Below, in pieces: positions 1-64,000 of a DNA stretch of 64,000 bases. The notes below the pieces were generated by a model that did no database searches, was not told the DNA's origin, and worked only from the letters and a program-made list of their open reading frames with translations. Made by a program: the position numbers and the translations under genes. How positions within the stretch are numbered: position 1 is the first letter of the stretch; each line of letters starts with the position of its first letter. This DNA is from Trichosphaerium sp. ATCC 40318 (taxonomy: Eukaryota; Protista; Tubulinea), in NCBI GenBank assembly GCA_038496445.1, contig JALMLS010000065.1, forward strand, positions 62,001 through 126,000, written 5' to 3'.

Positions 1-892
1 CTAAGATCCCATGCAGCTGTTAAAATGCTGTTGATGTACCCAATCATATTTGGAGCGACTTACAAAGGAGTGAATTTGTTTAATGATTGTCCGAAAAGGA
101 AAAAAGTACTCTTAGAAACTGCATTCATATAATACGTTAGGAAAGCAATATACATCATTCCGCCCATTACTGTCGCTAAAGACCAACATAAAGGAACTAA
201 CCAAACTGAAATCTAAAAAAAAATCAACACCAACCGCATGGTTGTGAGGTGACGTACTGCATGTGGGACTTCTGGAGATATAGAAAATGCTGATACTACC
301 CAGCACACGCTAATAACGCATCCGGCAACCAAACTACAACGCTTTATACTCTTTAGTCTAATCAATAATTCACCCGAGAAGAAAGATGCTAAATTCAAGG
401 CACCAAAAGATATCTGAGGTAACCTATTCAATGCCAAGTTCTGCTTCTAGAAGCGACGTTTGAATATCACGTGTTTAATGCTAAATACGTACTTCACAAC
501 AAGCAACAAGCCTAGAAGTGTTTGCACACCTGACTTTCCAGTCATCGCCACAAAGATTGGCGTAAACACGAGATGTGAGAAGTGCTGGTTTCAGTGCAGC
601 ATAATTTGCCACAGGGCCTTGGATTAATGTTATATACGCCTGATTTATATTTTCGAGGTTGCATTGACGCTGTTTAGATGGCTTTAAACAAATAATAGCT
701 TACCTGTCGTTAAGATTGCCAAGAATACGGCCACAGCAACTAAGAATACTAGTTTATAAATAAACTGGGTTTAAATGTAAGTTATTGTTGTTTATGTTTT
801 TATTTAACAGTACGTGCTTTTCGCTCCGTCTCCTCAGTTGCTCCACCTTGAGTTTGTATATCGAAACTAAGAGAGTTCGAATCAATACTCAT
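1..892 (-). CDS. FMP42/SLC43 (LAT3)-like MFS transporter, multi-exon, runs off the window edge
   Basis: Manual splicing gives LVAVAVFLAILTTGPVANYAALKPALLTSRVYANLC...CCE-KQNLALNRL plus further TM exons. This resembles the FMP42/SLC43 N-terminus. Confidence 0.6.
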
Positions 893-1127
893 AGCAGTCA
901 CAAAAACTTGTGCTCATGAACAAACAAGATGACAATTTGACTTCCATTGCTTAACATGTTGCCAGTTAAGCATGCTGTTTTTACTAGTCCGCGGTTGCAA
1001 AAGCCATACGGGCCTCTCAAAGACACAATGTAACACTAAATTTGAGATGCGGTTCGTGCCTAGACATGCAGAGGGTACTTAAAGTGTCAGAAATTATGCC
1101 ATTTTATTGTTTTACAAACAAATCAAT

Positions 1128-1977
1128 TCAGGAACCAAAACCTACTCAGGGTTAGCTATATTGCTTACTCAAACCCTTCAAGCACTTACCACGATCTCTA
1201 CTGCAACGGTTACTTTCTGTGTTCGAACCAAAACCTGTCAGAGAGCCTTAGCGGCATGGAAAAAAATTCGGAAAAAATATACAAGTTTTCATTTCACTTC
1301 CATACCAAAAGAAAAAGCAGGCCTCTCTTCTTTAACCTCCTTAACCACTTCAACGACTGGTGGTGGTAATATCCCCAAATACTCAACAAGTGCTGCAAAC
1401 TCATCATCTTTTTTTTGAGCTTTTTTTAGTTTTCTAAAATCTAGTTCTCCTCTCAATGATCCAGCACGAAGAGTACCTAAAATCAGAAGGAGTTGTCAGT
1501 AAAAACAAAGAACGACCAATAATATAGTATGCGCTAAACTCCATTTCATAGAGCACATAGAGCACATGGAGCACATGTTCAAAAAATAGTGGAGGTTCCA
1601 AAAAAAAGGTGGCCAAACGAAGTTCTTTGAAACTAAACGCTAACCTAATATCATTGCGAAATGACTTGGGTCCATGTCCAAGAATATGCGACCTTCCTTG
1701 TCCAATGTGTGTTTGTTTCCCAACGTCCACTGAACATTATTTGGAGCATTGATCCTTCAACGAGGCATAAAGTGCGTCTGGTAGTAGATACGTGCGTGCC
1801 GCCAACGTTTAGGTCTATTATATCCTCGTTTGTTGTCTTTCCAGCCATTATTCGTTTTTCTTCTTCAAACTGCTCTTTGGCGTCATCCAACTCCTTTTTT
1901 TGCGTATTTATGAGTTGAGTTTGTCTTCTTAGTTCTTTGGAGTATGATTCGTGAAGGGTTTGAAGAGTAGATGCCAT
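1128..1977 (-). CDS. Coiled-coil + BTB/POZ (KCTD-type) protein with an apparent 1-nt frameshift near 1717
   Basis: IIDLNVGG...TTRRTL...SMLQIMFSGRWE continues in another frame as HTLDKEGRIFLDMDPSHFAMIL. Downstream GT-AG exons splice in frame (GTLRAG...FAALVEYLGI). Confidence 0.75.
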
Positions 1978-2179
1978 TTGAAACGTTAACGATAATTTTT
2001 TGAGAAATTAAGTCCAGAATAGTGCTGTAGAAACTTATTTTATTTTATGTCATTCAAGTTAAGTTGTTGTTACTGGCGATAAAATAACGTTATGGTAATT
2101 GACAGAATTTTTAGTGATGTAATACGATAACCTACTATTGCATATTTTGTTGGTACCGTCTAAAGTCTGAATATCAGGT

Positions 2180-2560
2180 AATCCTGTTTTTTTCTTATTG
2201 CTTTCAAACAGTAAATCAGTGACCTACTGCAACAAAGGAACATCGTTTCAAAGCATCGATACCAACACGTCATGTACCATGCCCATGCACAATTTTATGG
2301 GCAACAGTACAATAATACCTTCATCTGGCAGCCTACCTTCAATGTAATGGCACGAACATCCCAAAGCTTTCAGTACTAAAGTTTTCAGATTGACCAGATA
2401 TTAAACACCACATATGAACACTTATAATGTCAGTATTGCTCCGCGTCTTTGTCACAATTGCAATTTAATGAACTTGCAAGTACTTTGATAACTTTGTAGT
2501 CACTGTACCCAAGTATATTTATTGTATGAACATGTATCAACTCAACGAACTATGTGCTTG
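2180..2560 (-). pseudogene. Decayed relic of the F-box/LRR family
   Basis: Minus strand retains broken LRR words (VHTINIL, KVIKVL, KAL.xVRAITL, DEGIIVL, GIDALK, VTD) with stops and frameshifts. They match the repeats at 21526 and 39409. Confidence 0.5.
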
Positions 2561-3270
2561 CTACAAGACAATTGTCCTAAGAGGTTGCATGCTATCTCGC
2601 ACCTTGGTGTCTCATAACTCTTTGGTGGGAGGGTATTTCAGAATGCAATAATGATGCCAATAGTACCATGAATAGTAGATGAGAAAAAGCGCCGTACTCA
2701 CCTTTTTCACAATAATTACAAACAAATAATCTCCCGGCTTGATTGAGGCCGTATCAACAGATACCATATGACAGCATAGAAAAACACCGAATTTCCTTCC
2801 TATTGGTAGGATAACTGTTCCCGTATTGATGATAGTATGAATGAATGACTAGCGTACATTCGGTAATACGTTTAGCCATGTGGGTTGCCTACGCAACGTG
2901 TAAACACGATTCACGTTCTTCAGGCTATTGAATGTCGGATGTACATACACATCACGTGTTTATTTCAGGCTTACAGGCAACTCAATAGGTTGTACAGCAT
3001 AAGATATAACCTCTATCTTCTCACTCGACTTTATAGGTACAACAGTTTTTCCGAAAGCGAAATCACATGACAAGCATGAATACATAAACTGAATTCGTTA
3101 CAGAATTCACCAAAATTCTTCCTGCTTTGTGTTGTACTAAGAATGACATTGCGACGAGCTAAAACTCTCCATGCTGTTTGTTTTTGGTTGTTACTTCTTA
3201 TTTTCCCAGAGTCAAAAAATTGTGAGTTTTCTGGTAACACAGAACCCAAATCCATAATTCTGCTTCACCA

Positions 3271-5683
3271 ATGCGTATCACAGCATTTCTATCTATTTTA
3301 GTTGCTGTCATATTTCTTCTTACTCCGCTTGTTCATTGCCAATGCGAAACGTGGTATGATGTCGTAAAACATGGTCCTTCCTTCAGAAACGTTAAAGATT
3401 ACGGTGCAAAGGTACACGTCACGTTGATTAATGGCAACTTTTCTATCACCAAAATACGACACCGTTATCCTACAGTGGGTGGTTAATAACCTACAGCTAA
3501 AGAAACTAGAAAAACAACAACAAACCGCTATTTTATTGAGCGCTTTTGTCTAATTCTGGTAGGGAGATGGTATAACCGATGATACGAACGCATTCATCAC
3601 AGCTTTGACTGATGGGATATCTCCTAAGTTTACAGCTGAAACACGTGTCATATACGTTCCAAACGGCTCGTATTTACTCTCTGACACGCTTCCTATCTAT
3701 TTTGGCACTCAATTCGTAGGAAACCAAAAAGTACGTCTTCATTTTCGTGTTACCACGTGACTTATACTAACTAATTTATAGTGCCCACCTTTACTCATTT
3801 TAAAGGAGAATTCTGAAGGATTCAGTACGTCGAGAAAGTTCTTCCTTGAAGCAACGTATGGCCAACCTTCCCACACGTCAAACTTCTATCATCAAATCAG
3901 AAACTTCAACATTGAAGTACGCTTATTACATAGCGTTGAGCGTCTAACATGTGCGCTTAGATAAGACCAGGAAATACGAAAGCAGTGGCAGTACATTGGG
4001 CTGTCGCACAAGCGACTGTTCTACGTAATCTGAGGATTGATGTTGGAGATGGAGATATGGCTTACTACAGTACGAAACACTTTGACAAGCTCGCTCAGGC
4101 ATGGCCTTACGCATGTATTGTAGGTGAAAACGGTAGCGGTGGTTTTATGTCAGATATTGTAATCACAGGTGGTAATATTGGCATGTCAATAAGTGGACAA
4201 CAATGGACACTAAGAAACATATCAATATCTAACTCAAAAAAAATGGGTATGACAGTTCCTATGAACTGGATTTTTAGCACTCTTGCTCTTAATATATCAA
4301 ACACTCCTGTCGGTATACAATTCCAAGGTTCATACGCTACATCAATAACTATCCAAGACTCAAGTTTCACCAACTGCGGTACGTTTTGCTCGAATTGTTT
4401 CCTTTTTACAAATCAATCTTTCTGATATTTTTCCAGGCGTTTGTGTGACTACGGACTTTCCTACAAGGACGCAAGGCGTTGTATTAGAACGTATAATAGT
4501 AACCAATTCGCCCTACATAGTTGACAAAAGCCTTGTGGGTAACGAGTTCGGTACAGTGTCAGTTCCAACTTGGGTTCAAGGACCTGTTTATGTTGATGGA
4601 CAACTTCTCCCAAACAGTCAACATGCGACCTCTCTAACACGGCCAGATAAACCTCTCATACAAAAACCATTACCTCTTTTTGAAGGCCAGGTATTTGCGA
4701 ATGTATTAGATTTTGGAGCAAAGGGCGACGGCAAAGCGGATGACACCTTAGCAATTCAGAAGGCTGTTGCCAACTTCGACCTTGTATTCTTCCCAGCAGG
4801 AATTTACCTCATCAGCGATACTATTAAACTTCGACCACAAACAACTTTGGTCGGTGAAGCTTGGTCTACTTTGACAGCAAAGGCAGACAGTGCAGCATTC
4901 ATGGATGAGAACAACCCGACTCCAATGATTTTGTTGCCAGACGACGAAAGTAACAATGTTCGCATGGCTAACTTGTTTCTTGCCCTCGAAGGAGATTTAC
5001 CAGGTTGTCTCATTATTAAACACCCAGCTGGTAATCTAAATACTTGGGATACTCACTTTAGATTATTCCATGGCGGTTGGGGTATGCTACACATGACAGG
5101 TACGCCACCATAATAAGTCGGTTTCTTGGTTTATTCTTACATTTTGTTTCAGGACTTGCCGGAGGTTATATCGAAAACATGTGGGGTTGGACTTCAGGTA
5201 TGTAGAGCTAAGCACGGAGCGCTCACGTTGAAATAACAATATAATCTAGATCACGACTTCATTACTAACAAGAACATTACTGTCAAAAACGCACGTGGTT
5301 TCCTTTGTGAATCTACTGGAGATCTTGTAATGTATGGTACAGCTTTTGAGCATAACTACCTCTACCAATACAACTTTACAAATGCCGAGAACGTTGTGAT
5401 GCTATTAACACAGACAGAAACACCTTACTGGCAGAACCCACCTTCAAGCCCTGCAATGGTCATACAAGACTCAAAGAACATTCATCTTTACGGAACTGGG
5501 TTTTATAACTGGTTTCATGGTATTCAAAAGGAGATTCTTGATGTTTATAACTCACCTGAAGTGTATCTTTATGCTAATAATGTCCATGGTGTCGTTGAGC
5601 TTCTTTCAGGAGATAATGTCATTCAGGCAAATTACAACGAGACTTTCACATCATTCTTTATTGCAGACATTCCTTCTCTGTAG
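3271..5683 (+). CDS. Secreted GH55 exo-beta-1,3-glucanase (double beta-helix), multi-exon
   Basis: Signal peptide; FRNVKDYGAKGDGITDDT, NFYHQIRNF, VHWAVAQAT, ENGSGGFMSD, QQWT; second NVLDFGAKGDG..DDT..FFPAGIY motif; AFEHNYLYQY, QTETPYWQ. Confidence 0.9.
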
Positions 5684-5997
5684 AGTAGTTGTTCAATAGA
5701 TTAAATAAACGATTGCTCCTTGAAGCTGTTCTTATCTACGTCAGAAACACAAAAAACACTGCTACAACTATATCGTTATAAAACTTGCTTGATGATGAAA
5801 AACAACCCAAAATCCTATAATTTTTATCACTAGTTTTTTTTATTTTTTCTTCAAACACACTTCCAATTATCATGATTTCATAGTTACATGTAGAATAAAT
5901 CCACTTATGTGGCTAATAAGGAGCTACCAAGCATCTTCCCTCCCAATTGCATTTCTCACATTGACCACATAGCGTTGTCCAATTATCTTCCACTACA

Positions 5998-6732
5998 TTA
6001 CATTACAACATGGTATACTGACCACGGCTCATATCCTTGCTTTGAGATTTGAGCAAAGCACCATTCTGAGCCTTTGTTAACATTCTTTGTAAGTACTACA
6101 TTATACTTTGGTTGAAATAATTGAAGTAAGCGTTTATCACAATCAAGAGTTAGATAAATCTCCTCATTAACTTCAAATTTATGAAATCCAATCATTGACA
6201 TACTTGGTTGAGGATGATCCCTTTTGTTTCCATTAGCTCCTTTTTTACTACTATTACTATCACATACAGCTACACCAATAAAAGCACTTTCTTTATATCC
6301 TTTACAAAAAAACGTGACGCTACCACGTGAGTATTTTTTTCTGCTCAGCAAGTAAGATTGAACATCTGTTACCCTTTGATGGTCCAATGTATACAGTAGA
6401 AGCGTATACTTGTCTATAAGGTTCTTTAGCTGCGGTGTCTTGTAGGTATGTATCAATTGGATCAGTTGAGGCTCTATCAGCTGCTCTGATACTCCAACAC
6501 TCCTTAAACAATTTAATATCACAGTAAAGAGCTCAGGATCATCATCTAAGAAGAACCGGTCGTTATCGTCTTTTGAAAGCGATTCGTCCCATCTGCCACT
6601 GAACATTGATGATAATAATGACCCTGGGACAACACAAAGCGTACTACGTGTTGTTGTGATGTTTTTTCCTCCAACGTTTAAATAAACAATCTCTGCCTTC
6701 GCCGTTGGATCGTATTCCTTCGCTGTAGACAT
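5998..6732 (-). CDS. Intronless BTB/POZ (KCTD-type) protein with a possible SPRY-like C-terminus
   Basis: VYLNVGG...TTRSTL...LLSSMFSGRW...RFFLDDDPELFTVILNCLR; C-terminal FIGVA and LTLDCDKRLL. Confidence 0.85.
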   Translation of the reverse strand: MSTAKEYDPTAKAEIVYLNVGGKNITTTRSTLCVVPGSLLSSMFSGRWDESLSKDDNDRFFLDDDPELFTVILNCLRSVGVSEQLIEPQLIQLIHTYKTPQLKNLIDKYTLLLYTLDHQRVTDVQSYLLSRKKYSRGSVTFFCKGYKESAFIGVAVCDSNSSKKGANGNKRDHPQPSMSMIGFHKFEVNEEIYLTLDCDKRLLQLFQPKYNVVLTKNVNKGSEWCFAQISKQGYEPWSVYHVVM

Positions 6733-7818
6733 AGTGAGTTTTTACTAGCTATTTGACGCAATCCACCCGATGACCTTGACCGTAGCGTTCTGTGGGTGTT
6801 CTGTTCGCTTAAGCTCTTAAGGCAGGCTAAAATTCGCTCAGTTTTTTGGTATGCACGTGGACTTAACCGTCTTCTCTGTAAATTTTGACAATCGTGCCCA
6901 CTTTGCGTAAGCTTCAGATTCTGATGATACTCTGGTGTACGTGTATTTAAAGGACAAAAAACGTTGACAATCAATTTCTGCATATTCTATTGCCGTTTCA
7001 ACAAACTATTTACCTCTACATAGTCTGCCATCATGTACCAGGTTGTTGGATAGCTTCGGTAATAGAGGTCGTAAATTTTACCTCCAGCCAATGTTGCATA
7101 TGGAGTCTTACGTTATGTTGGAAGAATACCACGAGATAGTGCATAGTCTTTGCTATGGTAATGCATTACCTCTTATTTAATACAAAATCAATATATGTCA
7201 CGCAGACTTGTAGCTTAGTATCTCTTGTTGGAACGTAGGTACCAATCAAAAATAATTCGTCAATTTGTATTTCAAGCTATCTTCGCGGAGAAATCTTACC
7301 CGTTGATGCTTTGAAGGGTGGTGGGGCGACCTCTCAGCTGAGAGACCTGGCGTTCTTGCAAGTTACACTTTGTGTGGTATTGTATTATTTTAGTTACGAT
7401 GAACCACTACTGAGCACCTTTGCAAAAAGGCGAAATCGTCTTTAAAACGTTTTTTTTCTTTCTTTTTTGGGTCTAGATAAACGTGCCTGTTCACTACATT
7501 TGAAGGTGAGTCTTTATGTTCGAAATAAGTAAGCAACTATTTTAAGGTGCAACCAAACACTTGTTATGTTGTTTGTAGCAGCTAATGGACAATACGGATC
7601 TAATGGGTAGTAACAATGTGGTAATAATGTTGTAGTTTGAAATAAACTTAATGGAAATGACGAAAAGGTACTACAGCTTGCTCAAAGATAACAATACTTC
7701 TGCCTGCGCTTGCAGTCACAAGAAATAGGGTACAGGCTCAACAAATAGAAACGAATGGGTTTTATATTTACAATTATACAGTTAGTCCAGAGACATTGCA
7801 AAACAACACTGTGGTTTT

Positions 7819-10526
7819 TTAATTAAAATCGTATTCTGCCAAATTGAAAAAGTCTTGAAGAGGATCATGGACGTCATTAAATAATTCAGATGTTTCTCCC
7901 AATATTGGCAAATCATCTAATGATGGAGTAAAAGAAACATCAGGTTGATTAATGACCATTATATTACACTCTGGAGACAACACTAAAAAGACAGTTAAAA
8001 AAAACCTGGGAAGACAAAAAAAAAAACAACAAAAGGGGCTTACTGTCTAAACTGTTGTCCGCTTCAATGACTAAATTATTGCTCTGAGGTTCTTCTGGAC
8101 CTTCTTCACTAAAACCAGGTACTTCAAAAGGTAGTGTTGGCGGATTAATAGTTTCACTTATACACAAAGGATCACTACTCTCAAAAGCCTCAACTAATGT
8201 CGTAGGACCTTTCTTCTTAATCTCTAGTATTGAAGGCTCGAATATCTTTGCATACTCCATACCATACGATAACGCTTCTTCATAAAGAGACCTAGAAAGA
8301 AAAGTTAGACATCATAACAAACAACACGTGGACTGAAAACTCCCATTTTTCGGTGAAAAAAAAAAACACAACCGTACACAATAACAACACCTGCAGTTCC
8401 CCACGTCTTTGATAATTTTATCATGACGCTCAGAGCCTATTATTATGTAACGTTTAGTATTTTGTAGGCATTTTGAAATAAAACATACGTCTGCAAAGAG
8501 CTCTTCATCGCCTGTTCTAATACCAATAAAACAACAATTATAAACAACACAAACACATCCAGGGAAGTAACTCATACTAACCCAATTCTTATAGCGTTGA
8601 AATGCTGTCCTAGCTTCCTACGTAGACAACATTATTAGTAACACTTTCATCGTCACGTGGCGTGTAGATTGATCAACTTACTTGTAATGCTAGATCATTA
8701 TTTGATGCTCCAAGGTTAACAACAGCAACAATAGATGAAATCAGTATTGTAAAGAATCTTACATTAACAGGAGATGTTTCTGATAGCTCTGATTGAATAA
8801 AATCTTGTGCTTCCTTTAATTGATTCATATAACGTGTATAATCAACTGCAGACTATTGAGTAAAATCGTGTTAGCCACCAAAAATAAAACAATATCATTA
8901 ACAACGGACATACAATTACCATCATTTCTGACTTTGCTTGACCCCACAATTCTGTAAACCATCCCATTTTAGAAATTTTGAACCATGTCTATAATAATAA
9001 AGATGAACAGATGAAAACATACAACAAGCTTTGAAAGAAAAAAAGGAAATAGTAATTGAGCACGTACACCACCAACAACAGCCCATGTTTTTTGTAACAC
9101 CTCTGGTTCTGTAAGCTTTTTGACTTGTTTATCTAAAGCCATAGCTGCTAATTCATTATTTATTTCATCCATTGATGTTGATATTGATTCTCTATTGTAC
9201 TTTTTAGTAAAACAGACCTGATTTAAACAAAAGTTTAGCTAAAAAGAAGATCTCACCTTGTTGCATTAAAACCATTTGCATGTAAGCGGGAGTTTCTGTC
9301 TAGCATGCCAACCTGTCTTTTAAGTTCTTTGTTTTTATTTACAATAGGATCTCTGTTGAGGTGATCAACCATAGCTAAAGTTACGTTAACTAACAATAAT
9401 ATTTTCAAAAAAAATAAGAAAAATATAAGATAATTCCAATGCATTCGTACCTGAAGCCATTTGCATATAAAAATATCCTTGAGAACAGTTTTCAAATGTA
9501 GATATATAAGAACCAAGTAGAAAAGCACCAGCTTGAAAAAAACAAGTCAGAAGGCAGCAAGCAGTCGAAAAAAAACTCACAGGCTACTGAAACATTTTTT
9601 GTATCGAAAAGGTTTCGAAGAATCTGCTTCCCAATCCCCGAGAAATGATCAGCATGATTCTTAAATCCTCCTAAACGAGCACCCCATGACATACAACCCA
9701 TTACTTCCATCATTTTTGGATCAACAGCCCATGCTTAACGTCAAAAGTTAAAAACTTGCGAAAATTAACTATATTAAAAGTTTGCAACTTTTCTCGGCGT
9801 TTCTAAAACACCGACACTTACTTGTACTATTTCTAAAGGTATGTAACACTGCACTAGCACCCCATTCATGTACAGGCGTTCCCTAAATCTAATCAGACAA
9901 ACGACAAAAGGCGAAACGGAAATTTTTTCGAAAAAACATCAAAAAAGCTGAAGTCCGCTTTCTTCCTTACATGCCATGGATACAGACACTCTCTGTATAA
10001 GTCTATATACTGCGCAAGAGACGCGCTTAACCCCAAATGAGCTGATAAACGCATCAAAGTACCCTGTAACGAGAGTTAATGAACTCATAGCCTTCAGTGA
10101 AGGTGAACAACAAGAGAAATGAAGGTTTTGATGTTTTTGTAGAGTGACATTCCAAATAAAATTTACCTGAGACGAGTTAGATTGTTCATATAGAGTCTTC
10201 CAACGCTCCGCTTCGCGTTTATGATGCTCTAACTCCAATTTAATTTCTTCCATCTCTTGAACGATTTTTCCTCGTTTACCTTTTGTATTTGGTTAACCTC
10301 ACGTATTTATGCGTCTTTTATGCGTGAAGTCAGGTTTTTTGGTTTTGTGGGGCAGCTTACCAGAAATTGGCCCACGCTTTTTTGGTGTAGCATAGACGCA
10401 CTGTAATCTCTGCTTTGTACAGCGCGCGCATGGCTCTTTACCATTACATTTGACATGTTTTGCTCTACAATGAGTACAAGCACGCCGTTTAGGTTCTGAT
10501 GCCCTTTTTCTCTTACGTTGACTCAT
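7819..10526 (-). CDS. Zn(II)2Cys6 binuclear cluster transcription factor, multi-exon
   Basis: ACTHCRAKHVKCNGKEPCARCTKQRLQC-VY...KKRGP, then a coiled coil, a helical middle region and an acidic tail ending ...EYDFN*. Confidence 0.85.
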
Positions 10527-10692
10527 AACATGTACAACTGGTGTGATCTCATTGAGTTTTAAGTCAACCGTTTAAAACCCGCCGAACTTCCACTGAGTTT
10601 TTCTTTTATTTTCTCACCATTTTAAAAGAAACAAAAACACCATAGCCCTTGTTGGTATCTCACTTTTACTGACTTTATTATACACTTTGTGA

Positions 10693-13600
10693 TTAGTCTT
10701 TGTTTCGTCTGTTGGCAAATACATTACCAGACTTGAGCATATTAAATAGTTCGTCCGTCACAGCACCCTAGCAAACAACGTGAGAAACTTTTTTTTTTCT
10801 GAAAAAAGCGTAAAAAAACAATGCCGAAGTACTTACTTGCGCGTCATTCTTAGGACCACCTCCAAACATGCCTCTGCCACCTTTCTTAGGTGCGGCACCA
10901 GTTCGTGGTGTCTAAAGGAAGAATTTAATACAGAGTTTTAATGCCATATTCAGAGAACTTGTATACACGAAATTCGTTTAAATTATTGTGCAGCGTACCT
11001 TAGCCCTGCCAGCACGTTTTTTATCCTTAGCTGCCTTAGCAGCTGCTTGTGCGATCATTTTTATTGCTTTAGCAATCTCATCAACCTTTAAAAACGCATC
11101 AGAAGGTTGTAAAAAAAGGAAGAAAGTACAAGACAAAAAAACGTACCAAAAACACGAAATGTTTGAAAAATTCGTCAGGTGTGGCTGAGATTGGATTCTC
11201 ACCCCAAGACTTTGCAAGTGCTTGAAATTCTTCTTTACCCTTAGCAAGGTCCTCATTCATCTTATCCAAGTCACTTTTGGCTTTAGTACTGAACTCGTAC
11301 ATATATTAAGGCAAATAAACAACAACGAACATCGAACAGTCAAAAAAAGTGGGAAAAAAAAAAGCGCAAAAAGGATATTTGTAATCGTTCATGGAACTTA
11401 TCGTCATCGTCCAAAGGTTGAAGTTTTTCTGCTGTTCCAACTTGCTTGTATCCTCCTGTGAGTGTACCAAGATCACTGCTTAACTGAGAAGAGCTAACAC
11501 GTGCACCCTCAGCAATACTACCGAGTTCTTGACCGAGCAAGAGTAGTTCAGGCTTATCACGTTGGAAAGTTTCAACCATAAAACGCAACAGTGTCTTGGT
11601 GTTATCAGCGGTTTTTGTATCACAAAGCTTTTTGAGGGCATTGAGTTTGAAACCCCAAGCAGCACCACGAGATGTACCCGCGTTCAAAAAGTTACCAAGA
11701 TGGAGAATAATCTAGATAAGAAACTTAGCATAAAATAATAACAAAAAAAACCAAAGAAGAAAGTCATCAAAAAATTAGCCACAACTTTGTACTTACTTCA
11801 ATAATTTTCTTCAACTTCTGACTCTCTTTAATTTCTTGTGTGGAGACAGTCATGGCTTCAATTTCTGGTTTGATTTCGCATTTTTTGCTCTATGAGATGA
11901 GTAAGAAACACAAATACCCAAAGAAGATACTTCAATTATTTCCAAAAAAAAAATTAAAGTAACACGTGACGTACGTCAAACTCAACCATGTACTTGAACA
12001 CTTTAATACGAAGTGCAAGACCCTTAATCTTACCAAATTCATAAACAAATTGTTCTGCTGTAGGCAACGCAGAAAAATCACCACCGCCGTCCATGTAATC
12101 ATTTACAGCAGAAATCTAAACGGAAAAAATGAGTTTCTAATCCAAAAAAAACACAACTTACATCTTCAGCGCTTGGAGTGTAATTGGCCCATAAAGGTAC
12201 TTGATCTTTTCCAACAGTATCAATATCTAATGTTGCTAACGCACGGCAGACCTTTTCATGAGGAACGCCATTATAACGAAGTTTGAGGAACATAGCTAAA
12301 AAAAAATAAACAATTAGTTCCTTGTTCATTTATCAACAAACAAACGTACACAAACTCTGACTTAGTTTTGGATCAACAAGAGATATAATTTGCTTTTTAG
12401 GCTTGGCATCACCGCCTGCTTTCGGTTTTGGAGCAGTTTTAGCTGCAAACGCTTCTGTAATCTCCTCAAACTTGAACTCAAAGTCTTTCAACTCCAAACC
12501 AAAATCCTCAAAAATTGTGCCTAAAAAAGAAATCAATACATAAAACTGTTATTCGAGATAACGTACCTTTGATTTTCAAAGCATTCATCTTACTCCAATT
12601 AAAGTTCTTAACCTTCTTTGATGGTTTAATAACCTTTCTTTGTGGTGCAGCAACACGTGGAGCAAAACCTGGAGCAGGTGGAGCTCCTGGAATACCTGGT
12701 GGAGGTGGAGGTCCTGGAGGTCCGCCCATACCTGGTGGAGGCGGTGGAGGTGGTGGTCCTCCTGCCATACCTGGTGGAGGTGGCGGAGGTGGTGGTCCTC
12801 CCATGTCCATACCTGGTGGCGGTGGTGGAGGTGGTGGTCCTCCTCCTACTTCCATGCCTGGTGGAGGCGGTGGAGGTGGTGGTCCTCCTGTAACTTCCAT
12901 ACCAGGTGGAGGCGGTGGTCCACCTGTAACTTCAAGCCCTGAGCCTCCAGCCTTCAATTTCTCGTTTTCTTCTTTCAAATTTTTCAGTTCGCTCTTCAAT
13001 TTTTGAATCTCAGTATTTTGGCTGCTAATTCTTGTAGCTTGATTTGAAATTTTAGTGGTTTGAGTCTTAATTTTAGCAGATTGCTTCTTGATCTCAGAAT
13101 CCTTGGTTTCAATCTCAGCTGTGTACTTTTTAATAACAGCAGGATCAGGCGCTAACAGTAATGTTAGCTATATTGACAATAATCGCTAAAACAAGTTTAA
13201 CCACATACCAGTTCCTTCCGCTTCAGCAGGCGGTGGTGGCGGATCATCATCACCTTCAGGAGGTGGTGGAGGCTCATCATCTCTACCTGTAGGTGGACCT
13301 GGTGGACCAGGTTCAACTTCATCTCCAGGAGGCGGTGGAGGGTCATCGTCACCTTCAGGAGGTGGAGGAGGAGAGTCATCGTCATCAGTTTTAGGCTTTC
13401 TTGGTGTTAAGTTCTCTCTAGCTTTCTCAACTTCCTAATAGCACGTTAAAACAGAAAAAGACCACTACTCTGATCATTGATCCATTGACATACTGTTAAT
13501 TTCTCTTGAAGCTGTTTAACTTCCTCTGCATGTAAATCAGCTAATTTCTCCTTCTCTGTAGCCAAATCATCGTGCTTCTCTTTCATAGCAGCCAAGTCAT

Positions 13601-16600
13601 CCTCAAGCTGTTTCATAGCTGCAACAAAAGGCGTAGCATTTCCTTTTCTTGTATCTTTCTGTGCATCTGCGAGTTCTTCTTTTAATTTCTCCAACTCTTC
13701 TAATTTTTCTCTCATCTCGATATCTTGAGTTTTAATCTGTTTTTCAAGACCTTCAAGCTTCTCTACAGTCAAAGCAATCTCTTGCTTTAGTGGTAATGTA
13801 TCATTAACCTCTGAAAAAGGAGTAAGAATAGTGAAAAGCGAACAAGAGATAAAGTACCAGCTTCAATAGCATGAAGGAAAGCTTCAATATCTATACTTGC
13901 TTGTCCTTCATTTAGTTTGGCTTGGAAAGCTACTTGACGAAGTATGCGATCAGCTAGCACCCAACGCGATGTTCTACAAAGTAATAAATAATCAACGTCA
14001 AAAAGTAGGAAAAAAAACAAACAACGAAGTAAAAGTACCCTTTGGATTCACCAATGCGTATAGCAATAAGATTACGCATAATATTATGAAAGTAGTCGTT
14101 TACACCATGATCTTTTGTGACAATCTTTAAGTGATCGAAAACATGATCAATATCGCTATAACAGTGAAGGGGAACAATAAATCACTAGATGACTTGACTT
14201 CAAGAAGAAAAGAAATTTTTCGAAAAAGGATACTCAAGTCTGACTTCATCAGGAACATGCTCATAACGTTTATCTAATTGCTTAGAATCTTCTTCTTCCT
14301 CTTCTTCATAAATCTTTACTTGAAGATCAAGATCTTCAGATTCTTCAATAGGTACAGCTCGTAGACGCTAAAAGGAATTGTTAAATACCAATCACATAAC
14401 AAGTAATAAAAAATCTTACGTCTAGAGCAGATTTGAAGTCAAGTGCGTATAACTCCTTGCGCATAGATAAGCGCACATCCATATCTTCTGGCTTATTCAC
14501 AATAGCATTGAATAAAGTCATCAAGGATACCTTAGAAAGCAATTAGAAACAAGACTCACTCTAATATTTAAAAACAAACAAATCTACAAAAAAAACGTAA
14601 ACGGGTACTACGTACTTGCATATCTACTTTCTCTGTAGTAGACAATAGCTTAACCAATGTTTGGAATCTAGCTTTTTCAGCTTTTCTTTCTTGAAAAAAG
14701 TTTATGGCCTCCATAATGGATTTATGACCACCAGGCATATGACAAACGACAGTCAATAATTTCAAAGCAAGTAAACGAGCGCTACTACGCAAATCTTCAT
14801 CGACTGATAAAAGTATAAGCTTCATTACTTTTGGCGTCTCCATAGCCATAAGCAAACCATCCTATAGTGCAATGTTAAAACAACAGTACTAGAACAAAGC
14901 ACAAATCTACAATACCTTGTTGTTCATAATTTTGTCGAAGCATTTTAATACTGAATGCTGGAGTTTCTGGAACTCAGATTTTTTACCCTTTTCGTGTTTC
15001 CTACGCGCCGATAAGAAAAAAAATAAAAACTAATAATATTATTGTCTACGTACTCTTTAGCTGTTTGGGATTCTCCTAATAAATCTGCTAATACACCGAT
15101 ACCACCTATACTCGTTATTAGACCAATCTACAAATTCTATGAAGCAAACGTTCACCAAAAAAAAAAGATAAAACAAATTGCGCAGTTTACCTTTTTTGTG
15201 GAACGTCTTTACCCAGGATATATTAGACGTCTTTAGAATAAATTCTAAGCGTTGTAGACTATCTAATTTCAACCCAGAACTTTTTAACTCAGAAACCCAG
15301 TATTCAGGTTTCTGGTCTACCTTATCGCTCTTTGTCATTTTTTTAACGAGTGCTTGGTTTGATTGGATCATAGCCCATTTTTTTGTAGCAGGTAGTTTTT
15401 GCATCACTTCATTATCAGCCATACCTAAACCAGCCTACAAAGCAAATAAAATAAGCAAACAGAAGTTTAAAGTGCGTTGGCGTTATTAAAAAAGTTTGTT
15501 CTTCTTGTGAACTGTAACGTTTGCGTCATGTTTCAGTTCACTTCATAATAAAATGCAGATAGCTATTATAACGATAATGACTATACAAGGTTGCTCACAA
15601 ACGCATCAACGATAAAAAAAAACCAAAAAAAGCCTAATAAAGATCTAAACGCGCTCATAACGAGGAAAAAGAGCAATTGAAAGCGTAATTAAAAGTGAAG
15701 AATTCAGAAGAGAAAACTACCACTAAACGTACCAAAACTTGGTTGTACATCTCATTAAGTTCGTCCTCTGGTGGCATTGGCGCATCTTCTTGCTCTCCAG
15801 ATACTGAGTTAGAGCTCTTTGCTGTATTTTTCCTCGCCGACTTCCTTGGTATTGGTGGTTGCTTCTTCTCTACCAGACAATTAATAAAAGCTCGTGTCAA
15901 AGTGTAAAACGAGAAAAGATTGAGCGTTTTGTTTGAAAGTGTGCCAATGTTTTTTAAACTCTCTGCGCCATGTGTTTTACTACGCGAAGAGCGAACAGAC
16001 TGCTTTTTTGAAGTTTGTTGGTGTTGTTCTTCAGCTTCACCGCCCTTTTTATTGAATATTTTACCCCACATGCGTTGGGTAACTCGATATAGGGGGCTTC
16101 GCTAAAAGGGAGTGCTTTGACTTTATTTGTCAATTATTGAAAAATAAAAACGTGTTGTTTTTACGATAGTGCTACGTGACGTCAACGTGTGAACGTACTC
16201 TTTCCAAAGTCGATAGCAGTTAGCGATAACTTTACTTCGGCATTTCCACATTTAATAGTTACTGTTTTCGCAACACCTTTAGGTAAATCTGCTAAATTCG
16301 CGCCGTATCGGCCGCTAGAATGCTCTTTTTCGCGTTTCTTTTTTATAAGTATCACTACACAAGATCAGTTGTTGCAGAACAAAGTGGAGCATAGGACGTT
16401 ATGTACACTACGAAAGGTCGTAGTTTTGTACGCAAATAACGCGAGGATAGTTAAATTAAAGACGTACCGCAAGTTAAAGGTGATGATGCATCTACACCAG
16501 TAAACATGAGGTCTTGTGACCATGAAGGAGAACCGGATTTTGTGGTTGTAGGAGCGGTTTTCATTTGCTTGCCTCCCACGCTTATCGCCGCAACATAGCC

Positions 16601-16701
16601 TTTGCCTATTTGTATTTGTTAGCTTTTGTAACGCGTATAGCTGCTAGTGTACCATCAGGTAAACCTGAAGCTGAGACCACTTGAACTTTGAGTTGCACCA
16701 T
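10693..16701 (-). CDS. Diaphanous-related formin (C2 - GBD/FH3 - coiled coil - FH1 - FH2 - DAD)
   Basis: FH2 motifs NFNWSK and LGNFLNAGTSRGAAWGFKL; poly-Pro FH1; GBD LPATKKWAMIQ; DAD DELFNMLKSGNVFANRR. C2 exons missed by the ORF track: MVQLKVQVVSASGLPD/GKGYVAAISVGGKQMKT...PSWSQDLMF/...LSLTAIDFGK. How the C2 part joins the rest is uncertain. Confidence 0.9.
12680..12930 (-). repeat. FH1 poly-proline tandem repeats (GGPPPPPPPPGM units)
   Basis: About 6 imperfect units visible as ggt/gga/ggc runs on the plus strand. Confidence 0.9.
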
Positions 16702-17015
16702 TGTGGTTTCAGTGGTGCAACTTTTGTGCTTGCAGTCGTAAAAATAGGTAAGTAAGGCGGTTCAAATTAGGTCAAAACAAGTTCTCTATGACACAAGTGA
16801 CTGTCGGAAATACAACCCTATTGAGACTGGACTATAGCCTAAGCGTTGATTGTAAAAGCTGTTTTTTTTACTTTCGTTTTATTCGTGTTGTGAATATTAC
16901 TCTGTAGAATGACGTCAAAGTACCTTTGATAGGTATCAAAATGCTAAACGATCGCGTTTTTGCTCAGTCAGTCAACGTAAAACAATATCTTTTTTAGTTT
17001 CGCTACCCAAGACTC

Positions 17016-18597
17016 ATGGGGTTTCTCATCCAAGTATCGCTCGAAAGGGGCGGCGAAAGGAGCAAAAAGCTGCACTCTATTGCCAATAAGGTTCTACGCG
17101 GTCTAGAGAAGAATGCCGCTATTAAATCGCTTACTGTTGTACGCACGGATAATTCCTACATGATACAGTTCCGTATATCGGACACAGCTCTCCGTATGAT
17201 TATGGGTGTTTTGAAAGAGCTAAAAGTCGGCGCTGACTATGGTATTATCAATGTCATACCTCTCACCATGACGAAACCGCACTTGGACGAGCCATATGAA
17301 AGCAGAGTTTCGGTAATATCATTAATCTCCGTGTAACGCAGCTTACTCACGCCTTAGGGTTCATCAATACCTTTTGAAATCATTTACGAACAAGTTTGGT
17401 CTAACGCTACAGTCAGTTATGATTACATAGCTTTCTTGGTTGTAGGCGCTCTATTAGCTGGTGTAGGCCTTGTACGCATTTTAGATATCTGAGCAAAAGG
17501 CGGGTGAAGCATTTATTTATTTTTATCTCTTTAGGTTTCGGATAACGCCGTTATTGTCGTAGCTTCTATGCTCGTTTCTCCCTTGATGGGTCCTATTCTT
17601 GCCTTTACATTTGGTACTATTTTCAGTGATTGGAGACTAGTAAGAGCAAGCGTAATCGCCGAGTTGACTGGTTTCCTTGGTACGGAGAGGGTTTTTAGCG
17701 GTTTTTTTTTTTTGTAAATTCTGATTTCTTATTTCTGCTAGTTGTCTTTATCGTTGGTTGTATACTGGGCGTATGCTTTGCGCCCTTCGCCGATCAGCTG
17801 CATCTCCCAACAACTCAAATGAGTGACAGGTAATCTTACAAATGACTATTAATTTTTCGGGTCTCTGAAATTTATGGACGTTTTTGACTTACTTGCGTTA
17901 AGGGGAACGCCTATCGCTATTCTATATGGTGTATTAATTGCTATACCTTCTGGTGTAGGTGTAGCTTTATCTGTGACTGCTCAGAATACGGCCTCTCTAG
18001 TAGGCAAGTTGGTTTTTTTTTGATTTCAGAATTCTTCTCTTTCATGTTTGATTTCTCTCTTATGAACTTAGGTGTCGCTATTTCTGCTGCTTTGCTTCCT
18101 CCAGTTGTCAATACTGGTATTAACTTCTCTCTTGCTCTTATTGGACCAACTCTCGTTGGATTGAACGCAAATTTCCATTGGCAAATCATGGGTTACTCTG
18201 CTCTCTTGTTTTTCATCAATATTGTTTTGATTTGGTATGTTTTTTTTCCCTCTTGTTGTTTTTTAACAATTTTAGGCTCGCTGGTCTTGCTAGTTTCAAG
18301 GTTAAGCAGATAGCACCTGTAGAGAAACAAGATCAATTTTGGCGTGATCTTCCTACCTTGCTTAAGGTCAATAAGGGTGGTATTAATTCTATTAATCATC
18401 CTGAGGTCAAGTACGTAGAAAAGATGAAAAAATTATTTTTTCCCTTAAGACTGTTTTCACGATTCTTGTTCTTGTTCTTATGTTTTTGTGTTAGCACTGA
18501 TTATGGTGATTTGGCTCTAGCCAATCTTACAAACAATGATGAAAGCGTTTTTGTGAGAGGAACTGCCGAGGATATTAATGACCGTACTATCATGTGA
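17016..18597 (+). CDS. DUF389 membrane protein, multi-exon
   Basis: SDNAVIVVASMLVSPLMGPIL and SLVGVAISAALLPPVVNTG family motifs. Confidence 0.85.
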
Positions 18598-19222
18598 GCT
18601 AGTTTAAACAATGAAATTACAATTAGACAGTTGGTTTTTTTTTCCCCATCTTTGCTTTTTTCGCAAAATCGTCTCTTTGTGGTTATGAGTTAATTTTTAC
18701 ACTTGAATGTTTGTATGAGATTAGTTATTTTATATGGCTTCTTCTTGAATGAAAGAACACTGCTTAAGGGGATTTTTTTTAGTGTCAAGGTTTATGTTAT
18801 TTATTTTTGCTACTCGTTGATTTTTGGTCAAACAAACTTAACCTGATCAACAGTTTCTAATCATTCCTATGAATGTTCAAAGGTTGTTATGTGGTGGCAC
18901 TTAGACTCTTGATTGTAGTATTCGTAATATCGGGTTACGCTAACTCTCGTAGAAACAGCATTAATTAATGTTATGCGTTACAATTTTCACTTCCTGGTCG
19001 CAATCTTGTTTAAGTGCCCTTAAGCGTATACTGTCCTGTAGTCTTATGTTGATTGGCACTTAGTTCTATGAGCCAATGAGGCTACTACGATGACCATAGA
19101 CCACTTGTTAAAGCATTGATTATATGTTTAGGTGAACATTTGGACTTTATTCTTTGAGAATAAAATATCACGTGAATGTTCACTTAAACGTACCATATTA
19201 ATTAGTACTAGTTGTGTCGTAG

Positions 19223-21454
19223 ATGCCCCTGCTTATCTTTTGCTACTTTTTGTTCTTTCCGTCACTTATAATAAGCCAAGGGGTGCCTGTGGGCCCAATT
19301 TCGCCACCGTCAACTTTAACACCAACCCTACCAACACAAGTACCTATACCACCAACTAACCTCCGTACGTATCATTTTATCGTGTTATGAGAGTAAAACC
19401 AAGTACAAGTCTTTTTTTCTTTTTCGTTTTTTTTTTCATTCGAGTTTAAATAAACTTCTGTAGAAAAGCTGGCTGGATACAATGAAACAGGTTGAGCGCT
19501 TGAAAGCGATAGATGGTTGTGTATTTTTTTTTAATCATGTGATATTTAGGTATGGCCTCTACAAGAGATATAGCTTTCTCAAAACCAGACGGGAAGTATC
19601 TGATTGTGACTGATTACATTGGAATGGTAGTTCATTATTTTCATTCGTCAAATTGTAAGGGTGGGTCAAACAGCTTAACAATCTAAATATGGGGATAGAT
19701 TCAACGGCTTTCATCATCCGGTCTTGGACAGATATTAGCACAAATAACATCACACATTTCGAAAGCGGACAGAATGTAGGCAACAGAGAGCTGTTTTTTA
19801 CACAGTCACCAAATGGTCGCCTTTATGTTGGCTACTATAATGGATCAACTACAAATATTGTCGCTTTTGACGAAGGACAATTTGAAATAGGGGATCAGAT
19901 AGGTAAGTAAAATTAATAAGTTTCATCTCCACCTTGTTGTTTTTTTTACTTGGCTCTAGTGAGCTCTATCTTCCCCTTTCGAGGCATGGTTATATCTCAG
20001 TACAGCAACATCATTATAGTAATTCACGACAATGGTTTCGCTTCGTTTGATAGTGGCACAGGTAGGTGGTATTACTTTTTTTCCCGTATTCTTAAGTTCT
20101 GATTTGTTTTCAAGGGATACAGTTAGATACATTGCAAACAATGTTTCTACCTTTCTACTGTGTACGTAACTTGTTATTCTATTTCTTGCTATTGACTTAC
20201 AATAGAACATTTTGGTTATATCTGAGAACAGTACCAACTTGAGTTTTATACACATTCGGAGTAGGACCATGCATAAGTATAAGTACAATGTTGATCTCTT
20301 GACTGGTGAGTTTTTGCGCCATTCTATTTTCTTGAAATGCTGACTTTTAGTACAGGACTCATGGAACAAGTGGGCAACCATAGTATGCATAACGTCTTTG
20401 ATAGTTCTACAGTAGCATCTTCTATGTTCTTATCCAATATTGGAAGTTCAGAGCAGCTATTTATGGCTTTAATCGAAGACGTAAGGATTGTACTTGTAAA
20501 TATTTCTAGCTCAAGTAAGTACTTCCACTGCATTGCTTCTTTTTAATACTTTCTGAAGATGTGTATAAGGCCGCAGAATCTAGAATTGATAGGATAGCTG
20601 TAGGAGCAGTACAGCAGCCACTAAACGGAGAAATTGTGCTATGCCATAGTACTGTATCACGTGAGAGACTTACCGTTTATTCACCTTGGCCTCAACTTCA
20701 AATGACTACAGTGCCACCAACAACTCTAACGCCAATGGTACAGATTTCTCCAACGCTTCATGAAATGCCAACAAGCGAACCAACATCTCCAATGCTTACT
20801 CCTTTGTTGGTGTCTTGTACCTCGATGGACGAAACCGATGATCCGTGTGAAGGCACATGGATCATTGCGCCTAACACAACAATCAATACAAATGTGTTAC
20901 TACTGGGACAAGATATTCTGTTTCAAGGTGATGCTGTTGTTACTAAGGATGGATCTATAACAATAGAAACAGGAACAAATATAACAGTCAACGGTTGTTT
21001 GAACATAACAGGTAAAGAGTAAACACTTCTGTGTTGTTAACTTTTTTTCTCAAGGAGATATTATCATTCAACAGAGTGACAAACACAGTTCTGCTCCTAT
21101 TGACATTAGAGTACAAGAATCTTGTGAAGATACTACAGATACCATAACACCACGTGTTAGCGCAGGTGGACTTTGTACAAGTGTAAACAAGCAAGATGAA
21201 CCTGGTAAGATCACTATGCTTATTACAACTTACTCGTCTGTTCAGGAACTTTCCAGCTCGTTGTTTTCTCATGTAATAGTGATAACACTGCATCTTCAAA
21301 ATCTGTCTTGGTATTGTCTATTGTTATATGTTCTGTATTTTTAGTTGTTGTTGTTATTACAGTTATATCTTTGATTGTAATACAACCCGTATGGTTATTT
21401 CCTCACTCGAAGAAAAATAGAAAAAAAACAAAACAACAAGCAATAAAATTATAG
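19223..21454 (+). CDS. Single-pass surface protein: signal peptide, beta-rich region, Thr/Pro linker, C-terminal TM
   Basis: MPLLIFCYFLFFPSLIISQ start; many short exons; PTT/PTS stretch; VLVLSIVICSVFLVVVVITVISLIVI then a basic tail. Confidence 0.6.
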
Positions 21455-21525
21455 TAGAGTGTTTTTAAATTCTTGCTATGTCCTTCTTTTACATTCGAGG
21501 CAATGATGTTGTGTAGCAACAGCCT

Positions 21526-23541
21526 TCAGATTAAAAATATAGGTAAAACATGGTCTTTTGTCATGTTTAGTGTTGCAATACAGCTATCTGTAATTCTTTT
21601 TCCTACACCAACAATTTTAGCACCCATCAGAGCTTCAACACCTTCATCTGTTATGTGATCGCACTGAGAGAGGTTGATGATGTGAACTCCCTTCAGTGCT
21701 TTTATGCCAACATCTGTTACTCTATTACATCCGCTAATATCAATTGAATGAACACCTCTCAATGCTTGAAGACTTTTGTCTGTTATATCTGCACAGTGGG
21801 CAAGGCTTATAGAGTGTACACCTTGCAATTCTTTAATTCCTTCATCTGTAATGCCAGTATATTGAATATTGATAGCGTGAACACCTTTTAGTGCTTTGAT
21901 GCCGTCATCTGTTACTGAAGTACTTGCAAGGCCAATAGTGTGAACCCCTGTTAGTTCTTGTATGCCTTCATCTGTTATAAGATCACAGTAGCTAAGATTG
22001 ATAGAGTGCACACCTTTCAGTGCTTTGACACCTTCATCTGTAACGGCAGTAAATTGAAGGTTGACTGTATGTACACCTTTCAGTGTTCTTAAACATTCAC
22101 CTGTAATACCAGTATAACAAAGATCAATAGCATGAACACCTTTTAATGCTTTGACACCTTCATCTGTTACTAAAGGACTATTTTCAAGGCAAATGGTGTG
22201 AACACCTTTCAATGCTTTGACACCTTCATCTGTTATTAAACTTTTAATCATAGTAATAGTATGAACACCTTTTAATGCCTTGATACCTTCGTCTGTTACT
22301 TGTGTGAAGCTTAGGTCAATAGTATGAACACCTTTCAATGCCTTAATACCTTCATTTGTTACTAAAGTGCTGTTTAGACTAATGGTATGAACACCTTTCA
22401 ATGCCTTGATGCCTTCATCTGTTACTTGTTTACACATATATAAATTAATTGAATGAACTCCTCTTAATGCTTTGATACCTTCGTTTGTAATACTAGCATA
22501 GCCAAGGTTAATATGATGAACACCTTTAAGCTCCTTAAAGCCTTTGTCTGTAATATTTTCACAACCAAAAAGATCTAGTGTACGAACACCTTTGATTGCT
22601 TGTAGATCGCTGTCATTGATCTCACTGTACCCTGCATTAATGGTCTGGCATCCAGCCAAAAAGGAGAATGAGGTATTTTTCATTGCTTTCAATGAAATCA
22701 TGGTGTTGTTCATGATACCTCTGTACTGTCTAATCTTTGGAATGTCAAGAACATTGGATAGATAAACTTGTTTGTATCCAATAACATCATGTATAATATC
22801 AAACATAAGGTGACATGATTGAGCAGTAGAACACCTTTCCTTGTCTTCTAGGTGATTTAAAATATTTGATAAAATTTCTGGCGGGATGAGTGTAATATTT
22901 TGTTCTCTAGTCTCACATCTAGTACAGCAGTATTAGTAAAAAAGAAGTGAAATCACAAAACTAAGGGAGAAGTTCCGAATTTCGTTATCCACGAAATTGT
23001 ACAAGCCACTAAGCAGTTTTGTTGAAGAGGTGCCATTGTCGAAATAGTACTCACAAAAAACAGTAGTAAAACTTGTCTATCTTGGGTTTGCACTACTTTT
23101 CGCGAATTGATTAGAGCCACAATTGACTAAAAAATGTTGTACAAAAAGCCTCCAAAAGAACAGATTTCGAAGAAATACAACATGCCGCCAAATTTCGCGA
23201 AATGTAGTGCAAACCCATGTAGACTCTTTTCAAGCCAAAAAATTCCAAGAAATTTATAATTTGATTTTTCGGACGTGCTTTTGTTTTTGCTTGCGTTTAG
23301 GTATGATATCCTTAGATTGTTCTGAAACGCGTTTATTCTCGTCGTTTGTGATGGTATTTGATCGTTTAGCGAGAAAATAATCGAGTTGTTGTACAAGACT
23401 CGTATTAACTACGTCTAAGATGCTCTCTAGTTGTTTTATAAAGGTTTCGTCTTGTTCGGTTGCAATTTTATTGAAGGCGTCGGCATGGTTCTCGCGATAA
23501 TACGCGAGTGCCTGTTCTACCGAAAATCCTGCGAAGCTCAT
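21526..23541 (-). CDS. N-terminal helical module + F-box + about 17 LRRs (paralog 1)
   Basis: Exon 1 MSFAGFSVEQALAYYRENH...; GC-AG intron 22919-23278; NITLIPPEILSNIL..L....R.STAQSC F-box; 21-22 aa repeats GVHTIxLxxTxVTDEGIKALK. Confidence 0.85.
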
Positions 23542-23935
23542 AATTAATTGCTGTAGAAAGGAAGAAGAGCAAGAAATCTCTGCACTTAACACTTGTTAAG
23601 GCAACTACTTTGTAGATCAGACCTACCACAAGAACAGCTAAGAAGGTCTGGGAGCATGGACACCTGATAGATAGTTCTAGCACAAGAGCGAGAGTGGTTT
23701 ATTAAATAATGGTCTAGGTGAAAATAAAAGTTGTTTTAACAAGTTGTCCAGTACGACCAAAAGCAACCTCTGTACCTGTTCCATTTTTTCGTTTCCAAAA
23801 ATAGCGAAGAGCTCGTTCCGTTAAAGGAATTTTATCATCTTGGTGCTACCCTTGTTTAAAGTGGCTCACAACATAATTCAAAACACAAGGAGAATTTACT
23901 TGTGCACCGTTTTTTTTATCAATTCTTGAACGATT

Positions 23936-25214
23936 ATGGTAAACAGCAACATCACTTGCTCAGAAAATAATTGCTATGGCGGCGGTTTATGTTACCAAGG
24001 GGCATGTACATGCTTTGAGGGACGTGCAGGCGAATGGTACCCAATAAAAGAAACTAAAAAGTTAAAATTATAATGATAATTTTGCGTAGGTGCGAATTCA
24101 AAGCTTCGGGTACGAAATCTTTGCATCACATGATTTTTGGTTTTAATAGGAAGTAAGATACATTTGTTTTGGTTTTTAGCATCTGGTTTGGAGCATGGTT
24201 TGGTATCCTTACTCTCTACGCTATGTACTACAGTTAACTATTTTTTGAACTAAAACATGATGTTTTAGGTATACGATCATCTGGTTTCAGATGTACAAAC
24301 CTCCTTACACTCACAAGCGCATTACCATTAAGTTTCTATGGGCTTTCGTCCTCATCTTTTGTATTGGTACGTTGGATTTCATCAACTTTAAAAACGACAT
24401 CTGCGTGCACAACTAATTACTATTAAGTGCGAACAATCTCGGCCATTTTTGATCCTCTAAATTCTCGAAACATATCTTGGATAATCTCTCTTGTTCTGAG
24501 TTCTCTTGGTAACATGGTTCTATACCCAACATCGGTGCTTGTATTGCGATTGTGGTAGTTTAATAGGACATTTGATTCAAGGTGATAACGTGACCTTTAG
24601 GGCATTGGTAGAGCCAAGGCCAGGTAATTTTATGAGGTTTTTCATAAACTGCTTATCTTGGATAATTGTTGTAGGCACGTGATTTTGAAAAAACAAATCC
24701 TATTTTCGTGACAAAGCTAACGCTACTGAAATAAAGCGTTTATGTTGTGGGAATTTACAACGTTTGTACTCTCTATTTTACTACGAGGAGAAGCCGAAGA
24801 GACAAACCTGAGAGTATATATGATAATGTACCTCATGTTCTCAATGGCTATTGGTTTGAGTTTGGTTTATATGGGATACAAGACGCGAAAGACTCTCAGT
24901 GTTTGCAAGGAATTCAAACCAATAAGAGAAAAGGTACTTCCAGTCTATGTGTTTTCATTTCTCATTGTAGTTTTAAGATATATTTGCTTGTTGTTTTAAC
25001 AGCTGTTATATTTGTACTGGCGTTTATAGTTATGGTTGCGTTCATCGCTTTACAGTTAACAACATTTCCAGAAACGAAAGAAGAACATATAGTTTTGTAC
25101 GAAGTGTTTATCATTTGTATAAGAGTCCTCCAGTCTGGTTTTGTTCTTGCAATACTTTATACAATGAAGCCCGCTAAGGCAAAAAGGTCAAGTCATATTA
25201 GACATGTAGTATAA
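23936..25214 (+). CDS. Multi-pass (about 7 TM) membrane protein with an N-terminal EGF-like Cys motif
   Basis: CSENNCYGGGLCYQGACTCFEGRAGEWCE followed by successive hydrophobic exons (e.g. VRTISAIFDPL). Confidence 0.6.
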
Positions 25215-25269
25215 ATAAACAAAAGAGCACTATCCAAAGGGAAGAGAATTCTTATTTTATTCTAATTTT

Positions 25270-26204
25270 TTATACGTAATAATCAAATACAATTGGTTTT
25301 CTAACAATTTGTCCTTCATACTCAATAGGCCAGGCTTTCGATGCACCATTAATATAAGTTGTTTCACCAATAGTCTTGTATCCATAACATTCATGTACAT
25401 GACCAAACATATGTATAGCAGGTTTTACTTCATGCCTTACTCTCTTTCTAAGATACCTGAACAAAGATGTCATCAGATAGATGTCAGAAGCACGTGTTTT
25501 TTAAATTAGTGTTGTATATCGTGTTAGAACGTACTTTGATCCCCAGTTCCTTCCTGAAGAAGCCAGATCGAGGATTTTAGAAGGAGGCATGTGAGTTATC
25601 AAAATTTCAGTGTCAAGTGGAATTTTAGCGAATTTTTCTTCGAGTTTATCTCGCTTAAGGCTAAAGGCCATATTTCTTGAAGACTGCCATGGTGTACCAT
25701 AGAATTTAATACCTTCTATGGTGCATCCACTACGTTCGTTAGCTGGGTTTGAGTCAAGATCGCTGTTTGTAGGTTATAGGGCGCTTACGTGTCTTGTAGA
25801 TAAGTACAGTTGGTCAATAGCTTATTCTGGATGTCTTTGTACGATGTTGTGTTAAAAATATACTCGTGGTTTCTACAAATAGCTGTTATTACTCTGAGGG
25901 TTATTATTGGCGTAGGAGCGTACCCTGCGATCACTATTTTGTGTTTATGTGGTAAAGTACCTTAAACACATGTTAATTAACACGAAAAGCGTTGATGCAG
26001 CTTACCTAGCCACTTGTTAAACGCCAGTACTGGTCCAGGCTCTTTTCGTCTCTGTACAAAATCGCCAGCATGTATTAAAAAATCACCATCAGGGACTTCT
26101 AGATGCTCGTGCTGCTCATGCGTGTCGCTTATAAATACAAACCGAAATTTTTTAACTCCTTTTTTTGATTTACGGCTAATATTTCCAGCTATAGGTATTT
26201 CCAT
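25270..26204 (-). CDS. Calcineurin-like metallophosphoesterase (MPPED-like)
   Basis: FISDTHEQH, LIHAGDF, IAGNHE (split by an intron), ITHMPP, HMFGHVHE. Confidence 0.9.
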
Positions 26205-26392
26205 AGTGTACCAGGCAGTTGTTCAGTTGCAGGGAGTGTTGAGAAGTCAGCAAAATGTATTTAAATAGTTCACTGAATGCAATGACCGAGTAGAGGTTCT
26301 TTTTCAGTCGCTTTTAACTGCACTTTTGCCGGAAAAACTTTGACGGCTATTGTTTAGTATCTCGTGAATGCTGAGCGTTGTATAACGAATAA

Positions 26393-27636
26393 ATGGAGAG
26401 GCCCAGCAAGCTACACTCCACCCGACATGTCAACGTACGCATTGTTATCTCTACTAGCTGATTGTTCGCGTAGAACGCCACAGTACAGAGAGATGATAAA
26501 TCAAAGCCTAAGAAGTATAAATCGCCAAACTGTTTATCATTCGCGCTGTGGGTTTGCAAATATGTTGTATTCGCGTCAGTCGCACTATTATTGTGTTGTA
26601 TGATACAGCCTATGCTGAATTACTACCTACACGATTTTGTTTACATTGCAAGCTCTGATACGCTTCCATGTACCGCGAACAAGCATAAAAATGGCGTTTC
26701 AGACTTAAACGTAGCTGTAGTTACAGTGTACGATAGAAAATACAGTAGTGCGTTTTCTGCTCAGCCTCTCGCTTCTTTCGTCTTCTCACTCTTGTAATTA
26801 AGCGTTTATGCGCCAAGGAGTACTTGTTAATCATAAAGCATATGCTAAGAAGCACGGATACACATATGTTCCTGTGACAGGCAAGGATCTATGGAAGTAT
26901 CCAGGAGTCAAAACAATATGCAAAAAAGTGGCTATAGTAAATGATGTTTTATCTCGATTTGATTGGGTTATATTCATTGATGCTGATGCTTGTTTCTTTA
27001 ATGTACGCAACTTTATAATATTAACAAAAAATAAAATAATTTCAAACACGTGTTAGGCCATAAATGGTAAATATCTGACAAATTCGTTTTATTTAGATGG
27101 AGTCATTTGAACGAATTATGAAATCTGTCATGAGTGATCGACAACATAATGCATTTGATTATGATATGGTTATAGGACAAGATGGTATTGGATTAAATGG
27201 TGGTATATACTTTATAAAGAATACAGATTGGTCCCATGCTTTCCTTAAAATGGTACATCTTACCTTCACTTAATCTCCTTTTTTTAAAGTCACTCACCTT
27301 GTGAGCTTTCTCCTATCTCTTCATATGTACTTACCTTGTCTTCTTCTATAGGTAAGTGAGGAGGTTAGTGATTTTAAATATTGTGCAGTGAAGGGAACAC
27401 CTGAAGGCTCTTCAATGCGTTCAATACTGCATCGCAATCCTGATCATCTATGCCATGTTAGACAATTACAAAAAACAAAACTATCTGTACTTCAACAATA
27501 CCTTCAAAGAATTGAAAGGCCAGGTAGCCTTAAAGTTTTGAACCCTTTTGTTATACATGCAGTACATACATGTAAGATTCAAAAAGAGTGTAAACAACTG
27601 TTATTTGATACTTGTAAAAATGTAATAATTGGCTAA
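26393..27636 (+). CDS. GT34 (GMA12/MNN10-like) type II glycosyltransferase
   Basis: Signal anchor in exon 2; NHKAYAKKHGY, WVIFIDADA (DxD), QDGIGLNGGIYFIKNTDWS. Confidence 0.8.
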
Positions 27637-27931
27637 GCCTCCTGAACGTTTTGTGAATATTGCAGGTCAACCTGTGGCTTAAAATTGCCATTCTTTCATT
27701 GTTAACAGAGGCATTTTGTTGTAAGATAGTGCTGTAATTATTCCTACATTTCTATTGATGGCGTGGTATGCTGGTTATAACTTACCTGAAGTAAGAATTC
27801 TCTGTCTCACTAAGTCAACAGCACTGTTAAACACGTAGCACATTCCTCTGTCACTTTGGCCTTGCAGTAAACCAAGTGTGTAGTAATAGATAGCGTGTAT
27901 TTAAGCTTAAAAAACGCTAGAACACACATTA

Positions 27932-28747
27932 ATGGATAAATCAGAGTATTACAGCTTAATGCAACTACCTGTAGAGCTACAGCTTGATATTTACGATTTA
28001 GACATTGAAGTGTACAAGAAATGGCCTCTATTGTCTAAACAAACAGCAACAACAACAAGGTTTGACGTAGAGCTGAACAAACAAGGAAAGTGGATTAAAC
28101 ATAACAAAACAATAGCATTTTTTGATAATCAAGTTATACAAGAGTGTAGCTTTGTTAATGGTAAAAAAGAAGGTGAAAGGAAGTGGTATCGGAATGGTAA
28201 ACTTCATGCACTTTGTAATTATGTTAATAATGAAAGACATGGCGAATATAAGGAGTGGTTTAGTAGTGGAAAACTGGATATGATGTGTCGCTATGTTAAT
28301 GGTGCTATAGAAGGAGAGTACAAAGTATGGCATGATAATGGTCAATTGTATAAACACTGTTTTCTAGTCAGTGATAAGTATGAAGGAGAGTTAAAAGAGT
28401 ATCATAGGAACGGGCAATTATTTCAACTATCCAAATATGTTGATAATAAACAACAAGGTATGATGTCACAATGGGATAGTAATGGTAAAATAAGACTTCA
28501 ATGCTCTTATGTTGATAATGTAAAACATGGTGAATCGAAAAAATGGAATGATCATGCGCAATTGCAAGAGCAATGTTATTATGTCAATGGTAGAAGAGAG
28601 GGTCTGCAGAAGAAGTGGTACAGAAATGGTCAGCTATGGAATCAATATACTTATGTAAACGGGCTACGAGAGGGAGAGTATAAGTGTTGGAGTACAACAG
28701 GTGAACTGATTGAGAAACTAGAATTTACCAAAGACCAAAGAAAATAA
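27932..28747 (+). CDS. Intronless MORN-variant (YwqK-like) repeat protein with an F-box-like N-terminus
   Basis: LMQLPVELQLDI start; about eight 24-aa repeats YVNGxxEGEYKxWxxNGQL. Confidence 0.85.
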   Translation: MDKSEYYSLMQLPVELQLDIYDLDIEVYKKWPLLSKQTATTTRFDVELNKQGKWIKHNKTIAFFDNQVIQECSFVNGKKEGERKWYRNGKLHALCNYVNNERHGEYKEWFSSGKLDMMCRYVNGAIEGEYKVWHDNGQLYKHCFLVSDKYEGELKEYHRNGQLFQLSKYVDNKQQGMMSQWDSNGKIRLQCSYVDNVKHGESKKWNDHAQLQEQCYYVNGRREGLQKKWYRNGQLWNQYTYVNGLREGEYKCWSTTGELIEKLEFTKDQRK

Positions 28748-29519
28748 AGGTTTAGTGCATGCTTCTGTTTTAACCTAACTCTACGTCAAATAGCATGGAC
28801 ATAAACAAAATACCACCTTTTGTAAAACAAAAAAGTAGCCTAATCGTTGCTAGAAGGGTACCAATCAGTGCGTACATTACCGCCTTAGGATTTTATACCT
28901 AAGCACTGGTGAATAACTTTACAGTAGAAGTTACTTCACAAGATAATCACCTGAAACAATATAAAATCGTTCATGCCAACCACAGTCTGAGTTACACCTT
29001 CAAAGTTGATATAGTTTGCCAACAAGCGCAACACAAAAGCAAGGTTTGTGAATCAGGACTAGAATGTCTCTGTTGTCGGAGTGTATGCTAGAACGGAGAA
29101 ACAAAACAATCAGTTTCAATATTTTTTTAGTCACGTGATATTTGGTGCTGAAAAGTGGGCGATTTTCGGACCGTCTGAACGACACTAGAATTGTAAACTA
29201 TCTTGGATGTGATACCAGTCATGAGTTACTGCTATGCACTTGATAAGTGGCCATTGCGGATACTGACAGAAAATACCATCAGGACATTAATTAGTTTTGG
29301 GAAAATATAGGGAAAATTAAACGTGCGATAGAAATTTCACATTTTTTCAGCGGGGATTTATTTGTGCATAGTCTTATCGTATGCTAAACTAATTAAACAA
29401 TGGGTTTTTGGCGTGTGGAAGTCCATATAGTACTGGTTTAGAATTGTATGTTGCGGGCAAACAATACCGCGTACCGTGTTGTTTTTCGAGTTAATCCATA
29501 TTCCATTTTCTTAACACAC

Positions 29520-31104
29520 ATGACACCACAACATCTCTTCCTAGCCTGCTTTATAACATTGTTTACTCTCGCCAACACTGAATTGTAAGTGTATTAATTA
29601 AAGAGTAATTAATCTAATTAAACGGTATAGGATTATTGCTAAGGGTGTAACAGGTATTGCACCAGAAGGTATTGCGTGGGTACGCTAGTGCGAATTTGGA
29701 TTTGTTTCCTTCTAAATAATTTATAGTCCAGCACGACGAATTTCTTGTTATCGTCTTTCTTCAAATCTAGTTTATTTATGGTTCAAGATAATGGGTGAGA
29801 AATACAATATAATACCAACCTCACATCCTTATTTTGTTACAGTACTACTACAGAATATGGCCCTGTACCTGGTATTCCTGGACTAGCCATTCTCGGGCTG
29901 GCAATAAGCGAAAGTAAAAACGTAAGTAAAACTAAAGATGAGGTTCCTAACATTCCCTTACTAGCGCATATACGGAGCTATTACAAACGCATTGATTATT
30001 ATTGAACCAAACATCACTGGTTCTGCATTTGTATGTTATTGCGCTGTTAATTTGTACTGTTTTTGTTAGTGCTTATCGTAATCTAGATGGGTGAATGGAA
30101 CCTTTCTACTGGCGAGTTTATAAAGCTTGTAAATTTAACAGGCACTGACCAACGACCGCTTTGTAATGATTTGAGTACGTTACAATCATGATATGTGCTA
30201 CATATGGCGTCTTTCACGCAAGGGAAACAACTGTGTTCATCAACATTTTGAACATTATCAGGGTCAATTGTATTCTTACTCAATTGTAGTTGTACATGAA
30301 CCTACAGGTGATATTTATGCAACCGACGCATTTGGCGCCAAGATATGGAAGATAGCAGCGGATACATATGAGATTACTACAATTTCCAGACCAAATGAGT
30401 GGGCAGGTATGTACTTGTTTTCGTTTTGTCGTTTTCTCAGGTGATACGGTGTTAGGTGATCCATTGGCTTTCAATTTTGGTCCTAACGGTATACATATTG
30501 TTGGCGATACTTTAATAGTTGTGATACAACGAGCTGTATCAGGAGAACTCTACAGAGTCTCACTATCTAACACTTCTGATATTACAAAAATTCAGTTTAT
30601 TGGAGATGCTCCATCAGGATATGATGGTTTGTGTGATGATCCTACTTCAGGTTCTTGATTTTTTCTTATTAATAACATTAAAAGTGATGTTAATCATTGA
30701 CATAGGTGGTATTGCAGCAGTAGGTAGCAACAACTTTGTTTATCGTTTGGAAACAACAGATAATTTTAAGACTATAGCTGTTACAGGCGTTTTCAACTCC
30801 ACAGTTCGTATGTGATCTAAAGGCTTCAAAAGTATCGGTTTGTTATTCTCACATTTTTTTAGAAGGTGATCTGACAACCTGTGCAACAAGAATGAATGAC
30901 GTTTATGTGCTAAACGCTCATTTTGCTCAAATGGACAGAGAACAATACGAAATTGAGAAGGTAACATTCTCTGCAGCACCCACTACTGCAGCACCAGCGA
31001 TGGTTCCCACCACTATTGCTCCAATGGCACCAACCTCATTTGCAGATAGTCCAATTGCGATATCTTTTGTGGTAATAGTATTGAGCTTGGTTGTTTTTGT
31101 ATAA
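29520..31104 (+). CDS. Secreted or anchored SMP-30/gluconolactonase-like beta-propeller
   Basis: Signal peptide; APEGIAW, LCND, GDIYATDA, GPNGI, GYDGL; Pro/Thr linker and hydrophobic C-terminus. Confidence 0.7.
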
Positions 31105-31656
31105 AATAAAACGTGACGTTATTGGATGTTAGTTGTTGACTACTCTCACAAAACAAAGGCTTGGAGAACGTGACATTCCGCACTTAAAACTGATAGCTAT
31201 ACAGTATAAACATGGCTATTCAAACACCCTAGAACACTTTTACTTTATGCATTAAAATAACTTAACTTTCTTTACTTTCCAAGCCTTTTGCATAAAAACA
31301 TATCCTGTAGCACTGAAACGCCATGAACATCTGTCAGTGAAAATTGATTCACGAACATGCATGTTCAAATTTGTTCAAACTAAGGCACGTGTGGACAGCA
31401 AATGCAAAAGCAGAGCCCTTGCTCGCTTTTTGCAATATAATAAAACTCAGGAATAAGTAATGTTCTTGGGTCATCATTGGCAGTTGCACTTAGAACAGAA
31501 CAAACAAGATTAAAAATTTGGTATTTTCCCGTTTTTTATTTTATGTTGGTTTTTTTTTCTTCCAACCAATTAAATTGCTTCGCATTTTTCTTCATTTAAA
31601 ATAAACGCAAGGCATACAGTGTTTGATTAATAACTTGTTCAAAAAAAAAACAGAGT

Positions 31657-34600
31657 CTATTGTGATTCTCTGATAACCAAACCTGCTGTGGATTCAGTAT
31701 CTTGAGCTCTCAAAACAGAATCTGCCTCAAGGCCATTTGCTCCGTTTTCGTTTTCACCATCACGGGATTCGATTTGAGTGTACATAACATCATCCCATGG
31801 GTGACGGTAAAGAGGTTGGCGAAGTCGCTTTTGATCCAAAGAGTGACCTTAAAAGCAAAGCGTTAGCGATTTTTCACAGACATTAGAATTTTTTGATTTT
31901 GATCAAAAAATTCTAAGAGAAAAGTGAGGGTTTGACGCACCAATTAGACCAATAGTTCTACCAAGAACAAACAATCCATTGAGTGTTCCACTCTTTAGTA
32001 TGGTATCAGCTTCACCACGTGTGAAAGACTCAGAACCCTAAGTGAATAGTCAGCGTTGAAATTGAAACAACACGAAAAAAAAATTAAATAAAAATCCTCG
32101 TACCTCCATCAAATCCAAAAATAAAACTGCCAAGCAACCGTCAACGTTGAGGATGAGGTTGTTAGATTTTTGTAGAGTAATCTTTTCAACAGCAAGAGCG
32201 TATTCCAAATGTCTACAAAAGAAACAATGCGTTAGAGACGGGTACAGTAACACAATGATAAAACAGTTTTGTTGTTTACCTGCAAGTAGGGAAGTTATCG
32301 CGTGCGTAGTTCTTCAAAATTGTCACACGGACATCAGGGTTGTTTGCAGACTTGATTCTGTGTCCAATACCTGGGATTACAATACCCTTTCTCTTCATGT
32401 GAACAACATATTGCTCTGGTGAAAGACCTTCATCAGAAGCCCTAAAATAATCGTTTAGAGTCGAGTTTATAGTTGACCTTTGCGTACATTTTAAAGTATT
32501 TGGCTGCACCGTCGATGGCACCACCGAATCGTGGTCCAATTGTCAAAAGACCTGAAGCAACACTAGATACGACGTCTTTACCGGCACTACAAGGCTTTGT
32601 GAGAACACGTACAGGTGATACAACTACGCGAAAGAATGAACTTACCGAGCGGCGACGATAGTGTTGTGAGCACCAGAAACACAAGGACCGTGGTCAGCAA
32701 CAAGCATGAGGCAGATTTCGATAAAGCGGGAAGCATATCTTGGCAATTTACGTTTGAACCACAACAAAGATATAACATCACCGAGAGACTAAAAAAGACG
32801 TTAATGCCTATTTGGGGAGTTGCGTTTTGCGAATAAAAGAAGTTACGGTTGTTATAGAGTTGTTCCAGTACACTCAAGTGCAACAATTTCCAAGCGAATA
32901 AAAGCATTTTGGGCTTGCTATGGAAAAACTGAAAAAAAAATACACTCACCTTTTCTTTGGCAATCAATTCTGATACGCTAACTCCAGCGTATAATGGCTC
33001 ATCGCCTCTGTCGTCACAAATAGTGGAAACAAAAGAAGTAGCACGACGGACTTTACCCAAAGCGGTGGCTTGTTTGTAGTCCTTTGGAAGTTTCTTAGGT
33101 GCTAGAGCGAGTTAGTACAATCCCTTGGGTTTTGTAGAAACAGTAAACAACTGAAAAACGACGTACGAGCTAGTTCCAAATCATCAACATTTCCAGCTAA
33201 TCTTTGGAAGGTATCTCTGATCTTTTGTTCAAAATCTTCGAAACTCTGTGGTACAATGGCGCCAGCTTCCTTCAAGGCAGTGTTCTTCTCTTTGGCACCT
33301 TCACCGAGGCTACCAGACTTGGCACCTGCGTGACCGAACTACAAAGAAAATGTAAGGTGACATTGAAATCATGTTTGATATTTTTTCTCTTTTAAACGAT
33401 TGTATCGTACCTGCACTTCTGTTGGAAATACTGTAGCGCAAGTTCCGCTAACCCAGCAAATAACAGGCTTTGTGATTCTCTTTTCTTTAAGAGCCTAAGC
33501 GAGTCAACAAGGACCGAAAAAATTGTACAAAATAAGTGCTGTAAAAAAAAGATTCTACATTATGTGCTACGCAATTGTTTATACATACCTTTACGATACT
33601 GTACTCAGCGATACCACCAAGTTCACCCAAGATGACAATCATTTTAATCTGAGGAATATGTTCAAAACGCAAGGCGTGGTCGATAAGACCAGATCCTGGG
33701 TATACGTCTCCACCAATTGCGATACCTTCGAACAAACCATCGGTTGAGCGAGATAGAACATTGTACATTTCGTTAGAGAGACCTCCAGACTTTGTGACTA
33801 GACCAACAGAACCTAAGCAAGTATGTCAGCGAACAGTTACCATATTTCTACGATTTTCCGTTTTTGTCAAATACTCGAGTTGTTTTCATTACCTGGACGA
33901 TATAATTTGCCCTTAAGTACATTTTGGACAGGACCAGCGGCGTAGCCGATTTTAAAAGCACCAGCCTAGAAAATTATGAGCACTTTTTTGTCAAACGTTT
34001 AAAAAGGCAAGTGATGAATTTCATTCTGTTTTCACCCTCTGTATAACATTTTTACAACGTACTTGAATACCTCCAACGGTCGCAGGGCCAATTACCCACT
34101 TTCCTAATTTTTTAGAAAGTGCAACCAAACGCCTTGTTTGGTTCTCAGGTACGCCCTCAGCAACGATAATAACCGTGTTGATTGTTGGGCAATTGAGGGC
34201 TTCTACGGAAGAAGCATATGCGCTTCTAAAGGAAGTACAAGTTAGCGAGAAATTGAAACAATACGCAAACGACTAGAGAGAATGTGCACTACGTTCTCCA
34301 ATGCTGTAGTGTAGTGGTGGGAACACTTCTCAATGTCTGGTTACGTACCTGTAGGACGCGAAGTTGATAAAAACGTCGGCTTGTGGGTTCTTTTGGACGG
34401 CGTCTTTAATAGAAGAGTGTACGTCAATGAGGACCTCTTTTTTACCAAAAAAAAACTTCTGGGAGCAATATGGTACAGCACCGGCTTTGATGAGACCTAC
34501 GTATAGTGAGCAATCTTTTTGTGCGCTCGTAACAACGTACCAGCTACTGAGGGAGTTTTACGGCCACTTACGAAATCAAAGTCAAGCATACTTTGCACAG

Positions 34601-34664
34601 GGTTGTTCTTGAAGTTAAAGACTAGTGCCTGAGTAGAAGGAGAGAATAAACTCGCTTTTTGCAT
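31657..34664 (-). CDS. ATP-citrate lyase, CoA-binding/citrate-synthase-like subunit (plant ACLB / fungal Acl1 type)
   Basis: [27 protein letters not shown] (catalytic His), [44 protein letters not shown]. Confidence 0.95.
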
Positions 34665-34819
34665 GGTGTTGTGCCGTTTTGTATTTCTTAGTTGGTTCTC
34701 GATTTGACTATACGCGTAGGTGCGTAGAACTGAGTGATAAAACTGAAGTTTAGGCCCGAATTATACTAGAGTGCTTAAGTACACGTGGAAATTGACTCCG
34801 ACAACAAAAACAACATCTC
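34665..34819. promoter_or_regulatory. Probable bidirectional promoter between the two ACL subunit genes
   Basis: Only 155 bp separates the divergent ATGs; contains CACGTG near 34782. Confidence 0.6.
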
Positions 34820-36640
34820 ATGGCACGTAAAAAGATACGCGAATGTCGCTCGAAGGCTTTGGTAAAGGAACACTTGAAGCGCCTTGCAAACCTTGAATTG
34901 GACCATGTTGCCGTACAAATCACCCCACAGACACAATTCACCGCTAGTATGCTAGAGGAGAACCCTTGGTTAAAGACTGAGCGTTTGGTTGTTAAACCAG
35001 ATATGCTCTTCGGTAAACGCGGAAAGAGTGGTTTGGTGCTCTTAGATGCAAACTTTGAGCAAGCCAAAGAACACATTAAAAAGTTCCAAGGCACAGAAGT
35101 TACCATGAATGGCGTAACAGGCATACTTACGCACTTCCTCATTGAGCGCTTCGTACCACACAAGGATGTACGCAATTTTTCATTTCGTACTAACGTTCCT
35201 CACCCTTTTTTTTTTTTTTCAGGAGTATTACTTGTCCATCCAATCTAAATTGGAAGGAAACGTTATCGGCTTTTCTACCGCTGGTGGTGTTGAAATTGAA
35301 GAGAACTGGGATAAACTTCTTGAAGTCATGGTCCCAATTGATGTACACATAGAGAACGCTGATATTGTACGTTCTTAGCCACTTTCTACCACTTTCTACT
35401 TTCGACGGAGACTTTGCGTAACAAAATTACTTTAGGATGCTTTGGTTGTTAATGTACCAGTAAACCAACGCGAAAACTTGTTATACTTCATTCGTGCAAT
35501 GTACAAGGTACGAGCTCAAGAAAATACGAATTTTAGTTTTCCGTTTCTTGCCTATTTCCGACTCCAACTCGAACCTTTTTGTCTAATAAACCGCTCTGTT
35601 AGGTATTTGATGACTTGTGCTTCACCTTACTGGAGATGAACCCATTTACCTTGACAGATAAAGGATTTTTACCACTTGATATGCGTGGAGAACTTGATGA
35701 TACTGCTCTATTCCTTTGCAGGTGCGTGATACGGTCATAACAGCAAAAAAACTTTTTTTTTGTTTTTCGTTCCCACAAATCTCACAAACACGTGCTGGTT
35801 GCCATCATTTCGTGCTACTCGTGCCACTTTAAATTGTTAACTGACCCCACTTTTTAGAAGGAAATGGCGTGGTGTTGAGTTCCCAAGACCTTTCGGAAGC
35901 GTTATAAGCTCAGAAGAAGATTTTATCGCAAGCTTAGACGCAAAGACTGGTGCTTCTCTTAAATTGACAGTTTTGAACCCTACTGGTCATATCTGGCTTA
36001 TGGTAGCTGGTGGTGGCGCTTCTGTAATCTACACCGATACAGTTGTAGATTTGGGATACGGTCACGAACTAGGAAACTACGGAGAGTACAGTGGAGGACC
36101 ATCTGAGGTACGCGTTAAACGAGTGCTCTGAGATTTATTCCTTGAGATTCTTTCATGAACAGCCACTAACGTGCTTTGTAGGAGGAAACCTTCCATTACG
36201 CTAAAACAATTCTTGATCTTGTCACTGCTAAGCATGATGGCAAACCAAAAGCTCTTATTGTAGGCGGTGGTATTGCAAACTTTACTGATATTGCAGAGAC
36301 TTTCAAAGGTATTATTGGAGCAGTTGAGGTACGTGGTTTGGTTTGATGGTTTTTATGCGTAGTGTCTTATCTTTACACGCGTTCTATTTTTGTTCTAAAG
36401 GTGTTCTTGGTTTGTAATTGTTCTTTTTAGGAATACAGGGATGTTATTGAAGAACAAAAAATCAAGATTTTTGTCCGACGAGGTGGACCAAACTACAAAA
36501 TCGGTTTGAACCTCATGAAGGGTCTTGGCACACGATTGAACATTCCTATTGAAGTCTACGGTCCTGAAACATCCATGACGGCTATTGTGCCAATGGCAAT
36601 TAACTACGTACGAGAATCACAGGGCCAGAGCAAATTGTAA
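34820..36640 (+). CDS. ATP-citrate lyase, ATP-grasp subunit (plant ACLA / fungal Acl2 type)
   Basis: [68 protein letters not shown]. Confidence 0.95.
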
Positions 36641-37568
36641 AAATCGCCTTCCGGTACGAAGGGACGAGCGAGACTTAAAACATTTTCTTTAAGTCTACTT
36701 TAACGAAAAAAAAAATAAGACTTAAAATTTTTTACCAAACCAGACTTAGTTAGTGTTGTGCTCGAAATCTTAGATTTTTTTTTCAAAGCGAATCTTTTTT
36801 CGTTGTCTGTGTTAACTTTTTTCTTGTCTCTATAATGTTCAAGCTGCACGAAAGTGCAGCAGCGCACCGGAATGAGCTTTTTAAATTTGACTTAAAATTT
36901 TTATCACATTTTTGCCTTTTTGGCGCATCACGCGTTCTTTTGGCTAATGTGTTGTATAAGGTTGCTCCGCAACTGGATAAAAAACAACCTTAAGCGTTTT
37001 TCATACGCATATGAAATGCATACGCGCACCACAGGATGTTGTTTTTGTATTGCTGTTTCATTAAAAAAAAATCTCCAAACAATTTTGTGCAATTGGTTAC
37101 ATTGTAATAATCTCTGTTTTTGGCTCTGTCAAGTATTGTATATTACCTCTACCTTCACTATTGTCGATATTTTTAAAGTTAAGAATGAGTGTCATAAACA
37201 CGTGCTACCTTTTAGCTTTTGTCAAATAGTATTGTATGTTGCTCTTAGGTAGTCTCCACATTGGTACTTTACCCTACAATGCTCGCGGTGCTTGTGTACA
37301 CAACTAATATAGAGCGTGGTGCGTTTCGGGCCAAATAAAGAATGACCGGCAGTTTTTGACAGTCAAGAATTGTAAGTACGCACAATACAAAGCAATACGC
37401 TTGTATTCGCTTGTTATAAGGTTATATAAAAAGATTAAAAGATTGACAAGAAGTAGCAGGTATTAAGCTTGTTTCACTAGAAAACGATACTTTCAAGCGT
37501 TTTATAAGCCTACAGTCACACGTAGCATTTATTGTAGAAATATTATCGTTAATTTATCAAAAGCAGAC

Positions 37569-38603
37569 ATGGCCTCTTCTACAAACACTACTAAGCGTAG
37601 AATACCCCTAAACGAAATGGAAAATCTTCTAGTGGGTGCTGCTGGCGGAGCCCTTGAAACAACTATTCAAATGCCGCTTATTACGTGGAAATTCACTATA
37701 CAAGAAGGTACATGTCGTTTTAACGTCAAATGATCAAAAATTGTGCTCAGATTTGATTTTAAACGCAAAACAATACCAAAATATTTATGTATCTCGTCTA
37801 GGTAGACCTCTACCTACTCACTTGGGTGGCTGGTTCAGAGGCGTTTTTGCACAAGCAGGATCTCTAGCGCCTATCACAGCTTTACAAGTCATGGCCAGTG
37901 GCGTTTTTGGAAGGATCCTGAGAGGTGGAGAGCTAAGAGAGCTCACAAATGGTAGGTTTTTTCAATCTTTCCTCACTATCACGTGCCTTTTTTTTTGACC
38001 AATTAATCATATTGTTTTAAGGTGAACAAATGGCAGCTGCCACAGGAGCAGGTATTGTATCTGCTTTGGTATACGGACCTGCTGATTTGATAACAATTCA
38101 ACAACAAAAACTTGTTCTTGGACCAGGTGCAACTGTAAAACATATCTACACAAAGTACGCTGCGTTCAAGATTATTACATATTCACAGGCCTAATTTCTT
38201 TAGGTATGGTATTGCCAATGGTATCTTCCGTGGTTTCAATGCTTGCGCAGTGCGTGAGAGTATTTACACCGCTGGATATTTGGGTGTTGCGCCTATCATC
38301 ACAAAGAGTATTCAGGCCAATAGCGAAATGTCTGAGCTATCTGCTACAATCATTGGATCATGTATTGCAGCTACAGGGGCAGCAATGTTAACTCATCCTG
38401 TCGATACAGTCAAAACCTTAGTACAGTCTGATTTGACTAAGACTAAGTGGGTAAATGCACGTCAATCCTTTCCTATAGTTTATAAGAATGGTGGTATTCG
38501 TCAGTTCTACAAAGGTGGTCTAGCACGTACTTGTAGATTGTGTGGTGCCTTTTTTATATTGTCTTACTTGAGGGAGTTTGTAGTACAATGGAAATCATCT
38601 TAA
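37569..38603 (+). CDS. Mitochondrial carrier family (SLC25) protein
   Basis: Three repeats with PLITWK, PADLIT and PVDTVK signatures; GIFRGF...RES; FYKGGLAR. Confidence 0.9.
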
Positions 38604-39073
38604 TTTATTTCTTATCGTTGTGTTTTCTTTTAGTACTTGCAGAAGTCTGTTGGTGTTATAACGATTAATAAATTAGTTAAACGTAGCTGTTGGTGTTGAG
38701 TGACTGGCAATGGTGCAGTTTGTGCGACGTCACGTGCGAATCACAATCACATGTGCGCAGCTTATCTGTCGTAGCAAAACGATGTTACAGGCAGTTTTGA
38801 TATTACAACAACGCTTGGAATGTAATGCAACTATGTCAATGACTACTTGAAGGAGACCAACTTGAGTCGTTTTGCTTATGACACGTGTTGTTTCTACCAG
38901 ATCTTAAACAAATCACCTTCTCAGCTTACTAATTCTTCGTTCCACATTCTCCTTCTTAAAGAGTTATAAGGTTCAGATAAGTCGGTTGGAACAAAAGTAG
39001 ATATTTGCTGTAAATGTGTTTGGCGAGAAAATCCCAAACCAAAACAAGTTTCAAAGCGCAACATCAATTGACA

Positions 39074-40569
39074 ATGAATTTTTCTGGTGTTACCATAGAA
39101 CAAGTGCTGACGTACTATCGCAGTAACCATTCAGATGTTTTCAAAACAATAAAAGCTAATAGCCGAGACGAGACATTAATAAAACAGCTTGAGAAGGTTT
39201 TAAGCGCAGCAAATACAAGTTTAGTACAACAATTGGATCAAGTTCTCTTTAAACATGCAGATAGTCACGCACAGAGAAAAGATCAACGTACAAGGCATTC
39301 TGAGGACGTTATCTCACCAAAACAAAAACAACCAAAGAAGTAAGTCTTACCAGCTACCAACACATTTTACGTCCGTTCGTACTTACTTAATAATCCAGAA
39401 AAAATCACGTGGTAACACTCAAAGAATTAAATATTGTCGACTTTCCACCAGAGGTAATATCGAGTATTATTTCGTATGTACCAGATAGATTCAGTATTGC
39501 TCAGACTTGTCGTTTGATGGCGGATATAATTCATCATGTTGTTGGCTATCACTATGCCTATTTACACAATGTTCAAGATATATTAAAGATACGACAGTAC
39601 AAGGGCATTATGAACAATACTGAAATTGGATTATGTATGCCACAAAACACGTTATATTCGATGTTATTTGGATGTCGTAATATCATAGTACCATCTTCTG
39701 ATACAAAGACAATCAATGACAGTGATCTTAAAGCTCTCAAAGGAGTACATACCATTGAGCTCAATGGATGTAAGGAAGTGACTGATGAAGGTATTAAATC
39801 ACTTGCTGGAGTATATTATATTGACCTTGGTTTCTGTGATGCAGTTAGTGATGAAGGCATCAAAGCTTTGAAGGGTGTCCATACGATTAACCTCTGTAGT
39901 TGTAAACACGTGACAGATGAAGGAGTAAAAGCTTTAAAGGGTGTACATGATATTAAACTGTCTTTCACTTCTGTGACAGATGAAGGCATAAAAGCACTTG
40001 AGGGTGTATATGATATTGGCCTTGCAGGTTGTGCCCAGATAACTGATGAAGGAATTGAAGCACTTAAAAATGTTCATTCAATCGACCTGAGCTATACGTT
40101 AGTAACAAACGCAAGTCTCAAATATCTCACAAATATCCATACCATTAGCCTTTGTGCATGCATGAATGTGACAGATGAGGGTGTCAAAGCACTTAAAGGT
40201 GTACATAAAATTGATCTTAAAGGAACTTCAGTATCAGATGAAGGTGTCAAAGCACTTAAAGATGTACATACTATTTCCCTTGCTCATTGTACCAAGGTGA
40301 CTGATGAGGGTGTCAAAGCACTTAAAGGTGTACATAAAATTGATCTTAAAGGAACTTCAGTAACAGATGAAGGTGTCAAAGCGCTTAAAGATGTACATAC
40401 TATTTCCCTTGCTTATTGTCCCAATGTGACAGACGAGGGTGTCAAAGCACTTAAAGGCGTACATACTCTTGATCTTAGTGGCACTTCAATATCAGACAAA
40501 GTGATTAAAGCATTGAAAGGTGTTCATGTGAAAACGTCGACACAGCAATCATATTTATTATATGGTTAG
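39074..40569 (+). CDS. N-terminal helical module + F-box + LRRs (paralog 2)
   Basis: Exon 1 MNFSGVTIEQVLTYYRSNH... is homologous to paralog 1; phase-2 intron at the equivalent position; NIVDFPPEVISSII F-box; GVHxIDLxxTxVTDEGVKALK repeats. Confidence 0.88.
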
Positions 40570-40992
40570 CTTAAGTATAGGAATACTGTAAGCGTTTGGT
40601 TGTTCAGAAAGCAAAATTACAGCAATCAAGCAAGTCTATTACCCAATAAAAGCTGCTTTGTTACAATATAGTGACTAAGTTTATTGATACCATGCACATC
40701 CGCAAGTTGTTACACAAAACTACATTGCACTCAATTCTGTCGCAAGATAGTAAACTGCCATACCTACAGCATTAATCAATGCCATGCAAACATAAACAAT
40801 ATAACATACATGCTAGAAGCCATAAATCGGATGAAGAGTATTTTACTGGGTAGATCGAAAATAGGCCCAGCTAGTATGAGCATTGTAATGAAAGACACGG
40901 CATCTTTAGATTTTATTTGTTGCATTTTTCTGGCTAATTTTAATGCTCAAAAGCAACACAGTGATCATTCGAGCAAGGTTTATTAGATCTGT

Positions 40993-43900
40993 TTACATGT
41001 GACTACAGAATGCTACAACAAAAAGCATGCACATGAGAAAACTGGAAGAATTCAATTTAGGAGATGACGAATTTACAGTAGATACACCTGTTGGAGCTAC
41101 CATTGGAGGTGACGTTGTTGGAGATACTGTTGTTGGCGTAATTGTTGGTGATTGAGTTGTTGGCATAACTGTAGTCAATGTAATTGGAAAACTTGGAGCT
41201 TGTGCTTTAGGTGGCGCTGTTGTTGGCGATTGCGTTGTTGGTGTCGCTGGATTTTGTGTAGTTGGCTTTGTTGTTGGAGTTTCAGTAGTTGGAGACTCAG
41301 TTGGAGGCATTGTAGTTGGTGAAAGTGTTGTAGGAGGTAGTGTTGTTGGGGGTAGAGTAGTTGGGGGTAATGTTGTAGGAGGCGATGTAGATGGAGGCAG
41401 CGTTGTTGGAGGCAGAGTAGTTGGAGGCAGCGTAGTAGGTGGCGGTGTCGTTGGAGGCAAAGTTGTTGGTGGTAGAGTAGTTGGAGGCAGCGTTGTTGGA
41501 GGCAGAGTAGTTGGTGAGAGCGTTGTAGGAGGTAGAGTAGTTGGAAGCAGCGTCGTTGGCGGCAGAGTAGTTGGAGGCAGCGTAGTAGGTGGTAATGTAG
41601 TTGGAGGAAGAGTTGTTGGTGACATTGTAGTTGGAGGTGGGGGTGGGTTGTATCTGAATGCTGCGATTGCTTGACCACTCATAACATTTTCGAGATTGAC
41701 AATAGCAAAACTTGTAGTGTTTATAGTCACTAAATCGCCATTTTCGCAAATAGCTACAATAAATTCACTTGATGTTGATGTTAGACCTGATTTATTGGAA
41801 AAAACCAAGTCAGTAAATGTTTACTTGAAAAAAAAAGGATACGTACCACGTATTGTACATCTGCGAATACTCACTTCTGTTGTTTGGTTTAGAGAACAAG
41901 AACCAGAAGAAAAGTTTCTTTTTGAAATTATTGAGTCTCCACCACTAACGTAAAGAACATCATCTATGAGGATAGCTAGAAATAAATAAATTAAACAGAA
42001 GAAAAAAGAAGGAATGAAACTGGAGTAAAGTATTCCAATCGGAGTTCAAATTCCTTGACAGTTACTGATTCGACTTGAAGTCGTTTAAAGGTAAAGTCCC
42101 GGCCCAAGAGAATTCGACACCATGACTTGGTAAGACTTTATACAGCTTTTAATTCAATTCAAAAAAAAAGTGTACCAGAAGATGTTGATGTTGTTTGATC
42201 ACCACAGTGCACTGAAAACAAACAATTTTCAATGTCAACTTCGGAAACTACACGACCAGAACCCTCACCAAAAATCCTACCACTGTCTTTGTCTGTCATC
42301 AATGCAAAAATAACTGGACTAACAGAACAATCTCTGGTAGCCTACACCAATTTGTAAGTTTTTTTTCTGAAGAAAAAAAAAGGCCAAAAAAAACGCCAAC
42401 CACAAAATAAAATCTTACTATTTCACACGTGTAAGGATCAAGTGTGAACATTTTGTAACCCGTAGTGATGTATATGATCTTATCAAAAACAATACTATAT
42501 TCTAACGTTATTGCTTCTTGAGTAATCTCGGGTGGTGAACAAGCTACAAAGAAACTAAGAACCAATTGTTTACAATAAAGTCAAAACCAAATAGTCGTAC
42601 ATCCGATTATGTCGCTTGTGTTTGAAATCAATCTGTAATCGAATCCAGGTAGACCTCTTCTTCCTGTGATCAATGTATCAATCACTCCACCATCTGGTAC
42701 GGGTGTGGGAGGTTGAGTTGCCTCTGTAGGTGGCATTGTAGTCGGAGGAATAGGTGCAATAGTTGTTGATGGATCATAAAACATTGATGCCAATTGCAAG
42801 TTACCAGGTAAACTTGTGGTATAGTCTGAGATTGTGGATGTTGTGAGATCCACAATCTTATAGTCTGGATTTGGATTGGCAAATGCTGATATAATCAGCG
42901 TATTTTCTGAAATGAGCGTAGACGCTAGAAGTTAAAATGTTAATGACGAGAATTTGAGGAAAACAATGAGAAAAAAAGGATAAAAATAGCAAACTTACAG
43001 AATGCGAACAACGCTACACCTGGTATTTCTGAATCCACAGTACAATTTGGTGTAGTAGTAAAATCGGGTAGTACTAGAACATTTGGGAAAGATGCTAATA
43101 CTGTTGTTGTACCAAAAAAGGCAACTGCGAACAAGCGATTAGTATATTTAGAGATGTAACCAAAAACCACTTTTAAAACGGTCTTTGCAAACAATAAAAA
43201 AATTTGTTAAATAGTTTTTGAGTCGAAAATCACTGTAATTTCTTGCAAATGAGTGACTCCATAATTAGCTAAAACAAAGAAGCTGTTTTTTTTTCTACTT
43301 GGTTGAATGTTGGAGAATTGGAAAACGTACGGGCGCGTGTATTTTCTCCAGGCTCGCAGGAATTCTTTAAAACAAGATCACATGAAGAGTAATCTATTTC
43401 CGTGAACAGAGTATCTGAAGTCGAAGGTCGTGTGCTAACGCCGTATAGGATCTCGGAAGTTGGGTGTACTGCTAGTTGGAATATTGGAGCAAGGAAACAA
43501 GTTTCCTACATAAGAGTAAGACTAAAAGAGTACTATTTTTCAAAATTACTTTGATCAGCCGGTTGCAGCCTTAGGTTTACAAGAATTGCAAGTTACTGCC
43601 AAAATACAAAGGTCAAAAGGAAAAACTTTAGGAATACAGCCAGTTGTATGAGGGAGGTGGCGTTACCTTGATGTCACATGTGTATGGGTCCATAACAAGA
43701 AAAGTAGCTGATGATTGGAAGCTCACTGATGCAAAAAGCAAGTTTTTCGATGGTAGATACGTAAGAGAGTTAAGCTTAAGACCATCCAGTAGGCATTCTA
43801 ACAGTAGTATTAGAAGGAAATGTTTTAAATAACTAAACAAACAAGTTTGTACCATGTACGACAACTGAATCGTCAGTAAATAGCCGTATCTCAAAGCCGA

Positions 43901-44006
43901 CTTGTCCGCCGTCAGGCTTCGAAACAATAAATGCATTGTGGTCTTGAGCGATAACAAGAGATACAAAACAAGCTAGTAGAATAAGTGCGGTAAATGAATT
44001 CGACAT
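40993..44006 (-). CDS. Large secreted mucin-like surface protein, probably GPI-anchored
   Basis: MSNSFTALILLACFVSLVIAQ signal; duplicated beta-rich domain (DPYTCD/EI twice); long PTTLP array; hydrophobic C-terminus. Confidence 0.75.
41297..41640 (-). repeat. 15-bp coding minisatellite (PTTLP/PTTLS, about 20 copies)
   Basis: Pentapeptide periodicity with synonymous variation between units. Confidence 0.9.
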
Positions 44007-46000
44007 CTGGTGCACTCAACGGTATGATTGTAAGTAGTGAAAATAAATTTGGAAATTTGGGGTTTTTTGCGACTTTGTTGGACTTTAGTGCAACTATTTA
44101 TTTGACAAATGCAATCGCTGTCTGATATACTTATTTTAACCTACTTAGACAGTTTATATAGATTTTTTTTTTAATGTTTGAACAGAACTTGGATTTAATA
44201 CAAAACGTTCAGTGAATGAAAGTTAATTCCTAAATTAGGACAGTCAAAAGTTGCGTAGTATGCTGGAGTTTTGTCAATACGGGTTAACTATAGTGTACCA
44301 TGTTTCCATCAGTACGCATTCTTTCCAAGTATTTCCGCGAAGAAAGATAATAGGCAACAGTGTCGAATATTGCAAAATGTTCAAATAACTTTTTTTCAAT
44401 TTTACGCGAACATTTTACGTCCTAATCACCCTTGGTGAGATAAACTCAAGAATTGCCCAAAGTGGGAGGGTTTCTTGTTGTGAAGATAATTAGAACTGAT
44501 TAGCCATTGATACGTTGTATGACATAGAAGAGTGAAGTCTTAGGAATTGTTTTGGATTTTGCAAATGTTTTCGTCATCGAAGTAACTGGTTCTTGAACAG
44601 AGGGTTTATGAGAGTGGTACAGTATGGGTGCATTGACTATTTTAGTGTTTGGAAAGACCTAAAATACTTCCAACTCACCGTTTTGTCTACTAGACACAGA
44701 AAACAAGAAAATCGTCCAACAACAAGACTAAGTACTTAGCAACCGTCAATACAAAATGCATCGCCTTGTGTGGATAATACAAAAATACTAGCGGCCGTGT
44801 TGGTGCGCTATGGATAACTTCAAAACGTTGTCTTGTTGCTATCCGTAGCAGTTTTTCACAACACTTAAAACATGCTAAAGAAAAGTTGCCCTTCTACTAA
44901 CAACAGTATCACCCATCCTGAGTATTGCGGCGCTAATACATTACTAAAATAGCTGTATATTTATAGTTATTGTATACTCCAAAAATGGTTACTGCACATA
45001 GAAGCGTGATATTAACAAGCTAACTGTAGTACATATTGATAAAATATGATGATCATAGTCACTCTACGCTATCCTTCTATTTAATACCTCATGTTGACAT
45101 GCTCGCTACTGACAGGCATACCGTTGTATTGAGCATTTTTATAAGGCCCGAGAACTACAAGCCAGCGGTAAATTGTATATGCAGGATTTGACTGTGCTTT
45201 ATAATAAATAATGTAGTTTGAGGTTCCGGTTAGCCGATTTGTTGCTAAGGTCTTAGCATCATTTAACTGCCTACAAATTTTAGTAGCAGGTACCAGGACC
45301 ACGTGTTTAAGGTGTTGGTTCTTTAGTGACTTTCAATTTAGAACCTTGGCATATTCCTGAAGTCTCGACAACGAACTAGTGCAAAGATCCAAACGCTTAT
45401 TATTCATTCAGCACTATCCATGTGTTTGCTTGATCTGACTTTGTTAGTATAGTTCTGTGTTACGACAGCACTTGGTGGAGTGTTTTAACAATGTGAGGTT
45501 TTGTTGGTATTGTACCATGGCAACATGCTTTTTTAAGTTCTACATGCTCTCAATGGCTTTGAAATTCGTTTATGTTGATACAAAGATCCAAAAGGTTCAA
45601 GTTTCCCTTATTGTCCTTAGCTGGCTTTTGCCAGTACCAAAAACTTAAACGGCTAACCGACTATAGCTGTTTACCGACCACCTCTACTATCGACATTGTA
45701 AACGAGATTAAAACTCAATCCAAACCACCTAAACAGGATCAGCAGCCTAACTTGTTGGCACTACGGATAAACGCTAAGCAACGCTTAAAAATGGTCGGTA
45801 TATTCTAAAGGCTCTCATGTAATCCAATCAATACTTGATTTCTAACAAAAAGCCAACGACCACAAAAGAAAAAATCCTCGTGATTGGCTTTGACTATTCA
45901 ACTAAATTCGAATAAAACGTACAACTGGACATAACGAACCTTTGTTCGTTGTCTTGTCGTAGAATAACAAACGATTTGATGCATTAACGCTTTTTAACCA

Positions 46001-49000
46001 ATGAGCTCTACGTCTTTCGATACTTCAGCGTGGGATAGTATATTTGGAGAGGATGATAACGAGTTTGGCAATGGCGCAACCGAAGATGTAAAAAAAACCC
46101 GCCAATTTGTTTTATATAGCTTAATTCTGCCTAGAACCCATCGTGGTTTAACAAGGATTGTATTATCTTTCTCATAGACGCACAACCAGCAATGTTCGAG
46201 GAGAATGACAATGGAGAGGTAGATAATACTTAGAAAACAACTATTACGCCTAAAACAACGCTTTTTTAAAGGTTCCTTTCGAATGCGCGATAAAGTGCGC
46301 TATTTCAACATTAACAGATAAAATAATCTCTTCTGACTCTGATCTTCTTGGTATTGCATTCTACGGCACTGTACGCGTTCAATATGACTTTTAAAACAAA
46401 GAAATACATTTCAACTTATTCAGTTATCTTTGTCACGTGACCTAAAACACATATGACAGCACAATAAACTCATAATTGTTTTAGAGAGAAAAAAGAAATA
46501 CAAATGATTTTGCAAATATTTGGGTCTTTTCTGAGCTTGATGTTCCTGACGCTCAACGTATTCGTGATCTTGAAACGTTACTTACGAGTATGGTTATCTG
46601 TTTTTATCGTTATCATATGTGCTGAGTATTTGGTGACCTCTGTAGGGACTGATTTTAGTGCTACATTTGGACATATGGATGGTTCTTTTCCATTCAGTGA
46701 TGCGCTGTGGACATGTAATACAATGTTTTCGAACGTTACTATTAATGTCGGTCACAAACGTGTATTTTTATTCACTAATGAAGATAATCCTAATAATGCT
46801 GAGTCTCATGTCAGAGCTAATGCAATAAAGAAGGTAAGTAAACAAAAAACAGTAAAACAAAAATTTTCTCTTTTTTTTTCATAAAACGCTTTTGATTTTG
46901 CTTTGGCTTTGTGGAGGCTCTATTGAGTATCCTTTGCTAGTATGTAATGTGATTAATTTCCTAGGCTAAAGATCTTTCCGATATGGGTATTGATATTGAG
47001 CTATTCAGCATGAATAAGGCAGGAGAAGAGTTTGATCCTCAACTTTTTTATCAGGATATTATTGCTATTGATGATGATGAGGATACTGGTCGGTATTCGT
47101 TTAATGCTGCTGCAAAGTTCGAAGAATTAAGGTACTTAATTAAATTAATGAACCTACAGTCATGTGTAGACAGCAGGCAACCACAAGTTGGTTTTTTTTT
47201 GAAAAATATAGCGAAAGCAAGTCGTGGTCAAGAGGTGCAAATTAATGGCACCAGTGCGGTTTAAAACGTCCAAGAAACTCTCATAAAGTATCTCAAAGAA
47301 GAATTTGATGTTACCATCTGTTTTCAATTGAACTTGACCGCACAAGCGCTTGAGTTTCTGCCGGCTTTTTTTGTATTTTTTTTTCTTCACGTTTTAACGG
47401 TTTTCTTCTAGGGATCGTGTTCGGCGCAAGGAATTTAAAAAAAGGTCCCTTGGTCGTATTAGTTTAAGTATAGGCGAGAATATAAAGATTGCTGTACGGT
47501 CTTATAATCTTGTACAAGCAGCGAAAAAGAACTCTCATGTAATGCTTGATTGTCGAGAAACTCAGCCTCTAAAAAAAGAAACAAAATATGTCTGTGCTGA
47601 TACTGGATCTCTCTTGATAAAGTCACAGATTAAATATGCATTCCCTTATGGTGGAGAGAGGGTTGAATTCGAGAAAGAGGAGTTAGACGACATCAAAACA
47701 TTCGAAAAACCTGGTACGTACCATTCTCCTTTTTTTCCGCTTTTTTTTGCGTTGGGGCATGTTGCAATTGCTATACTGAAGTCCATTCGTTTTGGATTAT
47801 CTGAGTTGTATATCGAAGGCCACTAGTGTCAGCATAACTGCCATGGATGGCGCATTTCGTTAGGCGAAATTACACGATGTGTGGGTTCGATTCCCGTCTG
47901 TTGACACTTAATTCGACACCTTCATTTTATATTTTCCGTTAGCCACACGTGTTGTTTGGAAATATTAATTTCGTCTTTTGTAGGTATTAGATTGCTTGGT
48001 TTCAAGCCTGTTGATTCATTAAAGATCTACCATAATATCAAGCACTCCTCATTTTTATACCCAGACGAACAAGTGCGTACCTATGCAATAGAAAGAACAA
48101 ACCCTTGTATCTGGATATAATTCTTTTTTTTTTCTTGTTTCGCCTTCTTTCTTTCTTACCTACCTAGTACATCCAAGGATCTACTGTAGCTTTCACTGCA
48201 TTATGGGAAAAAATGTTAGAGATGGGTAAAATGGCTATTTGTAGGATTGTAGCACGAAGCAACTCTTCACCTGCGATGTGTGCTCTTTTACCTCAAAAAG
48301 AAGAATTTGGCGAAGATGGACATCAAATACAACCTGCTGGATTCAATGTTATTACATTACCTTATAATGATGATATAAGACGTCTTGTGATACCTAATCA
48401 ACCAAAAGCAAATGTTGAACAGATCGTAGCAGCCAAGAAAATCGTAACGAACCTTCGTATTCATTTTGACAGTAGAAACTTTGAAAACCCTTCTTTACAA
48501 AATTATTACGCAAATCTTCAAGCTTTGGCCCTTGATCGTGAAGCAGCTGATGATATAGAAGATTATGTACAACCTGATGTTGAAGGGATGTTAAACTTTT
48601 CAAAAGTACTCAAGTCGTTCAACGAAAAGGTTTTTCCTCCTGGTTATGATCCTGATCCTAAAAAGACACCTGGCAAGAAAACTAAGAATGGATCAGGTGG
48701 TGTGAAACGTAAGCGTGATAGTGACCCTGAAAAATCAGCTAAGAGGGCAAAGACTGCTGCTGAGGTTTTAGAGAGGGTTAAGTCTAGAGATTGGGAAACA
48801 ATGCTTTTGACTGGAGCGATTAAGAAGCTTACTGTGGCTGAGTTACGAGGTACAGTTTTTATTTCAATTTTGAGCAAGCATTTATCGGGCTTTATGGACG
48901 AAACCTTTTTTTTTTCCTTAGTATTGCGATTTAACCATCATAGAACGTATGGATGTCATCAGTCTTCGCTATTTTTTGAAAACTAATGTTCTTTTTTCTT

Positions 49001-49251
49001 TTTTTTCTTGTTTTTTTCTAGTTTCTTTATTCGTTTTTTTTTGTGTTAACTGGCATGTTGTAGCATACATAAAATTCAAGGAGATAAAAGTCAAGCTAAC
49101 AGGTCTTAAGAAAGCTGATATTGCTGCTATTGTTGAAGAACATATACGTAGCTCACAAGTCAAGATGGCATCACAATTTAAAAGTAAAATGCAAAGTCAG
49201 AAGTCTTTTTATGCTGACAGTATGGATACTGATTCAGTTTCTTTCTCGTAA
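46001..49251 (+). CDS. XRCC6: Ku70 NHEJ DNA end-binding protein
   Basis: DCIIFLIDA, FLFTNEDNP, LLGFKP, FLYPDE..IQGSTVAFTAL, FENPSLQNYYANLQALAL; SAP domain KLTVAELR...KKADIAAIV. Confidence 0.95.
47828..47906 (+). tRNA. Non-canonical tRNA-like element (Leu-TAG-like) inside a Ku70 intron
   Basis: GTCAGCA/TGTTGAC acceptor, GGGTTCGATTCCC T-arm/B-box, ATTTC-GTTAGGC-GAAAT anticodon arm, extended variable region; arm geometry atypical. Confidence 0.55.
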
Positions 49252-49622
49252 GCACAAATAAAATACTGATTTTTAAATACATCAAGTACAATACCTGTGA
49301 ACGGTCAGAAAACCAGCCATAATACCATGTGCTCACCCTTTTACATCAGGCTTAGGTAATGTATGAATTACTTAATGAAATTCTATACTTAACCTAACAT
49401 CAACTTCTTGTTATTATGCCTTCATCTGCGCGTAGAATCGTTCAAATTAGTGCATTAAGTAGATAAAAGAACCTTTGAAGGGTACAACGTAAATACAAAC
49501 AAGTTGGAGAGCTACACAATATACAAAGTCACAAAGAAGAATCGTTTTGGAAAAGCTCTTTTTATTGAAAGATGTGAGAAGAATTTTGTTATCCTGGTGT
49601 TGTTTACCAGATATTCTTCGCC

Positions 49623-50947
49623 TTACATCATTGGTGGCATGCACGTGTCTGATATAATGTGACACACATGAGAATTAGGGTCTGAATCGCCTTGTAAACC
49701 AAATGCGGAGTTCCTTTTAGAAAAGATTAATTACTTACTCTGAAAGTATCTTACGTACGAAGGGGAACATTGTCTAAAAGTATCAGGGCATGTAAAATGT
49801 ACTGGTATTTCCTGGAATTCACTGCCTACAAAATTAGTATTTGCACCAATGCAATTGCTTGTCAGTTCTAGCAGTTTTTTCGTTACGCCCCTGTTACACG
49901 CGATTAACAAAACAAACAGATTTTGATGCGAAACTTGAATGTTGACGTACGTTTTAGATGTAATCGGATGCAATGTCCATTCGTAGTTCGTTACAAACAG
50001 AGTTGCTGAAATGTAACCTTTTACACCAAGGATATAGTCCCCTACCAGGTGAAGAAACGCTTCAGTTTGTGTTTCTTGTTCTTTGAAAGCATGCTCGATT
50101 AATCCTTTAAGTAGATTGCGTTGAGTTGTATTTGACTTGATGGTACTGGGTAAGTCGTGTTTCTTCCAGTAGGCATTCACATAGGACCATAGACCGTTCG
50201 TCAAGCCTTGATTAGCATCAGGGTAAGATAGAGCCTGTTCAAATATTAATCAAAAATAAAACAAAACGAAACGGAAAGAATCGAATCAAACTGTTGATCA
50301 CGTGCCTTCGTTGCTATGAAATCTTCCCATGATATCTTACCAATAGAATCCTTTCCATCAGTATTTGTAGAAAGCGATATACCATCATTTATGAGGTCAA
50401 GAGCGAAAGAAACTTCTGGTCCAATTACGGGTAACTTCTCGACCATTTTTAAGAATATTTTGAAAATGAGACTGAGGGGACTGGGAGGTGCTGGGTCTTC
50501 TTCGGCCATGATTGCTTGAAATGCAATCAAGTTTGCTACATCTTGCTTATACGCATCTTCAAAAGGCACCCTAAACGCATCAGTGATGTACAAGCTAACA
50601 AAAAGCGAGCAAAAGAGCAATCTCTGGAAGAAAAAGACTTGAAAATAAATTTTACCACGTGCGGAACGTACATGAAAAAAGTATTGAAAAATGTAACAAT
50701 ATTAAATTCTGCTTCGGCTTGTAGTTCGCTCAATACACGTGCTAATGTATCATTCTTCAGTGCTAGTTCTTTTTCCATCATTGGAGTAACTTTAGGACAG
50801 TGTACAGGCTCAGGATAAAGAGGTTCGACTTTTTTAAGCGGTACTACGAAATGTCAATGGAATGTGGGATTTATTACTTTAACACGTGCCTGAACAATAC
50901 AAAAATGGTATAAAAGCGACAATAAAGAGAAGCGAAGCTTTAAACAT
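49623..50947 (-). CDS. Secreted hypothetical protein, multi-exon
   Basis: MFKASLLFIVAFIPFLYCS signal; exons splice in frame through to ...CMPPMM*. Confidence 0.65.
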
Positions 50948-51704
50948 TATGAGACTTCTAATAGAGTATTACTTTCGGCTCTGTATTTCTTGTAAAGTAA
51001 ATTGTGAAGTAATTACTCGCAAGTACAAATGAATACCTCGTATTAGAAATGTAACTCCAGAGGTGTTAACAAAGCAACTTATACTTGTAACTACTTTAAG
51101 ACGTGTAAAGGTATACGGTTTAGACCCAAGTAAAGCCGTAACCAAAGTTGGAAAAAACGAAGATAAACAGTGGTAAAAATCTGAAGCGTCAAAACTTCAA
51201 AAATCATCACTTTACCAAGGTCGTTTCAACAAACTCTACTAAGTTTAATCTTACACTTCCGGTACACATATACATGGTTACCATTGTGGAAAACGCAGAA
51301 TACCTGTACAAGTAAATATCTTTTTATATGCAACTTGAACAACATAGTTTTATTCTTTATTTTAGCTAACGTTTACCAAACTTTATGTACAACATCTAAT
51401 CCTTAACATACTAAAGCTATACCAAGTTTTTCAACAGCATTTCTTGGAATAGAATTGTCTCCGAGGATTGGTTAGACCTAAGAGATCTCACATGTTTAAA
51501 ACATTCGCCTGAAATCAACTTGTTATATTGCAGCAGCGTGACATGCTCAAGGTTTACCAATGAGAAACAAAAGTATTAAAACCTCTGATTCTCCTTTCTT
51601 GAGCCAGTTTACTTGGTAGTCTCCTTATTTCTTCTGCGAGGCCAAAAGAGCCTGAAAAGCGTTAAGTGAACCCAGAAAATTGTACAGTTTGGGACTACAC
51701 CACG

Positions 51705-52668
51705 ATGTCTAACGAACAGGCACTACGAAGAGAGATAGACAACTTTAAATATATGATAGAAGAGCTAGAAGACTCATTAGGTAATAACACGCTAATTTGT
51801 AAAAAGTCTCTCCCAAAAAGGCGCCTTTAACGTTTGCTTACAGCCTCATCGCGGAAAAAGAACAAAAGCCTGGAATGCGAAGTAAATGCACTGAGATCTC
51901 AGCTAGCAGATCTAATACAGCTAGTAGAGTCCCAGAAACAAAAGGAACGCTCACTGGCAGAAATGATAATGTGTCTGCAGAGAGAAAAAGAGGCAAATAA
52001 CAATTACAATTTTACGATTTTTCAGTTTTTTTTTTTCTGTTTTCTAATAATGGTGTTATTGTACAGGAGCAAAATATGGCAAGAGTTTCACAACAAGAAG
52101 ACCTTATTGCGAACAAAGCAAAACTTGAACAAGAACTGGAAGAATTGAAAAATGCCTTGCAGAAGCAAAAGGAATCTTCTCCTAAAGTATCTGACTCTGC
52201 TAGTGGTATGCTTGTACATGCTACTAAAGACTCAAAGTCCTATTCCGTAACGTACAAAGGTAAGTATTCGTGTCATCATTTTGTTTGTGACTCGTATTAA
52301 GGTGCAAACACAATTGCAGAATTAAAGGACCAAATCTACTTGTCTTGTGGTGTGGAGGTATGGTGGTTTAACTTAACCTTCTTATACCCATCTAACTTAT
52401 TTTAAAGAGCGTTTATAGCTATGAAATTGAGTACTTGCATAATCTATTTGAGGCAAATGTTGTATTGAATAACTTTGATGATTTCATAAAGTATGGAAAG
52501 AACAAGGTACCTGACAAACTAGTCTTTTCTTAGTAGTTTATTTTGACTTTTCAAAACACGTGACCAATATCTTTTAGAAAGGATACTATTCAGCTACAGT
52601 ATCTAGCAAGTAGTTCAATTTGGAGTGGTAAACAGGGTCTTTACATGCGTTTGTACAAGAATAAATGA
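51705..52668 (+). CDS. Coiled-coil protein with a possible C-terminal ubiquitin-like/PB1-like domain
   Basis: Heptad-rich exons, then YSVTYKGANTIAELKDQIYLSCGVE..YEIEY. Confidence 0.55.
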
Positions 52669-53111
52669 ATTCTTGACTTGTTAGATTCACGCGTTCTTGT
52701 TGATCTACAATACCAGATTGGAGGAGAATACGTCTCACTCAGCTTTGATCCCCTGGATCACGTAGCCAGAGACCCTTCCCATTTATTAAATTGGAGTTAT
52801 CTCTTGTACATATACAACAAATTACATAAATCAATTGAAACTCAATCAATCAACACAAAAACTTTTTGAATCGTAATCTGCCATTGTATAGAACTGCTAC
52901 TTGCTGATGTTGTTTTACGATACTACCGTACTTAAACAACTACCTCTCACTTATCAAACGCCAGTAAAATACTTATTTATACTGTCATAATATATTGTAC
53001 TTATAAACCTTTTCAACAAGAATGCGTCTGTGAGCATTTGTTACAGCAAAAAGCCGTAGTGGGATTGAACAAAACGCATACCAAGAAGGTGTTTCAAGAG
53101 TTTATTGTTTA

Positions 53112-54797
53112 TTACAGTGTATCCATCTCAACTTTAGAGTATCTCGAATTAGATTTTACACTTGCAATAGAATCAGCAGGTGGAGAAGTATCAGGCTCAC
53201 CTTTTCCCTTCTTCTTGACCACAATAACAATTACAAATACGACAATCAAAGCTAACACTATCATTACAAATCCGGCAATAGCTGGATAAAGCCATTGTGA
53301 CATTGAAGACCTTGTAGGCGTTGAAGTTGTTTCTGTAGCAGTTTCCTCAGCTTTGAACAAGGATGATTGGATATTAATCACTCTAGTGACTGCCCAAGGG
53401 TTACTCGCATTATCAAATCCACAGATTTCTAATGTTAACATGTATTGCTTGTCTTCAAGCAACGACATATTAGTTGATGCATAGTAGCATAATTCTAGAA
53501 TAGCGAATAAGTTACTAATATAGAGACTCAGTGTTGTGTCGAAAACTTACGAGGCGGCGGACTAGTCGGAGGTTCTGTAGTAGGAACACCAGTAGTTGGA
53601 GCTTCTGTAGTTGTAGGGCTTTCTGTTGTCGCAGATGTGCTCTGAGATGAATCATCTGAGGGTGCCACGGCAGGTGCAGTTGAACATTCGTAGAAAATAA
53701 ACTCCACTGCATCTCCTCCTTCAATCGGAATAGCTGTTGCGTTTACTATAGCAGGTATGCCATCAACAGTGTAGTTCTCAAGTAAAACATCTACAAACAC
53801 AATAAAACTTACATGTTTTTAAGAGCGAAGTGTACCCAAGCCAACGAACAAAATATCATCTGGGCCAAACTCTAGAAAAAGAAACTTTAGTCAGGGATCT
53901 AAACAAAAAGCGCTTTTGTACCAGAGGTTGTCTCAGTAAAAGTTGAATCAGTGCTTGTCTTATAAGACAATTCTACAGGAGCACGAGTAAGTGGTTCTGT
54001 AGGAGATATAGGTGGCGTAGGTTCCGCAGTTGGAGCTATTGTTGGTGCGGCCGGGGCAGTAGGAGCTACAGTTAGCTCTTCAGTTGGTACGGTTGGAGTC
54101 TCTGTTGGCACAACAGGTACAATAGGAGTGATAGGCTCTGTTGGTGGGAGTGTAGTAGGCGGTTGTGTAGTAGGAGCCTCAGTTGTAGGTTGTGCTGTTG
54201 GCGCAACAGTCGGCGGTGGTGTGAGATGAGTTTCAGTTCGTAACAGGGATACTGTGTTACTGGTTCCTGGAGCTTCTCCTGAAACGAAAGTAAGGACTCT
54301 TAAATGCAATAGAAACACCATAAAGAGAAGAAGCAAAAAATAAAACAACAGAATACCTCCAACAAAGATGTATTCATCAAAGTAACTTGACTGGGTAAAT
54401 TTGTCTGGCATATAAGTGTATCTGTCTAATGTCAATTGCCATGTATGTGACGCCAAATCTAGGTAGTAAAGTATATTTGCACTACCTGTCCATCTTGTGA
54501 CATACAAACGATTTGCTACATCAATAATCATCCCTCTGCCAGGTTGCAAATCTTCAGGTGAATTAGGAACTATTGTAAGACTAGTATCACCAATCTACAG
54601 CAGCATTAAAATGATAATCTATCGAAATATCCAACACAAAAAGAAAGTACCTCTGCGTATGTAAGTTTGGTGTCATCGCCTCCAGAAACTGTATAAAATC
54701 TATTTCCAAACGGAATAAATCCTTCTGCCCTCGGATTAGAACCACCATTTGAAGTTATAAGGGCCAACGTGGTCTTGTTAGTTGTCGGATTCCACAC
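53112..54797 (-). CDS. Thr/Pro-rich single-pass membrane protein; 5' end not found
   Basis: PTE/PTA linkers; TM AIAGFVMIVLALIVVFVIVIVV followed by KKK; no in-frame start or signal exon identified upstream of 54797. Confidence 0.6.
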
Positions 54798-55005
54798 TAA
54801 AATCTACAAAAAAATCGAACAATCAGCTTCTATGAATGATGTATTTTGTACATCAAAAAATATGGTCAAACTTACTTCAAGAATTATTTTAAGCCGACTT
54901 TATCGGCACTGCAATTTTTTTCAACTTATTTGTAGTTTCCTTCAGAAAGCGGTTGCTTTTATAATAACACTACATCGCTCCCCTTTCTTGTTTCGTTCGC
55001 AATAA

Positions 55006-58000
55006 ATGCGATTATACGCTACTTTTAGTAGCCATCACTCTATTGGGGCAAAACTGGGCGTATAAAATAGGTACAAGGCTCTGTCTACAACTTTAACCGA
55101 GACTACAAGAATAAATCTTCTTGTGTCTTTTCGTATCCTTTTCTTTACTCACAACGCCGTTTCTAGACCCTTCAGATTATTGTGATGAAAATAGTTGGAG
55201 TAGTTTATCAAGTTCTACTCGATCGTGCTCTGTAACAACAGGATACCCTTGGATTCAGTAAGAAACGAATAAACATTAAAGAAATATAAATTTCTGACAT
55301 ACTTAGGGGCTCTGATCCGGATTTTAAAATTCGTAAGAACTCGTTTTCTTTTCTGTTGAGAAATTTGTTTTTCATAATGCTGTTTTATCGTAACCATTGT
55401 GTTTAGTATGCTGTGAACTAGCGAATAATGTATCATCGTATGAGTTTTCACAAGGGACAACTTGGAAATACGCTGATTATGGTACTGCGCTTACAGTAAC
55501 ATTCACGAGAAGTATGGTTGGCATATGCAAGAATTGTGGGTGAGTATTTTTGTTCGTCATTTGAAAATCGTCCTTGTATTGTAGGTCTCACTGTTTGATT
55601 AATATAGAGGCAAGAATTATGGTATAGAATACACAAACCGTGCTGGTGTCCTGGGTATACAGAGCACTAATGACGTACGAGCTCAGTAGTTGTAAATCCT
55701 TCATCGATTTTCAAACTAATTTTTTTTTAGGATGTATGGTACTGTGGAGACAGTTCTACTCAGTTAAAATGCCCATACGGATGGGCAGTAACAGGTATGC
55801 TACTACATAAGCATTTAATATGTATTTTGAGCACTAATATTAATATGCGTACTGCTTAGGTGTTTGCTATGGTACAAGTAGCTCACCTTGTACAATAAAA
55901 TGTGGTTCTTCAGGTGACAATCGTCATGCTATCCAATGCAGGAGGCAACTACTTTTCCTTGGAACATGTGATTACAACGAAAGAGATTATGTATCATACT
56001 CTGCTGATGACCTTGGTGGTGCAGTGTACACCGGTACTTTAACTTCAAGCTGTGTAAGCGAGTACGTACATCTTAAACATCTTTTTTTTTATACCCATTA
56101 TTCGTTTTAGTTGGTTTCAACATGTCTCCGGCGATGAAACACGGTATTGTGGAACTCCATCGGGTTCTGCAAGCCTAGAACTAGAGGGTGATGAGTATAT
56201 TTGCAATTGCGAATTCCAATGTGCTGATCAAAATGGATTGTTTTGTCTTGGTGACGAAAGTAGAGCCTATGAAGTATTTTATGAAGTAGTGCCATCTATT
56301 ACCGGAAATTCATTAAGTTTAACGTACAAAACATACTGTAATTGGGAGCGTATTGGCAATACTGCGTTTTCTTTTTGTACGCGTTTTCTCCGCCGTAGTG
56401 CATGGTTCAACAACCTACATACTTATTGCTATAGTCACTGCTGGTGTTGGGAAGGATTATAGAACAGTGAATGCAATACCTTTCACCTATGCGATAGATG
56501 ATAGTGTTACTATTGCACCTGGTACAGCCTACACCATAACGCTTCAGGTACACTTGTCCGATTTTATTGTTGTACTCAGCCAATGTAGGTGAACGGTCCA
56601 GTTGCTGAGCTTGTAGGTTCCGAGTTTGAACAGACGTATACAACTCCGTTTGTAACTACTGCTTCTGGTACAGTACAAAGCGTTGATGGAGCAGCAGTAG
56701 AGGGTGTCTACATGTGTTGGCGACATCAAGATGACGCTGTAGGTACCAACAGAAGTTGTACACGTGCGTACTTTGTGATTAACATTTATTGTTTTGATTG
56801 GTTGACTTCTTTTATAGCTACAACAGCCGCTGCACCTACAAACTATGACTTGGAAATAACAATTGACGGTTCTGATAGTATCGTTACTGGGAGTTCACTC
56901 AACATTGTATTATTTCCTACAGCAGACGATACACATAGCTTTGAAGTCGTTGGCTCTCCAGGCGTGGATGAGCTACCTGTTACGATAACCCACGGTTCTC
57001 CTTACAGCGCTACATTTACTGATTTGTCGCTATACTCTGTTACAGGAAATGTGCGTTGGATCTACTTGAGCCTTTGCAGTTAATTTGTTGAATAGGTTTA
57101 TATGCTTTCGTTTCCAAGTTGTGGTTCAAACGAAGTTGCCCTTCTAGTAGATGGAGTTGACTATGGTATTGTAACAATAAATTCGGAGACTTTACTGCAA
57201 CGCTACAGGCTGGAAATCATGTTATGACTCCGGTAAGTTACAACTTTATTTCTTAGGTGCTTGCTAACACTAGAACTTCAGATAATAGATACGATGATCT
57301 TAATAATCAGTTGAAGGATTTGGAAGAAAAGTTCAATGCTGACAAGATAGTTCTTGAAGAGTTTTTTGATACACTTAACCCTTCTTTCTCTTTTAATGGA
57401 GGTGGATCATCTTATGAAAAAGATACTGCTATATCTACTAGTAAATCAAGTATGTTTCAGTTTGATATGGAAATTAAAAGCGAATCAGGAACAACAGCTT
57501 ATGCTAACGTACGTGTTTCATTTTTTTTGATTTTTTGAAACTATTTTTGTTGCTTCTACGACATCTTGTGTATCTGTTTTAGACATCATATTAAGTATAC
57601 ATTTTAGTGGAATGTTCTTGAGGCTGAATCTACAATATCTATTCGTGTGGGTTTATCTGTGGGGAAATCAACAACAACTACAACTACAGAAAATTTCAAG
57701 ACAAAATTCCATTTATCTGATCCTGAACCTCTTGATTATTTCACTTTTGTTATTGGAGAAGATCCAACATATGGTACACCTGTTTTTACAGGGTTAACAG
57801 GAGAAAGTTCTTGCATACATGAACAAGGTACAAAGGGACTTGAATTGACTTTTTTTAAAGTACAGAATTGTTTTAACTGATTCTTTTGCTCTTTGTAGGC
57901 ACTCAACAACGTGATCAACCTTATTTGCGTGTTGTTGGAGATAGCTTAAAAACAGATATTACAACTGAAAGCGTATCATGGACACTTGAAGCTAGTAATC

Positions 58001-59760
58001 AAGGTGACACTACTGTCTCATATAAACTATATGCTTTCGGTGACTCTACACCTGTCACTGGTCTAAGGTATACATTCCCTGAAGAATTCATAGCTATAGC
58101 ACCTTTCGAAACACGTGAGTTTACAATAACTGGAGCAAGATTAGATCTTGATGAGTATGATTTCGAAGGTACATGATTTCTTTTACAAAACACTTTGGAA
58201 GATACTAATCTTTGCTTGGATATAAAATGGGTTCTCACAGTTGACTGTGAGTATAGTTACTGCAAAAATAGTTTATGGCTACAACCCAACTTACCTACAC
58301 AGTCTTCAGTAAGTGTAGGTGTGAGATTCCGAGTACCTTGTACGTTGTATCACAGCACCACTTTTGTACATTTTTGATCTTTTTTTAAACCGTTTTGGTT
58401 TAAGGTATGGCTCTCGCTTGGGCAGATGATAACAGATATGTTGTAAATATTAACTCTGAAGATAATCTCGTTATTCAAGTTGAGAATAAGAGGTTCCATA
58501 CTGATCCATGGGATCTTGGGACTTACCCTAATACATTAAAATTCGAGTATAGATCAAGTACAAGCTGTACGTTTTTAAACATTGTTTTTTACCTTACAGT
58601 TTTTTGTTGCAGTAGGTAACTGGAGAGAAGCATCCAGAGATGCACAAATAGAAATAAGCATTGATAGCAATGGAATCCTGTATTACTCATGGGATGTATC
58701 GTCATTTGGTGATGATGTTTATGAACTTCGTTGCACTGCCGTAAGCTAGTCTCTTCTATGTGGAATATTTTTAATCTAATACGACCTAGGATTGTCTTAC
58801 TGAATCTATTACAGTCAGTGATCGTTTGCTTTATGTTGATAGACGTCCTATCACTGTATATGGTGCTCCGGAACCTTCAGGTAAATACTTTGGATTATCT
58901 AATTTTTTACTAACGTAATGTAGACGGAGTGTTCACTCCAGAGAAAGTTTTGAGTGCTAACTTCAATAAAGAGTTAGACTGCGCGCGTTCAGTTGAAGAA
59001 GGTACCGTTGAGATTTATGTTGATGGTAGCAGTGATAAACTTGATGGATTCACTTGGAAGTGCTACCAACAAACAGTAAGTTTTGTTTATTGCTGAGAGC
59101 CTGATAGCTTACCGTATTAAAATAGATAACAATCGAGCCAACTATTAGTTTTAAATGGAGCACTTACACTGGTAAAACAATATCAGCTCATGTGACTGGT
59201 ATTGTTGACAACGCTGGAAATGTTATGGGCACGCAAATAATTTGTTGTAGTTTTTTTCAACTTCAACCTATTGTTTATTTTCCGCTCATTTCTTCTTCAT
59301 AGATACCCAAGCAACCTGGAGGTTCACTATTGAAGATAAAGAATGTGTAACAGTTGATGCAACACTAGAGTTTACATTAGCTGAATCTAGCAACCTAACT
59401 GACTCTGAAATGGTTTCAGAATTAGTTGCTTCTTTTGGTTTTATTGCTGATACAGTCAAGAGTTATGATGTATCGGATGATGAACTTACTATAGTTTTAA
59501 CAAACTCTGCTGATACTTGTGATCTTGTTACTGAACTAGAAAAGTTCTCAGCGGCCATGGATGCTACTGATGCTTCTGAAAGACCTTCCTTTATTAATTG
59601 GGATGAGGAAGGTTCTTTCGGATTTCAATCAAATGTTGCTTCTTATGAAGATGATAAAGAACTTGATGAATGGATATCTTGGGTATCTGTTGTAGGAGTA
59701 TCAGGTATAATTGTTGTAATTTTACTGGTCGGAGTAATTGTATGGGCAGTGCGTCAATAA
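55006..59760 (+). CDS. Large multi-exon Ig-like/beta-sandwich surface protein with C-terminal TM; contains apparent frameshifts
   Basis: Signal-like YTLLLVAITLLGQNWA; FHLSDPEPLDYF..GEDPTYGTPVF..GESSCIHEQGT; DRRPITVYGAPEPSDG...FNKELDC; TM WISWVSVVGVSGIIVVILLVGVIVWAV. Confidence 0.65.
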
Positions 59761-59859
59761 AAACGGAAATAAGAAAAAAAAACCCCAAAAAACTGAAGCG
59801 GTTTTTGAATTGAAGTTTTTGCTAAGGTTTATTGATGTTCACGTGTTGTGATTTTTTGT

Positions 59860-62800
59860 CTAATCTGTTCCTCTATCCAAGTCATACTTGTTCCAAGTAT
59901 TACGTGTTATTGGTAAGCAACCATTACAACAAGCTAACTTTGTATGACAGTGACATTCTATTGTTTTCTTATCTCTGTTAGATGCCCATCCGTTTCTTGC
60001 TGAAATATCATCTGAACAATCTGGATCATTTGCTGCTGCTCTTGCGCATTCTGACATGAAGAACTGCGTGTGGAAAGGCGCTTTTCTTCCGTTTACTATG
60101 AGTTTCTTGTGGCATTGTTTATGTGTATCACCAGGGCAAGAGTGATGTCTCTTACCGCCGCCTCTATTTGACCACCATCCATTTGTTCCATCGCATGTTT
60201 TACCAGCATCTTTGTTGACGAGTTTAGGTGGGTTGTATGGTCCTCTTGTGATTGGTTCTCTATCGCAGTTTATACAGTCTTCGCTTAGTGGCCATTTAGG
60301 TACACGTGTATCGTTCGAGTTGAGCTCAGCGGCATTACAATCGATGCATCTTTCTCCATGTCTCCAAGGTATTTTTTCTGGTCTTTTTGGTGGGTCGAAT
60401 CCTGGGAACTGTCGGCTGTTTTCTCGTAGGTAGCAAGTTGCGTGATACGCTGGATCTCCTTCGTATGCTCTTTCTGTTCTTCCAAACGTGTCTGAAGGAT
60501 TACGAGCGTTAACACCGAAACAAACATAGACGTCTTTTGGATCTTCAGCCAAAGCGTTAAAGTCGAAGTTGTCAGTGCATTCTTTTGGCAATAGCCCAGC
60601 TTGCTCGGCCCATCTGTTTTCACCTACAGATAGAGGCATGACAGCGATACCATGGCACCAATTAGCACTAGCTGGACATTTACGCTCACAAATGCTCAAA
60701 TCATCGTAAACTCGTGAACACTCTTAAAAAAAAGAAACGTCAGATACAAATCAAGTGATATTTTAGGACAAAAAAGCGCGTACCAATGCTGTATTTAAAA
60801 TCAGGAAAGTAACAATGATCGATACGCCTAAGTTTGTATCAGTTAGAAGTCGTTCTGTGGTGTTTATAAAAAAGGTATCAAGACGTACGAGAAAGCGCCT
60901 GGGTCTGGGTTCGTTCCATAAACATGTTCAACTTGATCAGTAACATAGTCGACGTCCACACAATCTCTGTATCCTCTCCATAGCCAATGAACAATGTATT
61001 GACCTGTACCGGCTCTTCCAGGGATTTTAATCATTGCCATATCACCGTCATTAGGTCTATGAACCAAGTGTTCAACACGAAGCATTGATTCAACCCAAGG
61101 CATATCAGGATTGAAATACTCAGCATAGTTGTCTTGATGGTACTGACTCTTGTATTTAAAGAAGCTAGCATCATCTGCCCATAATCCGAAAGCATCTGGA
61201 CGTGGTATGAAGTCTGGTGAAGTCTTTGGTATCACAGGTTCGTAATAACTCTTATGGCTTTCGAAGCTACTTCCTCTGTTCTTGAATTGTCGATGATAAA
61301 TTGGTATTTGTTGGAGTGAAGGTGCTTCGTTAAAGTATTTTGCTATGGAGGCTTTATCATGGAATTTAAGTTTATCTGCATCCTTTTCGTGTACTACGAT
61401 GAAGTACGACCAATCTTGATGACCTGTAGCCCATTCAAGCTGGAAAAGTTGATTGAGTCCAACTTGAACATGTGGCATAACCTGGTTCTTTGCTGGACAA
61501 GGTGAGATCGTGCTAGCATGTCTAGAACGTGATCTAGACCAAAACCAATTGTGTCCATGAGCTCCCTGTGTCAGGGCAGCGAGTGCAATGATGACAATCA
61601 AAAGTAAAGGAGTCGATGATTTGTGTTTGAGAGCTGAACCAACAGCGATAAGTAAACCGGCCAATAGAGATGCTGATGGTCGGGTTGCAGGTGAGTTTGC
61701 TCCTCTGTTTTGCGTACCACCTGATGGAGGTGTTGTAACTGGTAGCTGGCTACTCTCTGGAGGTTGTGGGGCAAGGGTAGTCTTAAGACATTTGCAGAAA
61801 CGGCGCCTAAAATAAAACCAATTAGGATTGTGCTAAGCAAAGAAGTTCTTACCCATCAGCTTGATGATTGCTTGTGGCATCACATTCTACAGGAGCAGGT
61901 GGTCCAAGTCTATTAGATGTGCATCTGGTATCGTCATAGTAACAGAATCCATTGTCGGAGATTGAAGCTCCGATTGCTCCACAAGCGCTCAAGTATGGTT
62001 TCTTACAAAGAAAACCAGCTGGTGTGATTTCTTCGTCAATTCTGTTTGGACTGTTGACACGTTCTATTGAAACAACATCACATAAAAGACTCTCTTCGGC
62101 ACATCTATCAGTACATGATTGGCCAACCTGAAGACAAAGGTCACATACAACAGCACAGAAAGTATGTTCAATAATCTTTCAAAAAAAAAAATCACGTGCC
62201 TTAGATTCAAACCAAGTTTGTTCTGGTTTAGGGTCTGTGGACTCCCCTAAACGTAGATCGCCATTAATGTTTGGAGTATAGAATGCGCCAGTGTTAGCGT
62301 CTCCTTGTTTGATTAAAGCACGGAAGAAAACAGCGCCAGTTCCAGCAGGAGGTGCTTGCCACTTGAATGTAACTTTGAGAGGCTTTAATACAGCGTTTAG
62401 ATGCATTAGACTTTGTCGGCAAACATGAGTATCAGTCCAAGGTAATTGAAACAATGCTAAAGACGGATATAAGCAAACGGAGTAATAAAATTGTTTGCTG
62501 CTGAGAGCAAAGATTCGAAAAAACGAAAAAAAATGCAAAAAAAACAAACCTGGAAATTCTGTTCTTAATTTCCATTCTCCAACTCTGTTCTTTGCTGCAT
62601 CTTCAGCGTAAATTAAGATACCTCGATACTTTGCTGTATAATCGTTGACAAGAACGGTAATATCAATGATACTGTCGGGTGTGTAGCGTTGAAGTTTTCG
62701 TTTTTCTGGACCCGCAAAAACTGAGTATTTGTCTGTTCTCTTTACTTTATCTGCCCAATACATAATAGGTCGAGGCACAGTTTGGCAAAGCAAACGATCC

Positions 62801-62970
62801 ACGCGGTTATTTCTTACTACCCAATCAGAAGGATCACACCCCCAGTGGGTGGCTGTAGCGTCACAAGAGAAAACTGAAACAGGGTTTGCATTTGAAGCTC
62901 CATGTGCACGTGATAAAAATAAAACGACTAGCGCTAGCGTTGTAAAACGTAATATGTCAGAGCATGCCAT
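59860..62970 (-). CDS. Reeler domain + Cys-rich domain + hydrophobic pair + LPMO-like domain + Cys-rich tail (putative polyprotein)
   Basis: Signal MACSDILRFTTLALVVLFLSRAHG; Reeler motifs YRGILIYA and FKWQAPPAGTGAVFFRALIK; continuous frame via introns 62128-62199 and about 61808-61851 into AHG-HNW...WATGH...GQYIVHWLWRGYRDCVDV. Confidence 0.75.
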
Positions 62971-64000
62971 CGTCTAAACGAGAAATGAGTACATTTAGTC
63001 TGTGTACAAAAAAAGAGCGGGCTGCGGGCAAACAAAATCTTGTTTTGAAATAAAAAAAGACAACATAATGTATCTCATTCTTTGTAGTGATGCCCTTAAT
63101 CACGTGATTTAAAACATTTTGAAGAAATGGTTGCGGTACTTTTCGGCCTAGAAAGGATAAATACGTACCTGCGTCTGCTCTTGATGAACGTATCGTCAGG
63201 AAGTGATGCGTTTGTGTATTGAGCTCTGTCTGAATTAATAAAACTGTCGAACAAAAAATGTGTTTTTACTTTTTTTGTTCCCTGGGAAAGCGGGACGCTC
63301 CATCCCTTATGATAAACCAAACCACAGTTTAAATATCAAATATTTTATGTTATCTGCTAGCGCATTATCTTCTTACTAGCGTTAAAATTACATGAGCTAA
63401 ACAATTGAAGATACCTTTTCACACCCTATTTAAACTAATCTGCGTACGTACTGCAACTATACCGAGTGCTGTTTTAACTTGTGTTATGCTATTAGCTATT
63501 ACAGGATGTGTGCCGTTTCGATAAACGTGTCAGTATGATAAAAGTAGCGGGAACATTCAAGACAAAGAGTTCTTAGGTCTTTTCACGTATGAATTTGTGA
63601 ACTAACTGCACAATTACCACAGCGGGTTTTTTTGGTAAAACTGAGGTAACTAAACGCTAAACAAGCGTTTTGCGATACTGTTGATCTAAAAGGAGACTGT
63701 AAAAAAGTTACTTCAAGTTCGTTTGCATCTCGAATAATGAAGGCTACAAACATCGCACTTGCGAATGAAAAGGTACCAGAAACTTTCAGTTTTTGGTACA
63801 CATATCGCGTATGTTTGAAAAAATGCACCTGCTTCAGTGCCATTTTATTTTTTTTCATATATCGCGTACCCTAAACAATACATATGATAGATTCAATAGC
63901 GCAACTTGCGTGAAGTATTGATGAAGTCTCCTTGATTTTTTTTTTTGAAAATAGCTAGTACTATTTGTTAGGAAAACAGGAGAAGCACCATTTGTGTAAA

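Follow-up and report, generated by a model that had tools for sequence, protein, structure and literature searches.

A single six-exon gene on the minus strand of the window (62970-59860; the window is the whole 64,000-nt stretch of DNA analysed) was found to encode a 925-aa protein in which a Reeler-like half and a half that begins with an LPMO-like domain are joined in one open frame through two short hydrophobic segments (Table 1). We consider it probable that this one gene gives rise, through one mRNA, to a two-part secretory precursor which would be cut in mid-chain to expose His403 as the first residue of a copper histidine brace. This is essentially the reading of the initial annotation, a Reeler surface protein fused through an internal signal peptide to a His-brace domain, and it is supported, every refutation test that could be run having favoured it.

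Table 1 Features of the 925-aa precursor gene and its predicted product (window coordinates; residues of the spliced protein).
Feature	Position	Strand	Basis
5'-UTR exon, 3' end only	63169..63200	-	at 62975, X1 and X2 contigs have a loose end that maps exactly to 63171-63200
5'-UTR intron, GT..AG, 195 nt	62974..63168	-	RNA contigs and sequence
Start codon ATG	62970	-	translation
Exons 1-3	62970-62550, 62456-62200, 62127-61853	-	
Exons 4-6	61806-60889, 60827-60784, 60722-59863	-	
Coding introns	62457-62549, 62128-62199, 61807-61852, 60828-60888, 60723-60783	-	RNA contigs
GC-AG intron, 72 nt	62128..62199	-	X1 record 2 has the joint 62126/62199 (3 ambiguous letters)
Stop codon	59860..59862	-	sequence and ORF list; X1 and X7 contigs end ~33 nt downstream
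Predicted N-terminal signal peptide, residues 1-24, end AHG/A	62899..62970	-	translation and hydropathy
Reeler-like domain, residues 25-226, split by intron 62457-62549	62200..62898	-	PF02014 match and homology
Cys-rich domain, residues 227-326, split by intron 61807-61852	61782..62127	-	conserved Cys columns in alignment A2
Pro/Ser/Thr-rich linker, residues 327-361	61677..61781	-	translation
First hydrophobic segment SASLLAGLLIAVGSAL, residues 362-377, stop-transfer or GPI-signal-like	61629..61676	-	hydropathy
Short basic loop KHKSS, residues 378-382	61614..61628	-	translation
Second hydrophobic segment, putative internal signal peptide TPLLLIVIIALAALTQGAHG, residues 383-402	61554..61613	-	hydropathy
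LPMO-like 'HNW' domain, residues 403-607	60939..61553	-	relatives, invariant residues, AF2 model, fold matches
His403	codon 61553-61551	-	
His447 (WATGH)	61421-61419	-	
Tyr597 (in GQYIVHWLWRGYRDCVDV)	60971-60969	-	
Cys-rich middle region, residues 608-803, conserved DHC motif	60229..60938	-	alignments A3 and A4
PAN/apple-like module, residues 804-924	59866..60228	-	VIA-align

Gene structure and transcript

The six exons, when joined, gave 2,778 nt without a stop codon, and each of the five coding introns was spliced out in at least one RNA contig from public runs. A spliced contig of 1,862 nt (X1 record 2) covered 60958-62975 with three introns removed and was unbroken through the hairpin region, X1 record 1 lacked the last two introns and extended to 59827, and the X7 contig was identical to the window and also spliced. 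A single spliced frame from the Reeler half to the His half, and one RNA over both, had been proposed from the DNA sequence and were both borne out by these contigs. The second coding intron is of the GC-AG type, as demanded by the reading frame (AAG/GC...AG/GTT). The X1 sequence was approximately 98-99% identical to the window, with 28 synonymous vs 9 non-synonymous differences over the whole ORF, including both halves. The coordinates given for the 5'-UTR exon cover its 3' end. No paralogue of the gene was found within the window.

There was no in-frame methionine between residues 158 and 428 of the protein. The initial annotation had stated that no ATG precedes the internal segment, which holds for the reading frame but not for the DNA as such, as out-of-frame ATGs are present in this stretch, including that of a 54-aa ORF at 61394-61558. 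The RNA contigs, which cannot show RNA starts, contained no sign of a separate start for the His half, and they are compatible with an extra shorter transcript.

Two other explanations of the fused frame were rejected. One, that two neighbouring genes or a trans-spliced operon underlie it, is at odds with the lack of a stop, an in-frame ATG or an in-frame acceptor at the junction, and is also countered by the continuous spliced contig which crosses that junction. An assembly or frame artefact is countered by the identity of X7 and window, by the mostly synonymous changes in X1 and by the presence of the same layout in hundreds of relatives; in these the fusion is found on transcript-sized contigs, for example as ORF 46-2976 of a 2,994-nt contig (P0001).

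First half and hydrophobic hairpin

The spliced protein starts with MACSDILRFTTLALVVLFLSRAHG, a predicted signal peptide, followed by AS. The Reeler family PF02014 matched the window protein only weakly and in exon 2 only (E = 0.0065; score 17.4 bits, cut-off 21). We nonetheless call this domain Reeler-like, mainly because the whole N-terminal half is strongly homologous to relatives of which some are Reeler-positive: it was homologous to 87 of the 194 proteins fetched (E down to 1e-72), some of them with a Pfam Reeler match, and aligned to the Reeler-positive relatives P0176, P0017 and P0181 with E values of 1e-54 to 1e-58. PF02014 matched the N-terminal halves of 27 of 79 relatives (best E = 4.3e-11). 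The Reeler identity given in the initial annotation is thus likely from homology, the protein's own score lying below the cut-off. The Cys-rich domain that follows (residues 227-326) weakly matched PF15024, over the C-terminal part of that family. It should also be noted that two relatives carry weak DOMON matches behind the Reeler domain and that plastocyanin-like domains join the Reeler partner in some relatives.

Between the two halves the protein reads GANSPATRPSASLLAGLLIAVGSAL-KHKSS-TPLLLIVIIALAALTQGAHG, followed directly by HNWFWSRSR. The second segment has Ala at -3 and Gly at -1 (AHG/H403), and it ends in the same AHG as the N-terminal signal, as had been pointed out from the sequence. 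An equivalent of the first segment was present in 67 of 80 chains (the window and 79 relatives), and the gap between the segments was positively charged overall in 61 of these 67; median lengths were 13 and 14 residues for the hydrophobic cores and 6 residues for the gap. At sequence level the order of elements is that of a signal-peptidase polyprotein, with a predicted N-terminal signal, a putative stop-transfer segment, a positive loop and a second segment with a (-3,-1) site, flanked by two Cys-rich halves. That both halves are Cys-rich fits both lying outside the cytosol.

The first segment would also allow a variant of the main reading, which we think possible but on balance unlikely, in which the first half is passed to the GPI transamidase with GANS-PATRPS-ASLLAGLLIAVGSAL as its GPI signal. 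A GPI-like pattern of GANS, PATRPS and 16 hydrophobic residues is indeed present, the first core is short, a stretch rich in Ser, Ala, Gly and Pro precedes it in the window and in relatives, and X325 is itself a GPI-anchored family with its own C-terminal GPI signal. However, 25 residues, made up of the basic loop and the second helix, would still trail the would-be GPI tail after the proposed cut, and classical GPI signals end in the hydrophobic tail, with hydrophilic extensions blocking anchoring.

Family and conservation of the His domain

A search with the 221-aa His domain returned 394 relatives (clusters at 50% identity) at E ≤ 1e-3, of which 192 reached E ≤ 1e-10. Those which are named are protists, to date from Amoebozoa and Rhizaria; the family is abundant in marine metatranscriptomes. 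None of the relatives inspected carried a Pfam family or functional name, and LPMO Pfam domains (PF03067, PF03443, the BIM1-like PF20238 and others) were absent from the precomputed domains of the relatives listed. The domain itself had no Pfam match at E ≤ 1 save an unrelated phage family, no NCBIfam match at E ≤ 10, and no match in sequence and profile searches of the PDB. With the 221-aa domain as query, a word-indexed homologue search gave no match inside its length window, and with the A1 profile it recovered only unannotated relatives of 356-455 aa.

Among the matches listed, the alignment began at the first residue of the domain (His403, residue 1 in domain numbering) in 122 of 150 relatives. 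In these 122 the first residue was always His, and the domain opened with HNW apart from one HQW and one HNY. An internal hairpin preceded the His in 79 of them and an N-terminal signal peptide in 35, although some of the latter, for example P0062, P0030 and P0096, may be truncated contigs or gene models; in P0005, which has the N-terminal form, an in-frame stop lies upstream of the Met on the contig. The two forms were interleaved on the tree, where well-supported branches force at least 6 switches between them.

Six residues of the domain, H1, N2, R9, H45, Y73 and Y195, were invariant in 70 diverged relatives (~27-42% identity), and D197 and D200 were at least 90% conserved. Y195 is part of a GY.DC.DV motif (Y-x-D-C-x-D-V) in the last strand. 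The initial annotation had singled out a first His at codon 61553-61551, a second in WATGH and a later segment, GQYIVHWLWRGYRDCVDV, likened to the C-terminal strands and axial aromatic of LPMO/X325 folds; all three are present in the spliced translation, and both His residues, together with the Tyr of the motif, are among the invariant positions.

Predicted fold and putative copper site

The AF2 model of the His domain had a pLDDT of 93.1 and a pTM of 0.90, with Y195 opening the last strand. Compared with 48,161 representative chains by VIA-align, it matched LaX325 (PDB 6ibh, Z = 8.1), TdAA15 (5msz, 7.8) and an AA13 enzyme (4opb, 6.7) best, followed by AA10, AA11, AA9 and AA16 at Z of about 6; by the tool's own warning, a Z of 7-8 is a typical best score for models without a true match. 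X325, AA15, AA13, AA10, AA11, AA9 and AA16 chains accounted for 12 of the top 20 rows, and in the LPMO-type matches the aligned ranges started at residue 1 of the model and at the first residue of the chain. VIA-align thus assigned the model to the LPMO-type beta-sandwich as a moderate match. Foldseek found nothing in the PDB at E ≤ 1e-3, giving weak Ig-like rows only, and no ESM Atlas structure reached TM 0.45 in a shape search, the highest scores going to two LPMO_10 clusters. The language-model features of the domain were nearest to those of LPMO-type clusters. The LPMO/X325-like fold claimed in the initial annotation was supported by VIA-align, though not by Foldseek.

On our reading, His403 (through its free amino group and side chain) and His447 would bind copper as a histidine brace, beneath which Tyr597 would lie. 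The sequence itself has the corresponding elements, namely a His after a putative signal-peptidase site, a second conserved His and a Tyr in a late strand. From these we infer a copper site, which may serve an oxidative enzyme or, as in X325, a protein that binds or transfers copper.

Alternatively the precursor may be cut without a brace being formed, the HNW start then serving to bind another metal, as a structural cap or in receptor binding, and the likeness to LPMOs reflecting a shared Ig-like sandwich. The Z scores of 6-8 are in the range which the tool calls common, there is no significant Foldseek match and no sequence tie to known LPMO families, and we know of no LPMO counterpart for the invariant N2, R9 and Y73. 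A brace acting as an enzyme site is further weakened by the best fold match, X325, not being a known enzyme and by the conservation of D197 and D200. Yet we regard the absence of a brace as rather unlikely, given the places taken by LPMO and LPMO-like chains among the 48,161 and their alignment from residue 1 of the model, an invariant set that comprises His1, the second His and the last-strand Tyr of Y-x-D-C-x-D-V, and language-model features which point to LPMO-type clusters independently.

The His domain is followed by the Cys-rich middle region, which is interrupted by the last two introns, as seen in the RNA contigs, and had no fold match (model pLDDT low to moderate). For the model of the C-terminal part, the top 12 VIA-align rows were all PAN/apple domains (Z = 6.6-5.1; model residues 165-285), including the HGF N domain, HAI-1 MANEC, TgMIC4 and SML-2. 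Block-mean pLDDT over these residues ranged from 66 to 94. The PAN/apple-like module had no Pfam match, and NCBIfam and PDB sequence and profile searches with the C-terminal region found nothing useful.

Predicted cleavage site

The cleavage site was assessed solely by the (-3,-1) rule and hydropathy. A site was present directly before the His in 79 of 79 internal relatives, with A, G or S at -1 and A, V, S, T, C or G at -3, and in all but two of the 35 N-terminal-signal relatives, in agreement with the signal-peptidase site that had been proposed there. The 79 internal sites comprised 42 different tripeptides, and 10.8% of positions in the same proteins fit the rule as background. By this measure, putative sites precede the His in internal relatives more often than expected by chance.

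These sites bear on whether the chain is cut at all. It could instead persist as a two-pass protein with a permanent hairpin and both ectodomains on one chain, in which case His403 would never be N-terminal and the His domain would be a binding or non-copper module. The hairpin is conserved, and pairing of its short hydrophobic cores within the membrane is conceivable. Small residues at -1 and -3 are, however, no requirement for the end of a plain membrane helix, yet all the internal sites retain them while the tripeptide varies; relatives' alignments mostly begin at the His, and the same domain stands directly after an ordinary N-terminal signal peptide in 35 clusters, the two forms swapping repeatedly on the tree. 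We therefore consider an uncleaved product improbable. Separate expression of the His half from an internal promoter, an alternative transcript or internal initiation, with the long ORF incidental, is very improbable: a Met does occur within 28 residues before the His in 43 of 79 relatives and RNA starts lie beyond what contigs can show, but the other 36 lack such a Met, as the window gene lacks an in-frame ATG, a spliced contig crosses the junction, and the frame is open over it in at least 79 diverged clusters and on transcript-sized contigs.

Proposed maturation and implications

On the preferred reading of a cleaved precursor, the N-terminal signal peptide, cut after Gly24, would carry the two domains of the first half, Reeler-like and Cys-rich, into the ER lumen. 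Transfer would be stopped by residues 362-377, the five-residue basic loop would remain cytosolic, and residues 383-402 would restart translocation as an internal signal peptide, after which ER signal peptidase would cut behind AHG402. Two products are predicted. The Reeler protein would be retained at the membrane by the hairpin, or perhaps by a GPI anchor acquired later. The other would be a free secreted protein of 523 aa with His403 as residue 1, in which a new LPMO-like beta-sandwich comes first, followed by the Cys-rich region and a PAN/apple-like module for binding. We infer, with strong support, that the 925-aa precursor matures in the manner of a viral polyprotein.

What the fusion would be for can be suggested only tentatively. 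One possibility is functional coupling, in which the precursor supplies one membrane site with a secreted copper oxidase and its tethered Reeler partner, 1:1, and the partner presents substrate or feeds electrons or copper. This would amount to a protist-wide system of contact digestion or wall remodelling, in which the enzymes form a new LPMO family and owe their active site to an internal signal-peptidase cut.

Histidine-brace proteins need a free N-terminal His, which in this family is apparently set free by a signal peptide lying midway along a precursor. In the searchable literature we found no description of such a route to a histidine-brace-like N-terminus, nothing linking LPMO with Reeler or histidine brace with polyprotein, and nothing linking 'internal signal peptide' with either LPMO or histidine brace; the literature on SCE4755 and TTHA1873 yielded nothing useful. 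If confirmed, the family would be a new, large and unannotated LPMO-like family in protists and a cellular counterpart to viral polyprotein processing, and it would mean that searches for LPMO-type domains at the N-terminus only overlook candidates.

Comparison with known systems

In histidine-brace proteins the removal of the signal peptide unmasks the amino terminus for copper, and all known LPMO sequences carry N-terminal signal peptides (2023 review, PMC10952591). The predicted 523-aa product resembles the LPMOs (CAZy AA9-AA11 and AA13-AA17) in its beta-sandwich, in a first-residue His exposed by signal-peptide removal, in a second conserved His and a conserved last-strand Tyr, and in being secreted, as LPMOs are, often with binding modules after the domain. 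Unlike them, its domain has no sequence match to LPMO Pfam, NCBIfam or PDB entries, and it has an HNW start, invariant Asn2, Arg9 and Tyr73 and a second His only 44 residues past the first. The proposed unmasking signal is internal, behind a Reeler protein, in most members of the family.

X325/Bim1 (LaX325, PDB 6ibh) was the top structural match, with 122-126 residues aligned from residue 1 on both sides, and shares with the window domain an N-terminal His brace, a small sandwich and association with the membrane surface, all predicted on the window side. In X325 an Asp carboxylate completes the copper site, and the family is implicated in copper transport, with no shown oxidative activity (PMC10952591). 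As the window family combines an invariant Tyr with the conserved D197 and D200, its site could be of either the LPMO or the X325 type. Identity between the two domains is only ~13%, and in the window protein it is the other half of the precursor that is tethered.

The N-terminal Reeler-like domain recalls the Reeler-DOMON-cytochrome b561 proteins (CYBDOM; human SDR2/FRRS1 and Drosophila CG8399), which have an extracellular N-terminal Reeler domain and are membrane-bound and redox-related (PMC10691727). Two relatives share a weak DOMON with these proteins, but the window gene has no cytochrome b561 domain and no clear DOMON.

Among protist LPMO-type proteins, the AA11-type candidates of Orciraptor agilis are membrane-tethered, are predicted to lie at the cell surface and have been proposed to act in contact digestion of the prey wall; they combine an ordinary N-terminal signal peptide with a C-terminal membrane helix in a single chain, and their His1/His63/Tyr135 site was assigned to AA11 (bioRxiv 10.1101/2021.12.30.474559). 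The tether proposed here is instead a separate N-terminal partner, and the window domain is not assignable to AA11.

The maturation proposed for the precursor resembles in layout that of enveloped-virus polyproteins. The glycoprotein precursors of flaviviruses, alphaviruses and bunyaviruses use alternating stop-transfer and signal segments and lumenal cuts by host signal peptidase to make several proteins from one chain, and the internal hydrophobic segments of the window precursor are proposed to play the same stop-transfer and signal roles. Unlike the viral precursors, it belongs to a cellular gene family of free-living protists, and the cut would in addition create a metal-binding N-terminus.

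Gene structure and transcription

We read positions 63400-59500 in three frames and found a gene of six exons on the minus strand, which when spliced give a stop-free frame of 2,778 nt encoding 925 amino acids. Four of the five coding introns are GT-AG (46-93 nt) and the second is GC-AG. The precursor opens with a signal peptide (MACSDILRFTTLALVVLFLSRAHG, followed by Ala) and continues through a domain of approximately 200 amino acids, a Cys-rich domain and a Pro/Ser/Thr linker to SASLLAGLLIAVGSAL, KHKSS, TPLLLIVIIALAALTQGAHG and HNWFWSRSR. By hydropathy, strongly hydrophobic sequence in the 925-aa chain is limited to three segments (3-20, 361-379 and 380-402), the last of which ends directly before His403. 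Translation put the His403 codon where the initial annotation had placed it; the accompanying claim that no ATG precedes this segment holds in frame (Met is absent between residues 158 and 428), but out-of-frame ATGs are present. No paralogue of the gene was found within the 64-kb window. Approximately 100 nt from the stop codon of the gene lies the end of a convergent ORF of 116 aa, whose product is acidic in its body and has a membrane helix at the C-terminus.

Features of the Reeler-His gene and its surroundings
Feature	Position	Strand	Basis
5'-UTR intron, 195 nt	62974-63168	-	loose RNA contig end
Exon 1	62970-62550	-	frame reading
Exon 2	62456-62200	-	frame reading
Exon 3	62127-61853	-	frame reading
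Exon 4	61806-60889	-	frame reading
Exon 5	60827-60784	-	frame reading
Exon 6	60722-59863	-	frame reading
Stop codon	59862-59860	-	frame reading
GC-AG intron, AAG/GCACGT...CTTCAG/GT	62128-62199	-	confirmed by spliced contig
Cys-rich domain	61855-62127	-	
His403 codon	61553-61551	-	translation
X1 contig, 1,862 nt	60958-61805, 61852-62126, 62199-62456, 62550-62975		RNA
X1 contig, 1,039 nt	59827-60722, 60784-60826, 60888-60987		RNA
Convergent ORF	59410-59760	+	

Seven public RNA runs cover part of the stretch and four were compared over 59700-63100. Run X7 has exactly the window sequence and contains the splice 60826/60888. Run X1 differs from the window at 37 listed letters, and 10 of its 13 pieces fall in the 90-95% identity band, which gives them a paralogue-like look. 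The 1,862-nt X1 contig, with three introns spliced out, runs continuously from the Reeler half into the His domain with nothing removed between them, which bears out the proposal that one mRNA covers both halves; the last two introns are spliced out of the 1,039-nt contig. An additional, shorter transcript for the His half could be present, as RNA contigs are blind to RNA ends, but the data do not require one and a start codon for it is unavailable; we regard one gene with one mRNA as almost certain. A loose contig end at 62975 matches 63171-63200, which indicates that the 5' UTR contains an intron and that transcription begins upstream of 63200, with the 3' limit of the first exon (5' UTR) at 63169.

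The 37 coding differences of X1 comprise 28 synonymous and 9 non-synonymous changes across both halves, and purifying selection acts on both. The internal signal peptide carries the changes T397P and I390L in X1, while its AHG/H site is identical. Both X1 and the further run X2 have a 3-nt in-frame insertion (GCA, plus strand) at 62926, inside the N-terminal signal peptide. Deeper contigs from these two runs (depth up to ~150) match only 60954-61067 and 62072-62121 and then diverge; their source is probably paralogues at other loci of the genome that are expressed more strongly.

A family of proteins with a conserved site before the His domain

A full HMMER search with the 221 residues from His403 onward, run against 1.84 billion cluster representatives, returned 394 relatives at E ≤ 1e-3, including 192 at E ≤ 1e-10. 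In 122 of the best 150 of these 394 the alignment starts at query residue 1, and all begin with HNW save one HQW and one HNY. Of the 122, 79 have this His at or beyond position 200 (internal form), 35 have it no later than position 45 after a Met-started hydrophobic leader (N-terminal form) and 8 have it at an intermediate position; these 8 resemble 5'-truncated contigs. Named members include two fused proteins of Flabellula baltica (Amoebozoa), the chlorarachniophytes Lotharella globosa and Amorphochlora amoebiformis, Phyllostaurus siculus (Acantharea) and a Tara Oceans gene; all are annotated as hypothetical or uncharacterised, and among the relatives listed none has a precomputed Pfam family on the His domain.

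A conserved signal-peptidase-type site immediately precedes the invariant His. In all 79 internal relatives position -1 is occupied by Ala (67), Gly (6) or Ser (6) and position -3 by Ala, Val, Ser, Thr, Cys or Gly, a combination found at 10.8% of positions in the same proteins. The 79 sites comprise 42 different tripeptides, and such varied residues with a fixed small-residue property are the signature of a signal-peptidase site. Two hydrophobic cores (median lengths 13 and 14 residues) precede the site in 67 of 80 chains, separated by a median of 6 residues with net positive charge in 61 of the 67.

Contig sequences bear out both forms. The fused form is found on contigs of transcript size, such as that of P0001 (976 aa), encoded by ORF 46-2976 within 2,994 nt, and the N-terminal form is genuine for P0005, which is an ORF on three metatranscriptome contigs, one of them (L001) with an in-frame stop upstream of MLKFIVLALFANVKA/HNW. 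When 70 domains were placed on a maximum-likelihood tree, the internal and N-terminal forms came out intermixed, and well-supported branches force at least 6 form switches, an upper-leaning count since some N-terminal rows may be truncated. From these sequences, N-terminal and internal signals appear to be interchangeable solutions for the His domain, and no other argument speaks as strongly as this interchangeability for cutting of the internal signal as well. The NCBI gene model P0096 (Amorphochlora amoebiformis) begins M...GGLSLLVL-RKSG-...ILSILLCVATPVSA/HNW, which is hairpin-like, and may lack upstream Reeler exons.

Predicted fold of the His domain

Sequence searches of Pfam, NCBIfam and the PDB, the last with both the sequence and the profile of the His-domain alignment, gave no link to lytic polysaccharide monooxygenases (LPMOs). 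In that alignment (70 domains, 27-42% identity to the window) six columns are invariant, H1, N2, R9, H45, Y73 and Y195, so that the two His residues of the initial annotation are both conserved throughout; H45 is the His of WATGH and Y195 the Tyr of GY.DC.DV. Near-invariant columns include W3, P18, H28, W192, G194, D197 and D200. AlphaFold2 on this alignment gave a confident model (pLDDT 93.1, pTM 0.90) of a beta-sandwich with a helical insert, whose last strand begins at Y195.

Foldseek with this model found no match at E ≤ 1e-3. An exhaustive structural search of 48,161 representatives with VIA-align ranked LaX325 (6ibh) first (Z 8.1, 126 residues aligned) and TdAA15 (5msz) second (Z 7.8), followed by AA13 (4opb, Z 6.7) and several AA10, AA11, AA9 and AA16 chains (Z ~6), although VIA-align warns that Z values in this range may reflect a common arrangement. 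LPMO-type chains made up 12 of the top 20 rows, and in all of them the aligned range started at residue 1 of the model and, for entries with mature numbering, at residue 1 of the chain as well. A second structural look at Foldseek's top 1,000 chains agreed and added viral fusolins, and by language-model features the nearest clusters were a bacterial 'polysaccharide monooxygenase' (0.90) and a haptophyte LPMO_10 (0.89). The LPMO-like fold proposed earlier finds support at the top of VIA-align and none in the Foldseek and sequence searches; we assign it on three points jointly, namely the clustering of LPMO families in the highest rows, the register at the N-terminus and the triad of His, His and Tyr. 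The domain is predicted to have an LPMO/X325-like fold with invariant His, His and Tyr. X325 proteins bind copper through a site with an Asp ligand and are without demonstrated enzymatic activity (PMC10952591). In the present family a Tyr and two Asp are both conserved. With X325 as best match and these residues conserved, 'copper histidine-brace protein' is favoured over 'polysaccharide monooxygenase': a copper histidine brace is fairly probable, true LPMO activity putative and rather doubtful.

Other domains and proposed processing

Window residues 25-330 match 87 of 194 fetched proteins (E down to 1e-72). Pfam Reeler was found in the N-terminal halves of 27 of 79 relatives (best E 4.3e-11), and window exon 2 scores slightly below the Pfam cut-off. 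The Cys-rich domain shows a weak resemblance to Pfam Glyco_transf_18 (glycosyltransferase family 18) over the last 80-90 positions of the profile (E 0.06), as do four relatives, among them P0045 and P0086 (best 1.3e-5), all under the gathering score. In a few relatives (P0045, P0059, P0086 and two unnamed members of alignment A2) the first half carries a weak DOMON behind Reeler (2), Copper-bind of the plastocyanin/azurin type (2; best E 1.1e-7) or thrombospondin type 1 (1), possibly hinting at redox or adhesion partners. In two fused relatives the C-terminal part contains WW domains. Conservation of the sequence that follows the His domain extends to 58 of the fetched proteins, among them P0015 and P0108 of N-terminal layout, so the second cleavage product appears to exist elsewhere as its own gene. 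Its model is moderate (pLDDT 71.7), and for the last 120 residues all of the top 12 structural rows are PAN/apple domains (Z 6.6-5.1); in the lectins and adhesins among these matches (TgMIC4, SML-2) such domains bind carbohydrate or protein.

We propose that the chain would pass from the lumen into a hairpin in the membrane, its basic loop on the cytosolic side, and back to the lumen, where ER signal peptidase would cut after Gly402, releasing a 523-aa copper-binding protein with His403 first and leaving the Reeler half held in the membrane by the hairpin. Judged from sequence, cleavage before His403 is likely. The initial annotation also suggested that the first half may be GPI-anchored; the pattern at its end is GPI-like, yet it is not C-terminal even after the proposed cut.

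Comparison with known systems

Processing of polyproteins by signal peptidase is a known principle, as is, separately, the unmasking of a histidine brace through removal of a signal peptide. In open-access PMC and bioRxiv we did not find the combination of the two, here in a large new protist family, described, nor any paper pairing an LPMO or histidine brace with Reeler, an internal signal peptide or a polyprotein. According to a 2023 review, every known LPMO sequence, like the related classes of histidine-brace proteins, starts with a signal peptide at the N-terminus, removal of which exposes the amino group (PMC10952591). The described protist LPMO candidates, those of Orciraptor assigned to AA11, have this ordinary layout (bioRxiv 10.1101/2021.12.30.474559).
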